A DNA stretch of 63,353 nt, counting the filler. It is 6 parts of 6 records of this genome, joined end to end, with 100 filler letters (N's around TTAATTAATTAA, not from the genome) between each part and the next. Parts side by side here need not be neighbours in the genome. Positions count along the whole stretch, not along the records: positions 12,859 to 32,916 come from SRR20825010_3247; 5 more parts are not named here. The stretch is one strand, 5' to 3'. Made by a program: the position numbers and the translations under genes. This document shows, piece by piece, positions 1 through 63,353 of the stretch. Positions within the stretch are counted from its first letter, which is position 1. Every line of letters starts with the position of its first letter. Below the pieces are notes generated by a model. That model was not told the DNA's origin, did not search any database, and was given only the letters and a program-made list of their open reading frames with translations.

Positions 1-30
1 AATAAAAGGCAGTGTACACTGCCTTTTATT
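1..30. terminator. Perfect 30-bp palindrome, probable bidirectional intrinsic terminator downstream of surE
   Basis: AATAAAAGGCAGTGT/ACACTGCCTTTTATT is self-complementary, with A and T tracts at either end. Confidence 0.7.
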
Positions 31-125
31 TTGAGGCTATATAACCAACTATCTAGTTTGTTTCTAAGTTTTCTGTAGACTTTGTGCCAAAATCTAGGTA
101 AAAACTACCCCACTTTATCACCCTG

Positions 126-863
126 TTATTTGCCTTGGAACATATTCATTTCCGAAAGTTTGAGAAGCGCTGATTCATCCGTTAAATCCAGTCGCAAGGG
201 GGTGAGTGAAACTAAATTATTTTCTATAGCATACCGATCCGTACCTTCCTCTGCGGCTTCTAGAGGAACGACGGTAAACCAAAAATGCTTTCTTCCCATC
301 GGGTCTTCAGAGGGCTTCACAAGTCCATCGTATTGCCTTACAGATTGTCTTGTCCATGAGATTCCCTGTGGGGAAAAGGGAAAGTTTACATTGACCAGTC
401 TGGGGCCTTCCTGACCAAGCAAATAAGAAATAACTTCCCTAGCATAAGGGCGAATGTGAGAGAAATCATATTCGTCTTGCTGGGTAGGAGTACTTAGCGC
501 TATTCCTTTAATTCCTAGGAGAGCAGCTTGTTTTGCACCTGCAAGTGTTCCTGAATGCCACATGGAATTACCCAAGTTAGGTCCGAGATTAATGCCTGAC
601 AGCACTGCATCTACTTTTTCCCAATGAAAACTTCCCAATGACACACAATCCGCTGGCGTGCCGTTGACGCGGTACGCATCAAAATCTCCAATTTTCGTTT
701 TGCGATATGAAAGCGGTCTACTTGCAGTGATTGCATGTCCCATGGATGATTGCTCCACATTCGGAGCAACTATCCGAACATTTCCAAATTCGGCAGCAAC
801 TTCTGCTAATTCTAAAATTCCTGGGCTATATACTCCGTCATCATTTGTGATTAAAATATTCAT
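126..863 (-). CDS. surE: 5'/3'-nucleotidase SurE
   Basis: N-terminal ILITNDDG, plus VAP..EQS, GTPADCV, SGINLGPNLG and SGT motifs. Confidence 0.95.
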   Translation of the reverse strand: MNILITNDDGVYSPGILELAEVAAEFGNVRIVAPNVEQSSMGHAITASRPLSYRKTKIGDFDAYRVNGTPADCVSLGSFHWEKVDAVLSGINLGPNLGNSMWHSGTLAGAKQAALLGIKGIALSTPTQQDEYDFSHIRPYAREVISYLLGQEGPRLVNVNFPFSPQGISWTRQSVRQYDGLVKPSEDPMGRKHFWFTVVPLEAAEEGTDRYAIENNLVSLTPLRLDLTDESALLKLSEMNMFQGK

Positions 864-926
864 GGTTACTTAATTTGGTTTCCTTTTCGCATGCAAATAG
901 TACGCAGAACTTTTACTATCAGCTAT

Positions 927-1814
927 ATGAAAATTATACTACTCTATAATCCAACTGCCGGAAATGAAGGTTTTCCCCTCGCGGAAATAATTTCATCCCT
1001 TGAAGATCAAGGAGCAAATGTACTTGCTCAAAATTGCAAGGAAGAAGGTTACCAAAAAGTGCTGGATCTCACCTATGATTTGGTCATTATAGCAGGCGGA
1101 GATGGAACAGTAGAGAAGACCTTACTTCAGCTTCGCGATACCAAATGCCCAATTGCAATTCTACCTTATGGCAACGCCAACAATATTGCAGGCAGTCTCA
1201 ATTTGACAGCAAATTATAAAGCTATTGTTGCTCAGTATAAGAAAAAGAAATTCAAGCACCTAAGTGTTGGAGAGTACAAAACCACGGAGGCTAGCGGCTG
1301 GTTTATTGAAGGAATTGGGTGGGGGATTTTTACTGCACTTTTACTTCAGATTGACCGTGAAAAAAAGCTTCCAGGTGATGAGAATTCAAAAGTTGATTTT
1401 GGTATTAAAAATCTGATAAAGTTAGAGGCTGAACTTCCAGTACATAGCTATAAAATCAAACTGGATAACAAAGATTATTCGGGAGATTATATATGGATAG
1501 AAATTATGAACACTAGGCGATTGGGCCCTCAGCTTGAATTAGCACCTGATGCAGATCATAGAGATGCATACCTAGATATACTAATGGTGAAAGAGTCTCA
1601 AAAAGACGAGTTAAAGTCATTTTTAAAAGCACAGAAAAATGGGGGGCAGCCAAGCCCCTTTCAAACGATAAAGGCTAAGAAAATTAAAATCAGTACCTAC
1701 CTTCCATTTCATGTAGATGATGAATTATTTGAGCATAAAACCCTATATGAGGAAACTCCTATAGTCAAGGTGTCCCTGGCCAAACATCAATTGAAAATCT
1801 TAAAAAATGATTAA
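927..1814 (+). CDS. Diacylglycerol/lipid kinase family protein
   Basis: NPTAG, GGDGT and LPYGNANN motifs. Start moved to ATG 927 (MKIILLYNP). Confidence 0.9.
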   Translation: MKIILLYNPTAGNEGFPLAEIISSLEDQGANVLAQNCKEEGYQKVLDLTYDLVIIAGGDGTVEKTLLQLRDTKCPIAILPYGNANNIAGSLNLTANYKAIVAQYKKKKFKHLSVGEYKTTEASGWFIEGIGWGIFTALLLQIDREKKLPGDENSKVDFGIKNLIKLEAELPVHSYKIKLDNKDYSGDYIWIEIMNTRRLGPQLELAPDADHRDAYLDILMVKESQKDELKSFLKAQKNGGQPSPFQTIKAKKIKISTYLPFHVDDELFEHKTLYEETPIVKVSLAKHQLKILKND

Positions 1815-2035
1815 CCCTAAGAAATAGTGATGAATAGTGATAAAACGAAATGACTGTTCAATTGTATAAAGTATGACTCAATTTGGGAGTTATTTTTCAC
1901 ATTATATTGAATGGATTGAGAGGGTTATTTGGTTTAAACCTTCTATAATTTTCACCTACTGCGTCCGCATTACCGTGAAAGCATTTTGGCTACATGATTG
2001 TTTATATAAAATTCGTATAATCATCTTAAACAGCT

Positions 2036-3316
2036 ATGCATTTTAAATCTGCCTTTTCATTTATAATAATTACAGTAATTGGTTTTACTTCTTGTAAGGA
2101 GAAGATATCCAACAGCGAGAAAGAAGAACTTTCTCAATCTACCCCTGATACGGTACAAACTTCTTTGGGTGAATTGATCTTGAGCCCACCGTATGCCTCA
2201 AAGTCTGTCACAAACCAAAGCAAAGTAATCAATTGGCCAGAAGGTAAAATGCCTACTGTCCCTTCAGGGTTTACTGTTTCTCTATTTGCTGATAAATTGG
2301 ATAACCCTCGAAATAGCTATGTAGGACCAAATGGGGATGTTTTTGTAGTAGAAAGCAATACGAAACGGAGTGCAGATCGAATAACTGTATTCAAAGATAA
2401 AAATAAGGATGGCCTGTATGAAACTCGTGAAGTATTCAAGGATAAGCTAAATCAGCCCTATGGCATGTTAATTCTGGGTAATTATTTTTTTATAGCTAAT
2501 ACAGATGGTTTATACCGATTCTCTTACCAGTCCGGACAGTTAAAATTGGAAGGTGAAGGTGAAAAAATTGTTAACCTCCCTGCAGGAGGCTATAATAATC
2601 ACTGGACCAGAAATCTAATAGCCAATGCAGAGGGAACTAAAATATATATATCAGTGGGGTCAGCAAGCAATGTGGCTGAACATGGAATGGAAGAAGAGCA
2701 CAGAAGAGCGGGGATTCTGGAAGTCAATCCTGATGGTACAGGTGAGATCATGTTTGCATCTGGATTGAGGAATCCCGTTGGAATGTCCTGGAATCCTGTT
2801 ACCCAAGAACTTTGGACGGCAGTTAACGAAAGGGACGAATTGGGAAATGATTTAGTGCCGGATTATATCACAAGTGTGAGAAAAGGTGGATTCTATGGCT
2901 GGCCTTATTCGTACTATGGTCAAATAGAAGATCCAAGAAGAAAAGGAGAAGCACCAGAAATGGTGGAAAAGGCCCTAGTGCCAGACTTGGCAGTAGGAAG
3001 CCATACAGCATCTCTGGGACTTACCTTTTACGAAGGGTCCTCCTATCCGGAAAAATTCAAAAACGGAGCTTTTGTAGGTCAACATGGTTCATGGAATCGT
3101 GAAAAATTAGCAGGCTATAAGGTGCTTTTTGTGCCATTTTCAAATGGTAAGCCAGCCAGTCAGCCCCAGGATTTTATGGCAGGTTTTGTATCAGAGTCTG
3201 AAGGTTCGGAAGTATATGGTCGTCCTGTAGATGTCACGGTTCTACCCGATGGATCACTACTTGTAAATGACGATAGTGGAAATAAACTTTGGAAAATTAC
3301 TTATACAGGAAATTAG
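2036..3316 (+). CDS. Sorbosone dehydrogenase / PQQ-dependent sugar dehydrogenase family lipoprotein
   Basis: Lipobox-like FTSC; GGYNNHWTRN, SGLRNPVG, NERDELG..LVPDY, GQHGSWNR and GRPVDV motifs. Confidence 0.9.
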   Translation: MHFKSAFSFIIITVIGFTSCKEKISNSEKEELSQSTPDTVQTSLGELILSPPYASKSVTNQSKVINWPEGKMPTVPSGFTVSLFADKLDNPRNSYVGPNGDVFVVESNTKRSADRITVFKDKNKDGLYETREVFKDKLNQPYGMLILGNYFFIANTDGLYRFSYQSGQLKLEGEGEKIVNLPAGGYNNHWTRNLIANAEGTKIYISVGSASNVAEHGMEEEHRRAGILEVNPDGTGEIMFASGLRNPVGMSWNPVTQELWTAVNERDELGNDLVPDYITSVRKGGFYGWPYSYYGQIEDPRRKGEAPEMVEKALVPDLAVGSHTASLGLTFYEGSSYPEKFKNGAFVGQHGSWNREKLAGYKVLFVPFSNGKPASQPQDFMAGFVSESEGSEVYGRPVDVTVLPDGSLLVNDDSGNKLWKITYTGN

Positions 3317-3422
3317 TGACTGTACAGGCAAGAACGTCTTGGAGTCACTATATACAACTTTTTCCATTCTTTGAAATTATCCAAAATTCATGAAATTAAA
3401 CATTCAACTAATTAGTGAAGCA

Positions 3423-3818
3423 ATGAAAAATCAATTAATAGTATTTATGTCAGCATTAGCTTTGATCGCCTGCAATGACAAAAAGGAAGAGGGTAGTATT
3501 ACTTCAACTGCAGTCATGGAAGTGGAAGAGTCCACTGCGCTAAGCGACAAAATGAAATCTGGTATGGACTCCAGTGTGACACTGACAGATGGTAAAAGAA
3601 TTCCTGTAGTCATTAGTCCAGTTGATTCTATTAACCTGCCGCAGGAATTACTTCATGTGATAAATAATACAAGCGAGATCCATCCTGATAGTATAGTTGT
3701 TAAGCGCAGGTTTGTCGAGAATAATATTACTTATTACGAGTTGGAATTTAGAATGCAGGACGGATCCAATCAAACCTTCACCTTTGATGAGGATGGAAAA
3801 CGTAAGTCTATAGACTAG
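3423..3818 (+). CDS. Hypothetical lipoprotein with PepSY-like C-terminus
   Basis: MKNQLIVFMSALALIAC lipoprotein signal; ends YYELEF...FTFDEDGK. Confidence 0.7.
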   Translation: MKNQLIVFMSALALIACNDKKEEGSITSTAVMEVEESTALSDKMKSGMDSSVTLTDGKRIPVVISPVDSINLPQELLHVINNTSEIHPDSIVVKRRFVENNITYYELEFRMQDGSNQTFTFDEDGKRKSID

Positions 3819-3934
3819 ACTGATATATTAGAGTTTTTTTGAATTTCAAGCTGTTTAAAAAACCATTGGATGAGCTAATTGGGTCATCAGTAAGCACTTT
3901 TAGTCACAAAGGTTTTAACTCTTTTATTCGGAAG

Positions 3935-4189
3935 TTAGTTGAGACATTCAAACTTGTATGCTAAAGCGTTGATAGACTGCTCTTTTATAATGGTTCTAAT
4001 GGCAGTTTCATATTCAATTTTTCGCTGTGTAGAATGTAAGAAAAACTTGATATAAATCGTGAATTTTGGTTTCTGATCAATTTTATCATCAAAAAAAATA
4101 ACTTTAAAAACAGGATCAGAATTTTTCATGTGATGTTTCACATCTATCTCATCAATGAGTAAGTAGGCAGGAGTAGTTAGGTCATCCAT
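3935..4189 (-). CDS. Small hypothetical protein (84 aa)
   Basis: ATG-started ORF in AT-rich DNA with a Bacteroidota -7 box about 40 nt upstream. Confidence 0.5.
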   Translation of the reverse strand: MDDLTTPAYLLIDEIDVKHHMKNSDPVFKVIFFDDKIDQKPKFTIYIKFFLHSTQRKIEYETAIRTIIKEQSINALAYKFECLN

Positions 4190-4227
4190 GGTGGTACTTA
4201 TTTAAACCTGTGTAAGACTGCTTTTAG

Positions 4228-4235
4228 CAAATTTA
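4228..4235 (-). promoter_or_regulatory. Bacteroidota primary-sigma -7 element (TAnnTTTG)
   Basis: TAAATTTG(C) on the minus strand upstream of ORF 4189. Confidence 0.5.
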
Positions 4236-4493
4236 CACACAATTTTTTTTATCCATATTATATGAAAGTGGTGTGTTTTTTTTAAACTTCTTGAATTCCA
4301 GCACTATAAAATGTTATTTAAAGCATATTTTTCCTGATAGAATCTGATGAATGTTGTTTGACTAGCTGCAGTAAAGGGACATATTCACTCATCGCAGGAA
4401 AGTTTAACATTTCAATTTAAGCTTCATTTGAGCCGGATCCGGCTGCTTTTGACAGTGCAGATAGCTGTACTCCAAAAGATCAGTTGATAAATA

Positions 4494-4593
4494 NNNNNNN
4501 NNNNNNNNNNNNNNNNNNNNNNNNNNNNNNNNNNNNNTTAATTAATTAANNNNNNNNNNNNNNNNNNNNNNNNNNNNNNNNNNNNNNNNNNNN
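4494..4593. other. Artificial contig spacer
   Basis: N44-TTAATTAATTAA-N44; composition jumps from AT-rich to GC-rich across it. Confidence 0.99.
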
Positions 4594-4622
4594 GGGTCCC
4601 GGCTCTCCGGCCGGAATGACGG
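4594..4622. repeat. Partial copy of a palindromic (RPE/REP-like) repeat at the contig edge
   Basis: GGTCCCGGCTCtccGGCCGGaATGACGG matches 7517-7544 GGTCCCGGCTCggtGGCCGGgATGACGG. Confidence 0.7.
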
Positions 4623-4790
4623 TGTTATGGTGTGCCACAGTACGGGAGCAGGTTTCATGACGCCTCTGCTCACGCGGATATGACGCCCCATTCCCCAAGC
4701 TCTGCATATATCTCTCAGGGCGGTTATGGTCTTGTCGCCATGATCGGTTAAGCATGTATCCAGGACTTCGATTTTAAGGAGGGGCAGCCT

Positions 4791-6017
4791 ATGTCGATCG
4801 AGACCAGAAGAGTCAGTTTTCCGGGAGCGCAGGGCGGTACATTGGCAGCGCGCCTTGATCTGCCGGTTGGCAAGCCGCGGGGATATGCGCTGTTCGCCCA
4901 TTGCTTCACCTGCTCGAAGGACATTGCCGCCGCGCGCCAGATCGCAGGCGGCTTGGCTGCGCAGGGCCTCGCCGTGCTGCGGTTCGACTTTACCGGTCTT
5001 GGGCACAGCGAGGGGGAATTCGCGAACACGACTTTCGCCTCGAACATTCAGGATCTCGTTGCGGCGGCGGACTGGATGCGCGCTGAAGGGATGGCGCCGG
5101 CGGTGCTGATCGGGCATTCGCTCGGCGGGGCGGCGGTTTTGTCCGCTGCCGCTGACATCCCGGAGGTGAAGGGGGTTGCGACCATCGGGGCGCCCGCCGA
5201 TCCGGGCCATGTCGTGCATAATTTTGGCGCGGATCTTGAGGTGATCGAACGGGATGGAGAGGCGGAGGTGTCGCTTGCTGGCCGGAATTTCCGGATTCGG
5301 AAGTCCTTTATCGACGATCTGAAGACGCATGACCTGGAAGAGCGGATCGCGAACCTGAAGCGGGACCTGCTGATCTTCCATGCTCCCCTGGACATGACTG
5401 TCGGTATCGAGAATGCGGCCCGGATATTTGACGCGGCCAAGCACCCGAAGAGTTTCGTCTCTCTCGACAAGGCGGATCACCTGCTTACCCGGCCCGCAGA
5501 CGCAAATTACGTTGCATCGGTCATTGCCGCGTGGGCGGGGCGCCTTGTTCCGGAAGAAGCGCCGCTGCAGCTCGCGGCGGATGAGGGAGAAGTCGTGGTC
5601 GCGCATCTGGGTGAGGGGAAATTCCCGCAAGCTGTCCTCGCGGCGGGGCACCGGCTGCGGGCGGACGAGCCGAAAAGTGTCGGTGGCGATAATAGCGGCC
5701 CGGGGCCTTATGACTTCCTGCTGGCCGGTCTCGGTGCCTGCACAAACATGACGCTGTCGCTCTATGCCGAGCGCAAGGGCTGGCAAATCGACCGTCTCGA
5801 GACCCGGTTGCGGCACAGTAAAATCCACGCCGAAGACTGCGCCGCCTGTGAGACGCAGGCCGGAAAGATCGACAGGATCAGCCGTGAGATCACGATCGAA
5901 GGACCGCTCGATGCGGAGCAGCGGCAAAAGCTCCGGGAGATTGCCGACAAGTGCCCGGTTCACCGGACCCTGCATTCGGAAATCATGATCGAGACAGAGG
6001 TGGTCGAGAGCGTGTGA
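4791..6017 (+). CDS. Bifunctional alpha/beta hydrolase-OsmC family protein
   Basis: AHCFTCSKD, GHSLGG nucleophile elbow and DHLL; C-terminal ADEP...GP.PYDFLLAGLGACT...ADKCPVHRTL. SD AAGGAGG upstream. Confidence 0.93.
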   Translation: MSIETRRVSFPGAQGGTLAARLDLPVGKPRGYALFAHCFTCSKDIAAARQIAGGLAAQGLAVLRFDFTGLGHSEGEFANTTFASNIQDLVAAADWMRAEGMAPAVLIGHSLGGAAVLSAAADIPEVKGVATIGAPADPGHVVHNFGADLEVIERDGEAEVSLAGRNFRIRKSFIDDLKTHDLEERIANLKRDLLIFHAPLDMTVGIENAARIFDAAKHPKSFVSLDKADHLLTRPADANYVASVIAAWAGRLVPEEAPLQLAADEGEVVVAHLGEGKFPQAVLAAGHRLRADEPKSVGGDNSGPGPYDFLLAGLGACTNMTLSLYAERKGWQIDRLETRLRHSKIHAEDCAACETQAGKIDRISREITIEGPLDAEQRQKLREIADKCPVHRTLHSEIMIETEVVESV

Positions 6018-6053
6018 CGATGGTTTGAGTTTGCAGGCATCAGCACTGGAGCG

Positions 6054-6341
6054 TCACTCCGGGCGCGCTTTCCGTTCGAGGACTTTCTCGACGGTCGCGG
6101 TGATATCGGCGCGTTCCACGCCAATATCCAGAAGTTGACGGTCGCTCAGGCCCTGAAGCGTCCGGATTCGGCGGTGCCGCAATCGCTCGCGGGAGATTTT
6201 TACCAACCTCTGTCGCACAGCGTCCTCCACGGCATGGATGAGCCGTGACAGGCTTTTGAAAATCGGATGCCCGAACGGTTCGGCCCGTGAGCACTGAATG
6301 GTGTTGGCGAGATTGGGGTGGCAGTGGCGTAGGCGCATCAC
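6054..6341 (-). CDS. DUF1127 (YjiS-like) small protein
   Basis: Arg-rich stretch followed by LQGLSDRQLLDIGVERADI; SD GGAGG upstream. Confidence 0.8.
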   Translation of the reverse strand: MMRLRHCHPNLANTIQCSRAEPFGHPIFKSLSRLIHAVEDAVRQRLVKISRERLRHRRIRTLQGLSDRQLLDIGVERADITATVEKVLERKARPE

Positions 6342-6445
6342 TTCCTCCAGCGGCTTAAGGGGCTGTTTACGGGGTTTATGGCGGAGAAATATTTGAACCT
6401 AATCTCCGCCTTTCTGGTAAAATGCGGTGCAATATTTATTGTTAT

Positions 6446-6462
6446 ATCAATGAAATATTGAT
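6446..6462. promoter_or_regulatory. Inverted repeat, candidate operator between the divergent DUF1127 and LysR genes
   Basis: ATCAAT-GAAAT-ATTGAT within an AT-rich patch of a GC-rich contig. Confidence 0.4.
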
Positions 6463-6526
6463 TATTATGACTGCCGACAAACGAGAAGATTTCGGTTTAT
6501 GTTTTAGAAAAACTCAGGTGTAAGTG

Positions 6527-7474
6527 ATGGGGCGACCGCAACCGCCGCTTAATGCTCTCAGGGCCTTCGAGGCGGCCGGGCGGCACCTCAGTTTCACAAA
6601 GGCGGCGGCCGAGCTGAATGTGACGCCGGCGGCGATCAGCCATCAGGTCAAGGCGCTGGAGGAATTGCTTGAGGTGCCCCTGTTCCGGCGTTTGACCCGG
6701 GCGCTTCGGCTCACCGAGGCTGGACAGGCCGCCTTGCCGGCATTGGGGCAGGGGTTCGACAAGCTGGCACAGGCGGTGGATCAGATACGCAGCCATTGCG
6801 AGAGCGGGGTGCTGACCATCAGCGTCAGCCCGTCGTTCGGCGGCATGTGGCTGTTGCCACGGCTCGAGCGGTTCCGCAGCAAGCATCCGGACATCGAAAT
6901 CCGCATCGACGGAACCGACCGTCTGGTCGATCTGACGCGGGATGATGTCGATGTGGCGGTGCGCTATGGCCCCGGCGGTTACGAGGGCGTTCGGGTTGAC
7001 TGGCTGTTCGGCCAGCTCAACACACCGGTCTGCAGCCCGGCACTGCTGGAAGGCACGCATCCTTTGCGCCAGCCAGAGGATCTGCGTCACCATACCCTGC
7101 TTCATATCGACTGGACCGAAGCCGAGGCGACGTGGCGCATGTGGCTGCTGGCGGCAGGCCTGCATGATATCGACCCGGTCCGGGGCCCGCGCTTCAGCAT
7201 GGAAAGCATGGCCATTCAATCGGCGGTCGATGGCCACGGTGTGGCTCTGGTCGGGGAATTACTGGTGGCGGATCATCTCGCGGCCGGCCGTCTTGTGCGT
7301 CCCTTCGGTCCCGGCCTCAGTACGCCGCTGACCTTCGCATTCTATCTGCTGAGCGCGAAGGATCGTGCTGATACACCCAAGATCGCCGCGTTCCGGGACT
7401 GGTTGATGGAAGAAGGGCGTGCGGTGAGCGGGGAGGGTGCTCCTCAACCTGACGCATCGTCATCCCACACTTGA
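6527..7474 (+). CDS. GcvA-type LysR transcriptional regulator
   Basis: PPLNALRAFEAAGRHLSFTKAAAELNVTPAAISHQVKALE helix-turn-helix and a GcvA-like effector domain. Confidence 0.93.
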   Translation: MGRPQPPLNALRAFEAAGRHLSFTKAAAELNVTPAAISHQVKALEELLEVPLFRRLTRALRLTEAGQAALPALGQGFDKLAQAVDQIRSHCESGVLTISVSPSFGGMWLLPRLERFRSKHPDIEIRIDGTDRLVDLTRDDVDVAVRYGPGGYEGVRVDWLFGQLNTPVCSPALLEGTHPLRQPEDLRHHTLLHIDWTEAEATWRMWLLAAGLHDIDPVRGPRFSMESMAIQSAVDGHGVALVGELLVADHLAAGRLVRPFGPGLSTPLTFAFYLLSAKDRADTPKIAAFRDWLMEEGRAVSGEGAPQPDASSSHT

Positions 7475-7543
7475 TGCGGGACCCAGGGAAGGCGTGTGCA
7501 GCTTTATGATCATCCAGGTCCCGGCTCGGTGGCCGGGATGACG
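7458..7543. repeat. Alphaproteobacterial palindromic element (RPE/REP-like) between convergent genes
   Basis: Terminal inverted repeats CGTCATCCC...GGGATGACG, internal hairpins, and a second partial copy at 4594. Confidence 0.7.
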
Positions 7544-7560
7544 GCGGTTTGGTGAAACCC

Positions 7561-8076
7561 TCAGTCGTCGTAGGCGATCAGTGAGGTGAAGGGGATGTCG
7601 AGGCGGTCGCGGCCCTTCAGGAAGGTCAGCTCCATGATGCTGGCGGCGCCGGAGACTTCGCCGCCGACCTTGCGGACCAGCTCGATGGCGGCTGCCAGGG
7701 TTCCGCCGGTGGCGAGCAGGTCGTCGAGGATGACCACGCGCTGGCCGGGCTCGATGGCGCCGTCCTGCACTTCGATCGTGTCGCTGCCATATTCCAGATC
7801 GTAGGTATAGGGAATGGTCTTGCCGGGCAGCTTGCCTTTCTTGCGGACCATGTGGAAGCCGAGGCCGAGTTCCAGCGCCAGCGGAGCGGCGACAAGGAAG
7901 CCTCGGGATTCGATGCCGGCCAGCACGTCGGGCTTGTAGCTGTCGACGACGGTTTTCAACTGGTCCACGGTCGCCTTCCAGGCCGCCGGATGGGCGAGCA
8001 GGGTCGAGATATCGTAGAACAGGATGCCCGGCTTCGGGAAATCGGGCACTTCGCGGATGTGTTTCTTCAGGTCCAT
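7561..8076 (-). CDS. apt: Adenine phosphoribosyltransferase
   Basis: [33 protein letters not shown] and [10 protein letters not shown]. Confidence 0.97.
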
Positions 8077-8243
8077 GCTCGGATTCCCGTACCATCTGTT
8101 AAGCAGCGGCCTTGATAGGTGAGTGTTGCGATGAATTCCAGTATCTTATGCATTGTAAGGGTTTTCAGGCGCATAAGACGTGCCTGAAGCATCATGCGCC
8201 GACCGGCCGTGTGCCGGTGTCCTTGGACTGGGGGGAACAAGAC

Positions 8244-9380
8244 GTGGCGGCTGCAGCCGAGACCTCGCTTTCGATCACGGAAGCCGGCGGTGAACTCAGG
8301 GTCGGCATCACAGGGCCTCTGACGGTGGATGCCGTCGGGCGGCTGGACCGGGAGTTCCGGCAGGCCGGGAAGGCATCTCCGCGCCAGGTGGTGATCGATG
8401 CTGGCGAGGTCACTGCGCTGGACAGTGCCGGGGCGTGGATTTTGCGCCGGACATCGGAGGCATTTTCCGGGCGCGGGATCGAGGTCCGGCTGGACGGCCT
8501 GCGGACGGAATATGCGGCGCTGCTGGAGAAGGCCTTCATCCCCGACCCGGATGTGCCAACCGATTCAAACGGGCCGAACCCATTGATCGTGATCGCCGCG
8601 CGGGCCGGGAAGGCGATGTTCGACATGGCCCATGTCGGGCGTGATCTGTTCGGGTTCTTCGGTCTGACCATTGTCTCGCTTCTTGCGCTGCTCACAGGCC
8701 GGACCCGTCTTCGTTTTGTGGCGCTGGTCAGCCAGCTCGAATATGTCGGCCTCAATGCGGTCGGTATCGTCGCGCTGCTTTGCTTTCTGGTCGGCGTGGT
8801 GCTGGCCTATATGGGTTCGCTCCAGCTTGAGCGGTTTGGCGCTGCGATCCTGACGGTGAACCTTGTCGGCGTCTCCGTGCTGCGGGAGATTGGCGTACTG
8901 CTGACGGCGATCATCGTCGCCGGCCGGTCCGGCAGTGCCTTCACGGCCCAGATCGGCACCATGAAGGTGAATCAGGAAGTGGATGCGCTGGAGACGCTGG
9001 GCCTCTCGCCGGTCGACGTGCTGGTGATCCCGCGCCTGATCGCGCTTTTCATAGCCCTGCCGATCCTGGTCTTCATTGGCGATATTGCCGGACTTGCGGG
9101 CGGTGCCATGATCGCGGTCCTGACGCTGGACCTGTCGATCCAGCAGTTCCTGACCCAGCTCAAGGGCGCGGTCGATTTCTGGGATTTCGGCACCGGCATG
9201 CTGAAAGCGCCTGTCTTTGCCTATGTCATTGCCGTTGTCGGCTGTCATCAGGGGCTCAAGGTTTCCGGCAGTGCCGAGAGTGTCGGCTTCCGCACCACCA
9301 AGGCCGTGGTGGAATCCATCTTCATCGTGATCGTGCTGGACGCGTTGTTCGCGGTGTTCTTTGCCGAAGTCGGGATCTGA
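8244..9380 (+). CDS. mlaE: MlaE-family ABC permease with N-terminal STAS domain
   Basis: STAS motif LDSAG; LREIGVLLTAIIVAGRSGSAFTAQIGTMKVNQEVDAL. Start moved to GTG 8244. Confidence 0.9.
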   Translation: MAAAAETSLSITEAGGELRVGITGPLTVDAVGRLDREFRQAGKASPRQVVIDAGEVTALDSAGAWILRRTSEAFSGRGIEVRLDGLRTEYAALLEKAFIPDPDVPTDSNGPNPLIVIAARAGKAMFDMAHVGRDLFGFFGLTIVSLLALLTGRTRLRFVALVSQLEYVGLNAVGIVALLCFLVGVVLAYMGSLQLERFGAAILTVNLVGVSVLREIGVLLTAIIVAGRSGSAFTAQIGTMKVNQEVDALETLGLSPVDVLVIPRLIALFIALPILVFIGDIAGLAGGAMIAVLTLDLSIQQFLTQLKGAVDFWDFGTGMLKAPVFAYVIAVVGCHQGLKVSGSAESVGFRTTKAVVESIFIVIVLDALFAVFFAEVGI

Positions 9381-9383
9381 ACC

Positions 9384-10199
9384 ATGGCGGCGATGACGGA
9401 CGAAAGCTTTACAAGCGCTGCGGAAAGCCAGCCCGCCATCCGGTTGCGCGGCATTCGGAATGCGTTCGGCACGCAGGTTGTGCATGACAATCTCGATCTC
9501 GATGTCCGGCGTGGCGAGGTGCTGGGGGTGGTCGGCGGATCGGGTTCCGGCAAGTCGGTGCTGCTGCGGACCATCATCGGCTTGCAGATCCCGGCGGCGG
9601 GCGAGATTGAGCTGCTGGGAGAGAAAATTGAGGCCGGGCACGGCGAGATGCCAACGCGCAAGCTGCAGGGCCGGTTCGGTATGATGTTTCAGGACGGCGC
9701 GCTGTTCAGCTCTCTCACCGTGGCGCAGAACATCATGGCGCCGATGCGGGAGCGCGGCGGTATCCCGAAACTGCTGATGCGCGAGCTGGCGCTGATGAAG
9801 ATCAACATGGTCGGCCTGCCGCCGAACGCGGCGGACAAGTTCCCGTCCCAGCTATCGGGGGGCATGCGCAAGCGGGCCAGCCTGGCCCGGGCGCTGGCAC
9901 TTGATCCGCAGGTGGTTTTTCTGGACGAGCCGACGGCGGGGCTGGACCCGATCGGCGCCTCGAATTTTGATATGCTGATCCGGGATTTGCAGGACAGCCT
10001 CAACTTGACCGTGGTCATGGTTACTCATGATCTCGACAGCCTGGTGGCAATCTGCGACCGGATCGCGGTGCTGCTCGACAAGCAGGTGACGGTGGGGACC
10101 ATGCAGGAACTGGTTGCCAACCCGCACCCCTGGATACAGGAATATTTTCACGGGCCCCGCGCGCGGGCCGCTTTCGAAACCCCGGGCCTCAAGGGCTAG
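9384..10199 (+). CDS. mlaF: MlaF/Mkl-family ABC ATPase
   Basis: GGSGSGKS, LSGGMRKR and LDEPTAGLDP motifs. Confidence 0.92.
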   Translation: MAAMTDESFTSAAESQPAIRLRGIRNAFGTQVVHDNLDLDVRRGEVLGVVGGSGSGKSVLLRTIIGLQIPAAGEIELLGEKIEAGHGEMPTRKLQGRFGMMFQDGALFSSLTVAQNIMAPMRERGGIPKLLMRELALMKINMVGLPPNAADKFPSQLSGGMRKRASLARALALDPQVVFLDEPTAGLDPIGASNFDMLIRDLQDSLNLTVVMVTHDLDSLVAICDRIAVLLDKQVTVGTMQELVANPHPWIQEYFHGPRARAAFETPGLKG

Positions 10200-10219
10200 G
10201 GGAGGGAGACGGAACTGCC

Positions 10220-11206
10220 ATGGAAACACGCGCAAGCTATGTCGTCGTCGGAGTCTTCGTCTTCGCGATGTTCGCGGCCGGAATGGGGTTCGTGATCTGG
10301 CTCGGCAAGGTCGAGCTGAACCGGGATGTCTCGACTTACGTGATCGAGTTCGAGGAGCAGGTGACGGGTCTCTCGGTTGGCAGTCCGGTCCGCTACCGGG
10401 GCATTCCGGTTGGGCAGGTGACGGATATCTCTATCGATCCGGACAATGTCGAGATCATCCGGGTCCGCGTCGAACTCGACGGGAAGGTTCCGATCAAGCA
10501 GGACGTTTATGCCATCCTGGAGAGTCAGGGGTTGACCGGTGTCGGCTATATCCAGCTTGCCGGCGGCTCGAACGACGCGCCGCTTCTGGCCGCCCGCCCG
10601 GGCGACGATGTGCCGGTGCTGGAATCCCGATCATCAATTCTGCAGGAAGTGGCCCAGGCCGCGCCGGAAATCGCCTCGCAGCTTGTTGTTCTGGTGAACC
10701 GGGCCAATCAGCTGATGAATGACAAAAACCGCGCATCCATCGAGAACACGCTGAAAAACCTTGAAAGCGTTTCCGGTATCCTTGCCAACCGCAGCACGGA
10801 GATCGAGGAGATCATCGCGAATGCCCATTCAACCATGCTGGTGCTGGACCAGACGGTGAGCCAGGTCGGCGGTGATATCGCGGTGATGAGCGAGGAGATT
10901 TCCCAGACCATGGCGACGACGCGGGGCACGGTGACGGCGGTGGATGCGGAGCTCTCGGCTGTCTCGGTGGATTTGCGCAACACGTTGCAGAATATAGGCA
11001 AGGCTTCGGGAGAGGCAGCGGCATTGATTTCGGACAATCGCGAGGCCGTGAACGATTTCGCGGTCACGGGGCTTTACGAGCTGACGGAATTCCTTGTCGA
11101 AGGGCGGCAGCTGATGAACGACCTTGACCGTCTGGTGCGCCAGGTCGAGGCGGATCCGGCGCGTATTCTCTTCGGCAACAGACACAAAGGTGTGGAGACA
11201 GATTAA
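10220..11206 (+). CDS. MlaD/MCE-domain protein with long helical C-terminus
   Basis: METRASYVVVGVF transmembrane start; VTGLSVGSPVRYRGIPVGQV MCE motif. Confidence 0.92.
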   Translation: METRASYVVVGVFVFAMFAAGMGFVIWLGKVELNRDVSTYVIEFEEQVTGLSVGSPVRYRGIPVGQVTDISIDPDNVEIIRVRVELDGKVPIKQDVYAILESQGLTGVGYIQLAGGSNDAPLLAARPGDDVPVLESRSSILQEVAQAAPEIASQLVVLVNRANQLMNDKNRASIENTLKNLESVSGILANRSTEIEEIIANAHSTMLVLDQTVSQVGGDIAVMSEEISQTMATTRGTVTAVDAELSAVSVDLRNTLQNIGKASGEAAALISDNREAVNDFAVTGLYELTEFLVEGRQLMNDLDRLVRQVEADPARILFGNRHKGVETD

Positions 11207-11853
11207 TGAGTGAGCAAAACGCCCCCTGCCTGAGCCGCCGCCGGTTGCTTGCCCTCGCCGGGGCGGCATTGCCAGCCGCCGCTGTCTCCGCCTGTGGTGT
11301 GCTTCCAACGCTGCCGCCGCCCTCGCAACTCTACCGGTTGTCGCCGAAAAGCACTTTCGACAGCGATATCCCGAATGTGCCATTGCAGCTTGGGATCGAA
11401 CCGCCGCTTGCTCCGGCCGGTCTCAATTCCTCCCAGATCGCTGTCATGCGAGGCGAGTTGACGATGGATTATTTCGCCCGGGCCAAATGGATCGATACGG
11501 CGCCGTCCATGGTGTACCGGCTGCTGGTCGAGTCTTTTGAGAACTCTGAGAAAATTGTTGGGGTTGGCCGCAGCGGCGTCGGCCTGCGGAGCGATTATGA
11601 ATTACAGACGGAACTGCGTGAGTTCCAGGCGGAATATCTCTATGGCGCAACCGTCCCGAAAATCCGTGTCAGGATTAATTGCAAGCTGGTGAAAATCCCG
11701 CAGCGGATCATCGTCGCCTCGCACTCTTTCGAAACGATGCGGGAGGCGCCGGACAACAAGATGGACAACATCGTGAAGTCCTTCGATCTGGCGCTTGGCA
11801 ACGTGATGAAAAAGATCGTCGGCTGGACGCTGAAGAGTGTTGCCGAACTCTGA
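11206..11853 (+). CDS. ABC-type transport auxiliary lipoprotein (PqiC-like)
   Basis: SRRRLL twin-Arg-like signal with lipobox VSAC; YFARAKWID.AP motif; last gene of the MCE operon. Confidence 0.85.
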   Translation: MSEQNAPCLSRRRLLALAGAALPAAAVSACGVLPTLPPPSQLYRLSPKSTFDSDIPNVPLQLGIEPPLAPAGLNSSQIAVMRGELTMDYFARAKWIDTAPSMVYRLLVESFENSEKIVGVGRSGVGLRSDYELQTELREFQAEYLYGATVPKIRVRINCKLVKIPQRIIVASHSFETMREAPDNKMDNIVKSFDLALGNVMKKIVGWTLKSVAEL

Positions 11854-11934
11854 TTCGGACGGCTTGACCGGATACGGACCGCAGGAGCAGTGTTGGAATA
11901 ATCCGATCTGAAGCTCCAATCGAAAGTCTCCGGC

Positions 11935-12758
11935 ATGAACCACGTCTTTCATCGCAGTGCTGTCGCCTCCTATCCCGTCGCGGCGAGCGGCGAGGGTGTT
12001 TACATCAAGGATACGGACGGCAAGAGCTACCTCGATGCCAGTGGCGGTGCCGCCGTGTCCTGTCTTGGACATAGCGACAAGCGCGTGATCGATGCGATCA
12101 AGGCGCAGCTGGACGAAATCCCCTTCGCCCATAGCGGTTTCTTCTCGAACGAGCCGATGGAGCGTCTGGCGGATCACCTGATCGCACGCGCGCCGGGCGA
12201 TCTCGATCGGGTCTACTTTGTCTCTGGCGGCTCCGAAGCTATCGAGGCGGCGCTGAAAATGGCCCGCCAGTACTTCGTGGAGATTGGCCAGCCGGAGCGG
12301 CACAAGATTATCGCCCGCAAGCAGAGCTATCACGGCAACACGCTCGGCGCGCTGGCGGTTGGTGGCAACGAATGGCGGCGTGAGCAGTTCCGCCCATTGC
12401 TGATCGACGCGACCCACGTCTCTCCGTGCTTCGCCTATCGTGGCCGGCAGGATGACGAGAACGAGGAAACTTTCGGCGAGAGGGTCGCGGACGAGCTGGA
12501 TGCGGCCATCAGGGAGCATGGGGCGGAAACGGTCGCTGCTTTCGTTTGCGAGCCGGTTGTCGGTGCTACCCTTGGTGCGGTGCCTCCTGTCCCCGGTTAT
12601 CTGAAGCGGATACGCGAGATTTGCGATCGCCATGGTGTTTTGCTGATCTTTGACGAAGTCATGTGCGGCATGGGGCGCACGGGCTATCTCTTTGCCTGCG
12701 AGGAAGACGGTGTCGCGCCGGATCTGCTGACCATCGCCAAGGGGCTTGGTGCCGGATA
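11935..12758 (+). CDS. Class III PLP aminotransferase (3' end cut by contig edge)
   Basis: YLDASGGAAV, SGGSEA, SYHGNT and FDEVMCGMGRTG...DLLTIAKGLG. Confidence 0.92.
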
Positions 12759-12858
12759 NNNNNNNNNNNNNNNNNNNNNNNNNNNNNNNNNNNNNNNNNN
12801 NNTTAATTAATTAANNNNNNNNNNNNNNNNNNNNNNNNNNNNNNNNNNNNNNNNNNNN
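12759..12858. other. Artificial contig spacer
   Basis: N44-TTAATTAATTAA-N44. Confidence 0.99.
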
Positions 12859-12938
12859 CCGAAAGTCTTGACGACTTCCGCTACGAATGGCGAGCGATCC
12901 ACAGCAAAAGCCCTTTGGCCTCCTTCGAATCCAGCCCC

Positions 12939-13784
12939 ATGCCCGAGCCCTCCTGTCGATCTGTCGCGATCATCGGGTTGGGATTGTTGGGTGGGAGTGT
13001 GGCGTTGTCGATTCGCAGACGTTGGCCGTCCGTCCGACTGACCGCCTGCGCCCGATCGCCTGAAACGCGGGCGTTGGCTTTGGATCGCGCGATTGTGGAC
13101 GAAGTTTTCGACCGCCCCGAGGCCGCCGCGAACGGCTGTGATCTGGCCGTCATCGCAACGCCGGTGAACCGAATTGCGTCCCTGGCTCAGGAACTTGCGG
13201 GGCAATTCCCCGAGCTGACCCTGACCGACGTTGGCAGCACCAAGGGGGGGCTGGTTCGCGAATTAGCGGGGACGACAGCGGCGAAACAGTTCGTTCCGGC
13301 TCATCCGATCGCGGGCAGCGAAAAAAGCGGGGCGGAGCACGCACGGGCGGACCTTTTCGACGACAAACCCATCGTGATCACGCCCAGTGGCGAAGAAATG
13401 CCGCAGCACATCACCGCCGCGACCGAATTTTGGCGAGCCACCGGCGGACGAATTGTCACGATGCCGGCCGAACAGCACGATGCCACCTTGGCATTGACGT
13501 CTCATTTGCCACACTTGCTGTCGTCGCTCGCCGCCCGCCAAATCACTCGCGAAATGCTCGCTTTGGTTGGCACCGGCTGGCTCGACACCACTCGCGTGGC
13601 GGCGGGGGATGCGGACCTTTGGACCGCCATCGTTTCCGAGAACCGCGACGCGATCCTGAGTGCGATCGAACAATCCCGGTCGGACTTGGACACACTGCAA
13701 ACCATCGTGGACCAGGGCGACGACATTGCCCTGCGAACCTGGCTCGACACCGCCAAACAAATTCGACAATCCGCTCAAACCTGA
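12939..13784 (+). CDS. tyrA: Prephenate/arogenate dehydrogenase
   Basis: GLGLLGGS, DVGSTK, HPIAGSEKSG, HD...SHLPH and DTTRVA. Confidence 0.92.
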   Translation: MPEPSCRSVAIIGLGLLGGSVALSIRRRWPSVRLTACARSPETRALALDRAIVDEVFDRPEAAANGCDLAVIATPVNRIASLAQELAGQFPELTLTDVGSTKGGLVRELAGTTAAKQFVPAHPIAGSEKSGAEHARADLFDDKPIVITPSGEEMPQHITAATEFWRATGGRIVTMPAEQHDATLALTSHLPHLLSSLAARQITREMLALVGTGWLDTTRVAAGDADLWTAIVSENRDAILSAIEQSRSDLDTLQTIVDQGDDIALRTWLDTAKQIRQSAQT

Positions 13785-13853
13785 CCGCGACCGCCCGTGG
13801 CCAAGGTTGCCTGATCTTCTCCCGTCTCCATCCTCATTCCCCGATCTCGCACC

Positions 13854-16800
13854 ATGCCGCTTTGGCAAATCGACATTCATCCTGCTCCCGGTCAAATCGA
13901 TCGACTCGGCGAACAAACGGCTCGTGAAATTCATGAACTCGGATTGGGCGACGACCTGCTGATCGCCGCTGCACGGGGATACTTGATCCAAGCCGACATC
14001 GACGAAGCTTCCGCCAACGAAATTGCGTCGACGTTGCTGGCCGATTCCATCACGGAATCGGTCGTCGTCGGGCATCCTGGCAAAGACGCTTCGCTGGTCG
14101 AAGCCGACCTGTCCGAGGCCCCCGAATCGTTGATGGAATTGCTGGCCGAGCGTGGCATCGAATCCGAACCGCACCTGGTGCACGTGATGCCCAAACCCGG
14201 TGTGATGGATCCGGTCGCCGCCAGTACCCAAGGCGCGCTCGCCGATCGGGGTGTTGAAGGCAGCACAGTCAAAACGTTCCGCAAATTCTGGATCGCGGGC
14301 ACCGACGAAGCCCAACTGGAAACGATCTGCCGCCGTGCCCTGTCAAACGATTCCATCGAAGCCTTTGTGATCGGGCCGTTGACGATGGATCGATTGGATG
14401 TCGGCTCGGCGGGCGAATTTGAATTGGTGCACGTGCCGATTCGCGAACTCGATGACGCCGGATTGGAAAAACTTTCCAAGGAAGGCCAGCTGTATCTGAC
14501 GCTGGTCGAGATGCAAACGATCCGCGATCACTTCGTCGAACTGGGACGTGACCCAACCGACATCGAATTGGAATCGGTCGCCCAAACTTGGTCGGAACAC
14601 TGCAGCCACAAAACACTGGCTGGCCGGATTCACTACAAGGGTCCTGGTGCGGATGGCACACCCGGCGGCGACGAACGCCAGTACAACAACATGCTCAAAG
14701 AAACGATCTTTGAAGCAACCCAAACCATTCGTCGCTCCCTGGGCGATGACGATTGGTGCGTCAGCGTGTTCAAAGACAACGCGGGCATCGTGACCTTCGA
14801 CGAACAAGACCACGTGTGCTTCAAAGTCGAAACGCACAATCACCCGTCGGCGCTCGAACCCTACGGCGGTGCCAACACGGGAATCGGTGGCGTGATCCGG
14901 GACCCGATGGGCACCGGCATGGGAGCCAAACCCGTCTGCAATACCGACGTGTTCTGCTTCGCCCCACCGGACGTTTCACCTGAAGAACTGCCACCGGGCG
15001 TGCTGCACCCCCGCCGAGTCATCCAAGGCGTCGTGTCCGGCGTGCGTGACTACGGCAACCGAATGGGAATCCCCACAGTCAACGGTGCGGTCTACTTTGA
15101 CGAACGTTATCTCGGCAACCCGCTGGTTTACTGCGGCAACGTTGGCATCATTCCTGTCGGCATGGAAGACAAGGAAGTCAAACCCAACGACTTGATCGTC
15201 GCGGTTGGCGGACGCACCGGACGAGACGGGATCCATGGGGCAACGTTCAGCAGTGCGGAACTGACCAGCGAATCTGAATCGCTGTCCGGCGGTGCCGTCC
15301 AAATCGGCAACGCGATCACCGAAAAGATGGTGCTCGACGTGCTGATGCAAGCTCGCGATCGCGGGCTGTACAACGCGGTCACGGACTGCGGTGCAGGCGG
15401 CTTCAGCAGCGCGGTTGGCGAAATGGGCGAAGAGCTCGGTGCCGAAGTTTGGCTGGACAAAGCCCCATTGAAATACGATGGCCTGACTTACACCGAGATC
15501 TGGATCTCCGAAGCTCAAGAACGCATGGTCTTGGCCGTTCCCCAAGAACGTTGGGACGAACTGCGTGAACTGTGCGAAAGCGAAGGCGTCGAGGCCGCCG
15601 CGATCGGCCGCTTCGTTCCCACTGGTCGACTGCAGTTGAACTTCCATGGCCAAACGGTCGGCGACGTCGCCATGTCGTTCTTGCACGACGGACGTCCGCC
15701 CGTGATTCGCGACGCGATCTACGAACCACCCAAAGCGAAACCATTGTCAATCGGCGACCGCGATGCTGCGGCCAACTCCGAAACCCTGCTCAAGATCCTG
15801 GGCAGCTACAACGTCGCCAGCAAGCACTGGGTGATCCGCCAATACGATCACGAAGTCCAAGCGGGCAGCGTCGTCAAACCCTTGGTCGGCCCACAATGCG
15901 ATGGCCCCGGCGACGCCGCTGTCGTGCGTCCCAAACTGAACAGCCGTCGTGGGTTGGTGATCAGTTGCGGCATGAACCCGCACTACGGCGACTTCGACAC
16001 GTATCACATGGCCGCTTCGGCGATCGACGAAGCCATGCGGAACGCAGTCGCGGTCGGTGCTGATCCTTCCAAGATCGCCATCCTCGACAACTTCTGCTGG
16101 GGATACACCGATCGAGCCGAAACGCTGGGGTCGCTCGTCCGGGCCGCGATCGCTTGCCAAGACCTCGCGGTCACTTTGGGCACGCCGTTCGTCAGCGGCA
16201 AAGACAGCCTGAACAACGAGTTCAGCTACTTCGACGACAAGAACGAAAAGGAAACCATCGCGATTCCGCCCAGCCTGCTGATCAGTGCGATGGGCCAAAT
16301 CGACGATGTCAGCAAATCAATCACGATGGACGCGAAGGAAGCCGGCAACGTGATCTTCCTGGTTGGCGAAACGCATCGCGAACTCGGCGGCTCGCACTAC
16401 GGCTTGGTCGAAAACGAACCCGGCGGTGCGGTCCCTGAGGTCGACGCAAAGTTGGCGAAGAAAACGTTTGCGACCGTCCACCAAGCGATCCAGTCACGAC
16501 TGGTCCGCTCGTGCCACGACCTGTGCGAAGGCGGCCTGGCGGTCGCTGCGGTCGAAATGGCTTTGGCCGGCGGATTGGGCATGAACCTCGACCTCGCAAC
16601 CGTTTCTCGCGAGCAACCCTCCAACGATGGCGTGCTCACCGCAGCCGCATTGTCAGCCACGGAAGTTCTATTCAGCGAATCAAACACTCGATTCCTGATG
16701 GAATGTGCCCCCGAATCAGCCGAAGCTCTGTCCAAGATTTTCGCGGACTCCGGGATCAGCCTGACTCGTTTGGGCGAGGTCACCGATTCGGGCCAATTCA

Positions 16801-16883
16801 CAGTCCGCGACGGTGACGCCGTGGTGCTGGAAACCGACATCGCGACCGCAAAATCGGCCTGGCAAGCCCCTCTGGATTGGTGA
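13854..16883 (+). CDS. purL: Phosphoribosylformylglycinamidine synthase PurL with N-terminal PurS-like extension
   Basis: [32 protein letters not shown] and SGKDS. Confidence 0.96.
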
Positions 16884-16933
16884 TTTAGAACCAATTTGGA
16901 AGCAAACTTCCTCAGAAGCTTGCTAAATTCGCA

Positions 16934-16973
16934 TTGAACCGCGAGCTGGTTTATTCTGTAATTGCTACAGAAT
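16934..16973 (+). promoter_or_regulatory. Candidate sigma70 promoter overlapped by a 21-bp palindromic operator (Fur/Zur-like)
   Basis: TTGAAC-N17-TGTAAT at 16934-16962; ATTCTGTA-ATTGC-TACAGAAT at 16953-16973. Confidence 0.45.
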
Positions 16974-17032
16974 GCATCAGCTTGGCGAAAAATCGCCGAC
17001 AAAAACGAACAACTTCAACCATTTGGCACCGC

Positions 17033-17506
17033 GTGGAACTCTGGGTCCGTCGAATCGCTTTGATCGCATATGTGGTCGGTGGCTGGCTTTTGCCGGCTGC
17101 CCACCATCATGTGGCGACGTGCGATTCCACCCATTCCCATGCTGGCATTCACGACGATTGCTCTCATACGCATTCGCCTGAAAATGTCGCCGGTTGTTGC
17201 TCGCACTCGAGCTCCGCGGACGCGGTCCAGCATGCACCGCTACCGCCAGGTGGCTCGGAAGAATTGCTGGTCTGGGAAACGAGCCTGCCGTCCGCAGAGA
17301 TCGTTTCGAATGACCAGCATTCTCATCAATGCGGTGACCTCTGTGCGTTGTGCAACGCTCGCACGATGGCTGATACCCCGATCGCGGCCTCCGTCCAACG
17401 CGAAATGGCTCGCTGCACGGCGAGTCACCGGATCGAATCGACGACCCTTGAAGACTCGGCAGATTGCTGGCGTCCGTACACACGCGGCCCACCTTCTTTG
17501 ACCTGA
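17033..17506 (+). CDS. DUF2946/CruR-like His/Cys-rich leader protein with C-terminal RGPP arrest motif (start uncertain: TTG 16982 or GTG 17033)
   Basis: Hydrophobic N-terminus RRIALIAYVVGGWLLPAA followed by HHH; 13 His and 9 Cys in 157 aa; CALC; ends RPYTRGPPSLT. Confidence 0.75.
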   Translation: MELWVRRIALIAYVVGGWLLPAAHHHVATCDSTHSHAGIHDDCSHTHSPENVAGCCSHSSSADAVQHAPLPPGGSEELLVWETSLPSAEIVSNDQHSHQCGDLCALCNARTMADTPIAASVQREMARCTASHRIESTTLEDSADCWRPYTRGPPSLT

Positions 17507-17600
17507 AAACTGCCGTTTTGGCTTGCGGTGAAAACCAGTTTCACTGTAACGCAAACTCACTGTCTTCCATCGAGAGCCAATGCGCTCTCATTTTCAGGTC
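17500..17600 (+). promoter_or_regulatory. Predicted mRNA three-way junction sequestering the DUF1559 ribosome-binding region
   Basis: GACCTGAAAA (17500-17509) is complementary to TTTTCAGGTC (17591-17600); internal hairpins at 17523-17549 and 17572-17589. Confidence 0.6.
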
Positions 17601-17607
17601 TCATTCC

Positions 17608-18621
17608 ATGTCACACATTTCCTGCCCAGCGGCGCGTGCCCACGCAAATCCAAGCAACCGATCGACTTCTGGAGCTTCCCTTCGCAAGGCTTTCACACTC
17701 GTTGAACTGTTGGTCGTGATCGCCATCATTGGCGTTCTTGTTGGCCTGCTGCTGCCAGCCGTCCAGGCCGCCCGCGAGGCCGCCCGCCGGATGTCGTGCC
17801 AAAACAACCTGCATCAAATGGGCATCGCCCTGCACAACTACCACGGCATCTTCAATCAGTTGCCCAGCGGTTGGTTGGCCGACGACATCGATCACCACGA
17901 ACCCGGCTGGGGCTGGGCCGCCGCGATCACGCCGCAAATTGAAAGCGGAAACATCTACGACACCATTCAATTCGGAATGGCCATTGAAGAAGACGAGAAC
18001 CAACAAGCACGTGAATCATCGATCCCAAGCTACATGTGCCCCAGCGATCCGCTAGAGACACTGTTCTTCATCGCCGAAGCTCACGGGGATGGTCATGGGC
18101 ACGAACATGACCACTCAGCAGCGTTGGATGACGACGACGACGATGATCACGACGACGAACACGAGAGCGGGCACAACGTCGACGACGGCGACGAGTTCTT
18201 GTTCAAAATCGCCAAAAGCAACTACGCCGGCGTGTTCGGAACGTTTGACATCCACGACGACATGTATCACGGCGACGGTTTGTTCTACGGCAACAGCCGC
18301 CACCGTTTCCGAGACGTGCTGGATGGACTGAGCCAGACCGTGATGGTCGGTGAACGCAACAGTCGTTTGGGTGGCTCGATTTGGCAAGGGCTGATCCCCG
18401 AAGCCAATGCCGCCGCGTCTCGCATCGTTGGTGCAGCCGATCACACTCCGAACAGTGATGCCGGCCACTTTGAAGACTTCAGCAGCTATCACGCCGCCGG
18501 TGCACAATTCGTCCTGAGTGATGGATCGGTGCGAATGCTGTCGCAGTTCATTGACTTGAAGGTCTACCACGCCTTGGTGACCCGTGCCAATTACGAAGTC
18601 ATCGAAGCCGACTCCTTCTGA
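17608..18621 (+). CDS. DUF1559 prepilin-type N-terminal cleavage / H-X9-DG protein with His/Asp-rich insert
   Basis: RKA|FTLVELLVVIAIIGVLVGLLLPAVQAAREAARRMSCQNNL; CPSD; C-terminal H-AAGAQFVLS-DG. Confidence 0.95.
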   Translation: MSHISCPAARAHANPSNRSTSGASLRKAFTLVELLVVIAIIGVLVGLLLPAVQAAREAARRMSCQNNLHQMGIALHNYHGIFNQLPSGWLADDIDHHEPGWGWAAAITPQIESGNIYDTIQFGMAIEEDENQQARESSIPSYMCPSDPLETLFFIAEAHGDGHGHEHDHSAALDDDDDDDHDDEHESGHNVDDGDEFLFKIAKSNYAGVFGTFDIHDDMYHGDGLFYGNSRHRFRDVLDGLSQTVMVGERNSRLGGSIWQGLIPEANAAASRIVGAADHTPNSDAGHFEDFSSYHAAGAQFVLSDGSVRMLSQFIDLKVYHALVTRANYEVIEADSF

Positions 18622-19797
18622 TCAGGCCGCCGACTTCCGGGCTGCTTGGGTTGGCGCTAGCCATCCTCGCATGCCATCCAGATCCGCCGACCAGGCTTCA
18701 CTGGTTCGGCGGTCACAGAATGTATGGAACAACCCGTCGATCGTGTCGCTGAGCGTTCGCACCGCTTCGATGCGATCTTCGGGACCGAAGTCGTCGTCAT
18801 CTTCATCCAAATGGATGCGAGCGCCACTGATCCCGAACGTCTCCGCTTGCAGAGTCAGGTCAAATTGCTGGCCTTCGCGAATCAACGTCATACCTGTCTT
18901 GCGAGGCAACTTGCCACTTTGGATCGCACGCATGGCCTCGGGCAATTTGACAGGGCACTCCGCGGAAATGGACTCTTTGCCTGACTCTCCGATGGGACAT
19001 TCCAGCGAAAGCGTCTTGGCCAGCATCAGCGTGACTTCGGTTCCGTCGAACGTCTCAATCGTGTCGGTTTCCGTTTCCAGCATCCACCACAGCCACAGCA
19101 AAAACTCGTTGCCAAGGAAGTCTGGTGACTGGGAATGCTCGTTCGCCCATGCGACACCGCTGAACCCTTCACCGGTGACGAAACTGGCGGGCATCACATC
19201 ATCCATTTCGGCATAGCGATCGTTTTCGCGAGCCCAATCCTGCGCGACGACACCCGCACTGATGTGCCCGCATTCGATTCCGAACACACGTTCGAGCAGA
19301 TCGACGCAGTGACCACTGCCGGTGCCTGCGGTTCCGCCGTAATAAAGCAGATCGCGACTGCAGTCCCACAACAAAGCGTGCTGTTGAAACTTGCGGTACT
19401 TGCCCGTTGCGGCTTCATTTTCACAGCGTTGCTCGACCGCTTCCTTGGCTTCTTTGCGTTGCGACTTCGTCGGTTTCCCGCCCGGATTTTCACGGCTCAA
19501 TGCCGCGAGCTCCATCGACAACCAAGCCTTCTTGATCACCGAAGGCACTTGGTTGGTGTCGACGCGAACACCAAAGTGCACAGCATCATCGATGATGTTT
19601 TTCGCCAGATCAAAATCTTGATCGAAAAGGTGATCGCCGCCCAGAAAACCCAAATGCACGTTTTCTTCGTTGGCGGTTTCCGTTCGCCCGGCCACGTTCT
19701 CTGCCATCCGCTCGATGTGTTCTTGCCCAAATGGGCCGTCTTCAAATTGATTGACGCGAAATCGTTCAAAAGAAAGGCTACCGGAGAGAAACGGCAT
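18622..19797 (-). CDS. RdgC-like (putative exonuclease/recombination-associated) protein
   Basis: MPFLSGSLSFERFRV, RVD..QVP, FLGNEFLLWLWW and EA...GKLP resemble RdgC-like proteins of planctomycetes and deltaproteobacteria. Confidence 0.6.
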   Translation of the reverse strand: MPFLSGSLSFERFRVNQFEDGPFGQEHIERMAENVAGRTETANEENVHLGFLGGDHLFDQDFDLAKNIIDDAVHFGVRVDTNQVPSVIKKAWLSMELAALSRENPGGKPTKSQRKEAKEAVEQRCENEAATGKYRKFQQHALLWDCSRDLLYYGGTAGTGSGHCVDLLERVFGIECGHISAGVVAQDWARENDRYAEMDDVMPASFVTGEGFSGVAWANEHSQSPDFLGNEFLLWLWWMLETETDTIETFDGTEVTLMLAKTLSLECPIGESGKESISAECPVKLPEAMRAIQSGKLPRKTGMTLIREGQQFDLTLQAETFGISGARIHLDEDDDDFGPEDRIEAVRTLSDTIDGLFHTFCDRRTSEAWSADLDGMRGWLAPTQAARKSAA

Positions 19798-19985
19798 GAA
19801 TGAGAATCCCAATCAATCGATGAGCGGAAGAAACCAGCCACTCCGTGTCGGCTGTGTCGTTGGCTTATCGTCCAACCTCAGCCTAGAAATTGCCGCGCTA
19901 TCGCCAGACCATCGCAACACCGCAACCTGCCCAGCCGGAATAACCGGCCGGCGACGACCACTCACGAGACCGGCTTTTCCGCCGA

Positions 19986-21008
19986 CTACTTTTTCGCTGG
20001 CGTCGGAGCAACAAACCGAAAACGGTTCATCTTGTCACGCGGATCCTCTTCAACGAAGTCGCGGACCGCTGCCTCGACTTCTTCACGATGCTTGCGTGGC
20101 AACTCATTGATAATCGACTTCATCGATTTCTTCTTCAGCTCCATCCAGTCGTCATAGTAGTCCTTCCGAACCTCTTCGATCTTCTCGCTGAGTTTTGCTT
20201 GGGCTTTTTCATCCAAACCGAAGTCTTCCGCCAATCCATTGATCATCGCAAACTCGTCGCCGTGCTTGCGTCTCAATCGCTCAATTCTAATCTTCAATGA
20301 CAGCTTCTCGGATTGCTCCGGCGTGAGGATGGTCTGTGAGCTCATCACCACTTCCTGCAAAACTTCATTTCGCCGCCCAATGTCGAGTCTCTCTTCGCCG
20401 TTCCGCAACTCTTCGGAGGCACTTCGATATTTCCTTTGCACTTCGCTCAACTCCACCCGCTGCTCGGCGGTCAGTCCCAACTTGTCTGCAAGTTCCGTGT
20501 CAAAGGACAGACGCATCAGCTCCGTCTGGATCTGCCTGAGCTTGCTCATTTCCTGGTACTGCTCAGGGGAATAGCTTCGAGCGCGAGGTTGGGCAGCTAG
20601 CTCGGCCCGCTTCTTCGCAATGTGTTCGGTTAGCTTTGATTGCTGATCCTTACTGAGCACGTCTTTGGCGTCGCGAACCGCCGTGTCCATCAATTCCTTC
20701 ATCTCTTCGTGGGAGATGCGTTCACCCGGTTTTGCCCGAAACCCTTTCATCGACGCATCGCGATACTTCTGCATCGCAACCAGAATCGTCTTCCGTTGCT
20801 CAGGTGACAAACCAATCTCATCGGAGAGCTTTGTGTCATTGACGATCGACTGAAGTTCAAAAAGTCCAAATGCCGTCGGCTTTGCATCCGCTTCTTGGCC
20901 CGATCCATTCGAAGCATCTTGAGAATGGACGTAGCCTGGACGCCCCAAAAGGCCAAAACAAACGAGAAAGAAACAACCTGAAGTAATCACTGATACAGAG
21001 CGTTTCAT
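19986..21008 (-). CDS. Secreted helical protein with three Spy/CpxP (LTxxQ)-like repeats
   Basis: Signal peptide from MKRSV; repeats IGLSPEQ..VLSKDQ, LGLTAEQ..ILTPEQ and FGLDEKA..ELPRKH. Confidence 0.65.
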   Translation of the reverse strand: MKRSVSVITSGCFFLVCFGLLGRPGYVHSQDASNGSGQEADAKPTAFGLFELQSIVNDTKLSDEIGLSPEQRKTILVAMQKYRDASMKGFRAKPGERISHEEMKELMDTAVRDAKDVLSKDQQSKLTEHIAKKRAELAAQPRARSYSPEQYQEMSKLRQIQTELMRLSFDTELADKLGLTAEQRVELSEVQRKYRSASEELRNGEERLDIGRRNEVLQEVVMSSQTILTPEQSEKLSLKIRIERLRRKHGDEFAMINGLAEDFGLDEKAQAKLSEKIEEVRKDYYDDWMELKKKSMKSIINELPRKHREEVEAAVRDFVEEDPRDKMNRFRFVAPTPAKK

Positions 21009-21180
21009 TGAAGTCAAACTTTCCTTGTGAGCAACAGAGGAATGAGCCGGCACCCCAATGACCCGGCAGAATGCATTCACGCCAAGAGTCTACCGCAGTC
21101 GCGAAGAACAATCTGAGACCAACATGAAGACTGAGCAAAGATAACGCTCCCGTATACCCGCGTTCCCATTCCGCTACCGC

Positions 21181-21789
21181 CTACGAACGTCGTCCTATGC
21201 CGGGATACACATGGTCTTCAGTGACAACCATGTCCATGCGAATGTCATGCGTTTGCACGGGGACCGCATCGACCATCTGACATTCAAATGCCAACCCAAT
21301 CAAACGGGTATCCGATCGGACGTTACCAAGAAGCTTGTCGTAGTAACCCTTGCCGTGCCCAACACGACCTCCATGACGATCAAACGCAACGCCAGGAACC
21401 AAGACAACATCTAGATCGTTTGAGCGAACACGCTTAGAGACGAGGTCTCGCAGTTCTTCACGCGGCTCGAGGATCTCGTACATGCCTTCGGCAAGCTCAT
21501 CCATTGACTCGAGACGAAACAGCTCCAATTCGCCGTCCAAACAGAAAGGCACAACAATCCTTTTGCCGCTATCGATGGCCAATGGCAATGCGTGCCGAGT
21601 TCTCACTTCGGACCGAACGTCGATGTACCACATCACGCACTCAGCCTCTTGATAGACCGGCAAGTGCGTGACGGTGCTTACAATGAGCTGGCTCAAACCG
21701 CCCTTGTCCGCTTGCTCTCGCCGTGCCGCTTGTGCCGCCGCACGAACGTCCTGCTTGCGCGCAACCAGCGATTCGTCCTCTGAGGTCAT
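21181..21789 (-). CDS. 5-formyltetrahydrofolate cyclo-ligase
   Basis: SEVRT, ILEP and VPGVAFDRHGGRVGHGKGYYD motifs. Confidence 0.93.
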   Translation of the reverse strand: MTSEDESLVARKQDVRAAAQAARREQADKGGLSQLIVSTVTHLPVYQEAECVMWYIDVRSEVRTRHALPLAIDSGKRIVVPFCLDGELELFRLESMDELAEGMYEILEPREELRDLVSKRVRSNDLDVVLVPGVAFDRHGGRVGHGKGYYDKLLGNVRSDTRLIGLAFECQMVDAVPVQTHDIRMDMVVTEDHVYPGIGRRS

Positions 21790-21813
21790 TTTCACCAAAC
21801 CTGATGTCGACGC

Positions 21814-23355
21814 TCACTCGAAGAAAGTCGCAAACTTTGCGGCGGGTTCATCCCAGCGGTCCGTCTGCTGAGGTTCATAGGTCTGGGTTGGGAAACTGTG
21901 GCGAACCAACTGACGAGCTTCGTCAATTGAATGCAACGAACCGCTTCCGATCATCTGCATCAAAATGTTTCCGATCGCGGTCGCTTCAACAGGGCCCGCG
22001 ACGACTCGGCGTCCGCAAGCGTCAGCGGTCATCTGGCACAGCAATGCATTGAGCGAACCACCACCAACAATGTGAATCGTCTTGATGTGCGATTCGGTCA
22101 ACGCCTCCAGATGTTGCAGACACATTCGGTACCGAAGCGCTAAACCTTCCAAGGCTCCCCGAAACAAAACCCCGTTGTCTGTCGGAACTCTTTGTCCCGT
22201 CCGACCAGCCAACCCACAGATGGCATCGATCATGTTGTCCGGTGCAACAAGAGCGGGATCGTCCGGATTGACCAACAACGCAAACGGCTCGGCACCAGCG
22301 GCGGCCTGAGTCATCTCCGCCCAACTCGGCGCATTGCCCTGACGATCAAGAGCCGCGCGGATTTGCTGGTAAATCCAGAGTCCGCCAATGTTCTGCAACA
22401 GTCGGGTGCTTCCTCGGACTCCGCCTTCATTGGTGAAGTTCAATTCGGAACAAAGCGGCGACACGTTTGGCTGTGGGATTTCAACGCCCATCAATGACCA
22501 AGTCCCCGAACTGATGTAGCACCAATCAGGCGACGCCGGAGCAAAACCTTCCGCAGGAACAGCCAACACCGCCGACGCCGTGTCGTGAGTCGCTGGCAAA
22601 ATCACCGGAACGTCGTGCAGCCCGGTGTCCATCGCCACGCTGGGTTGAACGTTACCGATCGTCGTCCCCGCAGGCGAAGGCTCAGCGAACCAACTGGGAG
22701 GCAGTCCGAATCCATCGAGCAACTTAGTCGACCAACTTTGCGTGGCCGGATTGAGCAACTGAGTGGTCGATGCGTTGCTGGCCTCAACCGACCGTTCCCC
22801 TGACAGCAACCAGTGGAACAGGTCCCCCATCATCAGAAATGACTCGGCGGTTTCGAAAACAGAATCTCCGTTCTGCTTCGCGGCGATCAACTGGCAAAGC
22901 GAGTTGATGTCCATGAACTGCATGCCGGTTTCTTGGAAGATCGTTTCTTTGGGAACAATCTCACAAATCTTTTCGGCCATGCCGCGGTGCCGAGCGTCGC
23001 GGTAATGCCAAACCGGTCCGGCAATTTGATCGTGACGATCGACAAAGCCAAAGCTGACCCCCCAAGTATCCACGCCAACCGACGCAATGCTGGCCCCCGA
23101 CCAACTGGACTGGGCCCGCAGCGAGGCGTCTCGTAAACCATCCTGGATGTCCTGCCACAATTGCAGGTGGTTCCAGAGCATCGCATCCTGAACCTTCAGG
23201 GGACGGTTCACAAACCGCCCAGTCTCCACCAGCTCCAATCGCCCGTCATTCACTCCGCCGGCAATCACGCGACCGCTGGACGCCCCGAGATCGACCGCCA
23301 AGTGAACAGGACCGGAGAACTGAACTTCACTGGAGGATGGCTCAGCGGCTGACAT
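21814..23355 (-). CDS. rhaB: Rhamnulokinase / FGGY sugar kinase
   Basis: AVDLGASSGR, VDTWGV, HDTASAV, SSGTWSL, FTNEGG and GPVEATAIGN. SD AAGGAG before ATG 23355. Confidence 0.88.
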   Translation of the reverse strand: MSAAEPSSSEVQFSGPVHLAVDLGASSGRVIAGGVNDGRLELVETGRFVNRPLKVQDAMLWNHLQLWQDIQDGLRDASLRAQSSWSGASIASVGVDTWGVSFGFVDRHDQIAGPVWHYRDARHRGMAEKICEIVPKETIFQETGMQFMDINSLCQLIAAKQNGDSVFETAESFLMMGDLFHWLLSGERSVEASNASTTQLLNPATQSWSTKLLDGFGLPPSWFAEPSPAGTTIGNVQPSVAMDTGLHDVPVILPATHDTASAVLAVPAEGFAPASPDWCYISSGTWSLMGVEIPQPNVSPLCSELNFTNEGGVRGSTRLLQNIGGLWIYQQIRAALDRQGNAPSWAEMTQAAAGAEPFALLVNPDDPALVAPDNMIDAICGLAGRTGQRVPTDNGVLFRGALEGLALRYRMCLQHLEALTESHIKTIHIVGGGSLNALLCQMTADACGRRVVAGPVEATAIGNILMQMIGSGSLHSIDEARQLVRHSFPTQTYEPQQTDRWDEPAAKFATFFE

Positions 23356-24579
23356 GTTGGCTCCTTGAGAAAGCTTGAACGGGCAGAGATTGGAGGGTGG
23401 GGAAAAGAACGTGGGGCCGCATGCGAAATCGAAAAACGCGGCGAAAAAACGCCTGCATTCCGCAACGATCCCCATTTGACCTGAATTTCGCCGGCTTAAA
23501 GGCGCTGCATCAGGCCAAGTGGAGCCGAAACACCCGAAACAATTGGCTCACGCGACGATCTCGTCGATCAGTGCTTCGCGGCCGGGTGGACTGGCGAAAC
23601 GAGCAGACAACCTAGCGTGATTAGGAAATCCGGGCGAGAAGTCTATAGCCACTTCACGGAGACTTTTTTTTCGCCCTGGCAGTATTTGCTAGCAAAGCAG
23701 TCTCGGCGACCTGGGTGACTTAACCCGAACCGGCAACGTCGGTTAGCCAAGTGCAATCACTTTGACTACCAAATCTGAATTTGTTGAGATGGCGTGTGCG
23801 ACGATCAAAATTGAGGAATCAGATGTTGACCGCCCCACCAATGCACGTAGGCTTAGCCAGACCTCCGCGAGTTCGCCTAGCGTGGAGCCGGACGCGGTCA
23901 GCTTGCGGCCACGGGCTGACATCGTTGATGAATTGCCTCAAAACCATTGATTTTTGCGACATTTTCGCGAGAGCCGGGTTTTGGATCGATTGCTCACGAC
24001 GGCTTCACGGGCCGGGTACATGAAGTGCCCGGCCGCGGACGCTCGCTTCTCAAATTGCCGTCAAATTCCCGCTGAGCATAAACCAGACCAAAATTCGTTT
24101 GGTTGCCCTTTGCGGATGCAAGATCAATCGTTAAAGTTTCGAAAGTGATCTTCGGCCCGGTGTTGCGTGACGCGTCTGTATTCGTTCTGTCCTCCCTCAT
24201 TTCCGTCTAACTTTTCTTTCTCGAAGTCCTTCGTGAGCTAAGAGTTACGTTCCTTCCACTCCTCTCGCGGTTCTCTTTCGCGAAGCCAATTCCCTCGAAC
24301 GGATTCGTTTGTTGGCAATGGGTTTCACGCTTTAGATTCCGTTGCCGGGGTGCATTTTGGAACCGGAACCGCATTTGAAATCTCGATTTCATCGATTTTT
24401 CAACTGCTGATAAGCGACAGTTCATTCTGGCAAGCGGTATTCACCGTCGGAGTTCCAACGAACCAATTTCGTCATCTCATTGATGCGGTTTCGACGAATC
24501 AAGCTCCAAACAATGTGTGGGCGGATTCCGGGCTGTGTTGGTGTTTTTGTTCTTCCCCGCGAAGGAGCTCCCACTCACG

Positions 24580-27500
24580 ATGGCAACTACGACTCAGCGT
24601 CGCCTCGAACCCACCTCGATTCGCAAATTCGGCACCGGCTTGGGCCAGTTCGATTTGCCCGACCTGACCGCCCTGCAAACAGTGTCCTACGCGGCATTCT
24701 TGCAAGAAGATGCGGCCAGCAACGCTCGCAAAGATCACGGGCTGGAGTCCGTACTGAGGGAAATTTTCCCGATCGCCAGTTACGACGGGAATACGACGCT
24801 GGAGTACCTGTACTACGAGCTGGGGAAACCCCGCTACACAATTCAGGAATGCCGTCAGCTGCGTTTGACCTATGGTCGTCCGCTGCGTATTTGGTTGCGT
24901 CTGAATCGCGAAGAGCCCATCGAAGAAGAAGTCTATCTGGGCGACCTGCCAATCATGCTGGGCGGTGGTGAATTCATCATCAACGGTGCTGAGCGTGTTG
25001 TCGTGTCGCAGTTGCACCGCAGTCCCGGTGTCGACTTCGTTCTGGAACAAGACACCACGACCGATCGCAAGTTGCCATCGTGCCGCGTGATCCCAGAACG
25101 CGGCTCGTGGATCGAAGTCAACGTGACCAAGAAAGATGCGTTGACGGTACGCATTGACCAAAGCGGCAAATTTGCCGCGACCATGTTGCTGCGTGCAATG
25201 GATCCGAAGTACAGCACCGACGCAGATTTGTTGTCGGCGTTCTACGAAACCGGCACCATCAAGGTGAACGGTGGGAAAGACGCGACCAAGATCGAGAACA
25301 AGATCGCCGTCGACGATGTGGTTTACCCCAGCGGTCACGAACGTGCCGGCGAAATCATCGTCGAAGCTGGCTACAAGATCACCACCGAACTTTCGGAAAC
25401 GATCTGCAACGCTGGCGTGACTTCGGTCGAAGCAATGGACCTGCCAAAGGTACCGTTGATCTTCAACACGCTTGCCGACGACAACACCGCCAGCCACGAA
25501 GAAGCGTTGCTGCGGATCTATCAGCGTTTGCGTCCCGGCAACCCGCCTCAGCTGGAAAAAGCGCGCACGCTGTTCCAAGAAAAGTTCTACGACGACAACC
25601 GTTATCGATTGGGCAAAGTCGGCCGTTTCCGCCTGAACCGCAAGTTGGGTCTCGGCGTCGAAGAAACCGTCATGACGTTGCGTCCTGACGACATGATCGC
25701 TGCCATCCGTTACCTGATCGACTTGTTCGACGCGGACAGCGGTGCGGAGATCGACGACATTGACCACTTGGGCAACCGTCGTTTGCGTACCATCGATGAA
25801 CTCGCCAGCGAAGAACTCCGCAAGGGTTTCTTGAAGCTGCGTCGTACGGTTCAAGAACGCATGAGTGTCAAAGACGCTCAAGACATGACGCCCCGTTCTT
25901 TGATCAACCCCAAGAGCGTTTCAGCAGCAATCGACTTCTTCTTCGGTCGTGGCGAACTCTCTCAGGTCGTTGACCAGACGAACCCATTGTCGCAGTTGGC
26001 ACACGAACGACGTTTGTCGGCTCTCGGCCCTGGTGGTTTGAACCGGAAACGTGCGGGCTTCGAAGTTCGCGACGTGCACATTTCGCACTACGGTCGTATC
26101 TGCCCGATTGAGACTCCCGAAGGTACGAACATTGGTCTGATCAGCTCGTTGGCAATTTATGCTGGCGTCGACGATTACGGATTCCTTTGCACACCTTTCC
26201 GCAAAGTCATCGACGGCAAAATCAGCGACGAAACCGTTTGGTTGCGTGCCGATGAGGAAGGCGAATCCTACGTCGCACCTGCTGACACCGAAGTCAAAGA
26301 CGGTGCCCTGGTTCCCGGCCCCAACATGATCGCTCGTTTCCGCAGTGACTTCGAGATCGTCATGCCGGAGCAAGTGTCCTTCATGGACGTGGCTCCCGCT
26401 CAGATGGTCGGTGTCTCTGCTGGCTTGATTCCTTTCCTGGAGCACGATGATGCAAACCGTGCTTTGATGGGATCGAACATGCAGCGACAAGCCGTGCCAT
26501 TGTTGGTCACCGAGCCGCCAATTGTCGGCACCGGGATGGAACGCGAAGTCGCAAAGAACAGTGCGATGGTCGTGCGTGCTCGCCGTGCGGGCAAAGTGAC
26601 CTACGCAGATGCGACTCGTATCGAAATCGGTAGCGATCACTACCCACTGAAAAAGTACCAAGGGCTCAACGAACGAACCTGCCAAAACCAAAAGCCACTC
26701 ATCACGGTTGGTGACAAGGTCGAAAAAGGCCAAATCATCGCCGACGGTGCAGCCACCCAAAAAGGTGAACTGGCTCTCGGACGAAACGTCTTGGTCGGCT
26801 TCATGTCGTTCGACGGATTCAACTACGAGGATGCGATCATCATCAGCGAAGAGCTGGTGCGAAATGACACGTACACCTCGATCCACATCGAAGACTTCGA
26901 CGTCGAAATTCGCGAAACCAAATTGGGTCGCGAAGAATTCACGCGAGACATCCCGAACGTATCCGAGAAAGCACTTCGCAATTTGGACGACACCGGGATC
27001 GTTCAAACGGGAACTTACGTGAAGCCAGGCGACATTCTGGTCGGTAAGGTTTCACCGAAAAGCAAGACGGAACTGACGCCTGAAGAAAAGCTCCTTCACG
27101 CGATCTTCGGTCGTGCTGGTGAAGACGTGAAGAACGATTCGTTGGAAGTGCCATCGGGCATCGAAGGCATCGTCATCGACACGCAGAAGTTCAGCCGCCG
27201 GATGAGTCTCGGCGAAGACGAGCGAAAGGCGTTCGAACGCGAACTGAAGCAACACGAAACCGAAGGCAATGAAGAAATTGCCAGCACGTTTGAGTCGTTG
27301 ATTCGAGACATGGAAGAGGCTTCCGGCGTCAAGCTGAAAGACTCGACCGGCACACCGTTGGCCGACGGACAAGATCCTAAGTTCGTTGCTGAACGTGCTA
27401 CCAGCTTCCGATTGGAACTCGTCCTCGAGCAAATCGAAGACGAAGAGAAACGCAAAGCTGCCGAGAAGGTTCACCAAACTCAATGGCAAAACGTCGAGCA

Positions 27501-28302
27501 AGCCATCGACGAGCGTGATCGCAAACTGAACAGCATGAAACGCGGCGATGAACTTCGCTCGGGCGTGCTGCAGATGGTCAAGATCTACATCGCGACCAAG
27601 CGTACGATCAGCGTCGGTGACAAGATGGCGGGACGTCACGGTAACAAGGGTGTGATCGCCAAGATCCTTCCGATCGAAGACATGCCGTTCTTGCCGGATG
27701 GAACTCCAATTCAGATCATGCTCAACCCGCTGGGAGTTCCCAGCCGGATGAACGTGGGTCAGATTTTGGAAACTCACCTGGGTTGGGCGGGAGCCAAGCT
27801 TGGATTCCAAGCACTCACGCCAATCTTCGATGGTGCCAGCGAATCGGAAATCAACGACTGCTTGGCGGAAGCCGGTTTGCCAGCTCACGGTAAGATCCGA
27901 TTGACCGATGGTCGAACTGGTGAGCCGATGGAGCAGGAAACCACAGTGGGCTACATCTACATGCTGAAGCTTCACCACTTGGTTGATGACAAGGTCCACG
28001 CACGCAGCACCGGACCTTACTCGTTGATCACGCAGCAACCTCTTGGCGGCAAGGCTCGCTTCGGCGGTCAACGCTTCGGAGAAATGGAAGTTTGGGCACT
28101 CGAAGCATATGGTGCCGCTTACATTCTCCAGGAACTGCTGACGGTGAAATCCGACGATGTCGAAGGTCGAACCAAGATCTACGAATCGATGGTCAAGGGA
28201 GAAAACACTCTCGAGGCCGGCACACCTGCCAGCTTCGACGTGTTGACCAACGAAATTCGTGGTCTGGCCCTGAACATGCAACTCGAGAAACGGCCGATCT
28301 AA
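24580..28302 (+). CDS. rpoB: RNA polymerase beta subunit
   Basis: [30 protein letters not shown] and [17 protein letters not shown] before ATG 24580. Confidence 0.99.
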
Positions 28303-28531
28303 GGAAGCCAATTGCCGCCAGCGTTGAGTTGGCGGCTTTGGTTGTTCGGGCCGGCATCACGCCGGCCTGGACGGGGCGAACGCGAGACCTTCCCCGGTTT
28401 TGAACTCCCCCGGTTTTCGAACTCAAGCGTCAGAAGAATGACTCACCCCCATCTTCTGACCTTCTTCCCAACATCAATTGCACCAGCAAAAGAGCTAGCA
28501 GCGAACTGCTAATAGCTAGGAGCTTCTCAGA

Positions 28532-31500
28532 ATGTCCATTGGCGAAACCAGCAACTACGATCGCATCAACGATTACGCCTCCGTCCGTATCTCGTTGGCG
28601 CGACCTCAAGACATCAAAGCATGGTCGTTCGGTGAGGTCAAAAAACCCGAAACGATCAACTATCGAACCTACCGTCCTGAAAAAGACGGCTTGTTCTGCG
28701 AACGCATCTTTGGCCCTGAGAAGGACTGGGAATGTGCCTGCGGTAAATACCGTGGGATGAAGTACAAGGGCATGATCTGCGACCGTTGCGGCGTGAAGGT
28801 CACCCACAGCCGCGTGCGTCGTAAACGCATGGGCCACATCGAACTGGCCGCTCCGGTTGTTCACATTTGGTTCTTCAAAGCCATGCCATCGCGACTGGGC
28901 AACTTGCTCGCGATGAAAACCAGCTCGCTGGAAAAGGTCATCTACTTCCAGGATTACGTGGTCACGGATCCCAAGGACACCGACCTGGAAATGCTGCAAC
29001 TCCTCACCGAAGAGGAATACCGCGCCGCACGTCAACAGTACGGCTCAGGTAGCTTCCAAGCCGACATGGGTGCGGAAGCCGTTCGCGATCTGCTGAACAA
29101 GCTCGACTTGGTCACCCTGTCCGATCAACTTCGCGTTGACTTGGCGGAAACCGGCAGCAAGCAAAAGAAGAAAGACCTGATCAACCGACTCAAGATCGTC
29201 GAGTCGATCCGCGACAGCGACAACCGTCCCGAATGGATGGTCCTCGATGTCATTCCGGTCATTCCTCCCGACTTGCGTCCTTTGGTTCTGCTGGACAGCG
29301 GAAACTTCGCGACCTCGGACTTGAACGATCTCTATCGCCGGATCATCAACCGCAACAACCGTTTGCGAAAACTTGTCGATCTGAACGCACCGGAAGTCAT
29401 CATTCGCAACGAAAAGCGAATGCTGCAACAGTCCGTCGATGCGTTGTTCGATAACAACCGTTGCAAGCGTCCCGTGTTGGGATCGTCGAACCGGCCGCTG
29501 AAATCCTTGACCGACATGATCAAGGGAAAACAAGGACGTTTCCGCGAAAACCTGCTTGGCAAGCGAGTCGATTACTCCGCCCGGTCGGTCATCGTGGTTG
29601 GTCCTCGTTTGAAACTGCACCAGTGCGGTTTGCCAAAGAAGATCGCGCTCGAACTGTACCAACCGTTCATCATCCGTCGTCTGAAAGAGCTCGGCCACGC
29701 TGACACGATCAAGTCGGCCAAGAAGATGCTCGAACGAAAAGACGAAGAGGTTTGGGATATCCTCGAGCAAGTCATCACGAACCACCCCGTGTTGCTCAAC
29801 CGAGCACCAACGTTGCACCGGATGGGTATCCAAGCTTTCGAACCAACCTTGGTCGAAGGCAACGCGATCCATCTGCACCCGCTGGTTTGCAAAGGTTTCA
29901 ACGCTGACTTCGACGGCGACCAGATGGCCGTTCACTTGCCGCTTTCGATCGAAGCCCAAGTGGAAGCTCACACGTTGATGATGAGCACGAACAACGTGTT
30001 CGCTCCTTCGAACGGTAAACCCATCATGAGTCCTTCACAGGACATCGTCATGGGTTGCTACTTCATGACCGTCGAGATGCCCGATCAAAAGGGCGAGGGC
30101 ATGACGTTCAGCACCTACGAAGAAGTCGACTATGCGTTGGCTCAGGGCATCGTTGGTCTGCACACGCGAATCAAGTTGCGTTTGCCGAAGTATCAGAAAC
30201 TCAAGACCGACGACGAGAGCGGCGAATACGGCGCGATCATCGACACGACTCCGGGTCGCGTTCGCTTCAACGAAATGCTTCCCGTCGGGATGGATTTCTA
30301 CAACCGCGCCATGCGTAGCGGTGACTTGGCCAAATCGATCAGTGACTGCTATCAGCGTCTCGGACGCAAAGCAACGATTCACTTGCTCGATGACATGATG
30401 CAAACCGGTTTCCGTGAATCCACCCGCAGCGGTCTGTCGTTCGCGACGGATGACCTGGTGACCCCGGACACCAAGCTGCAGTTCATCAAGGAAGCCGAAA
30501 AAGAGGTCATGAAGCACAAGAAGGCTTATGACCGCGGTCTGATGACGGGCAAGGAACGGTACAACCAAGTTCTCGATGCTTGGACCCACGCTCGCGAAGC
30601 CATCACGGCAGACATGATGTCGGCGATGGAAAACGACATCCGGCCCGGCGGTTGGTACATCAACCCCGTTTTCTTGATGTCGCACTCGGGTGCACGGGGT
30701 GGTATTGAGCAAATTCGTCAGCTCGCCGGTATGCGTGGTCTGATGGCCAAGCCAACTGGTGAGATCATCGAGACGCCCATCAAGGCAAACTTCCGCGAAG
30801 GCCTGTCGGTGCTCGAGTACTTCTCGTCCACACACGGTGCTCGGAAGGGTCTGGCCGATACGGCGTTGAAGACAGCCGACTCCGGTTACCTGACTCGTAA
30901 GCTCGCCGACGTGGCTCAGAACGTTGTGGTCACCATGCATGACTGCGGCACCACTCAGGGCATCACGAAGGGTGTCGTTTACCGTGGTGAAAAGGTCGAA
31001 GTTTCACTGGCCGAATCGATCAATGGTCGTGTCAGCCTGAAGTCGATCGTCAACCCGGTCACCGACGAAGTGATCGTGGAAGCGAACCAGATGATCACTC
31101 CCGAGATCGCACGCAACATCGAAGCGATGGGCTTGGAAAAAATCCAGGTTCGCACGCCGATGTCTTGTGACGCACCTCTGGGTGTTTGCCGATGCTGCTA
31201 CGGAATGGACATGTCGACCGGATCGATGGTCGAAGAAGGCATGGCTGTCGGTATCATCGCCGCCCAATCGATTGGTGAGCCCGGTACTCAGTTGACGATG
31301 CGTACGTTCCACATCGGTGGTTCGGTGAGCAAGCAAGTCGAAGAGTCGGACATCAAAACCAGCCGTGATGGTGAAGTTCGTTTGACACGAATGAAAGCTG
31401 TGACGAACGCCGAAGGTCGCGACATCGTGTTGACCCGGAACGGTCAAATCATGTTGGTCGATGATCGCGGTCGGGAAGTCGAATCGTATGACATCCCAAC

Positions 31501-32821
31501 CGGTGCCATGCTAATGGTCAAAGAAGGCGACAAAGTCACCGCCGGACAAGTCCTGTGCGAATGGAACCCGTACTCGATTCCGATTTTGTCAGAAGTCACC
31601 GGTAAGATTCGCTTCGAAGATGTTGTCGAAGGCGAAACGATGCGTCTGGATCGCGAAGCCAGCGGTAACACCCGGATGACAATCATCGACCACAAGGGTG
31701 ACCTGCACCCGCAGTTGGTCATCGAAGATGAAACCGGTCGTCCGCTTCACGCTCAGTACTTGCCCGAACGTGCAACGATCTCGGTCAAGGAAGGCGAAGA
31801 AGTCATCCCCGGTAAGGTCCTTGCTGAAATGCCTCGTGAAACGGGTGGTGTTTCGGACATCACCGGTGGTCTGCCTCGTGTGACCGAGATCTTCGAAGCT
31901 CGTAAGCCAAAGGATCCGGCTGTGATCGCGGAAGTCGACGGCGAAGTCGAAATCCTCAGCGAACGCAAACGTGGCAAGCGAACGATCATCGTCCGCAGCG
32001 AATCAGGCATCGAACGCGAACACTTGGTTCCTCACGGAAAGCACTTCTTGGTGCACACCGGCGACATCGTGAAGGCTGGTCAAGCATTGGTCGACGGTGC
32101 GTTGGTTCCTCACGACATCTTGCGTGTGACCGGGGAAGAAGCCGTTCAGCAATACTTGCTGCACGAAATCCAACAGGTCTATCGCAGCCAGCGTGTGGAA
32201 ATCAACGACAAGCACGGTGAAATCATCATCGCTCGCATGCTTCGCAAGGTGAAGATCGAGAACGCCGGCGACACCAACCTGTTGCCCGGTAGCGTGATGG
32301 ACCGATTCCACTTCCGCAAAGCCAACCAGGACTTGCAGAAGTGCATCAAGATCGCCAACCCAGGTGACACGGACTACACCGAAGGCACGATCGTGCCAAA
32401 GGAAGCGTTCGAACAAACCAACGCCGAAGTCGAAGCGATGGGCGGAACGCCAGCCAAGGGCAAACGTTGCAAGAGTGCAACGGCCAGTACCCAGTTGCTT
32501 GGTATCACCAAGGCCGCCGTTCAGTCGAACTCGTTCATCTCGGCAGCGTCGTTCCAAGAAACCACCAAGGTGCTCACCGAAGCCGCTTTGGCAGGCAAGG
32601 TCGACAAGTTGGTCGGTTTGAAAGAGAACGTCATCTTGGGTCACTTGATTCCAGCCGGTACCGGTTTCCGCATCTTCCAAGAGTCGGAAGTCAACTACCG
32701 CCGCGAAGCACTCGAAGAACTGTCGCAGGCTCCTGTCTCGGCACTCGAAGAATCCTTCCCGTTGCTCGGAGGCGATGGCGAACCAGCCTCGACCACATCC
32801 AGCACGACCGAAGGCGAGTGA
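28532..32821 (+). CDS. rpoC: RNA polymerase beta' subunit
   Basis: Zinc finger, NADFDGD catalytic motif, [10 protein letters not shown] and SAASFQET. Confidence 0.99.
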
Positions 32822-32848
32822 TCGCCACTTCGAATCGTTGAAAACATC

Positions 32849-32879
32849 AACCGGGCGTCCCCAAGACGCCCGGTTTTTT
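32849..32879 (+). terminator. Intrinsic terminator after rpoC
   Basis: AACCGGGCGTC-cccaa-GACGCCCGGTT followed by a T tract. Confidence 0.9.
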
Positions 32880-32890
32880 CATGCGCGAAC

Positions 32891-32916
32891 GAGTCCTGAG
32901 TCCTGAGTCCTGAGTC
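32891..32916. repeat. Heptamer tandem repeat (GAGTCCT)n running into the contig end
   Basis: GAGTCCT x3 plus GAGTC. Confidence 0.9.
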
Positions 32917-33016
32917 NNNNNNNNNNNNNNNNNNNNNNNNNNNNNNNNNNNNNNNNNNNNTTAATTAATTAANNNNNNNNNNNNNNNNNNNNNNNNNNNN
33001 NNNNNNNNNNNNNNNN
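32917..33016. other. Artificial contig spacer
   Basis: N44-TTAATTAATTAA-N44. Confidence 0.99.
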
Positions 33017-34271
33017 GTCCACCGGTGCAAAAGGAGAAACCGATAAAGTCCAGCCGTTCAGATACCAGCTCTGCAAAATGCAAAAAGTATGTGCGTGTCT
33101 TTTCACGAAATTGGTTGGCTTTATCCTCGTAAATAATCGCATTGTCCTGATCGGTTTTCAGTGTTTGCTCCATTCTCCCTTCACTTCCCAATGCCATGAA
33201 AACAAACTTGGCAGGAGGAGGTCCTATTTCATGAATGACGCCTTCTATTACTTTTTGCGCAATGCTGTCAGAGATATTGGTGATGATCTGATTGACCAAT
33301 TCTGATTTTATTCCTCTAGTGAGCAGGTTGTAAGTCATTTTGGGAACTTCCGCCCACTTACTTTTCAACTCCTCGGTGGTAACCGCTACACGCACCGACT
33401 GAATAAATACAAAAGGAGATTGTGCCTGATCGTTCAAGAGTTTGTTTCGAGTGATTACGCCAATATCTTCTCCATTGTCTTCTACTATCAGGTATCGAAT
33501 TTTGTGGTTAAACATGAGCAAGATGGCTTCATAGATAAAAGCCGTCTTGGCTATTCTGAAAATGGGACCATCCATTATTTCCTCTACCGGAGTATGGGAA
33601 TGTTTTTGACCGCCAACAATTTTGTTTCGAAGAATGATATCGGTTACATAACCAACATAGCTCCCTTCATTCAAAACAAAAAGACAACTGAGCCTTTGCT
33701 CTTCCATCAACCTGGCAGCCTCATAGGAGGGAGTACCAACCGGACAGCTTACTATCGGGCGTGCATTTAGCGACTCCAGGGTTTGATTAAAAAATCGGTC
33801 AAAGGAGAACGATTCGGCTTCCATGGAATCGGATATAGCATAGTTGGCAAAACGATCATTAAGCATTTCCTTACCAAATGCCGATAAGAAATAATTGTAA
33901 AATGTCTCGTGACGGGCACATAAATCGATAAAACCTTCTTTTGGTATTCGATATACCTGGGTGCCCTTTGAAACAGCGACAGATTTGATCGATTTACCAT
34001 TGTTTAGCAAGATGGAGAACGCACCATAACTATCTCCTTTTGTTAGCTGAACAACTGTTTCTTGTTTTCCTGATGCGTTAATAAAGAAGGTTTCACATGC
34101 GCCTGTCCATATGATGTCCAGTCCTTTGAGTTTAGTTTTTTGCTGATGATAGATCGTTTCATCGCTATCAAAAGAAATTTCTTCAATGAGCGCAGCGATC
34201 CGGTCAAGCTCCGAAATCGGAAGCAAGTCAAAAGGAGTTGTCATTTTTAAGAATTCTTTTTTTTGATTCAT
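33017..34271 (-). CDS. cNMP-binding/CBS/DUF294 putative nucleotidyltransferase (3' end cut by contig edge)
   Basis: cNMP-like N-terminus, CBS pair, and GSEGRMEQTLKTDQDNA nucleotidyltransferase motif. ATGA overlap with the upstream gene. Confidence 0.9.
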
Positions 34272-34963
34272 AGCAATAGCCAGATAAGTCCAAGAACAGC
34301 AAACAACAAAACAGGTAATCCGCAACCAGATTTTTGACTGGTCTTCTTTTTAACTTTTATGGATAGGTTTTGTCGGGCAATGAGGTCGTCATTTATTTCG
34401 CCTTTTTGCACTAACGCGAAAAAACAGCGGGCGGTAGCTTCCGCATCCGTGGATGCATCATGTAAGCGTTCCATTTTTTCACCAAAAAGCCGGTGATACA
34501 ATTCATTCAGTTTTGGGAACCCCTGATTCGACAATTGGGTGTATTCGCTAGTAGCCAACATGGTACAGAAATGAGGATAGTTCGTCACACTGTTTTTGAG
34601 CCCTGAGCGATACATGGCGACCTGAAGCATTTTACTATCAAACTCAACAAAATGTCCGACAATTAAAGGTTTGTATTGCCTGAGGTCTCTTGCAATAAGA
34701 CGCATCACCGTTTTGCGGCTTTCTCCTTTTTCACTCAAAACCGCTTTCGTAATTCCGTGAATTTTTTCAGATGCGTTTTCATAGGTAATGTCCTCTTCGC
34801 AGATGAATCGATTTTGCCTTTTGATCAGCTTTCCTGTATTGTCGTAAATAAGCCAGGCAACCTGCAAAACAAAAGGCCAATGATCTGTCTCGGTAAACGA
34901 TTTATCCAGGTTATGCGGTATGCCGGAAGTTTCTGTATCTACAAAAAGCAGGTAGTTTCTCAT
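34268..34963 (-). CDS. DEDDh 3'-5' exonuclease with C-terminal membrane anchor
   Basis: FVDTETSG, GHFVEFD and HDASTDA; tail GCGLPVLLFAVLGLIWLLL. Confidence 0.88.
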   Translation of the reverse strand: MRNYLLFVDTETSGIPHNLDKSFTETDHWPFVLQVAWLIYDNTGKLIKRQNRFICEEDITYENASEKIHGITKAVLSEKGESRKTVMRLIARDLRQYKPLIVGHFVEFDSKMLQVAMYRSGLKNSVTNYPHFCTMLATSEYTQLSNQGFPKLNELYHRLFGEKMERLHDASTDAEATARCFFALVQKGEINDDLIARQNLSIKVKKKTSQKSGCGLPVLLFAVLGLIWLLL

Positions 34964-34978
34964 TTGTCGTGAAACAAG

Positions 34979-36124
34979 TTAATGAGAGCTACGCGCTTTC
35001 ACCTTATAAAAATAGCGGGAAACCGGGATCAGCCCCAGGCCCATGATCACTAGAAAGAGAAAGGAAATCCTCAGGTTAAAGGCATGGGCGAGATAACCGA
35101 TGATTGGTGGGCCAATAAGCATGCCCGTGGTGCCGTAGGTGGAAATGATAGCCACCACTATCCCGGGAGAATATTTTTTTGAGGCCCCAGCCTGAACGAT
35201 GGCCATAGGCATAATTGGGGCAACACCCAATCCCACCAACGCAAAGCCAAAGAGGGCGGGGTAGAAGCTGGGAAACGCTACCGCCAGCCCTATTCCGGAG
35301 GAAACCAGCAGCGAGCAAACGACGAATGTTTTTTTCATGCCCAGCCGGTCAATCAGTCCGTCTGAAGTGAACCGGGAAATGGTCATGCAAGTCATGAACA
35401 ATAGAAAGCCGAAAGTGAACACTTCAGCCTTCACCACTTCGCGGAAGTAAATTCCGCTCCAGTCGAACATACCTCCTTCGCAAATGGCCGCAAACAAGAT
35501 CAAAATACCAAGCGCCATGATGTAGGGATCGGGTTTGTTCAGGATGAGTTTGTTGCCCGTTGCAGAGCGGTCGTTTTGGATCAGGTTTCTAAAGGCAAAG
35601 AAGGCCGCAGGCAAAGCCAGACCCAAAACGATTGCAAAGTGCGTGAGCATTTTTACATCCAGTAGGATCATGAGGGTGGTGAAACCTACGCCGGTGATTC
35701 CGCCGAAACTCCATAAGCCGTGAAACGACCCGTTGATTTTTTTAGTGAATTGTTTTTGAATGGTAATGGACTGTGTGTTCATGGATACATTCACAATCCG
35801 CATGAAGAAGGCAACCAGAAATATCGAAACAATAAGCATGGTGATGCTGGTGGCAAAACCAATGGAAAACAGCGAAAGGGCATAAAGCGAAAAGGCAAAT
35901 ACCATGGGAATCCGTGTTTCGAATTTTGAAACCAGAAAGGCCGACAATGGCAGTCCCAATAGCGAACTCAGCGGCATCACCAATAGGATAGAGCCCAACT
36001 CGGCTTCATTCAGGCCAAGACTGGTTTTAATTGTCGGGATTCGGGACGTCCAGGTAGCAAAGCCAAAGCCGGATAAAAAGAAATAGGTACTGAGAGCGAT
36101 GCGTTGCTTTGTTTTGAGATTCAT
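34979..36124 (-). CDS. MFS transporter
   Basis: About 12 hydrophobic segments; WTSRIPTIK, FHGLWSFG and EGGMFDWS. Confidence 0.9.
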   Translation of the reverse strand: MNLKTKQRIALSTYFFLSGFGFATWTSRIPTIKTSLGLNEAELGSILLVMPLSSLLGLPLSAFLVSKFETRIPMVFAFSLYALSLFSIGFATSITMLIVSIFLVAFFMRIVNVSMNTQSITIQKQFTKKINGSFHGLWSFGGITGVGFTTLMILLDVKMLTHFAIVLGLALPAAFFAFRNLIQNDRSATGNKLILNKPDPYIMALGILILFAAICEGGMFDWSGIYFREVVKAEVFTFGFLLFMTCMTISRFTSDGLIDRLGMKKTFVVCSLLVSSGIGLAVAFPSFYPALFGFALVGLGVAPIMPMAIVQAGASKKYSPGIVVAIISTYGTTGMLIGPPIIGYLAHAFNLRISFLFLVIMGLGLIPVSRYFYKVKARSSH

Positions 36125-36146
36125 TGTTTTCCAATCAAATGAAGCG

Positions 36147-36154
36147 CAAAGATA
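36147..36154 (-). promoter_or_regulatory. Bacteroidota -7 promoter element for the MFS operon
   Basis: TATCTTTG(C) on the minus strand about 22 nt upstream of the ATG. Confidence 0.6.
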
Positions 36155-36231
36155 TTATTTGATTTTAAGCTTGATTTCATATTTTTGGACACATTTGATA
36201 AGTGGTCTTTTGCTTGTAACTCATTCTTTTT

Positions 36232-37323
36232 ATGAAAAAGTTTATTTTCATTGCGCTATTCTTCTTATTCTCGTTTTCCTACTGTTCAGCTCAGATTGAG
36301 GATACGGTATTCTTTGATGAAAATTTTCTGATAACTAAACGGAATTCAGGGTCTTATTACAGGATTTGCCTTATCGACACCACTTGGGGTAAATACCTTG
36401 GCCTGTTTGTGGACTATGACATGGACGGTGGCATTGTTCTGAAGGGTAATTACAATAACTCAGGACAGAAAGACGGAGTTTTTACACGCTATTATTCAAC
36501 TGGCGGTGTGTATAGTGCTGGGAGTTTTAAAAACGATAAAATGGATGGGGTATGGAAGTACTTTAATGAAGATGGAACGCCCTGGGAAACTATCCAATTT
36601 GTCGGAGATGATTTTTCTGTTCTCAAATATTTCACTGCCGATGGGGACACATTGCTAATTGACGGCACAGGAACTTGGGAAAAAAACACAATTGGATATA
36701 ATGAAAAATATGGTTGGCTTACTGCTTACTTTACGAATGGTGAAAAATCTGGAAAATGGGAGTGGGTCAATCAGTGGAACGAAAAAATTACCCTTGATGA
36801 AAAGTATGTCAAAGGGAAATTTCGCTCGGGAAAGGAAAAAACAGCGTTTTATGAATACAATTATGAAGTAAGTAAATTTGATCCATCAATGTTTTACTTC
36901 CCTAGTTTTATTCATATTGATGCCTATAAATATTCTCCAGGTGTGTTTAGGGATGATTATCCTTATTTTAAAAACCTACCAGTTAGACCTAGTGCCAATG
37001 ATGACGATGAGGAAGTTTACGCACTCCTTGAGAACCCAGCAGTATATCCCGGTGGAATGAGCGCATTTTATTCAATGATATCCAAATTGATGCAGTACCC
37101 CGAAGCGGCAAGGTTGTCAAATATTGAAGGAAAAGTATATGTGCAATTTGTTATTGATAAACAGGGGCAAGTGACCGACGTGCAAGCTGTAAAAGGAATA
37201 GGCTCTGGATGTGATGAGGAGGCTGTTAGAGTTGTCAAGGAAGCAGGAAACTGGAATCCAGCTCAACAGCGAGGTAGAGCGGTAAAACAAAGAATTGTAA
37301 TTCCGATCAGGTTCAGGTTGTAA
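36232..37323 (+). CDS. TonB C-terminal domain protein with MORN-like repeats
   Basis: Signal peptide; G.F..YY..G and DGVWKYFNEDG repeats; YPEAAR..IEGKVYVQFVID...GCDEEAVRVV. Confidence 0.88.
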   Translation: MKKFIFIALFFLFSFSYCSAQIEDTVFFDENFLITKRNSGSYYRICLIDTTWGKYLGLFVDYDMDGGIVLKGNYNNSGQKDGVFTRYYSTGGVYSAGSFKNDKMDGVWKYFNEDGTPWETIQFVGDDFSVLKYFTADGDTLLIDGTGTWEKNTIGYNEKYGWLTAYFTNGEKSGKWEWVNQWNEKITLDEKYVKGKFRSGKEKTAFYEYNYEVSKFDPSMFYFPSFIHIDAYKYSPGVFRDDYPYFKNLPVRPSANDDDEEVYALLENPAVYPGGMSAFYSMISKLMQYPEAARLSNIEGKVYVQFVIDKQGQVTDVQAVKGIGSGCDEEAVRVVKEAGNWNPAQQRGRAVKQRIVIPIRFRL

Positions 37324-37386
37324 ATTGTATTCCAACCATACTTCATCTGCGCGGTTCTAAAGCATAGACCTAAACCCAATCAAGTC

Positions 37387-37812
37387 ATGAATAAAGTAAT
37401 ATCCCTGGTACTTGTTGCAGTCGTTGCTTCTTTGCTTTGCGCTTGCGAGGAAGATATGCCTGAAGAAACCTTCGAACCTTCCATCGCCTTTCTGGTAAGC
37501 GAATGGCAGCTAATCCAGACGCTGGCCGATCCCGGTGATGGTAGCGGCACGTTTCAGGATGTGGAGAGTAGCAAGAAAGTGATGTTTTACGAGGATGGGT
37601 TGTTCACCTCCAACTACTCCATGTGCCAGATGTTTAGCCCCACGGATGAAACGGCAACAGGTTCGTATTCAATTGCGGATAGCCTGATGTTCCCTGCGGG
37701 ATGCAGCAGCGAAGCATACAAGCTTTGGTTTTGGATGGAAGATGCCAGCCATTTGGTGATCTATTACCCCTGCATCGAAGGATGTGGTGAACGCTACGAA
37801 AAGCTCGAATAA
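37387..37812 (+). CDS. Hypothetical lipoprotein (lipocalin-like)
   Basis: Lipobox LCAC; WQLIQTLADPGDGSG; ends CIEGCGERYEK. Confidence 0.75.
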   Translation: MNKVISLVLVAVVASLLCACEEDMPEETFEPSIAFLVSEWQLIQTLADPGDGSGTFQDVESSKKVMFYEDGLFTSNYSMCQMFSPTDETATGSYSIADSLMFPAGCSSEAYKLWFWMEDASHLVIYYPCIEGCGERYEKLE

Positions 37813-37815
37813 CCG

Positions 37816-38028
37816 TTATTCAATTACTGCTTCCTCTTTTCCGAAAACGATCCGATCGCCTGATCGCAGTTTTCGTCTTCTGCGCGTTTCCACTTCGTCA
37901 TTTACCTTCACTTCACCCTGATCGACGCGGACTTTGGCTTCTCCTCCGGTAGCTACCCAGCTCAATGCTTTTAGCAAATTGTTCAGTTCGATGTATTCCT
38001 CTCCTTCGCGGAGTGTAAACTTTTCCAT
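37816..38028 (-). CDS. S4-domain RNA-binding protein (YbcJ/YaaA-like, 70 aa)
   Basis: YIELNNLLK...TGGEAK...VKVNDEVETRRRRKLRSGD. Start moved to ATG 38028. Confidence 0.9.
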   Translation of the reverse strand: MEKFTLREGEEYIELNNLLKALSWVATGGEAKVRVDQGEVKVNDEVETRRRRKLRSGDRIVFGKEEAVIE

Positions 38029-38043
38029 GTGTAGATTAAAGCG

Positions 38044-38051
38044 CAAACCTA
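38044..38051 (-). promoter_or_regulatory. Bacteroidota -7 promoter element for the S4 gene
   Basis: TAGGTTTG(C) on the minus strand. Confidence 0.55.
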
Positions 38052-38119
38052 GACCAAAAAGTGAAGAATTTGACTCCTTTGATTCAACTCTGAAAAACCT
38101 TACACACCTTTGAAAGGCC

Positions 38120-38848
38120 ATGAACAAAAACCAACTTTCTACTTCGCAGGATATCACTCAGGAACAGTTGCTTTTGCGCGAGCAGATAGAAACGCTTAAA
38201 AAGGAATTGCAGGAGGTGGAAGCCCAAACCGAAGCTTTTGAAGCCGTGCTCCGCTCGCAGCTTATCAATGAGCTTATCGAAGTACAGGAACTCAATGTGC
38301 TTTACAAACAGCAGAAGCAGGCGAAAAAGGCAGGACGACTCGATCAAAAGCGGAAAGGCAAAAACTATAAAGAACCAACCGGACTGCTGGCAGCCAAGAG
38401 GAGGGATGCTGTTCAGGAAAATCCCGATGAGGCGAAAGAAAAGAAGCGACTGTATCGGGAAGCGATGGTGCATGTGCACCCAGATAAGTTTTCGATGAAA
38501 GAGGAAGGAACGGATTTAGCCACAGCTGTCACCGCCCAGCTTATAACCATTTATAAGACCGGGAGTTTGGCGGATTTGCAAGCCTTCCATGCACACATCT
38601 TCAGCGATCATGGACTGTTGACAGGTATTGATTCATCGGCAGTGAAGATCGCAACAACAGTACCCAACGATTATCTGAAACGTGAGAAGCAGCAACTGGA
38701 GGAAAGTCTGAGCACAGCTATAAACCGCCACACCTATCAGGTACTCACCACCTATTCCGACCCGATGACTTTTTTGATGGAGTTGAAAGTCTATTACCAT
38801 GATCGAATAATCAAGCTTAGAAGACGAACCCGCACCCATAAGAGTTAA
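38120..38848 (+). CDS. Coiled-coil protein with central J-domain-like HPD motif
   Basis: KKRLYREAMVHVHPDKF flanked by predicted coiled coils. Confidence 0.7.
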   Translation: MNKNQLSTSQDITQEQLLLREQIETLKKELQEVEAQTEAFEAVLRSQLINELIEVQELNVLYKQQKQAKKAGRLDQKRKGKNYKEPTGLLAAKRRDAVQENPDEAKEKKRLYREAMVHVHPDKFSMKEEGTDLATAVTAQLITIYKTGSLADLQAFHAHIFSDHGLLTGIDSSAVKIATTVPNDYLKREKQQLEESLSTAINRHTYQVLTTYSDPMTFLMELKVYYHDRIIKLRRRTRTHKS

Positions 38849-39058
38849 AGGTGGAAAACTGAAAGTTTTAAACTGATTAAGTAAAACCAGTCAACCTATT
38901 TTAGCTACAGTGCCCGAACCGACCAAATATACCGGCAGGTTGCCACAACTGGTTTCGATAAAATCAAAAATCGGTTAGATTTGGAATAAACATATGGTGG
39001 TTAATAGCAACTCGTTGCGGTTAATTTGATATTGCAACTCATAGTCTTCACAACGCAG

Positions 39059-39520
39059 ATGATCGAACGAACAAACTTATTTCTCCTGATTGCACTGCTA
39101 ACACTGAACTACGGATTTAGTCAGAAACTGCCAACCGACTCCTTGGTGAGATTATAAATTGCCGACACTGCACCAGTACCGATTGGCGGAATGGAGGCTG
39201 TCTACAAATGGTTCTGGGAACAGAAAGGTGGAACCATTTTCAACCAAACTGATACTCTAGACTGTTCAACATTTAGAGGTGGAAAGGTGCTTGTTGATTT
39301 TATTGTCGAGAGGACAGGGAATCATTCTAACATCAACATTGCCTACGGTCTTGGGGAACCCTATGATGGCTACTGCTTAGAGTTAGTGAAGCAACTCCCA
39401 ATCGCTTGGCAACCGGGAACTAGGGACGGTTTACCGGTTAACGTCGAATCATCTCTTCCATTTAGTTTTTGCAAGAGTGAATTACCTGAATCCGAACCAA
39501 ATAAGAAGCGCAAAAATTGA
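39059..39520 (+). pseudogene. TonB-C domain gene interrupted by an in-frame TAA (39155-39157)
   Basis: ATG 39059 encodes a signal peptide, MIERTNLFLLIALLTLNYGFSQ...RL*IADTAPVPIGGME, in frame with ORF 39191 (GKVLVDFIVERTG...WQPGTRDGLPV). Confidence 0.7.
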
Positions 39521-39625
39521 CGCATGTGTGAACTGAGCATTTTTCGAGCTTCCTTGCAACTCGACCGTGAATCCGCCGCTGAGTAGAGTCTTGTGCATTT
39601 CTACAAGGTGTGGCTCGCAGCAGAT

Positions 39626-39691
39626 CCTGATGTTTTGGCAGCAGTTTGACTGGCCGCTCTTACACGCATCGCATTCCTGACAGTTGATGTA
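39626..39691 (-). pseudogene. Fragment of a zinc-binding alcohol dehydrogenase; similarity is lost after the structural zinc motif
   Basis: Minus strand reads YINCQECDACKSGQSNCCQNIR (CxxCxxC-x7-C), then unrelated sequence to an early stop. Confidence 0.5.
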
Positions 39692-39692
39692 G

Positions 39693-39792
39693 NNNNNNNN
39701 NNNNNNNNNNNNNNNNNNNNNNNNNNNNNNNNNNNNTTAATTAATTAANNNNNNNNNNNNNNNNNNNNNNNNNNNNNNNNNNNNNNNNNNNN
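39693..39792. other. Artificial contig spacer
   Basis: N44-TTAATTAATTAA-N44. Confidence 0.99.
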
Positions 39793-39870
39793 ACGTTTGA
39801 GTTTGCGTGTTTGATTGCAGGTCATTTTCAGGCAGGCATGGTGGGAACAATCACCGTGGCAGCCAATTAA
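39793..39870 (+). CDS. C-terminus of a cupredoxin (CopI/plastocyanin-azurin family); 5' end cut by contig edge; absent from the ORF track
   Basis: TFEFACLIAGHFQAGMVGTITVAAN* carries the type-1 copper C-x4-H-x4-M motif. Confidence 0.8.
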   Translation, partial: TFEFACLIAGHFQAGMVGTITVAAN

Positions 39871-39889
39871 CTTTTGAAGGAGTAACACC

Positions 39890-40249
39890 ATGAAGAACAC
39901 ATTGAAACTGAGTGCGATTGCATTGACCCTGTTGGGTGCCGGCAGCGTGTTTGCTGCCAATCACAGTGGCGCACACAACCACGACCATGGCGCTGCAAAG
40001 GAAGCAAAAGAAACCGTGGCTGCCGCTGAAATGGCCAATGGCGAAATTCGCAAAATCAACAAAGCCACCGGCAAGGTGACCTTGAAGCACGGCGAGATCA
40101 AAAGTGTTGAAATGCCGCCCATGACCATGGTGTTTGGTGTGGCTGACAAAGCCATGCTGGAAGGCTTGAAAGAAGGCGACAAAGTGCAGTTTGATGTGAA
40201 GCAGGACGGGTCAAACTACACCGTGACCGAGATCAAAAAAGCCCAGTAA
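39890..40249 (+). CDS. cusF: CusF-family periplasmic copper-binding protein
   Basis: Signal peptide, His-rich linker and TLKHGEI...MPPMTMVF. SD AAGGAG. Confidence 0.88.
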   Translation: MKNTLKLSAIALTLLGAGSVFAANHSGAHNHDHGAAKEAKETVAAAEMANGEIRKINKATGKVTLKHGEIKSVEMPPMTMVFGVADKAMLEGLKEGDKVQFDVKQDGSNYTVTEIKKAQ

Positions 40250-40260
40250 ATGCAGGTGGT

Positions 40261-41016
40261 TTATCGGTAAGAAATCAGGCCATTGGGTTTGGCAGCGAAT
40301 GCTTCCAGCCCACTGGCCTGGTCTGCCAGTACGCCTGCTATTTCGCCTTCAAAATGCGCTTGCTCATTGAAGCTGGACAGGCTGATGCCACGTTGGCCAA
40401 ACAGCAATTTGCTGACGCTGCAATTGGTGATCATCCAGTTCAAATTGAATGCATTCGAATCGGGCAATTGAAGCAAATTCTGAGCAATCGCTGTGATCGG
40501 CCCACCTGAAGTAAACACCACCACATTGGCCGAAGGCCTTAACTGCATGGCTTGCGCCGTTACTGCGCCCAAGCCGCTCATCACCCTTGCCTTGAATACA
40601 CGCCAGCTTTCCGGGTAATCGGCATCGTGTTCGCCGCCAACCCAGCGTGCAATTGCCTTCTCGAAAATTTGTTGAAACGCTTTGCGTGGGTCGGCGTTTT
40701 TCATCACCTGTTTCTCGAATACATCGGAATCGTCGAACTGACCAATCAAAGCCTGCAAAATGGTTTCGTGGTCGTATTCGTTCAGGGTGGAAATCTGCAC
40801 GGGTTCCTGAAGCACACCATAGGTGCTTGAAAAAGCCTGTGCAGTTTGCAAGTGCCGGTTCATGCTGCCACTGAAAAAACCATGCAGGTGTATTTTTCGT
40901 GCTCTGAACCATGCACCAAGCTGCGCGGCTTGAAGTTGCCCAAGGTCAGACAGATTGTCGTAATCTGCGCTGTCAAAACTGGCCTGACCGTGGCGAACCA
41001 AATAGAGAGTGCCCAT
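40261..41016 (-). CDS. Histidine phosphatase family protein
   Basis: LVRHGQASF, LNEYD and VFTSGG. Confidence 0.9.
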   Translation of the reverse strand: MGTLYLVRHGQASFDSADYDNLSDLGQLQAAQLGAWFRARKIHLHGFFSGSMNRHLQTAQAFSSTYGVLQEPVQISTLNEYDHETILQALIGQFDDSDVFEKQVMKNADPRKAFQQIFEKAIARWVGGEHDADYPESWRVFKARVMSGLGAVTAQAMQLRPSANVVVFTSGGPITAIAQNLLQLPDSNAFNLNWMITNCSVSKLLFGQRGISLSSFNEQAHFEGEIAGVLADQASGLEAFAAKPNGLISYR

Positions 41017-41022
41017 GCCCGA

Positions 41023-42114
41023 TCAACTCCGTTTCTTGATCAGCGCTTTGCAGCGCCAATCGAAATAATTCACCATGATCCAGAAATTCTTGAACGCCGG
41101 GTTGCGGGTTTGTCGGTGGTAATAGCGGTAGTAAATTTGTTGTGCAATCACGGCCAGCCGGAACAAACCAAACACTTCGTAGAAGGTCCAGTTGTTGGTT
41201 TCAATGCCTGTGCTTTTCAGGTAGTGCTGCACAATTTCCTCGCGTGTCATCATGCCGTTCAGTGAGGACGGTTGCCGTTGCAGCATTTTCATCAGGAAAT
41301 TGTCATCTGCCTGCACCCAGTAGGCCAGGGCACTGCCAAGGTCCATCAGCGGGTCCCCCACCGTGGCCAGTTCCCAGTCCAGTACACCAATTACTTCCAC
41401 TGGGTTTGCCGGGTTCAACACCACATTGTCCAGCCGCCAGTCGTTGTGGATCATGCGCAGTTTCATGTCTTCAGGGCAGTTTAGGTCCAGCCACCTGCGA
41501 ACTTTGTTGAATGAGCTGACATTCCACGTGCGTGCCTTGTCATAACGCTGGCTCCAGCCGTCCAGCTGGCGGCGAGTGTAGCCACTGCCTTTGCTCAGGG
41601 TGTCCAGCCCGCTGCTGTGCAAATCGACCTGGTGCAGCTCAATCAGCTTGTCCCACATGTTTGTGCAAAGCGCGCGCGTTTGGTTTGTGGTCAATTTCAA
41701 ATCGCGTGGCATGTGCTTGCGCGGAATAATGCCTTCAATGCGCTGCATCACATAAAATTCACTGCCAATCAATGATTCATCTGCGCAGTGCCCCACCATG
41801 TCGGGCACATGGGGGTACACTGGCTTTAGCAGGCTTTGTATGCGGTATTCCCGACCCATGTCGTGCGCACCCTTGGCCTTGGTGCCCTTGGGTGGACGGC
41901 GCAAAATAAGGTCGGCTTCCGGATACTTCAAGCGGTACGTCCAGTTCGAAGCGCCACCCGAATACTGTGTCAACTCCGGGTTGTCGCTAATGGTTAAACC
42001 CTGTGCGCGCAACCAGCCCGTGACCACATCTGTGTTCAGTTCTTCGCCTTTGCGAACGTTGCCACCTTTGTCTATCACTGCATCCTTCACCGCATCAATT
42101 GCAGCATTCGTCAT
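41023..42114 (-). CDS. APH-like phosphotransferase (ACAD10/11 kinase-like)
   Basis: GGASNWTY, LRRPP...AHDMGREY, HNDWRLDN and LDWELATVGDPLMDL. Confidence 0.9.
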   Translation of the reverse strand: MTNAAIDAVKDAVIDKGGNVRKGEELNTDVVTGWLRAQGLTISDNPELTQYSGGASNWTYRLKYPEADLILRRPPKGTKAKGAHDMGREYRIQSLLKPVYPHVPDMVGHCADESLIGSEFYVMQRIEGIIPRKHMPRDLKLTTNQTRALCTNMWDKLIELHQVDLHSSGLDTLSKGSGYTRRQLDGWSQRYDKARTWNVSSFNKVRRWLDLNCPEDMKLRMIHNDWRLDNVVLNPANPVEVIGVLDWELATVGDPLMDLGSALAYWVQADDNFLMKMLQRQPSSLNGMMTREEIVQHYLKSTGIETNNWTFYEVFGLFRLAVIAQQIYYRYYHRQTRNPAFKNFWIMVNYFDWRCKALIKKRS

Positions 42115-43340
42115 TTGAAACCCCGCTTCATCATTTCAATGCGGGCAATCACGCCTTTGTGCACTTCATCCGGGCCGTCGGCAAGGCGCAGGCTGCGGGC
42201 CTGAATGTAGAAACCTGAAAGTGGAGTGTCGCGGCTAACCCCTGCACCGCCGTGCATTTGAATGGCCATGTCTACCACCTGCTCCAGCACATTGGGGGCA
42301 ACCACTTTGATGGCTGCAATTTCTGTCATTGCACCCAAGGCACCTTGTTGGTCCAGCTTCCATGCGGCATACAGTGTCAGCAAACGGGCCTGGTCGATGG
42401 CCAGGCGAGCCTCTGCAACACGTTCGCGGTTTCCGCCCAAATTAATCAGCGGTTTGCCAAATGCAACACGGCTGATGCCGCGCTTGATCATCAAGTCCAG
42501 CGATTCCTCCGCCGCACCAATGCAGCGCATGCAGTGGTGAATGCGGCCTGGCCCCAGGCGACCTTGCGCAATTTCGAACCCCTTTCCCAAACCGGCAATC
42601 ACATTGCCCAACGGCACACGCACATTGTTGAACTCCACCTCGCCGTGACCGTGGGGTTCATCGTAGGTGCCGAACACGGGCAGCATGCGTTTGATGGTAA
42701 CGCCTGGTGTATTCAAGGGCACCAGCACCATGGTGTGCTGGTGGTGGCGGTCTGCATCCGGGTTTTCAGTGCGGGCCATCACGATGGCAATTTTCGCGCG
42801 TGGGTCGCCAATGCCGCTGCTCCACCACTTGGTGCCATTGATCACCACCTCATCGCCTTCAAGTGTGGCGGTGGCTTGCATATTGGTGGCGTCGCTGCTG
42901 GCCACATCGGGTTCGGTCATGCAAAACACCGATCGAATTTCACCGGCCAACAAGGGTTCTAGCCATTCTTTTTTCTGTGCTTCGCTGCCGTATTTCCACA
43001 GCACTTCCATGTTGCCAGTGTCGGGCGCAGCGCAGTTGAATACCTCGGGGGCTATCAGGCTGCGGCCAGTTTCCTCGGCCACCAGCGCGTATTCCATGGT
43101 GCTTAGGCCAGCGCCCAGTTTGTCGTCGGGTAAAAACATGTTCCACAAACCGGCTTCGCGCGCCTTGCTTTTCAAGGCTTCCATTTCCGGTGGGATGCGC
43201 CAATTATTCCATTCGCGGCCATTGCATTGGGCCTCGATTTTGTCCCAGTAGGCCGCTTCAAGTGGGGTAATTTCGTTTTTCATGAAGGCGCGGACGCGCT
43301 TTACAAAGTCTTGCGCCTTGGCGCTGGGCTGAAAATTCAC
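42111..43340 (-). CDS. Acyl-CoA dehydrogenase (ACAD10/11-like)
   Basis: FNCAAPDTGNMEVL, MTEPDVASSDATN, QGRLGPGRIHHCMR and RLADGPDEVH. GTG 43340 follows SD CAGGAG. Confidence 0.93.
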   Translation of the reverse strand: MNFQPSAKAQDFVKRVRAFMKNEITPLEAAYWDKIEAQCNGREWNNWRIPPEMEALKSKAREAGLWNMFLPDDKLGAGLSTMEYALVAEETGRSLIAPEVFNCAAPDTGNMEVLWKYGSEAQKKEWLEPLLAGEIRSVFCMTEPDVASSDATNMQATATLEGDEVVINGTKWWSSGIGDPRAKIAIVMARTENPDADRHHQHTMVLVPLNTPGVTIKRMLPVFGTYDEPHGHGEVEFNNVRVPLGNVIAGLGKGFEIAQGRLGPGRIHHCMRCIGAAEESLDLMIKRGISRVAFGKPLINLGGNRERVAEARLAIDQARLLTLYAAWKLDQQGALGAMTEIAAIKVVAPNVLEQVVDMAIQMHGGAGVSRDTPLSGFYIQARSLRLADGPDEVHKGVIARIEMMKRGFK

Positions 43341-43379
43341 GACATGTCTCCTGATTATTTTTCGGCTCGGCTTGTTTCC

Positions 43380-43403
43380 TCCGATATCATCCATGCTATC
43401 GGA
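43380..43403. promoter_or_regulatory. Inverted repeat in the divergent promoter region
   Basis: TCCGATA-N10-TATCGGA. Confidence 0.4.
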
Positions 43404-43423
43404 AAATACAAGGTGTCAACAAC

Positions 43424-44602
43424 ATGCGTGCTTTTGGCAAAGTTTTGATTGCAATTGTTTTGTTGCCAGTGGTGGTCATTGGGGGCGTGGTGGTGTTTGG
43501 TGATACGCCGGTAGAACCTGTGGCCTGGAAACCTGCACCCATGCCCAGCTTGAATTCTGGCCCATACGGCAGCAACGATTTGTTGAAAGATGCACAAGTG
43601 TTTGGCACCGACAACCTGCTGCAACCCGAATCGATTGCCCCTGGCCTCGATGGGCTGCTGTACACCGGCATGAACACAGGCGAAATTGTGCGCTTTAACC
43701 CAGCCACAACACAGTTGCCCCAGAACCCGCAAACCACACCATTTGATTTGATTGCCAACACAAAAGGCCGCCCTTTGGGCTTGGTGTTTCATCCCGAAGG
43801 TTATTTGGTGGTGGCCGATGGAATACAGGGTTTGTTGAAAGTCACCTTACAAGGTGAGGTCACGGTATTAAGCACGGAATCAGAAGGTGTGCCATTCAAG
43901 TTTGTGGACGATGTGGCGGTAAGCGAGGATGGACGCTACGCTTATTTTTCAGACGCATCCAGTAAATTTGATTTGAACAATTACGTGCTTGATGTAATAG
44001 AACACGGCGGCAATGGCCGCCTGCTGCGCTTCGATTTTCAAACAGGTGAAACTCAAACCCTGTTGCGCAATTTGCAGTTTGCCAACGGCGTAACCTTGTC
44101 GAAGGCGGGCGACTACGTGCTGGTCAACGAAACCGCCGCGTACCGAATCACGCGCTATTGGCTGTCAGGCAAGAAGGCAGGAACAAGCGACACCTTCATC
44201 GATGGCCTTCCTGGCTTTCCCGACAATATTCGAACCGATGCCGACGGCAATTACTGGGTGGCCATTCCAAGCCTTCGAGACCCCATGCTGGATTCACTTG
44301 CAGACAAACCCACGGTTCGCAAAGCGTTGGCCAAATTGTTGAACCATGTGCAATTTCCCATCAAGCCCCACGCCATGGCGCTGGCTGTAAACCCGGCCGG
44401 GGTTGTGATTGCGAACTTGCAGGCCGACAAGGCAGGCGATTATTATTACTACGTGACACAAGTGACACCCTTTGGTGGCAAACTGTATTTGGGTTCTGTG
44501 CACATCAATGGGGTTGCCACTGTTGCCAATCCCGGTTTAGAAGATTTACCCCACCTTGGGGGAAGTGTAAATTCTTCCCCTGTTTTGCATCCGTCTTATT
44601 AA
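43424..44602 (+). CDS. Strictosidine synthase-like / SMP-30 beta-propeller hydrolase (APMAP-like)
   Basis: N-terminal anchor; PES, GRPLGL, FSDASSK, FANGV and LPGFPDNI. Confidence 0.9.
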   Translation: MRAFGKVLIAIVLLPVVVIGGVVVFGDTPVEPVAWKPAPMPSLNSGPYGSNDLLKDAQVFGTDNLLQPESIAPGLDGLLYTGMNTGEIVRFNPATTQLPQNPQTTPFDLIANTKGRPLGLVFHPEGYLVVADGIQGLLKVTLQGEVTVLSTESEGVPFKFVDDVAVSEDGRYAYFSDASSKFDLNNYVLDVIEHGGNGRLLRFDFQTGETQTLLRNLQFANGVTLSKAGDYVLVNETAAYRITRYWLSGKKAGTSDTFIDGLPGFPDNIRTDADGNYWVAIPSLRDPMLDSLADKPTVRKALAKLLNHVQFPIKPHAMALAVNPAGVVIANLQADKAGDYYYYVTQVTPFGGKLYLGSVHINGVATVANPGLEDLPHLGGSVNSSPVLHPSY

Positions 44603-44611
44603 CCAAGGTGT
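44586..44611 (+). promoter_or_regulatory. Candidate ECF autoregulatory promoter
   Basis: TGCATCC-N15-GTGT about 10 nt before the sigma start; the same motif and spacing recur at 47691-47716 on the minus strand. Confidence 0.6.
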
Positions 44612-44620
44612 AGTGTTAAC

Positions 44621-45169
44621 GTGACTGACAAAAGCTCTCCAGACCCGAGTGACTTCGACTACGAGGCGGCTTTGCTTGCATGCGCTCGTGGAGAAAAGTT
44701 TGCCCTCCAGGCCATCTATGCACGCGATAGCCGCTGGTTGTTTGCCGTGGCTTACCGCATCGTCAAACGCCGTGAACTGGCCGAAGAAGTGTTGCACGAC
44801 GCCATGGTAAAAGTATGGAGTCGATCCCGCTTGTATTCCCCTGCGTTGGGGTCTGCGCGGGGATGGGTCTACACGGTGGTTCGAAACCAGGCGTTAAACA
44901 GCGTGCGCAAGCGCATGATGGAAGTGTCGACCGAGGATTTTGATGTACCTGAACTGTCGACCACAGACAACCAGGAACTTGCGCAGGAAGCAGACAAGCT
45001 AAGCACGTGTCTGGGTAAGCTGGATGAAACCAAACGAAACGCCATTGTGCTGGCCTTCGTTGATGGGTATACCCACGAACAAATTGCACAACGATTGGAA
45101 TCGCCCCTCGGCAGTGTAAAAAGCTGGATACGCCGGGGATTGTTGAAATTGAAGGAGTGTTTGTCATGA
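44621..45169 (+). CDS. ECF sigma factor (SigK/ECF26-like)
   Basis: AEEVLHDAMVKVW, WVYTVVRN and THEQIA..LESPLGSVKSWIRRGL. Confidence 0.92.
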   Translation: MTDKSSPDPSDFDYEAALLACARGEKFALQAIYARDSRWLFAVAYRIVKRRELAEEVLHDAMVKVWSRSRLYSPALGSARGWVYTVVRNQALNSVRKRMMEVSTEDFDVPELSTTDNQELAQEADKLSTCLGKLDETKRNAIVLAFVDGYTHEQIAQRLESPLGSVKSWIRRGLLKLKECLS

Positions 45170-45879
45170 CAGAGTCGCAGACAGAGGCCAGGGTAATTGA
45201 GGCCGGCGAGTACGTGCTCGGCGTGATGACAGATGCCGAGCGTCAGGATTTTGAACGGCGTTTGAATCAAGATCCCGAATTGGCCAGGGAAGTTGTTTAC
45301 TGGACAGACCATTTCGCGGCCATGTCCAGAAAGCTGGAACAGGAGCCCGTGAACCCCAGGGTGTGGACCCAGGTTGACAAGTCGTTGGCTGCCCAAAAAG
45401 GATCGGGCCTGGTTGAATCCTCGCCCTTTGCGTGGCTGTGGAAGGGCTGGGCTGTTGCAGCCAGTGCAGCAGTGGTGGTGTTGGGTGTGCAACTTTTTGG
45501 CACAAGCCAGGAATTGAGCAGCGGGCCCCGCTATGTTGCTGTAATGAAAAGCCCTGACAAGTCCACAGAGTGGCTGGTTGAGGCACGCCCGAATGAAACC
45601 ATTCGCGTGTATCAAATTGGCGGTTTGCCCATTGAAGGCAATCCGGCGAACATGGGCAAGTCGCTGCAATTGTGGACCAAGGCACCAAGTGACCCTGGCC
45701 CCACTTCGCTGGGTTTGATGGAACTTGGAAAACCAATGGAACTGCCAGCTGACATGTTGCCCAAGCTGGTTGAACAACAGTTGTTTGAAGTCACTTTGGA
45801 GCCCAAAGAAGGCTCGCCTTACAGTGACAAACCCACTGGCCCGATCATGTTTATCGGCACTGCGGTTGCGCTGAAGTAA
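45166..45879 (+). CDS. RskA-type anti-sigma factor
   Basis: AGEYVLG, one transmembrane segment, SLQLW and FEVTLEP.EGSP...PTGP. ATGA overlap with the sigma gene. Confidence 0.88.
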   Translation: MTESQTEARVIEAGEYVLGVMTDAERQDFERRLNQDPELAREVVYWTDHFAAMSRKLEQEPVNPRVWTQVDKSLAAQKGSGLVESSPFAWLWKGWAVAASAAVVVLGVQLFGTSQELSSGPRYVAVMKSPDKSTEWLVEARPNETIRVYQIGGLPIEGNPANMGKSLQLWTKAPSDPGPTSLGLMELGKPMELPADMLPKLVEQQLFEVTLEPKEGSPYSDKPTGPIMFIGTAVALK

Positions 45880-45893
45880 ATTGTGTTGGGAAT

Positions 45894-45930
45894 AAAAAAC
45901 CCCCGGTCTTTTGAACCGGGGGTTTTTGTT
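45894..45930. terminator. Bidirectional intrinsic terminator
   Basis: AAAAACCCCCGGT...ACCGGGGGTTTTT between convergent genes. Confidence 0.9.
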
Positions 45931-47631
45931 TTAGAAACGAACGCTGAGTGCGCGAATGTCGGTACTTGCCGTAGCGCCCGAACCGATTTCGTTGGTGCCA
46001 CTTGCTACGCCTGCCGTAGTTGCCTGGCCAGTGGCCAGGTTGACCGTGAACAGGCTGAATACACCTGTGGTCAACACGCGGTTGCTCATTAGCACCATGC
46101 CGTTGTCGCCGCCGGAAACATCAAAACCGCCGTAGTCGTTGAAGGTACCAATTGGTCCAATCTCGGCCAGGGTTCCGCCGTTGGCGTTGGTCTGTTGCAA
46201 AAGCCGGTTGTTGTCGGCGTCCACATCAAACAAACGGGTGCCTGCTGGTGCAGGGTTGGCAAAGCTGTTGGTGTAGGCAATTTGAGCAATGCCAAAGCCT
46301 GTGGTAACACCATTCAAGGTCAGGTCTGTGTCAGTGTTGGTGGTTCCAGTGCTTTCCAGGTTGGCCCCGGGAACACGGTAGTTCTTGGATGCACCGTCAC
46401 CTTCGGGTGAACTGACAATGCGCAGTGCATCGGCTGCCGGGTTGATGTCGATGGCGTAGTTTTTACCAGCAGCCAAGCCATTCACAATGTCCGTGGCCAC
46501 GCTGAGCGTGGAACCCAGGGTGGCTGCACCTGTGTCTGGGTTGATCGTGAAAATTTTTCCTGCGCTGCTCAAGCCGTACAGGCGACCGTTGCTGGGGCGG
46601 AAGTCAATCGACAGCAAACGTTCGCCTGAAGGCAAGCCGGTAACTGCAGTGGCCGTTGCGGTGTTGGGTGTGCGAATACCAAACTTCAACAAGCGTTGCG
46701 AACCGGCGGTGTTGCCATCCAAAGCAACTGCTGTGGGTGCGGTGGGTTGCACCAAAGCCATGCCCACAATGCCTGATATGTTCAGCGTACCCACAGCCAC
46801 AGCTGCTGGGCCAGCCACTGGCAATGTCGCGGTTGAATCAGGGATGGCAATGGTGTGAAACACCACGCTGCCGCCCACGTTCAGCAATGCGTAGCCCCGG
46901 TTATTGCGCGCATCAATGTCAAAACCGACCATGCCACTTGCGTTAACACCCAGCGGTGCTGCAACCACTTGTGTGCCGTCGTTGGGGGGGTTCTGGAATG
47001 TCAGGTTGTCGCCCACGGTGTCAATGTTCAGCAAGCGGGTGTTGGTGGTGCCGTCAAACGAATTGGTGTAGGCAGCGCCAGAAATATCTGCAGCAGCATC
47101 CGATACCGTGCCGTCAACAAACGTTTCGCCGGCTGTTCGCCCAGTTGCGTTCGCCACGAAAATGCGCAGGTTTTGGCCTGTGTCACTGATCAGGCGCAGT
47201 GCGTCTGCTGCCGGGTTAAAGTCAACGCTGAATGAAGTGGCTGCCGCGTCCAGTGTGGTGTATGGGCCGTTCACTGTTGGGGTTGCAGCAGGCATTAATG
47301 TTGCGCCCGCAGTGGCTGCACCCGTTGTGGTGTTGATGGTGTACAAACGTCCACCATTGCCCGGGGATGTTCTTGCAATGGCGTACAGCATGCCATCGCG
47401 GGGGCGGAAATCAATGCCCAGCAGCGTGTCGCCGCTCATCACGCCAGAAACTGAAACAGATGTCCTTACAACACTGGGGTCTGTCCGGTTGAATGTGGCA
47501 AGTTGATTGTTGGATGTAAGCACCATCACATCGCCGGCGCTCAACGACGGATCGTCATTGCTTGAAAGGCATCCACCCAGCACTACGCCAGACACAGCCA
47601 GCGCCAACCATTTCATCTTGAATTTTGTCAT
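45931..47631 (-). CDS. Lipoprotein with two DUF4394 domains
   Basis: Lipobox LGGC; repeated IDFRP..G.LY, D.NPAADALR and AYTNSF motifs. Confidence 0.88.
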   Translation of the reverse strand: MTKFKMKWLALAVSGVVLGGCLSSNDDPSLSAGDVMVLTSNNQLATFNRTDPSVVRTSVSVSGVMSGDTLLGIDFRPRDGMLYAIARTSPGNGGRLYTINTTTGAATAGATLMPAATPTVNGPYTTLDAAATSFSVDFNPAADALRLISDTGQNLRIFVANATGRTAGETFVDGTVSDAAADISGAAYTNSFDGTTNTRLLNIDTVGDNLTFQNPPNDGTQVVAAPLGVNASGMVGFDIDARNNRGYALLNVGGSVVFHTIAIPDSTATLPVAGPAAVAVGTLNISGIVGMALVQPTAPTAVALDGNTAGSQRLLKFGIRTPNTATATAVTGLPSGERLLSIDFRPSNGRLYGLSSAGKIFTINPDTGAATLGSTLSVATDIVNGLAAGKNYAIDINPAADALRIVSSPEGDGASKNYRVPGANLESTGTTNTDTDLTLNGVTTGFGIAQIAYTNSFANPAPAGTRLFDVDADNNRLLQQTNANGGTLAEIGPIGTFNDYGGFDVSGGDNGMVLMSNRVLTTGVFSLFTVNLATGQATTAGVASGTNEIGSGATASTDIRALSVRF

Positions 47632-47690
47632 TTGATCCCTCTGTCGGTCATTCAAAAAGCAGCGTCAAACCCGAAGGCGACACAGTTAGA

Positions 47691-47716
47691 ACACTGACAG
47701 TGATCTTCTGGATGCA
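47691..47716 (-). promoter_or_regulatory. Candidate ECF target promoter of the DUF4394 gene
   Basis: TGCATCC-N15-GTGT on the minus strand, matching 44586-44611. Confidence 0.6.
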
Positions 47717-47717
47717 G

Positions 47718-48428
47718 TTAGCTGGTTTGCGCTTTGCGCTTCAGTTTTTCCAGGTTCAGAATTTCAATATTGCCCCGTCCCAGTAGCAGTAGCCCTTCAT
47801 TTTCAAGTTCCTTGAGCATCTGGTTGACGGTTTGCCGTGAAATGGACAGCATGGCCGACAACTTTTCCTGCGACACATGCAGCGTGCGGGCGCTCACGGT
47901 GTCGCTGTCGGATCGTATGCCATAACCCTCAGCCATTTGAAGAAGCCGCCGTGCAAGCCGCATTGGGGTGGGTAGCAGGGCCGCATCTTCAATGGCACCG
48001 AAGATCAGGCGAACTTTCTGGGTTAGCAGCAAACCGAATTCGCGCCAGTAGTTGGGGTTTTCTGAAATCAGCTGGTCCAGCAGGCTTTGCCGAACATGCA
48101 GCACGGTGACCGGTCCATCTGCCAGCGCATCGTGCGTGCGGGGTTGTCGGTCAAACAGGCAAATTTCACCGAACCAGTCGGGTGGGTCGATCAGCGTCAA
48201 AATGACGTGTTTGTCTTCTGCGCCATGTTTGTTGGCGCCTACTATTTGAACCGAACCATTTAACATGGCATACAGCCCGTCGGCGCAGTCGCCTCTTGAG
48301 AACAGACGCTGCCCGTTCTGAAACTGGCGCACCACGCCGTGTTTAAGCAAGGCCTGTTGCAGATTTGGAGGCAGGTTGGCGAACCAGCGCCCCCGGTTCA
48401 GAATTTGTTGAAGATTGCTTGTTTGCAT
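47718..48428 (-). CDS. Crp/Fnr family transcriptional regulator
   Basis: WFGEICLFD..PRTHDA; helix-turn-helix SQEKLSAMLSISRQTVN. Confidence 0.92.
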   Translation of the reverse strand: MQTSNLQQILNRGRWFANLPPNLQQALLKHGVVRQFQNGQRLFSRGDCADGLYAMLNGSVQIVGANKHGAEDKHVILTLIDPPDWFGEICLFDRQPRTHDALADGPVTVLHVRQSLLDQLISENPNYWREFGLLLTQKVRLIFGAIEDAALLPTPMRLARRLLQMAEGYGIRSDSDTVSARTLHVSQEKLSAMLSISRQTVNQMLKELENEGLLLLGRGNIEILNLEKLKRKAQTS

Positions 48429-48540
48429 TGTATTTTTTTATGTCTCCACCTTTCCTTCTAAATTAGCATCAAATGTCAGGCAATTGACAGACCTTTGGTT
48501 TCTGATTTGTAACCATAGGGTTTGTTTAAGGAGAACACCC

Positions 48541-49062
48541 ATGAGAACTTTGGTCGATCAGCTGGCGACTTACGCAACGTATCACCGCGATCCCCGCAAC
48601 ATTGCAACCCACTTTGTGGGCGTGCCCATCATTGTGTTGTCAGTGCTCATCCTGTTGTCCAGGTTTTCCGTGGACGTGGCAGGCGTCGCTGTAACACCAG
48701 CCTTGGTGGTCTTTTTGTTGTCCAGTCTGTTTTACTTCAAGCTGAGCATTGGTTACGGTTTGGCCATGTTCCTGATCCACGGTGCCTTATTGATCGTGGC
48801 TGGCCAGTTTGCCACGCTGGGCATGGCTGCCTGGCTGGGCGCAGGCGTGGGTATTTTTGTGGTGGGCTGGGTTATTCAGTTTATCGGCCATTACTACGAA
48901 GGGCGCAAACCCGCTTTCGTGGACGACCTGATCGGCTTGGCCATCGGCCCACTGTTTGTGGTCGCTGAAATGGGATTCCTGATTGGCCTGGGCAAGAAAA
49001 CCCAAGCACATGTGGAAGCCATTGCCGGGCCTGTGCGTCGCCGCGATCGCGTTGGCGTTTGA
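48541..49062 (+). CDS. DUF962 / Mpo1-like membrane protein
   Basis: YATYHRDPRNIATHFVGVP; GWVIQFIGHYYEGRKPAFVDD. SD AAGGAG. Confidence 0.9.
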   Translation: MRTLVDQLATYATYHRDPRNIATHFVGVPIIVLSVLILLSRFSVDVAGVAVTPALVVFLLSSLFYFKLSIGYGLAMFLIHGALLIVAGQFATLGMAAWLGAGVGIFVVGWVIQFIGHYYEGRKPAFVDDLIGLAIGPLFVVAEMGFLIGLGKKTQAHVEAIAGPVRRRDRVGV

Positions 49063-49078
49063 ATGCAGTAAATGGGGC

Positions 49079-49411
49079 TTAAAACCCCCAGTGCACATCC
49101 ACATTCTTCTTCTGGGCCTCCTCCAGCATTTTCAACAGGGGGTAGGCCCGTTGCTCCAGGCTGACATGGTTTTTCAGCGCAATTTTTTCTTCCAGGCTTA
49201 ACTCGTCTTCATTGACCGGATTGCCGGCCCTGGCCATGCGTTCCGTGTTGATGGCAGCCACCAACTGCGCATGCGCATGCGTCAGGTCTTTGGGCTCAAT
49301 CACCCCGCGGGCACTGGGCTCGATCCCCATGATTCGAAACATTTGCTCAGCATTGGATTTGAACATCACAATGTCGCCCGCTGCCTTGGACTTGAATTTA
49401 ACGATACCCAT
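49079..49411 (-). CDS. DUF1840 family protein
   Basis: FKSKAAGDIVM...VSLEQRAYPLLKML...VHWG. Confidence 0.8.
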   Translation of the reverse strand: MGIVKFKSKAAGDIVMFKSNAEQMFRIMGIEPSARGVIEPKDLTHAHAQLVAAINTERMARAGNPVNEDELSLEEKIALKNHVSLEQRAYPLLKMLEEAQKKNVDVHWGF

Positions 49412-49501
49412 TCTGTTCGCACTCTGGTGATTACTGCTGTTGATCTGCCGGAAGTGCACCTACAATGGTGCACCTGCTCAATTTTCGCTTCAAAGCGCTT
49501 C

Positions 49502-50044
49502 ATGAATTCATTTTTAAGCAAAAGCCGCCGCATTTTTATTGGTCTGTTTGCATTATGGGCCCTTGCCGGGTGTTCACCACAGTACAACTGGCGCACCGTG
49601 CCAAACGCCGATGTGGGTTACATGGCTACCTTTCCTGACAAACCCGCACAAGTTACCCGCACCCTGGATTTGATCGGGCTGCAAGTACCCCTGACCATGC
49701 ATGCGACACAAGTGGACGGCCTGTATTTTGCAGTGGGCACGGTTCCCCTGCAAGGCGAATTGCAAATTCAAAGCATTGCCCTGCGCGATGCTTTGGCGCA
49801 ATCGGTCGCCAACAACATTGCTGCGGGTAAGCCAGAACTGAATCAGATTCAATGGCTGGGAAAGGCGGCATATGAAATGTCGGTCACCGGGACATTGCCT
49901 GACGGGCGGGCCGCATTTGCCCAAGCGCGTTTTTTCGAACATCGCGGCACCTTGTATGAAGTCCTGATCATGGGGGGCAGTGAACAGCTCGACCCCAACG
50001 CGCCAACCACCTGGTTTGGCGGGTTTTCTCTCTCGGGGCAATGA
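49502..50044 (+). CDS. Hypothetical lipoprotein
   Basis: LAGC lipobox followed by SPQYNWR. Confidence 0.75.
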   Translation: MNSFLSKSRRIFIGLFALWALAGCSPQYNWRTVPNADVGYMATFPDKPAQVTRTLDLIGLQVPLTMHATQVDGLYFAVGTVPLQGELQIQSIALRDALAQSVANNIAAGKPELNQIQWLGKAAYEMSVTGTLPDGRAAFAQARFFEHRGTLYEVLIMGGSEQLDPNAPTTWFGGFSLSGQ

Positions 50045-51345
50045 TGCGGTACAACCCCGACAACGTGTCCCGGGAAATTGGCCCAGACGGTCTTGAGCAC
50101 ATGTACGTCAACGGCGCGCTGGCTATTCGTATTTTTGTTATTTTTGCGCTGGCCTACGTCATGTCGTACGCCTTCCGGGCGATCAATGCGGTGATTGCGC
50201 AGCCCTTGGTGGCTGAACTGGGTTTGTCAGCCAGTCAATTGGGTTTTCTGGCGTCCGCCTACTTTTTGTCTTTTGCGGTGATGCAATTGCCGGTGGGGGT
50301 GATGCTGGATCGCTATGGCCCACGCCGCGTGGAAGCCGTGTTGATTGGTTTTGCCGCCTTGGGTGCCGTGCTGTTTGCAGTGGCTGAATCGTATGCTGTT
50401 CTGTGGTTGGGCCGTGCCTTGATTGGCGTGGGTGTGTCTGCTTGCCTGATGGCCGCTGTCAAAGCATATTCCCTGTACTTTCGCCCACACATGCAGGCCA
50501 GTCTGTCGTCTTGGATGCTGGTTGCGGGGTCCCTGGGGGCACTTACGGTCACCACGCCTGTTGAAGCCGCTTTGCCGTATCTGGGTTGGCGCGGTGTTTT
50601 CGGTCTGGCCGCCGTGTTGTGCGTGTTGGCGGGGCTGGCGCTGTGGTTTGTGTTGCCCAAATTGTTCAAGCCCCAAAAAACTGAATCGGTTGGCGACATG
50701 GCGCAAGGTTACCGCGCCATTTATGCGCACCCGCATTTTTGGCGTGTGGCACCGCTGGCCATGATCACACAGGGTGGTTTCATGGCGTTTCACGGCCTTT
50801 GGGTGGGGCCGTGGTTTACCAATGTGATTGGCCTGAGCAACGCCCAGGCCGCGCAGAACATGTTCTGGATTTCAGCCGTGTTGATGGCCGGTTACCTTGC
50901 CTTGGGTTTTTTAACACGCCGCGTGTCCAAGGCGGGGGGCGATGAAGACCAGATCATGTTGATTGGCATGGGGTTGTCGCTGGTAATTTTTGCCGTTCAA
51001 ATTGTGCAGGGCGCCCAGTCGGGTTTGTGGGGTTGGTTGGTGCATGCATTCCTGATTTCTTCCGGCATCATGACCTACGCCACCTGCAACAAGCCTTTCC
51101 CGAAAAAGCTGACCGGGCGATCCAGTACAGCCTTGAATTTGCTGATTTTCATCGGCGCGTTCAGTATCCAGTGGGGCATTGGTGTGGGCATTGATGCGTT
51201 TGTTGCCGCAGGCTTTACCAGCACCGACGCCATGCGTTTTTCACTGGCAGCTTTGTGGGTTGCGCAGTTGCTCAGCTGGCTGTGGTATGCCCGGCCTGGG
51301 CGCAAAACCAGTCATTTGATCTCGCTAAGCGATTTGCGGTATTGA
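50041..51345 (+). CDS. MFS transporter
   Basis: MQLPVGVMLDRYGPRR (motif A); about 12 transmembrane segments. Confidence 0.9.
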   Translation: MMRYNPDNVSREIGPDGLEHMYVNGALAIRIFVIFALAYVMSYAFRAINAVIAQPLVAELGLSASQLGFLASAYFLSFAVMQLPVGVMLDRYGPRRVEAVLIGFAALGAVLFAVAESYAVLWLGRALIGVGVSACLMAAVKAYSLYFRPHMQASLSSWMLVAGSLGALTVTTPVEAALPYLGWRGVFGLAAVLCVLAGLALWFVLPKLFKPQKTESVGDMAQGYRAIYAHPHFWRVAPLAMITQGGFMAFHGLWVGPWFTNVIGLSNAQAAQNMFWISAVLMAGYLALGFLTRRVSKAGGDEDQIMLIGMGLSLVIFAVQIVQGAQSGLWGWLVHAFLISSGIMTYATCNKPFPKKLTGRSSTALNLLIFIGAFSIQWGIGVGIDAFVAAGFTSTDAMRFSLAALWVAQLLSWLWYARPGRKTSHLISLSDLRY

Positions 51346-52850
51346 ATGGCAGTTGCCACGTGTTTTTTCTGAACATCGATTGATGTGTCCAGGTCTGCCA
51401 GGGTGCGCGCAACACGGCAAACGCGGTGCAGTGCGCGCGCTGACAGGTGGTTCTTTTGCGCATAAAGCAGCAACAGTTTTTCCGCGCTGTGTTCGGGTTT
51501 TGCGTGCATGCTGATTTGGCCCGGGGTCATTTCGCCATTCAGGCAGCCTTGCCGATCCAGTTGAATGCCGCGCGCCTTCTCAACTTGCGCCAGCAATGTG
51601 GCGCTGTTCGGGCTGTCGTTGGGTTGGGCCGAATCGTTTTGCAGCAGCGCAGCATGTTCCACTGGTTGAACGTCAATTGAAATGTCCAGCCGATCAGCCA
51701 GCGGGCCCGACAGCTTGCCCTGATAGCGGCGCACTTGTTCCGGCGTGCAGCGGCATTCCCGCGCCGGGTGGCCAAGCCAGCCGCATGGGCAGGGATTGTG
51801 TGCACAAACCCACAAAAACCGTGCCGGGAAGCTGGCCTGGTGGCCTGACCGTGAAATGTTCACGCGGCCCGTTTCCAGTGGTTCGCGCAACGATTCCAGG
51901 CATCGCCGATCAAATTCAAGCACCTCGTCTGTGAACAGAACCCCCTGATGCGCCAGCGTGATCTCGCCCGGCGAGGGCGGGTTGCCTCCGCCTATCAAGG
52001 CTGCCATCGAACTGCTGGGGTGGGGGTTGCGAAACGGGCGCGCCTGGCTGAACTGGTCGCTTTCGCCCTTCAGGCTGCGAATGGCAGAAATATCAAGCGA
52101 GTCCTCAAACGGAAGGGCGGGTAGCAAGCCCCCCACGCGCTGGGCCAACATGGATTTTCCGCTGCCGGGCGGCCCCACAAGGCGAATGTGGTGTTGCCCC
52201 GCTGCTGCCGCCAGCAAGGCGTGTTTGGCTGTTTGATGACCAATAACCTCGGCCATGTCGAACAGGTGTGGCGTGTGTGTGCATGTAATGCGGCCCACAG
52301 CCTGTTGTGCCAGCGGCTCGCCATGCCCAACCAGGTGGGCCGCCGCCTCAAACAAACTGCTGGCACCAAACACGGCAATGTCAGGCACCGTGGCTGCCAG
52401 TGCAGCTTGCGCTTTTGGCATCATCAGTTTCAAAGGACGTTTGCCTTGGCGGGCTTCTTTGCGGGCGGCCACGGCCAGTGCAAAAGGGCTTCTAACGCCG
52501 GTCAGTGCGCCAGAAAGTGAAAGCTCCCCGGCGAACACCCAGTTCTCCAGTTCGGCTTTGGCCAGTTGGCCCGATGCTGCGGCAATGCCCAAGGCAACCG
52601 CCAGGTCGAATGCGGCACTGCCTTTGGGCAGGTCAGCGGGGGCCAGGTTCACAGTAATTCGTTGCGTTGGAAATTCAAAGCCACTGTTGAGCAGGGCCGA
52701 GCGCACGCGCTCTTTGGATTCCCGAATTTCGGTGTCGGGCAAGCCCACCAGCGCAAACGATGGCAAACCTGCCGACAAGTGCACTTCAATTTGAACGGGA
52801 ACAGGGCGAACGCCCACGAATGTGAGGCTGTGCAGGGTGGCTAAAGGCAT
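51312..52850 (-). CDS. comM: YifB/ComM Mg-chelatase-like AAA+ ATPase
   Basis: VGLPD..IRESKERVRSA, NLAPADLPK, GPPGSGKSML, PGEITLAHQGVLF and NPCPCG. Confidence 0.93.
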   Translation of the reverse strand: MPLATLHSLTFVGVRPVPVQIEVHLSAGLPSFALVGLPDTEIRESKERVRSALLNSGFEFPTQRITVNLAPADLPKGSAAFDLAVALGIAAASGQLAKAELENWVFAGELSLSGALTGVRSPFALAVAARKEARQGKRPLKLMMPKAQAALAATVPDIAVFGASSLFEAAAHLVGHGEPLAQQAVGRITCTHTPHLFDMAEVIGHQTAKHALLAAAAGQHHIRLVGPPGSGKSMLAQRVGGLLPALPFEDSLDISAIRSLKGESDQFSQARPFRNPHPSSSMAALIGGGNPPSPGEITLAHQGVLFTDEVLEFDRRCLESLREPLETGRVNISRSGHQASFPARFLWVCAHNPCPCGWLGHPARECRCTPEQVRRYQGKLSGPLADRLDISIDVQPVEHAALLQNDSAQPNDSPNSATLLAQVEKARGIQLDRQGCLNGEMTPGQISMHAKPEHSAEKLLLLYAQKNHLSARALHRVCRVARTLADLDTSIDVQKKHVATAIQYRKSLSEIK

Positions 52851-52960
52851 GGGGGGTGCTGGGCGCTTAAACCCGAACGATTATCCCCAATCTTGCCGTT
52901 TGGGCAAACGGGTGCTTCGGTCTGCGTCACCCGGAGGGTGATTCATTGCCGGTTGATTGA

Positions 52961-53191
52961 TCAGGTGCGTTTTTCAAGTTCGGCCACGCGCAATTCCAGT
53001 GCATGCACCTTTTCGCGCAATCGGTTCAGCACCTCGCGCTGAATCTCGAAATCTTCAAGGCTGACAAACTCCATGTCTTGCAAACCTTGCCGAATCAGTT
53101 GTGTGATTGGGTTTTCAAGATTTTGCAGCCCTTTTGCATTCAGCATTTCGCTGACTTTTGCCTGAATGGATTCAAATGGATTGTCTGCCAA
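52961..53191 (-). CDS. ubiK: UbiK/YqiC-like accessory factor
   Basis: VSLEDFEIQREVL.RLREKVHALELRVAELE; usual position between glnK and comM. Confidence 0.8.
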   Translation of the reverse strand: MADNPFESIQAKVSEMLNAKGLQNLENPITQLIRQGLQDMEFVSLEDFEIQREVLNRLREKVHALELRVAELEKRT

Positions 53192-53218
53192 AGTTTCCCC
53201 CGGTGTGGTGATTCGATG

Positions 53219-53248
53219 TGCACCAAATCAGTGCACCAATATGGTGCG
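53219..53248. promoter_or_regulatory. Two overlapping NtrC-binding sites
   Basis: TGCACCAAATCAGTGCA and TGCACCAATATGGTGCG versus consensus TGCACC-N5-GGTGCA. Confidence 0.85.
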
Positions 53249-53330
53249 CACATCGAAAATTCAAAAAAACGAGTGGCTATTGTGCCCGAAAAAGGGGGAT
53301 TTATCGCGAAATTACTGACGGGTACGCCGC

Positions 53331-53346
53331 TGGCACACTTCTCGCT
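53331..53346 (+). promoter_or_regulatory. Sigma54 -24/-12 promoter
   Basis: TGGCAC-ACTTC-TCGCT with GG and GC at the canonical spacing. Confidence 0.8.
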
Positions 53347-53401
53347 AATAGACCCTTGCCAAAAAAACTTTACGGCATTCATCTATTTTCAGGAGAGTGA
53401 G

Positions 53402-54163
53402 ATGAAAAAATTAGTACTGGTAACTGCAATCGCTGCATGTACCTTCGGGGCTGTTTCAACTGCACAGGCAGACGTAACTACTACGGCCAACGCAAACATC
53501 ACGACCGATTATAAATTCCGTGGCATTTCCCAAACCAACGCTGGTCCAGCCTTCCAAGGTGGCTTTGATGCAGCGTTCAGCAACGGTTTTTATGTAGGCA
53601 ACTGGAACTCCAACATCAACAACCTGGGTGCTGGCAGTTCTGGTCTGGAAATGGACTTTTATGGTGGCTACGCCGGTGAATTCAGCGGCATTGGTTACGA
53701 TGTAGGTGCTTTGTACTACTTCTATGAAGGCTACAACCAGGGCACCGGCCCTGATGCAGACACTCTGGAAATTTACGGCAAGTTGTCCTATGCCGGTGCT
53801 TACGCCAAGCTGTCTGTTGCAGCATCTGACGACTATTTCGCGTTTACCGCAGCCAATGGTTCAACCGATCAGGGCGGCTCTACCTACCTTGATCTGGGCT
53901 ATACCTTCCCTTTGTCCGAACAGTTGTCTTTGACCGCTCACTATGGTTTGACCACTTTCGACAAAGACATGGCCAACCTGCGCGCAGGAACAGGCACCAT
54001 CGATTCCTATGCTGATTACAGCATTGGTGCGACTTACGCCATCAGCCCAAAGTATTCAGTAACTGCTGCATACATTGAAACGGATGACGACGCGCAAGCC
54101 TTGATCAACAATGACGACCTGACTGACGGTTCACTTGTTTTGACCTTTAGCGCCAAGTTCTAA
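53402..54163 (+). CDS. TorF/Gcw_chp (TIGR02001) putative porin
   Basis: Signal peptide; TDYKFRGISQT..GPAFQGGFD; EMDFYGGY; C-terminal Phe. Confidence 0.88.
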   Translation: MKKLVLVTAIAACTFGAVSTAQADVTTTANANITTDYKFRGISQTNAGPAFQGGFDAAFSNGFYVGNWNSNINNLGAGSSGLEMDFYGGYAGEFSGIGYDVGALYYFYEGYNQGTGPDADTLEIYGKLSYAGAYAKLSVAASDDYFAFTAANGSTDQGGSTYLDLGYTFPLSEQLSLTAHYGLTTFDKDMANLRAGTGTIDSYADYSIGATYAISPKYSVTAAYIETDDDAQALINNDDLTDGSLVLTFSAKF

Positions 54164-54174
54164 ATTGAATCCAG

Positions 54175-54573
<399 letters not shown>

Positions 54574-54594
54574 CCAGAGAGAAGTGAGGAAATC

Positions 54595-56040
54595 ATGAGA
54601 AAACTTCTGACGATCTGGCTGGCGGCAGCTGCACTGGGTTTCAGTGTTGCAAGCCCTGGTGTGTATGCGCAAGAAACCCCGACAGCGCCTGCCACTGAAG
54701 CCACCGAGACTATCGCCGCCCCGGCTTCCGACGCAACTCCTGCGGCTGAAGCACCTGTGGCTGCTGAAGCAGCGCCTGCTGAAGAAGCTGCACCCGCTGT
54801 TAAACAAACGGTGGACAAAGGCGACACCACCTGGATGATGGTTGCCACTATTTTGGTCATCTTCATGACCATTCCCGGCCTGGCCCTGTTCTACGGCGGC
54901 CTGGTTCGTGCCAAGAACATGTTGTCCGTACTAATGCAGGTTATGTCTGTGTTTTGCCTGATTGTGGTGTTGTGGGCCATTTATGGCTACAGCCTGACTT
55001 TCGGCGGTGGTGACAACCCATTCGTGGGCAACTTCAGCAAACTCTTCTTGAGCGGTGTAACGCCAGATTCCCTGTCGGCCACCTTCACTGAAGGCGTGAT
55101 GATTCCCGAATTCATTTTCATTGCATTCCAGTCCACATTCGCAGCCATCACTTGTGCGCTGATCGTGGGCGCATTCGCCGAGCGCATCAAGTTCTCAGCG
55201 GTGCTGCTGTTCTGCGCAATCTGGTTCACCTTCAGCTACATCCCGATCGCACACATGGTGTGGGACGCGGCTGGTTTCATCTTCGCTGACGGCGCAATCG
55301 ACTTCGCTGGCGGTACTGTGGTTCACATCAACGCTGCTGTAGCAGGTTTGGTGGGTGCGTACATGATTGGCAAGCGTATTGGTTACGGCAAGGAAGCCAT
55401 GACACCACACAGCCTGACACTGACCATGGTTGGTGCATCCATGCTGTGGGTAGGCTGGTTCGGCTTCAACGCAGGTTCAAACCTGGAAGCCAACGGCGGT
55501 ACAACACTGGCCTTCATCAACACCTTGTTGGCCACAGCAGCTGCTACATTGAGCTGGGCCGGTGCGGAAGCCCTGGTTAAAGGCAAGGCCTCCATGCTGG
55601 GTGCGGCTTCTGGCGCAGTGGGTGGTTTGGTTGCCATTACACCGGCTTGCGGCACGATCGGCCCAATGGGCGCCCTGATCCTTGGTTTGATGGCTGGTCC
55701 ATTGTGCCTGTGGGGTGTAACCGGCCTGAAGAAAATGCTGGGTGCAGACGATGCGCTTGACGTATTCGGTGTGCACGGCGTGGGCGGTATCCTGGGTGCA
55801 TTGATGGTGGGTGTGTTGTCTGCACCAACCCTGGGCGGCACCATGGGCGACGACTTCGTGATTGCTTCCCAGCTGGCTGTACAAGCCAAGGGCGTGATCA
55901 TCACCATCGTGTGGTCCGGCGTTGTTGCAGCAATCGCTTTCAAACTGGTTGACCTGATCGTTGGCTTGCGTGTTCCTGAAGATGCAGAGCGCGAAGGCCT
56001 GGACATCACCTCACACGGTGAAACAGCCTACAGCAAGTAA
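54595..56040 (+). CDS. amtB: Ammonium transporter
   Basis: PGLALFYGGLVR, DFAGGTVVH, GWFGFNAGS and DVFGVHG; signal peptide followed by an Ala/Pro/Glu-rich linker. Confidence 0.97.
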   Translation: MRKLLTIWLAAAALGFSVASPGVYAQETPTAPATEATETIAAPASDATPAAEAPVAAEAAPAEEAAPAVKQTVDKGDTTWMMVATILVIFMTIPGLALFYGGLVRAKNMLSVLMQVMSVFCLIVVLWAIYGYSLTFGGGDNPFVGNFSKLFLSGVTPDSLSATFTEGVMIPEFIFIAFQSTFAAITCALIVGAFAERIKFSAVLLFCAIWFTFSYIPIAHMVWDAAGFIFADGAIDFAGGTVVHINAAVAGLVGAYMIGKRIGYGKEAMTPHSLTLTMVGASMLWVGWFGFNAGSNLEANGGTTLAFINTLLATAAATLSWAGAEALVKGKASMLGAASGAVGGLVAITPACGTIGPMGALILGLMAGPLCLWGVTGLKKMLGADDALDVFGVHGVGGILGALMVGVLSAPTLGGTMGDDFVIASQLAVQAKGVIITIVWSGVVAAIAFKLVDLIVGLRVPEDAEREGLDITSHGETAYSK

Positions 56041-56095
56041 TGTGAACACTCTCCACTTAGGTGGAATCCTTCAGCCCGGGTTAAAGGGCTGATTC

Positions 56096-56120
56096 AAAGG
56101 CACCTTCGGGTGCCTTTTTT
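56096..56120 (+). terminator. Intrinsic terminator after amtB
   Basis: AAAGGCACC-TTCG-GGTGCCTTT-TTT. Confidence 0.92.
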
Positions 56121-56190
56121 GCTGCCTTCAATCCGTTTCTTTGACTTGCTGTTCGCGGAAGAGAAGTGCGCGGTGCCTGTTAAGTTCGCT

Positions 56191-56290
56191 NNNNNNNNNN
56201 NNNNNNNNNNNNNNNNNNNNNNNNNNNNNNNNNNTTAATTAATTAANNNNNNNNNNNNNNNNNNNNNNNNNNNNNNNNNNNNNNNNNNNN
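56191..56290. other. Artificial contig spacer
   Basis: N44-TTAATTAATTAA-N44. Confidence 0.99.
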
Positions 56291-56291
56291 C

Positions 56292-58151
56292 GTGACCTTC
56301 ACCAACAAGGCCGCGCGCGAAATGAAAGAACGTGTCGGACGCCTGGTGGATCGCAAACTGACCCGGGGATTGATTGTTTCCACCTTCCATAACCTCGGGC
56401 TGAACATGATCCGCGAGGAGCACGAGCACCTGGGCTATCACCCCGGTTTTTCGATCTTCGATGCGGAAGACGCCAAGGCCCTGCTGCAGGACCTGATGAT
56501 GCGCGAGGCCAGCGCGGATGCCGGCGATGAACTGTCTGACGTGCAGATGACCATCTCGTCCTGGAAGAATGCCATGCGCAGCCCCCAGGACGCCTGGAGC
56601 CGGGCCGCTGATGAGCGGGAGCAGCGTATTGCCATCATTTACCGCCACTACAACGAATACCTGAAGGCCTATAACGCGGTGGATTTCGATGATCTGATCC
56701 TGCTGCCGGTACAGCTGTTCCGCGACAACCCCGAGGTGTTGCAGAAATGGCGGCGAAAAATCCGCTACATGCTGGTGGACGAATACCAGGACACCAACCT
56801 GTGCCAGTACGAACTGGTCAAGCTGTTGGTGGCAGAACGGGCCGCCTTTACCGTCGTTGGTGATGACGACCAGTCGATCTACGCCTGGCGCGGCGCCCGA
56901 CCTGAAAACCTTGCTCAGCTCAAGGAAGACTTCCCAAGCCTCAAAATCGTCAAGCTGGAGCAGAACTACCGTTCCACGGTTCGCATCCTTCGTTGTGCCA
57001 ACACGGTCATTGCCAATAATCCCCACGTGTTCGAGAAAGCCCTGTGGAGTGATCATACGGTCGGGGACGAGCTAAGAATCGTCCGCTGCCGCAGCGAAGA
57101 CGCGGAAGCCGAACGGGTGGCCACGGAAATTCTCGACCAGAAACTCAAGAAAGGCCTGGCTTTCCGGGACTTCGCCGTTCTCTATCGGGGCAACCACCAG
57201 GCACGGCTGCTGGAAATGAAACTGCAGGCTTACCAGATCCCCTATCACATCTCCGGTGGCCAGTCGTTTTTCTCCAAGAACGAGATCAAGGACGCCATGT
57301 CCTATCTGCGTCTGTTGGTGAACCCGGATGACGACGCGGCATTCCTGCGCGTCGTGAACGTGCCCCGCCGGGAGATCGGCCCCCGCACGCTGGAACAGCT
57401 CAGCCATTACGCCCGCTCCCGCAACGTCAGCCTGTTTCGTGCCCTGGGCGATATGGGTGCCGAAACCCACGTTACCGAGAAGGGGCTGGACCGTCTGCGG
57501 CGCTTCGCTCACTGGGTGGACAACACCTGCGAGCGCCTGCACAGCGAAGATCCGATTCCGGTGATCAAGCAGTTGTTCACCGATATCGAATACGAGGAAT
57601 GGCTGCACCTGCATTCCGGCTCGCCAAAACAGGCGGAACGGCGAATGGAGAACATCTGGTATCTGGTGGAGTCCATCCAGCGCATGCTGGACGACGGCAA
57701 GGGTACGGCCGACGAAATGGGCATTGAAGACGCCATCAGCCGGCTAATCCTGCGCGACATGATGGAGCAGCGCGAAGAAGAGGACGACAGCGACAAGGTC
57801 CAGCTACTGACCCTCCACGCCTCAAAAGGCCTGGAATTCCCCCACGTGTTCATCATGGGTCTGGAAGAGGAAATACTGCCCCACCGCTCCAGCATTGAGG
57901 AAGGCAATGTCGAGGAAGAACGGCGACTGATGTACGTGGGTATCACCCGAGCCCGGGAAACCCTGACCCTTACGTTTGCCGCCCAGCGAAAACAGTACGG
58001 CGAAAAGCTGGAAACTATTCCAAGCCGGTTTCTTGATGAGCTGCCCGAGGACGACCTGAGATGGGAAGGCACCGGCGACCTGGACGTGGAAGCCAACCAG
58101 CAAAAAGGTAAGGCCACCCTCAGTGCATTACTCGGCGACCTCGGAAGCTGA
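56292..58151 (+). CDS. rep: ATP-dependent DNA helicase Rep (5' end cut by contig edge)
   Basis: TFTNKAAREMKER, VDEYQDTN, GDDDQSIY, LYRGNHQ, TLHASKGLEF and EERRLMYVGITRA. Confidence 0.95.
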   Translation: MTFTNKAAREMKERVGRLVDRKLTRGLIVSTFHNLGLNMIREEHEHLGYHPGFSIFDAEDAKALLQDLMMREASADAGDELSDVQMTISSWKNAMRSPQDAWSRAADEREQRIAIIYRHYNEYLKAYNAVDFDDLILLPVQLFRDNPEVLQKWRRKIRYMLVDEYQDTNLCQYELVKLLVAERAAFTVVGDDDQSIYAWRGARPENLAQLKEDFPSLKIVKLEQNYRSTVRILRCANTVIANNPHVFEKALWSDHTVGDELRIVRCRSEDAEAERVATEILDQKLKKGLAFRDFAVLYRGNHQARLLEMKLQAYQIPYHISGGQSFFSKNEIKDAMSYLRLLVNPDDDAAFLRVVNVPRREIGPRTLEQLSHYARSRNVSLFRALGDMGAETHVTEKGLDRLRRFAHWVDNTCERLHSEDPIPVIKQLFTDIEYEEWLHLHSGSPKQAERRMENIWYLVESIQRMLDDGKGTADEMGIEDAISRLILRDMMEQREEEDDSDKVQLLTLHASKGLEFPHVFIMGLEEEILPHRSSIEEGNVEEERRLMYVGITRARETLTLTFAAQRKQYGEKLETIPSRFLDELPEDDLRWEGTGDLDVEANQQKGKATLSALLGDLGS

Positions 58152-58174
58152 ATTTCACGTTTTTTCACAATCCC

Positions 58175-58202
58175 TGCAACCTTATGACCTCCTGATCCGT
58201 AA
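58175..58202 (+). promoter_or_regulatory. Candidate ECF-type promoter
   Basis: TGCAAC-N17-CGTAA about 55 nt upstream of the oxidase ATG. Confidence 0.45.
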
Positions 58203-58256
58203 CAGCCTAGGGAGCTTTGCTTCCGGCAAACACAAAAACAAGATCAGGAGAACACC

Positions 58257-60521
58257 ATGTCCCGTCGATTCAATCGATTATCAAGCGTCACCGGTTCGCT
58301 GATTCTGCTCATCGCAGGATCAGGCACAGCCAACGCGGGCCTTCTCGGCAGCCTGCTGGGCGGCTCATCCGAGGACTCAACGACCCAGACTGAGGAACCG
58401 GCAGCTCCTGACAGTTACAACAGCAAGGGCACGTTCAGTGAGCCCTTTGCGGAACCCACCATTATTGTGGATGGTGAAGCTGTCGAAACGGACGAAAAAT
58501 GCATTACCCGGGCTGATGGCATGGATGAGTGCAAACCCGCGGCCGGCACCATGGCACTTCTCAAAGACGGTCGCCTGCTTTACCTGAACGCCCTGGAAGG
58601 CACTGAGAACGTTGAGTTATCCATTGTTGCGGAATTTGGCGAAGTGTCCGTCAACGATCAGACCCGCGTTCTGTCGCTGGATGAAAACGACAATCCATCC
58701 TGGATCAAACCCTCTCCCCTGGACGCCGGCGCCAACCCGGATGGCAACGACAGTGAAACACTGCTGAATGGCACCGAGCTGGATGGCCTGCTCGATACCG
58801 CCGACAACACCAGCGCCAACGACGGCGCCCTGTTCTGCTCCGACGTCATCGGCCTGGCCAACGGTGATGTGATGGCCGTTGGCGGCACCGACTACTATTC
58901 CGAGCCAGGCATTGATGGCCTGCCTCTTGGGGTGGCGGAACTGGAAGGTATCAAGAATTCGAGAATATTCGACGAGGAGACCAACACCTGGCGCCAAAGT
59001 GGCGATATGACCTACGGGCGCTGGTATCCATCACTCGTAACCATGGGCAACGGCAACGTCTTCGTCGCCAGTGGTGTCACCAAGCTGCTGAAGCCAGTGT
59101 ACCCGGATGAGCCACTGAACAGCGGACGCAACGTGGTGCAAACGGAGACCTACGACCCCTGCGCCGGCGCTTGGACGCAGAATCCGTCCACCGCTGATCG
59201 CTCCTTACCGCTCTATCCACGCATGCATCTGCTGCCGAATGGACACATCTTCTACAACGCTGGTGGCCAGGCCTTCAACCCATTCGGCCAGGGTTACGAC
59301 CAGGCATTGTGGAACATTGTCGCCAGTTTCAACCCAGATACCCAGCGCTGGAACGACATTGGCTATGCCGGCCTCCCACTAAGGCTGGATGAAGCCGGGC
59401 TGGGTCAGTTGAGCAGCACCCTGAACATCACCAACCTGTCGCTTGATCAGGTCGGCTCACTGCTTGGCGATGTTCTCGACTCGCCCACGGATTTGCTGAC
59501 CAGCGCAGCCGATCTTGGGGTATCTGAAGAAGATCTGCGCATGGCGATCGCCGGTGGTATGCGGGGCTCCACGTCGTCCACCATGTTGCCGCTGAAACCA
59601 GACGCCAGCGGTAACTACAATGAAGTGGAACTGCTGACCGCGGGCGGCGTACCCAGTTATGCAGTACTGACGAACCCCGGCGGCTACCTGCCCACCGACC
59701 AGACCCGCATCGATACTGTCACCACCAACGGCGACGAAATCGGCTACGAGTCGCGTTTGGCCGGCCCACTGAATCAGCCTCGCTGGTACGGCACAAACGT
59801 TGTGATGCCCGACGGCACCGTGATGGTGTTCAGCGGCGGCAATCGTGACGGTGTGGTAGCGCCCGGCCTGGAAGGCCCGATCCGCACCGCCGAGCAGTTC
59901 AACCCGGAAACCGGAGAATGGACGGAAATGGCTACCGGCCACCGCGCCCGCACCTACCACAACACTGCGGTACTGATGGAGGACGGCCGCGTTATGGTTG
60001 CCGGCCACTCACCAATCAACACCGCTTACCTGACATTCGTGGATCTTCAGGATTTCGGACTCGCACCCTATGACGGCCGCGATCCGAGTTTCGAAATCTA
60101 CACTCCGCCCTACGCCATGCGGGACGACCGCCCCAAAATTAAAAGTGCACCCAGCAATCTGACCATTGGCGACCGATTCAACATCAAGGTCGACCAGGTG
60201 GATCAGATCGACAAGGCCCTGCTGATTCGCCGTACAGTCATGACCCACGTCATTGACGGTGACCAGCGTGCCATTGAACTGGTCATGGAGCGGGGCCCTG
60301 GCAACAAGCTGACTCTGACCATGCCCGACAACCACAACGTGGTGCCCGCCGGCGAATACATGCTGTTCGTCAGCAAGGACACCCCAGATGGCCGCGTACC
60401 CTCGGTGTCCGCGCCGATCACCGTGGTGAATGAGAATCTCGCCTGCATGGCGCCCACGCAGGTGGCCAGCGATACCACCACCAGCGGTGGCATCATTGAG
60501 TCAACCCTCGAGCTGCTGTGA
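58257..60521 (+). CDS. Secreted galactose/glyoxal oxidase-like copper radical oxidase (AA5-like) with Kelch repeats and C-terminal Ig-like domain
   Basis: Signal peptide; LFCS (Cys), RWYP (Tyr), RTYHN (Tyr-His) and MTH (His) ligands; PP.A and PAGEYMLF. Confidence 0.88.
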   Translation: MSRRFNRLSSVTGSLILLIAGSGTANAGLLGSLLGGSSEDSTTQTEEPAAPDSYNSKGTFSEPFAEPTIIVDGEAVETDEKCITRADGMDECKPAAGTMALLKDGRLLYLNALEGTENVELSIVAEFGEVSVNDQTRVLSLDENDNPSWIKPSPLDAGANPDGNDSETLLNGTELDGLLDTADNTSANDGALFCSDVIGLANGDVMAVGGTDYYSEPGIDGLPLGVAELEGIKNSRIFDEETNTWRQSGDMTYGRWYPSLVTMGNGNVFVASGVTKLLKPVYPDEPLNSGRNVVQTETYDPCAGAWTQNPSTADRSLPLYPRMHLLPNGHIFYNAGGQAFNPFGQGYDQALWNIVASFNPDTQRWNDIGYAGLPLRLDEAGLGQLSSTLNITNLSLDQVGSLLGDVLDSPTDLLTSAADLGVSEEDLRMAIAGGMRGSTSSTMLPLKPDASGNYNEVELLTAGGVPSYAVLTNPGGYLPTDQTRIDTVTTNGDEIGYESRLAGPLNQPRWYGTNVVMPDGTVMVFSGGNRDGVVAPGLEGPIRTAEQFNPETGEWTEMATGHRARTYHNTAVLMEDGRVMVAGHSPINTAYLTFVDLQDFGLAPYDGRDPSFEIYTPPYAMRDDRPKIKSAPSNLTIGDRFNIKVDQVDQIDKALLIRRTVMTHVIDGDQRAIELVMERGPGNKLTLTMPDNHNVVPAGEYMLFVSKDTPDGRVPSVSAPITVVNENLACMAPTQVASDTTTSGGIIESTLELL

Positions 60522-60538
60522 CCGTCAGGAGGATTGTT

Positions 60539-61069
60539 ATGAAACACATCGAACAGATCGGGGCTCGCCTGGCGGCCCCGGTGTTGTTCGGCCTGGTGTC
60601 CCTGTCAGCCTCCGGGCTGGCAGGGGCCCACGGTGCACTGGAGACAGAGGACGTTCCGGACGGCATCGTAAAGGCTCGAATAGCCCATCAACCCGACATT
60701 CCCGGACTCAGTGCAATCATTCTGGATGCACCGCGCCCGGGCATATTGCTTCGATATCAAGGTGAAGAACCTCTGACCGTATTGGGCACGGACGGGGAGG
60801 CGTTTATACGATTTACCCGAACCGAAGTCACCGTTAATACGGAGAGCCCCAGCTGGAAAGCGCTACCAAACCAGTCGGCGGAAACGAGCCAGACGTCCTG
60901 GGTGACAATGTCTCAATCCGGCGCTTTTGGCTGGCTGGACTCCCGGCTCAATGTTCTGCATGACAGCAACAGCGCAGATGGGCCAAAAACCTGGTCAATT
61001 GCAGTGACAACGCCCAAAAACGGCACTGAGCGAATCGAAGGGCAACTGACCTATATGCCCATTCACTAA
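60539..61069 (+). CDS. Secreted hypothetical protein; predicted mature N-terminus begins with His
   Basis: SD AGGAGG; signal ...SASGLAGA|HG; starts 17 nt after the oxidase stop. Confidence 0.8.
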   Translation: MKHIEQIGARLAAPVLFGLVSLSASGLAGAHGALETEDVPDGIVKARIAHQPDIPGLSAIILDAPRPGILLRYQGEEPLTVLGTDGEAFIRFTRTEVTVNTESPSWKALPNQSAETSQTSWVTMSQSGAFGWLDSRLNVLHDSNSADGPKTWSIAVTTPKNGTERIEGQLTYMPIH

Positions 61070-61093
61070 CGGGTGAACATTCCGCTAACCAAT

Positions 61094-61123
61094 AAAAAGC
61101 CCCCGTAATATCGGGGGCTTTTT
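61094..61123. terminator. Bidirectional intrinsic terminator
   Basis: AAAAAGCCCCCG-taatat-CGGGGGCTTTTT. Confidence 0.92.
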
Positions 61124-61150
61124 GATCTACCGTGGGCCGGAATACAGTTG

Positions 61151-61567
61151 CTACTGGCTGGCCTCAACCATGTGCTCGACGGCGCTCTCGATTTCCTCAT
61201 CAGAGCACCCGGAACAACCGCCCTTGGCCGGCATGGCATTGAAGCCGTTGATTGCGTGATTGACCAATGTGTCCAGTCCTTTTTCAATACGGGGTGACCA
61301 TGCGGCTGTGTCGCCCTTCTTGGGAGCGCCTGCCGCGCCAGTGCTGTGGCAAGCGGTACAGGCTGCATCGTAAACGTCACTTCCAGAACGAGGGCCCGAG
61401 CTTGCGCTTGCAGATGGAGCAGCTGCCTGCCCACAGTCTTCACCCTGGACGCACACCTCACCAACCGGGGCAATGCGAGCACGAATTTCATCTTCAACAT
61501 TGGCCATTACGGCACCTGCGGTCAGGCCGAAACCAAGCAATACGGCAGCCAGGACTCTCTTCATCAT
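61151..61567 (-). CDS. Cytochrome c5
   Basis: Signal peptide; RIAPVGEVC; CTACH heme motif; GFNAMPAKGGCSGCSD. Confidence 0.93.
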   Translation of the reverse strand: MMKRVLAAVLLGFGLTAGAVMANVEDEIRARIAPVGEVCVQGEDCGQAAAPSASASSGPRSGSDVYDAACTACHSTGAAGAPKKGDTAAWSPRIEKGLDTLVNHAINGFNAMPAKGGCSGCSDEEIESAVEHMVEASQ

Positions 61568-61759
61568 CACAATGCACCTCACAATTGGGCGTTATAATCG
61601 TTAGTGCACGCATTATAGCGACTGCGGCAGGCCAAAAAAACCAAACTGCAAAATGAACCCCAGATTTCAATCAATTTTCGTTGCCATTTCGTAAGTCAGA
61701 GGGCTCCGGAAGCACTTTCCGGGTACCATGCACCAAACAGATACCGAAGGTTCGAATGT

Positions 61760-62092
61760 ATGCCTGATACCAACCAGCCACACCCCTGGCGAAAGCCATT
61801 ACTGATCACCGAGTTTACCGCGGTAGCCATACTGCTGGCGTCCATGGGCTGGTTTTCCAGCCGCGCGGCAGAGGGTGCCGCACTGAGCCCTGTGTGGTTA
61901 TTGATTCCCGCCGCCGCAAGTCTTGCGGTATTCATCAGTTTTATCGGGCTGATGTACCTGCGCTGGGTGGTTGCAGCAGCTGCTGAACGCAAACCCCGGC
62001 ATAAAATCGTATTTTCCCTGCTGGTGATGACGCTGCTCGGAGTATGGGCTTACGGCGTCGCCAACACCTGGATCAGTGTTTCCAACGCATAA
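61760..62092 (+). CDS. Small hypothetical membrane protein with three transmembrane segments
   Basis: Three hydrophobic segments; upstream of pldA on the same strand. Confidence 0.7.
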   Translation: MPDTNQPHPWRKPLLITEFTAVAILLASMGWFSSRAAEGAALSPVWLLIPAAASLAVFISFIGLMYLRWVVAAAAERKPRHKIVFSLLVMTLLGVWAYGVANTWISVSNA

Positions 62093-62102
62093 GGACTGGA
62101 CC

Positions 62103-63272
62103 ATGCCCATCGTTCGCCGCCCTGAACTTTTGAGGTTTACTGGCTTGCTATTGTCTCTGAACCTGTTCCTTCCCGGAACGGCCACCGCGCAGGACGAGCC
62201 CCCCGGGAACCGGAATTTTGAGGGAGTGAAGCCGGAAGACTGTGCCCTGATCAAGGATGGCGTTCAGCGTCTCGCATGTTACGACGCCATCAATGACCCG
62301 GCCAGCGCTCGCAATGGTGCCTCTGATGAGAGCCTGGACGCCATCGACAAGTCGACGGAGGCGCTGCAGTACGAAGAGGCAGCGAATGCGGAAAACGGCG
62401 ATGCAACACTGGGGCCCGCGGAAGAAAGCACGACCGGAGAGGACGGAGAAGATACCGGCGTGATGTCGGCGATCCTGAACCGTTATGTCGCCGCAGAGAA
62501 GGCTATTTTCTCGTTTTCCGGCAGTTTTGTTGGCCATCGGCCGATGTATATCCTGCCGTTCAGCTATATGAAGAATGCCAATCGTGAACCCACAAATCCG
62601 AGACTGGGCGCAACCGATTACGACTATGGCATCGACAACCAGGAAGCCAAGTACCAGATCAGTTTCAAGGTACCCTTGTTGACTGGCTGGCTGGATGACC
62701 GCACGACGCTCTGGTTCGGCTACACCCAGAAATCGTTTTGGCAGGTGTATAACACGGATGACTCAGCGCCATTCCGGGAAACCAATTATGAGCCGGAAGT
62801 CTTTGTACGCTATGAGACGAATTATGACCTGGGCCCTGGCAGGCTGAATGGTGTCACGCTGGGCTTTAATCATGAGTCCAATGGCCAGTCGGAACCCCGT
62901 TCCCGCAGTTGGAACCGGATCGTGGGGTCGGCAGCCTACAGCTATGATCGCTGGCTGTTCATCCTTCAGCCCTGGTATCGACTGCCAGAGGATGACAGCG
63001 AGGACGACAATGAGGATATTGAGCGCTATCTGGGCTATGCGAACTACATGGCGATCTACAAGTGGAGTGAGGATCGGACGCTGTCGATGAAGCTGATGAA
63101 CAACTTGCGGTCAGACAACAAGACGTCGATTGAGTTGGGTTATAGCTTTCCGATGGGCGATACGATCAAGGGGTATGTCCATTATTACAATGGCTATGGT
63201 GAGAGTCTGATTGACTACAATGAGCGGATTCAGCGGATTGGCATCGGGATTATGTTGAACGACTGGCTTTGA
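62103..63272 (+). CDS. pldA: Outer membrane phospholipase A with acidic N-terminal extension
   Basis: KYQISFKVP, YTQKSFWQ, SAPFRETNYEPE, HESNG catalytic motif and GYGESLIDYN. Confidence 0.93.
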   Translation: MPIVRRPELLRFTGLLLSLNLFLPGTATAQDEPPGNRNFEGVKPEDCALIKDGVQRLACYDAINDPASARNGASDESLDAIDKSTEALQYEEAANAENGDATLGPAEESTTGEDGEDTGVMSAILNRYVAAEKAIFSFSGSFVGHRPMYILPFSYMKNANREPTNPRLGATDYDYGIDNQEAKYQISFKVPLLTGWLDDRTTLWFGYTQKSFWQVYNTDDSAPFRETNYEPEVFVRYETNYDLGPGRLNGVTLGFNHESNGQSEPRSRSWNRIVGSAAYSYDRWLFILQPWYRLPEDDSEDDNEDIERYLGYANYMAIYKWSEDRTLSMKLMNNLRSDNKTSIELGYSFPMGDTIKGYVHYYNGYGESLIDYNERIQRIGIGIMLNDWL

Positions 63273-63304
63273 GTTAGTTCTGGCTGTTGGTGCAAGGCTG
63301 ATCG

Positions 63305-63353
63305 GGTGCGGCTCCTTCTCCCGAAACACGCTCCTTGCGGCACATCCATGTGG
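63305..63353. repeat. Possible start of an intergenic repeat element, cut by the window end
   Basis: AAACACGCTCCTTGCGGCACATCCATGTG resembles dispersed Marinobacter intergenic repeats as I recall them; only one copy is in this window. Confidence 0.3.

Follow-up and report, generated by a model that had tools for sequence, protein, structure and literature searches.

The window, by which we mean the whole 63,353-nucleotide stretch of DNA that was analysed, carries on its plus strand an ORF (P0001, 17033..17506) with a GTG start, whose His/Cys-rich product of 157 residues (13 His, 9 Cys) ends in RGPP-SLT-stop, and, 101 nt beyond it, a gene for a prepilin-type protein of the DUF1559 family. The open frame as a whole spans 16934–17506. 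The preliminary description began its span at 16934 and its ORF at 17033; the latter, a GTG, is the likely start, while 16934 is only the TTG of the longest possible ORF. In all 22 related loci a start codon lies 14–15 codons ahead of an invariant GG motif, and the homologue in Rhodopirellula sp. JC737 has the N-terminus MELWVRR. The peptide belongs to no family in Pfam or NCBIfam.

Four features of the leader, all on the plus strand, stand out. Residues 8–23 form a hydrophobic segment, followed by HHH at 24–26 (17054..17110), which is a putative export signal or signal anchor; the most hydrophobic 15-residue stretch of the peptide is residues 8–22, IALIAYVVGGWLLPA (Kyte-Doolittle 1.97). Two arginines precede this segment, no clear A-x-A site is conserved among 49 sequences, and the segment may be an uncleaved anchor. 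A CxxC, C104-A-L-C107 (17342..17353), lies within the block C-x-G-L-C-A-L-C, which is conserved in the same 49 sequences. Residues 151–154 are RGPP, encoded by CGC GGC CCA CCT (17483..17494) and constituting a putative ribosome-arrest site, with 43 residues between CALC and RGPP. Finally, a tail of three codons, SLT, leads to the TGA stop at 17504–17506 (17495..17506). The hydrophobic N-terminus, the 13 His and 9 Cys, CALC, the 43-residue gap, RGPP and the stop three codons later had all been listed in the preliminary description, and all agree with the sequence.

The leader represents a conserved family of the Pirellulaceae, marine planctomycetes. Homologues were found at 21 loci in genomes and 8 in metagenomes, and 51 matches were obtained among 1.84 billion representatives searched; counts given below out of 49 refer to cluster representatives of the family. 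Of these, 47 retain RGPP, and at the DNA level the motif is present in 13/13, 7/8 and 8/8 loci of three locus sets. The CxxC-RGPP spacer is 43–44 residues long in 46/49, with the distance from the N-terminus to CxxC ranging from 62 to 107; the tail after RGPP has three residues in 40/49, and the peptide closes with V or A in 41/49. C104 is invariant and C107 is present in at least 90% of the 49 sequences, that is, the family possesses the CXXC of the CruR type. RGPP and CxxC, upon whose conservation in orthologues the preliminary description had made its reading depend, have thus both been retained. The homologues have drifted to only 23–48% identity, yet RGPP, spacer and tail length are kept, and because of this the pattern is far beyond chance. 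The codons at the RGPP positions vary synonymously, with four different codons for Arg, for Gly and for each Pro in use over 21 loci; since this holds at every codon of the motif, selection acts upon the peptide. Judged from such sequence comparisons, the leader ORF is a real, translated gene. It is single-copy in 5/5 genomes. In RNA libraries of near relatives, contigs run from the leader through the intergenic region into the start of the DUF1559 gene; these runs hold small shares of the stretch, gaps in their cover carry no information, their contigs cannot give level, ends or strand, and DNA carry-over is possible, which makes them weak as support. The leader had also been considered as a chance ORF, a reading that is ruled out by the conservation of the family and by a pN/pS of 0.22 against R. 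europaea (33 synonymous and 22 non-synonymous differences).

Conservation of the N-terminal segment goes far beyond the needs of a plain signal peptide: L10, Y13, G16, G17, P21, H24 and H26 are invariant and W18 is nearly so among the 49 sequences, a hint that the leader protein may itself function in mature or membrane-bound form. One might suggest that a stable product, anchored in the membrane or located in the periplasm, binds metal as chaperone, metal store or partner of the pseudopilin, and that RGPPxxV/A is a structural or recognition motif and not a stall site. These seven invariant residues and the one near-invariant residue, H24 and H26 among them, exceed what targeting requires, and its His and Cys are plentiful. 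The terminal V or A resembles C-terminal recognition tags, so that RGPPxxV/A could be recognized by a tail-specific protease or a PDZ domain. Such a protein would resemble those DUF2946 relatives of the CzcI/CopL type which act as proteins, and some CutF-like proteins (CzcI) are without the proline motif and may act differently (Ozturk et al. 2023, PMC9973294). Against this, the linker between CxxC and RGPP conserves its length and not its sequence, the signature of a ruler rather than of a fold, and the intergenic RNA is under constraint (see below). Furthermore, RGPP is depleted from proteomes: ordinary proteins strongly avoid it, small exported proteins are enriched for it at the C-terminus, and it stalls ribosomes in several contexts (PMC12992588); the CruR and CutF proteins themselves are described as undetectable or quickly degraded (PMC9426467, PMC9973294). 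We consider a stable protein of this kind unlikely.

The downstream gene (P0002, 17608..18621, plus strand) begins with ATG at 17608, 101 nt past the leader, and specifies a protein of 337 residues. It matches PF07596 [DUF1559; E 9.9e-71, 239 bits], the N_methyl prepilin motif [PF07963, 26.3 bits; TIGR02532] and TIGR04294 [H-X9-DG, 25.4 bits], in keeping with its earlier description as a prepilin-type/H-X9-DG protein with a His/Asp-rich insert. A sequence search of the PDB gave matches confined to the N-terminal pilin helix, and an AlphaFold2 model built upon a 16-sequence alignment was unusable (mean pLDDT 33.6). The insert occupies about residues 156–196 (18073..18195, plus strand), where H, D and E together make up 27 of 40 residues. 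Similar inserts are present in L001, L032, L033 and L034 and in the TARA loci L037–39, and the insert is confined to subtype A, that of the window; the DUF1559 proteins of subtype B (about 400 residues) are without it. Among 20 leader-bearing loci the insert is present in five (the window, L001, L032, L033 and the fragment L034) and missing in 15, one of which, L031, is a fragment of only 146 residues. The characterization of the regulated protein as a His-rich DUF1559 is therefore correct for the window and for subtype A, and not in general.

The pairing of the RGPP leader with DUF1559, for which a synteny survey had been proposed, is found throughout the relatives. A same-strand DUF1559 gene follows the leader in 12/12, 8/8 and 7/8 loci of the three sets, amounting to 27/27 scorable loci; the pairing holds for both subtypes of DUF1559 and for leaders as little as about 25–30% identical, with intergenic lengths from 46 to 461 nt. 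Two of the genomes contain 76 and 99 DUF1559 matches, and the single-copy leader stands before one particular paralogue.

Within the window the intergenic region (17507..17607, plus strand) has 101 nt and is rich in C (29 C, 19 G). It is conserved above the synonymous rate: 94 of its 101 positions are identical in R. europaea, against a synonymous divergence of 0.287 in the leader (Fisher p 3.7e-5). The intergenic RNA, on the strength of this comparison, is under constraint. Both the MFE and the centroid folds contain a helix of 10 bp, with its 5' arm GACCUGAAAA (17500..17509, plus strand) containing the stop codon of the leader and its 3' arm UUUUCAGGUC (17591..17600, plus strand) lying at −17 to −8 from the ATG of the DUF1559 gene. 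An ungapped-helix test gave p=0.013 against shuffles for the window, and the 5' arm is identical in L001. A 5' helix arm consisting of tail and stop appears in the MFE folds of 12/12 loci shown, and the ungapped-helix test fell below p 0.05 in 7/19 loci. When a ribosome footprint was modelled upon RGPP, the opening energy of the window's start region fell from 11.4 to 8.3 kcal/mol; a modelled stalled ribosome lowered the opening energy of the start site in 16/19 loci. The median gain was 1.05 kcal/mol (with a control footprint, −0.14; Wilcoxon p 1.3e-4), and it was below 1 kcal/mol in 9/19 loci; the relatedness of the loci inflates the combined p-values. An unbiased RNAduplex search for pairing of the stall region anywhere in the downstream region did no better than shuffles in most loci (in the window 17/100 were as good), and the fold of the whole region had z=-1.47. 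In the loci with intergenic regions of at least 220 nt (L002, L004, L006, L010, L030 and L035) no clear helix was seen, and in L032–L034, which are of subtype A with short spacers, the predicted hairpin stops 23–27 nt before the start and leaves it uncovered. Support for pairing between stop and start regions, as modelled, is mixed across loci. From about 17490 to 17700, C exceeds G, and this composition would suit a Rho-dependent route equally well.

Should the two genes be mere neighbours, the RGPP ORF would have no influence upon DUF1559 expression. The helix statistics are indeed weak in many loci, and the intergenic region offers no element that would prove coupling: a scan of 16700–18900 for intrinsic terminators gave three terminator-like structures against 2.0 expected, none of them intergenic, and the sole Rfam match between 16500 and 19000 at E≤1 was a chance miRNA inside the DUF1559 gene, no known riboswitch or leader being found. 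Set against this are the same-strand pairing in every scorable locus, through two subtypes and much leader divergence, the conservation of the intergenic region beyond the synonymous rate, and a leader that is single-copy where DUF1559 genes are so many. Chance adjacency is accordingly very improbable.

The preliminary description had compared the leader with the DUF2946-type upstream ORFs CruR and CutF and recommended an HMM search. With PF11162 (DUF2946) the window peptide gave no match at E≤1, the gathering score being 23.7 bits, and 4/49 family members matched weakly (best E 0.0054), so that membership as defined by this Pfam model was not borne out. When the profile of the leader family was aligned by hhalign with that of six planctomycete paralogues, the probability was 96.4% (E 1.1e-9, 142 columns); of the six, two pass PF11162 with 38 and 24.5 bits, and another two reach 22 and 16 bits. 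These DUF2946-positive paralogues sit elsewhere in genomes that carry the leader. Alignment of the leader family with a single sequence gave a probability of 91.8%, the family profile retrieved these six paralogues in return (E 4e-7 to 1e-4), and 14 of 30 ESM-Atlas feature matches were DUF2946 clusters. The leader, as far as such alignments go, belongs to the DUF2946 superfamily as a divergent branch within the Pirellulaceae, with a kinship visible by profile-profile comparison only. The arrest-leader architecture ascribed to the ORF by analogy with CruR and CutF, namely CxxC, fixed spacer and near-terminal RGPP, is conserved. We would regard the leader, with a probability of about 70%, as a regulatory uORF of the CruR/CutF type, stemming from this DUF2946 branch, with putative arrest and metal sensing that control the DUF1559 gene.

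Upstream of the leader a possible promoter of the ECF-sigma type (GAAC, 16 nt, CTGTAA; 16936..16961, plus strand) is located about 70–95 nt before the start. AAC and CGT elements are typical of ECF promoters. The motif AAC-N16-18-CGTA occurs 68–156 nt upstream of the leader start in 16/22 loci against 0.62 expected from shuffles, a motif which was noticed by eye and then tested on the same data; the window and L001 deviate from it, TGTA replacing CGTA. No sigma-70-type site was found in 16700–18900. An operator-like palindrome, TTCTGTA-N5-TACAGAA, lies at 16955–16973 and recurs in L001, and nothing comparable was seen by eye in other clades.

The neighbouring genes bear upon what is sensed. 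In five subtype-B loci the gene immediately ahead of the pair, in the same orientation, encodes a ZIP transporter (PF02535, E about 1e-32 for the three that were scanned) and a zinc-type dehydrogenase follows the DUF1559 gene (scanned with Pfam in L004 only), the assignments across all five being based upon BLAST clustering. A ZIP zinc transporter in this position hints at zinc. It is missing from every subtype-A locus and from the window, which has purL upstream. The His/Asp/Glu insert of the subtype-A proteins is a second contextual hint of metal. Alternatively, an arrest leader of this anatomy might sense oxidative folding, through a disulfide of its CxxC, or membrane targeting and translocation, and so tune a pseudopilin that depends upon Sec and prepilin peptidase. 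Three or four conserved cysteines could form disulfides, the protein encoded downstream, being a prepilin, is itself inserted into the membrane, and the targets named in PMC12992588 for RAPP/RGPP uORFs include DsbA/thioredoxin and sec genes besides TonB receptors, YcnI, PCuAC and PepSY. A redox sensor, however, leaves the invariant histidines and the His-rich stretches unexplained, no dsb, sec or yidC gene adjoins the leader-DUF1559 pair in any locus, and the synteny with ZIP and zinc-type dehydrogenase genes in five loci speaks for a metal, as do the nearest characterised relatives of the leader, which sense copper (PMC9426467, PMC9973294, 10.1101/2025.02.05.636593). A signal other than metal is in our estimation decidedly unlikely.

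How a metal-responsive leader of the CruR/CutF kind would operate here we infer as follows. The N-terminal hydrophobic segment would bring the nascent chain to the membrane, and the ribosome would pause once the RGPP codons occupy the peptidyl-transferase centre. During this pause CxxC and the nearby invariant His and Cys would sit a fixed 43–44 residues back along the chain, roughly where it leaves the exit tunnel, and metal bound by this region could alter the duration of the pause. The paused ribosome would cover the tail codons and stop, which make up one arm of the window helix; we propose that the start region would therefore be exposed and the DUF1559 pseudopilin made, while prompt termination would allow the helix to re-form. 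Alternatively, as in CruR, the pause might block Rho on the C-rich intergenic RNA, an output nearly as likely as unmasking of the start site. As to ligand and polarity, our best guess is that the pair is switched on at metal scarcity and that the metal is zinc; DUF2946 genes are also described at the head of Zn/Cd systems in Caulobacter (PMC4176598).

A more speculative extension, which we advance with considerable doubt, is that a nascent-chain switch responding to zinc or another divalent metal turns on a dedicated pseudopilin at metal scarcity, and that some DUF1559 proteins are metal-capturing tips or subunits of pilus-like fibres. On this view the His/Asp/Glu loop of subtype A would bind metal, and the loop-free subtype B is flanked in five loci by the gene of a ZIP importer. 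A fibre of this sort, if real, would be a route of metal acquisition undescribed in bacteria, and would give the largest paralogous family of the planctomycetes its first function.

DUF1559 is among the largest planctomycete gene families, with no assigned function and rare mention in the literature searched. A dedicated single-copy sensor-leader before one paralogue would reveal under which conditions its product is needed, and so offers a short and inexpensive way towards its function. The leader would also extend nascent-chain sensing of the CruR/CutF type to a phylum new for such study, to a subfamily missed by the Pfam model and to a new class of regulated gene. The two DUF1559 subtypes, the wide range of intergenic lengths and the helices which differ in sequence at the same place provide natural variation for studies of coupling.

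With respect to known arrest peptides, RGPP is accepted as a robust, RAPP-like arrest core refractory to EF-P (PMC12992588). Small RAPP/RGPP uORFs before diverse genes, including those of metal homeostasis, were catalogued by Fujiwara et al. 2025 with Planctomycetota among the phyla analysed, and the leader shares with their catalogue its nature as a small, presumably exported protein, the RGPP near its C-terminus and its upstream position (PMC12992588). The term DUF1559 is absent from the text of that paper, the figures and supplements of which may list it; within this bound, the pairing of leader and DUF1559 is, as the preliminary description supposed, without precedent in the searchable text of papers.

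CutF of Rhodobacter capsulatus, a DUF2946 protein, has CxxxC and a PPP-type motif, compared to CxxC and RGPP here (PMC9973294). In that system copper induces stalling and turns on a detoxifying oxidase, whereas here the target is a pseudopilin and we guess at the opposite polarity; the output of CutF is of the kind suggested by the 10-bp helix of the window (PMC9973294, 10.1101/2025.02.05.636593).

CruR (Bp2923) of Bordetella pertussis, likewise DUF2946, is a small peptide, predicted to be exported, with CXXC, and the leader is likewise small, presumably exported and equipped with CxxC; the RAPP of CruR lies three residues from the end after a spacer of 45 residues, a spacing conserved in >2000 proteins (PMC9426467). 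In the leader Gly replaces Ala (RGPP), the three-residue tail is that of most family members, and the spacer is 1–2 residues shorter. Each is the first gene of an operon, set off from the next by a long gap (162 nt for CruR, 101 nt in the window), and C-rich downstream RNA is common to the two. The leader differs from CruR in its strongly conserved hydrophobic segment with HHH, in a downstream DUF1559 prepilin in place of a TonB-dependent transporter, in the stop-to-start helix of the window where CruR requires unstructured RNA and Rho, and perhaps in its ligand, which is copper for CruR and maybe another metal here.

SecM, MifM, VemP and ApdA/ApdP are arrest peptides which monitor Sec or YidC. 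The leader resembles them in its presumed export, in its C-terminal motif of the RAPP/RAGP type and in a presumed stall-dependent exposure of the downstream start. Unlike them, at all scorable loci it precedes DUF1559 and never SecA, SecDF or YidC, and it possesses a conserved CxxC/His region which would serve as its sensor.

An open frame runs from 16934 to 17506 on the plus strand. Within it the inner GTG at 17033 is the likely start of the leader, giving a 157-aa product (P0001), since the homologue in Rhodopirellula sp. JC737 begins MELWVRR and since 22/22 related loci have a start codon 14 or 15 codons upstream of the invariant GG motif. The peptide contains 13 His and 9 Cys residues, a single strongly hydrophobic stretch (residues 8–22) followed by HHH, the CxxC motif CALC (residues 104–107) and, after a further 43 residues, RGPP (residues 151–154); directly downstream of the RGPP codons are an SLT tail and the TGA stop (17504–17506). 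The DUF1559 gene (ATG, 17608–18621, plus strand) follows after a 101-nt spacer. Its 337-aa product matches PF07596 (E 9.9e-71), possesses a prepilin N-methylation motif and an H-X9-DG motif, and carries a His/Asp-rich insert at residues ~156–196; AlphaFold2 returned no usable model of it (pLDDT 33.6). On these points of sequence (the leader, its CxxC, RGPP and stop, the 101-nt gap and DUF1559) the preliminary description held throughout on re-checking.

Relatives of the leader were sought by a word-indexed protein search (two relatives), by scanning genome contigs for a pattern (13 loci, from Rhodopirellula, Novipirellula, Aporhodopirellula and Rubripirellula) and by running a profile against 1.84 billion representatives (51 matches). 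Forty-nine full-length representatives, with 23–48% identity to the window peptide, were aligned. Invariant among them are L10, Y13, G16, G17, P21, H24, H26, C104, R151 and G152, while W18, C56, C107, P153 and P154 occur in at least 90%. RGPP is kept in 47/49, the exceptions being RGPA and the RGSP of a frameshifted metagenome-assembled genome (MAG) locus, L031; the putative arrest motif and the CxxC are conserved in orthologues. The CxxC-to-Arg spacer measures 43 or 44 residues in 46/49 sequences, three residues follow RGPP in 40/49, and the last residue is V or A in 41/49, whereas between the N-terminal motif and CxxC the distance varies from 62 to 107. The linker is therefore conserved in length and not in sequence.

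At the nucleotide level, RGPP is encoded over 21 loci with DNA by four different codons for Arg, four for Gly and, at either Pro, four again, and this synonymous variety shows that the constraint acts on the peptide. All three stop codons are used. Between the window and R. europaea 6C (L001) the leader shows 33 synonymous and 22 non-synonymous differences (pN/pS 0.22). Judged by these comparisons the leader ORF is translated, purifying selection acts on it, and it represents a conserved family, a chance ORF being ruled out. The stop-region nucleotides G-U-U-UGA-UUG recur in L004, L006, L013, L032, L033 and L034, with similar ones in L030, L035 and L036; the lineages which have this stop region in common differ elsewhere, and the recurrence points to a putative nucleotide-level constraint at the leader stop.

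The preliminary description had paired the leader with DUF1559, and a synteny survey bears this out: the two lie on the same strand in 27/27 scorable loci. A same-strand DUF1559 homologue was found 3' of the leader by phmmer in 12/12 loci with enough DNA (the window and 11 genome loci), L009, which ends 351 nt past the leader, and L012, truncated close to where the next gene begins, being left unscored. It was likewise downstream in 8/8 further genome loci, two of the genes (in MAG loci L031 and L034) being truncated, and in 7/8 metagenome loci, the eighth having only 288 nt left. As the TARA loci L037–L039 are near-identical and several of the genome loci closely related, these amount to about a dozen independent lineages. 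The leader profile found exactly one strong copy (122–129 bits) in each of five genomes, versus 76 and 99 PF07596 matches in two of them, and the leader therefore marks one particular paralogue.

Two subtypes of leader-linked DUF1559 gene could be distinguished. Subtype A (~325–338 aa, 62–71% identity to the window protein) has a His/Asp/Glu-rich insert and is found in the window, L001, L032, L033, the L034 fragment and the TARA loci; subtype B (~400–422 aa, 33–40% identity to A) is without the insert and accounts for the remaining loci with a full-length gene, L031 yielding a 146-aa fragment. The target was described earlier as a His-rich DUF1559 protein, which is true of subtype A and does not extend to subtype B. 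At L031:2902–3408 the leader itself is truncated, with RGSP after a change of frame, and so is its DUF1559 gene; at L034:3435–3911 the DUF1559 gene alone is affected. These truncations could be assembly errors or decay. Another contig of Novipirellula rosea carries a second RGPP leader (L027:3012–3485), which belongs with the DUF2946-like paralogues (22 bits against PF11162), and 3' of it a DUF1559 gene of a third subtype (L027:3796–4848, 350 aa, ~31–33% identity to the others).

The kinship with DUF2946 was less direct than had been proposed, the window peptide having no match to the PF11162 model at E ≤ 1, and only 4/49 family members matching it, weakly. Other small RGPP-ended ORFs in the same genomes match PF11162 at 38, 24.5, 22 and 16 bits. 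Profile–profile comparison of the leader family with six RGPP-ended paralogues gave a probability of 96.4% (E 1.1e-9, 142 columns), the family profile recovered these paralogues in the return search, and DUF2946 was among the nearest ESM-Atlas clusters (14/30). On these three grounds we file the peptide as a divergent branch of the DUF2946/CutF-like superfamily, below the reach of the Pfam model. According to a survey of phyla that include Planctomycetota (PMC12992588), RGPP is an arrest core both robust and refractory to EF-P; proteomes avoid it, and it is over-represented close to the C-terminal end of small exported proteins. Further RGPP-ended DUF2946-like small ORFs occur as back-to-back pairs at L014:639–1217(−) and 1413–1982(+) and at L015/L026:7246–7686(−) and 7855–8439(+), and also at L028:3238–3660. 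ORFs of ~400, 790 and 320 aa, having by eye the look of a MoxR-type operon, lie 3' of the plus-strand RGPP ORF in L026 and L028.

We infer the mechanism by which the leader is coupled to DUF1559, and two routes have been described for its relatives. In CutF the stall melts a stem-loop hiding the ribosome-binding site (PMC9973294; bioRxiv 10.1101/2025.02.05.636593), and in CruR unstructured C-rich RNA is shielded from Rho by the stalled ribosome (PMC9426467). Predicted folds of the window contain a helix between GACCUGAAAA (17500–17509, plus strand), which includes the leader stop codon, and UUUUCAGGUC (17591–17600, plus strand), at −17 to −8 of the DUF1559 ATG; tested against dinucleotide-shuffled spacers this helix gives p = 0.013, and L001 has it without change. 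Were a ribosome to stop with the Pro codons occupying its P and A sites, the 5' arm would lie beneath it; with that footprint modelled, the energy needed to open the start region falls from 11.4 to 8.3 kcal/mol.

In minimum free energy folds of 12/12 loci shown, a helix has the tail and stop segment as its 5' arm, the sequences differing between clades; the helix test gave p < 0.05 in 7/19 loci. The modelled footprint eased opening of the start in 16/19 (median 1.05 kcal/mol, the loci being related), versus a median of −0.14 kcal/mol for a control footprint set 45 nt further 5' (Wilcoxon p 1.3e-4, the loci not being independent), and the gain was below 1 kcal/mol in 9/19. An unbiased duplex scan of the stall region against downstream sequence was non-significant in most loci, six loci with spacers of at least 220 nt had no clear helix, and in L032–L034 the stop hairpin ends 23–27 nt short of the DUF1559 start. 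Whatever the fold, the window spacer is functional RNA or DNA, because it is more conserved (94/101 identical with R. europaea) than the synonymous sites of the leader, which differ at 0.287 (Fisher p 3.7e-5). C exceeds G from ~17490 to 17700, which makes the Rho route a possible one as well. Neither an intrinsic terminator nor an Rfam element was found in the 101 nt.

As to the signal, the nearest studied relatives, CruR and CutF, are reported to sense copper (PMC9426467, PMC9973294), and DUF2946 genes are recorded in the Zur-linked czr zinc/cadmium locus of Caulobacter (PMC4176598). BLAST clustering grouped five loci (L004, L006, L010, L013 and L036) in which a ZIP transporter gene on the same strand stops 133–203 nt short of the leader, with a gene for a zinc-type alcohol dehydrogenase lying 3' of DUF1559. 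Pfam confirms ZIP (PF02535, E ~1e-32 to 1e-35) at L004:4785–5867, L013:4877–5869 and L036:1758–2798, and the dehydrogenase at L004:7750–8958. Because of these neighbours, the insert of subtype A, the invariant His2/Cys3 of the leader and the czr DUF2946 genes, our first guess would be that the metal is zinc; the first three also lead us to guess that scarcity of the metal turns the pair on.

Upstream of the leader in the window is purL (13854–16883, plus strand), in a fused 1009-aa form with an N-terminal PurS-like domain (PF02700, residues 109–172) and FGAR-AT and AIRS domains. Downstream of DUF1559 a convergent 396-aa ORF (18622–19812, minus strand), with no Pfam family at E ≤ 1, has a stop which abuts the DUF1559 stop with zero spacer. 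The ECF-sigma promoter consensus is AAC/CGT, and what looks like a putative promoter of this kind, AAC-N16–18-CGTA, lies 68–156 nt upstream of the leader start in 16/22 loci (L002–L009, L011, L013, L029, L030, L032–L034 and L036) versus 0.62 expected from shuffles, the motif having been chosen by eye and tested on the same data. The window (16936–16961) and L001 carry GAAC-N16-CTGTAA in its place. A palindrome, TTCTGTA-N5-TACAGAA (16955–16973, ~60–80 nt upstream of the leader start), is kept in L001, and no counterpart was seen upstream of the leader in other clades. Metatranscriptomic RNA libraries contain contigs, from near relatives, that cover 16983–17145 with 1 difference and bridge 17462–17576 and 17503–17666; they are compatible with one transcript for leader and DUF1559, though DNA carry-over may account for them.

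In searchable text we found no literature linking RGPP leaders to DUF1559 and none on the regulation of DUF1559. "DUF1559" is absent from the text of the RGPP/RAPP survey (PMC12992588), and "Planctomyc" from that of PMC9973294, where "pilin" is used solely for a category of signal peptide; either survey may list such pairs in its figures or supplements. New here are the quantified CxxC–RGPP ruler and the reciprocal profile link to DUF2946, the contrast of a single-copy leader with 76–99 DUF1559 matches per genome, the two DUF1559 subtypes, the predicted stop-to-start helix, the conserved intergenic spacer and the ZIP lead. Beside the known systems, this is a real and well-conserved leader of the CruR/CutF type with a new kind of target gene.

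Follow-up and report, generated by a model that had tools for sequence, protein, structure and literature searches.

A stem between a leader stop codon and the ribosome-binding region of a planctomycete DUF1559 gene: a candidate arrest-leader switch

At the junction between a leader gene and a prepilin-type DUF1559 gene, a 10-bp stem pairs the leader's stop codon with the region just upstream of the DUF1559 start codon. We consider it moderately likely that this stem supplies the RNA part of an arrest-leader switch like those of CutF and CruR, in which it would mask the DUF1559 ribosome-binding site until a stalled ribosome unmasks it. Few gene families of planctomycetes are as expanded, or as poorly understood, as the one encoding DUF1559 proteins, and in a full-text literature search DUF1559 was rarely mentioned, with nothing on its regulation.

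The junction lies within a 63,353-nucleotide stretch of DNA made of six joined parts with filler between them, referred to here as the window. Its features are:

16934–17506, + strand: leader gene ORF, 190 amino acids from TTG 16934 or 157 from GTG 17033
17054–17110, + strand: hydrophobic segment IALIAYVVGGWLLPAA, then HHH; putative membrane anchor or signal for export
17342–17353, + strand: CxxC motif (C137-A-L-C140), putative metal-binding site; C137 and C140 are invariant in alignment A1
17483–17494, + strand: RGPP codons CGC GGC CCA CCT, invariant across loci
17500–17509, + strand: 5′ arm of the stem, GACCTGAAAA; includes the leader stop TGA (17504–17506), with ACCU as an anti-SD-like strand
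17523–17549, + strand: inner hairpin of 11 bp including two G-U pairs, in the minimum-energy fold
17572–17589, + strand: inner hairpin of 6 bp, in the minimum-energy fold
17591–17600, + strand: 3′ arm of the stem, TTTTCAGGTC, at −17 to −8 of the DUF1559 ATG; includes the SD-like AGGT (17596–17599)
17608–18621, + strand: DUF1559 prepilin-type gene, 337 amino acids; Pfam SBP_bac_10 (9.9e-71) and N_methyl (5e-06)

The leader gene and its family

The leader protein is His/Cys-rich, contains HHH, CC and CxxC, and ends in YTRGPPSLT before the stop. At 157–190 amino acids it is not a short peptide. Pfam and NCBIfam searches with the leader protein gave no match. In the leader alignment A1, columns A42–W51, P54, A55, H57 and H59 are without variation, and basic residues are followed by an invariant hydrophobic stretch, ALIAYVVGGW..PA; judging from its sequence, the hydrophobic segment may serve in export. 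If the ribosome stalls at RGPP, the P site would be expected to hold Pro-186 (17489–17491) and the A site Pro-187, following the assignment in PMC12992588.

The leader profile A1 matched 53 of 401 Pirellulaceae genomes, and homologues with 28–85% identity were present in 13 named Pirellulaceae records. A metagenome scan gave only five confirmed loci. Six loci (L049, L061, L062, L066, L067 and L068) in which no leader ORF was recognised by its motifs were left out. Among the 48 loci examined, RGPP was near the leader C-terminus in every one, and the distance from the first Cys of CxxC to the Arg of RGPP was always 47–48 residues (43–44 intervening), although the region between the two motifs is poorly conserved. 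The tail after RGPP had three residues in 39 loci, two in five, four in three and five in one. Measured from a point 12 residues ahead of the GGW motif, the leaders were 127–212 amino acids long. Of the 48 leaders, 47 were followed by a prepilin-type DUF1559 gene.

Two side observations hint at a metal context. A ZIP transporter gene lies directly upstream in L004 and L013, and the DUF1559 protein has a His/Asp/Glu-rich insert, encoded at about 18082–18201.

The stem and the DUF1559 start

The exact complementarity of 17500–17509 with 17591–17600, seen originally by inspection, was recovered in an inverted-repeat search. When positions 17480–17630 were folded, the stem was part of the minimum-energy structure and closed a multibranch loop. 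The two hairpins described within this loop were also present, accompanied by two more 3-bp hairpins that the preliminary description lacked. The fold had an energy of −39.1 kcal/mol (z = −3.03), with two of 200 shuffles equally stable. In a 241-nt context the stem was retained, with z = −1.59 and 11 of 200 shuffles equally stable.

Perfect 10-mer inverted repeats (loop 3–120 nt) gave 23 hits in the window, which reduce to about 12 distinct repeats, and mononucleotide shuffles of the window gave 6.35 ± 2.2 hits. The 10-bp repeat by itself is therefore not beyond chance; its position, from stop codon to start region, and its conservation decide. Several of the roughly 12 repeats resemble terminators. 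An intrinsic terminator at the junction was rejected because the junction has no U-tract; a promoter and terminator scan found no promoter-like sites and three terminator-like sites, all outside the spacer. An Rfam search of 16500–19000 returned only sub-threshold miRNA/snoRNA noise. RNA evidence was limited to metatranscriptome contigs that cover a small share of the stretch, one of which, 164 nt long, spans 17503–17666.

Both stem arms are invariant in four Rhodopirellula-type sequences, among which the 101-nt spacer is 93–98% identical, the leader 88–97% and the DUF1559 gene 90–98%. Within the 11-bp hairpin, the change of G17527 to A in L044 converts a G-U pair to A-U, and in L029 and L001 a C-to-T change at 17585 leaves a G-U pair in the 6-bp hairpin.

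Two alternative DUF1559 starts, TTG 17464 and TTG 17518, were rejected because TTG 17518 reads CTG in L001 and L044, because the nine spacer substitutions (manual count, alignment A2) are without third-position bias, and because in-frame stops occur just 5′ of the ATG in other genera. The degree to which planctomycetes use SD pairing is uncertain.

Complementarity between arm and start across lineages

The RNA tests covered 46 loci in 25 lineage groups of one to eight sequences each, the groups and some of the start codons being assigned by ourselves; L036, which has no in-frame ATG, and L058, which has no prepilin motif in range, were excluded. The arrest/stop region formed a duplex with its own start region (−40 to +3) that was 4.77 kcal/mol better than with the start regions of other groups. 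This cognate advantage was seen in 17 of the 25 groups (Wilcoxon p = 2.4e-4). Three control pairings, made between the arrest window and coding windows or between an upstream coding window and the start region, gave no cognate advantage (−0.02 to −0.80, not significant), and the advantage of the arrest window over these controls was significant in paired comparisons (p 0.0015–0.005).

A perfect helix of at least 7 bp was present in 24 of 46 cognate pairs compared with 8.8% of non-cognate pairs. Predicted partners of the arrest window were most frequent at −40 to −1 of the ATG, and for groups with a spacer of at least 100 nt the best 20-nt partner window fell at −45 to −10 in 8.8 of 19, against 2.8 expected. 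A compensatory change distinguishes L057 from L060, with CCUGCU/AGCAGG in the one and CCUGCA/UGCAGG in the other. The RGPP codons themselves make up the 5′ arm in many lineages.

The cognate advantage was absent in eight of the 25 groups, including loci with spacers of 266–461 nt, and in a Novipirellula-type alignment the long-range helix was without double-sided covariation. Within each locus, the raw energy of the duplex with the start region (−15.9) was not better than with adjacent windows (−16.7 and −16.4). Comparison of duplex energy with all natural windows of each locus was dropped as a measure, since GC-rich coding windows score better and it is not discriminating.

Simulated ribosome occlusion

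In the free mRNA, the probability of being unpaired was 0.00 for AGGT and 0.05 for the 3′ arm. When the mRNA was removed up to +13 or +15 from the P site, the stem collapsed, and these probabilities rose to 0.41 and 0.60–0.72 respectively. The 5′ arm begins at +11, counted from the first P-site base, and with occlusion to +11 only, the stem survived with nine base pairs. If the upstream coding RNA was left free, the 3′ arm partly re-paired elsewhere and the AGGT was unpaired with a probability of only 0.15–0.16. A terminating ribosome (P site 17501) opened the 3′ arm equally well (0.66–0.71). Across the family the predicted gain in accessibility was modest, from 0.51 to 0.57, with an increase in 18 of the 25 groups.

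The idea that a ribosome stalled on the Pro codons would cover most or all of 17500–17509 was overstated, as its reach is about 17500–17504, or one to five of the ten arm bases. The broader proposal, that a stall opens the helix hiding the DUF1559 start, is partly supported: the comparative complementarity, the presence of RGPP in all 48 loci and the opening in silico speak for it.

A proposed switch and its alternatives

In the switch that we favour, the leader would be a His/Cys-rich sensor that acts as a nascent chain and is either exported or anchored in the membrane. Its C-terminal RGPP would stall the ribosome when Pro-186 occupies the P site. In the free mRNA, the ACCU-containing stretch at the leader stop would pair with the AGGU region 8–17 nt before the ATG and block initiation. 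The front of a stalled ribosome would meet the base of the helix at +11 to +15, the leftover A-U-rich pairs would be too weak to hold the multibranch loop, and the start region would open, allowing DUF1559 to be translated. Once the stall was released, the helix would re-form. The duration of the stall would presumably be set by a transition metal at the CxxC, held at its fixed 47–48 residues behind the arrest point. The data show the anatomy of the junction, its conservation, the covarying arms and the switch in silico; the stalling, the export, the metal and the direction of its effect are parts of the scheme that we infer.

Attenuation of the CruR type is unlikely, though it is the alternative to be taken most seriously. 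Here a ribosome stalled at RGPP would block Rho, and its release would let Rho terminate transcription in the spacer; the RNA structure would be a pause or scaffold element, with masking of the ribosome-binding site secondary or absent, or both mechanisms would act together. The leader carries the hallmarks of CruR/DUF2946 (CxxC, fixed spacing and R[AG]PP about three residues from the end), and CruR itself is described as using Rho across a 162-bp structured spacer (PMC9426467). Spacers in the present family are long (median 163 nt), with C exceeding G in 36 of 46 (C 0.26, G 0.20), and the arm-to-start pairing is absent at the loci with spacers of 266–461 nt. However, complementarity of the arrest/stop region to −40 to +3 of the next gene that is specific to each lineage would not be expected under a Rho model.

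Plain translational coupling, in which any ribosome at the leader stop opens the helix, DUF1559 output tracks leader translation and RGPP imposes no regulated pause, seems to us improbable. The stop codon does sit inside the 5′ arm, and in silico termination frees the 3′ arm no less than a stall does, but RGPP, its distance to CxxC and a tail of 2–5 residues are kept in 48 of 48 loci despite the poorly conserved sequence between the motifs. The use of RGPP codons as the 5′ arm in many lineages also argues against it, as does the strong avoidance of RGPP in proteomes except for arrest (PMC12992588).

That the repeat is a chance occurrence or a generic mRNA-stability element with no role in initiation is very improbable: the abundance of such repeats in the window (about 12, against about 6 hits in shuffles), the small z in the 241-nt context and the lack of an Rfam match would suit it, but the spacer equals the flanking genes in conservation, the complementarity is cognate-specific in 17 of 25 groups with flat controls, and the pairing partners are enriched immediately 5′ of the ATG.

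A conserved arrest leader, its ruler from CxxC to RGPP fixed and its arm co-evolving with the start of DUF1559, makes the proposed switch concrete and testable. It also suggests that this DUF1559 branch functions in transition-metal homeostasis. As a tentative extension, the arrest and stop codons could be regarded as a built-in anti-SD strand, through which a ribosome sitting at the sensing site would be translated directly into unmasking of the next gene, and this branch of DUF1559, pilin-like and His/Asp-rich and with a ZIP transporter gene just upstream in one lineage, as a transition-metal-responsive envelope protein under nascent-chain control. If true, this would give a first handle, regulatory as well as functional, on the large, function-less DUF1559 family of planctomycetes.

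Comparison with known systems

SecM and MifM had been offered as the precedents for this junction. The principle of stem opening would be shared: in SecM-secA, MifM-yidC2 and VemP-secDF2, the downstream ribosome-binding site is hidden in a stem, which opens when a ribosome stalls on the C-terminal arrest sequence (PMC9973294). However, SecM, MifM and VemP monitor Sec/YidC activity and control export-machinery genes, whereas the present leader has putative metal-binding motifs and is followed by a gene for DUF1559 plus N_methyl. The nearer precedents are the DUF2946 metal-sensing leaders CutF-cutO and CruR, and the junction is probably a planctomycete version of the mechanism known from such copper-sensing leaders.

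R-[AG]-P-P arrest peptides were catalogued by Fujiwara et al. (EMBO J 2025; PMC12992588), who describe RGPP as a robust arrest core. The leader resembles the catalogued proteins in being small (below 300 amino acids), with a hydrophobic N-terminus, a C-terminal RGPP and a same-strand gene downstream. In the source data of Fig. 4B of that work, DUF1559 is among the top 30 downstream classes, with 112 RAPP versus 68 AAPP cases (6.5-fold); its main text does not mention DUF1559, uses 'secondary structure' 0 times and does not discuss RNA structure. Since the class was catalogued in 2025, what we add is detail within known biology, not a change to it, and the leader may already figure in the RGPP list of PMC12992588 or in File S1 of PMC9973294.

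In Bordetella pertussis, CruR (Bp2923), a DUF2946 protein upstream of bfrG, is reported to act through Rho-dependent termination, with copper relieving the stall (Roy et al., mBio 2022; PMC9426467). The hallmark given there for DUF2946 is a CXXC followed by R[AG]PP with 45 intervening residues ± 1–2, and the leader family has both the C-terminal R[AG]PP, again about three residues from the end, and this spacing (43–44 here). In both cases the leader is first in its operon and a long structured spacer follows. CruR differs in needing no signal peptide and in its downstream gene, which encodes a TonB-dependent transporter. The DUF2946 model (Pfam PF11162) matched none of 14 leaders at E ≤ 10, and in a six-frame search of five genomes it matched other RGPP-ended ORFs (38 and 24.5 bits) and not the leader locus; hhalign of A1 with those ORFs aligned the RGPP tail only (90.7%). 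In the ESM Atlas, a DUF2946 cluster appeared at rank 8 with a score of 0.94, which we treat as a lead only.

In CutF-cutO of Rhodobacter capsulatus, a stalled ribosome melts the stem that hides the SD sequence of the next gene (Ozturk et al., mBio 2023, PMC9973294; bioRxiv 10.1101/2025.02.05.636593). A filter for CutF-like proteins in PMC9973294 requires fewer than 150 amino acids, PP in the last 15 residues, a signal peptide and a same-strand gene within 1000 nt; the leader fits in PP position and downstream gene, and at 157–190 amino acids exceeds the length. CutF is a small exported sensor, as the leader may be, and each has a Cys motif, in the leader a putative metal site, that precedes the Pro-rich stalling motif at the C-terminus by about 45 residues. 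A stem masks the SD region in either case (here in silico), and stalling of CutF turns the downstream gene on, as it would here. CutF differs in having a PPP-type tail and CxxxC, compared with RGPP and CxxC, and its target is a multicopper oxidase, compared with a prepilin-type DUF1559 protein in the phylum Planctomycetota. The CutF stem seems to be a local intergenic stem-loop, whereas here the leader's own stop or arrest codons would do the masking and close an 81-nt multibranch loop. The present family would carry the CutF/CruR principle into a further phylum, into leaders missed by the DUF2946 model, and into a geometry where the masking strand consists of the arrest codons themselves.

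Pairing between the leader stop codon and the DUF1559 start

The TGA of the leader ORF lies in one arm of a stem whose other arm precedes the ATG of the DUF1559 gene.

17500–17509, + strand: 5′ arm, GACCTGAAAA, including the TGA (17504–17506) that ends ORF 16934–17506
17591–17600, + strand: 3′ arm, TTTTCAGGTC, 8–17 nt 5′ of the ATG at 17608

The perfect 10-bp stem of the preliminary description was confirmed by the sequence and by a repeat finder, which returned the arms as a 10-nt pair, 100% complementary and 81 nt apart. When 17480–17630 was folded with RNAfold, the stem was present in both the minimum-energy and centroid structures, enclosing the 11-bp (17523–17549) and 6-bp (17572–17589) hairpins already described, as well as two further hairpins of 3 bp. 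The fold had an energy of −39.1 kcal/mol (z = −3.03), equalled by 2 of 200 shuffles; in a 241-nt context the stem was kept and z fell to −1.59. The window contains about 12 perfect inverted repeats of 10 bp whose loops measure 3–120 nt (23 overlapping 10-mer hits), compared with 6.35 ± 2.2 such hits in shuffled sequence, and the stem repeat is therefore real, without being significant on its own.

The leader protein

ORF 16934–17506 encodes 190 aa from a TTG start or 157 aa from a GTG at 17033, the latter giving an orthologue-like N-terminus. Homologues with 28–85% identity were found in 13 named records from Rhodopirellula, Novipirellula, Aporhodopirellula and Rubripirellula, and when 401 genomes of the family were sampled, a profile built from 14 sequences had matches in 53. 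Within the window there is a single leader of this type and a single prepilin motif.

Invariant features in the leader alignment
Hydrophobic stretch ALIAYVVGGW..PA
H-x-H immediately C-terminal to the hydrophobic stretch
CC pair
LCxxC
RGPP, then 2–5 residues, then stop

The first Cys of CxxC and the Arg of RGPP were 47 or 48 residues apart in 48 of 48 non-duplicate loci (17342–17494 in the window), despite poor sequence conservation of the stretch between them. Across the 48 loci, by contrast, the N-terminal Trp lay 103 to 188 residues before the same Arg, a spread of 85 residues.

Pairing in related loci

Both stem arms are identical in four Rhodopirellula-type sequences. In these four the 101-nt spacer has 93–98% identity to the window, conservation at least equal to that of the flanking coding DNA, and two substitutions within the hairpins preserve pairing, one turning G-U into A-U and the other G-C into G-U. 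Spacers could not be aligned between genera, so the architecture was tested instead. In the minimum-energy folds of many lineages, the RGPP/stop region paired with RNA immediately preceding the ATG, through differing sequences.

Pairings in minimum-energy folds of related loci
L034: arrest/stop region GGUCCACC with pre-ATG GGUCGGACC
L057 and L060: CCUGCU/AGCAGG and CCUGCA/UGCAGG, respectively, a compensatory pair
Aporhodopirellula type: GGUCCG with CGGAC
Novipirellula type: CGAUUC with GAAUCG

RNAalifold of eight Novipirellula-type sequences gave a 15-pair long-range helix from the RGPPAI codons to just 5′ of the ATG, in which changes were single-sided only. Separately, a hairpin directly 3′ of the leader stop in Novipirellula-type spacers (L003 and relatives; columns 39–64 of spacer alignment A3) carried double-sided compensatory changes at five pairs. 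A second helix also recurs: in no fewer than ten loci, representing several lineages, the stop-codon stretch GTTTGAT(T/C) or TTGATTGA pairs with ATCAAAC or TCAATCAA, the partner lying 23–40 nt 5′ of the DUF1559 ATG.

In partition-function profiles, pairing partners of the arrest window (the RGPP/stop stretch) peaked at −40 to −1 of the ATG, and the best 20-nt partner window lay at −45 to −10 in 8.8 of 19 groups (expected, 2.8). Tail sequence and similarity served to sort the 46 loci into 25 lineage groups. Duplexes between the arrest window and the start region (−40 to +3) were 4.77 kcal/mol better when cognate, that is, with both from one locus, than when non-cognate (17 of 25 groups, p = 2.4 × 10−4). 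None of three control window pairs gave a cognate advantage (arrest window with +10 to +53 or with +60 to +103, and an upstream coding window with the start region); against these controls, paired p was 0.0015–0.005. Perfect helices of at least 7 bp were found in 24 of 46 cognate pairs versus 8.8% of non-cognate pairs. Eight groups, including those with 266–461-nt spacers, had no cognate advantage, and within loci the raw duplex energy of the start region (−15.9) was not better than that of neighbouring windows (−16.7 and −16.4). With a stalled ribosome modelled, the mean predicted accessibility of −20 to +3 rose only from 0.51 to 0.57.

Predicted effect of a ribosome at the helix

A ribosome stalled with Pro-186 in its P site has the start of the helix at +11 and thus sits at the helix base. 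In silico, the window's stem survived occlusion to +11 only. With RNA removed to +13 or +15, the 3′ arm became more accessible, its unpaired probability rising from 0.05 to 0.60–0.72 and that of its AGGT from 0.00 to 0.41; when upstream coding RNA was left free, the 3′ arm partly re-paired with it. In this model, a ribosome at the helix base would suffice for helix collapse. A terminating ribosome opened the helix as well as a stalled one, so arrest would act by prolonging the open state of the helix at the DUF1559 start.

It had been proposed that a ribosome stalled on the Pro codons (17489–17494) covers most or all of the 5′ arm and switches DUF1559 translation on. The switch is largely right in principle, given the cognate pairing and the in silico opening, with the coverage overstated. 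We regard unmasking by a stalled ribosome as the likeliest mechanism, and a reasonably probable one. The main rival, CruR-like Rho attenuation, for which the excess of C over G in 36 of 46 spacers speaks, seems unlikely, and could also be a partner of unmasking.

The DUF1559 gene and its neighbours

A prepilin-type FTLVELLV gene lies 87–501 nt 3′ of the leader in every locus but one (L058). The downstream gene in the window encodes a DUF1559 protein (Pfam SBP_bac_10 at 9.9e-71, plus N_methyl) of the first leader-linked type, which has ~310–340 aa and a His/Asp/Glu-rich insert with up to 9 His per 40 residues (encoded at 18082–18201 in the window). Proteins of the second type, at ~400–426 aa, contain 5–8 Cys and, towards the C-terminal end, a GD[VI]HH motif. 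Directly after DUF1559 lies a convergent ORF (18622–19812, minus strand, 396 aa) with no Pfam match, so that in the window the leader and DUF1559 appear to form a unit of two genes. Upstream, the long ORF 13854–16883 resembles a purine-synthesis enzyme, from its translation by eye alone. Two Aporhodopirellula-type loci, L004 (1785–2867) and L013 (1913–2905), have a ZIP zinc-transporter gene as the leader's immediate upstream neighbour, in the same orientation (Pfam Zip, ~1e-32). This gene, the leader's CxxC, CC and His motifs and the DUF1559 insert are sequence hints to what the signal may be.

Elsewhere, 44-nt runs of N occur ten times in the window, as five pairs whose two runs are separated by 12 bases (4494–4593, 12759–12858, 32917–33016, 39693–39792 and 56191–56290).

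Comparison with known systems

The Pfam DUF2946 model matched 0 of 14 leaders at E ≤ 10. In five genomes it found other RGPP-ended, CxxC-bearing ORFs and did not match the leader locus. Profile–profile alignment of the leader with DUF2946-matching ORFs was limited to the RGPP tail, and BLASTP gave one short common block, HVATCDSxHSHAG. By sequence model the leader is at most a possible DUF2946 member. The CruR/CutF hallmarks (CxxC, fixed spacing and C-terminal R[AG]PP) are present but the DUF2946 model has no match, and we therefore term the leader CruR/CutF-like in architecture. The DUF2946-type paralogues (alignment A4) have the same 48-residue CxxC–RGPP distance. In two genomes DUF2946-matching ORFs form divergent pairs, L069 (642–1256 minus; 1413–1982 plus) and L070 (1492–1941 minus; 2074–2682 plus), and one relative (L074) has a prepilin motif 353 nt downstream.

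A full-text literature search found no paper on the leader or its RNA. Fujiwara et al. 2025 (PMC12992588) describe RAPP and RGPP as robust arrest motifs that EF-P does not relieve; the ribosome halts with codon three of the motif in the P site and codon four in the A site. Both motifs are enriched near the C-terminal ends of small proteins of the secretory or membrane kind that are encoded 5′ of genes for metal homeostasis. DUF1559 proteins, absent from the main text of that paper, are one downstream class in its Fig. 4B source data (112 RAPP vs 68 AAPP). Roy et al. 2022 (PMC9426467) define DUF2946/CruR by a CXXC and a RAPP separated by 45 residues, ±1–2, with RAPP three residues from the C-terminal end; copper relieves the CruR stall, which allows termination by Rho. 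CutF is described as exported, with copper bound ~45 residues from its Pro-rich end, and prolonged stalling as melting a stem-loop that hides the cutO Shine–Dalgarno sequence (Ozturk et al. 2023, PMC9973294, and 2025 preprint). The leader and its helix are best filed as a planctomycete addition to the nascent-chain metal sensors of the CutF/CruR class; the helix would be the element that masks the RBS.
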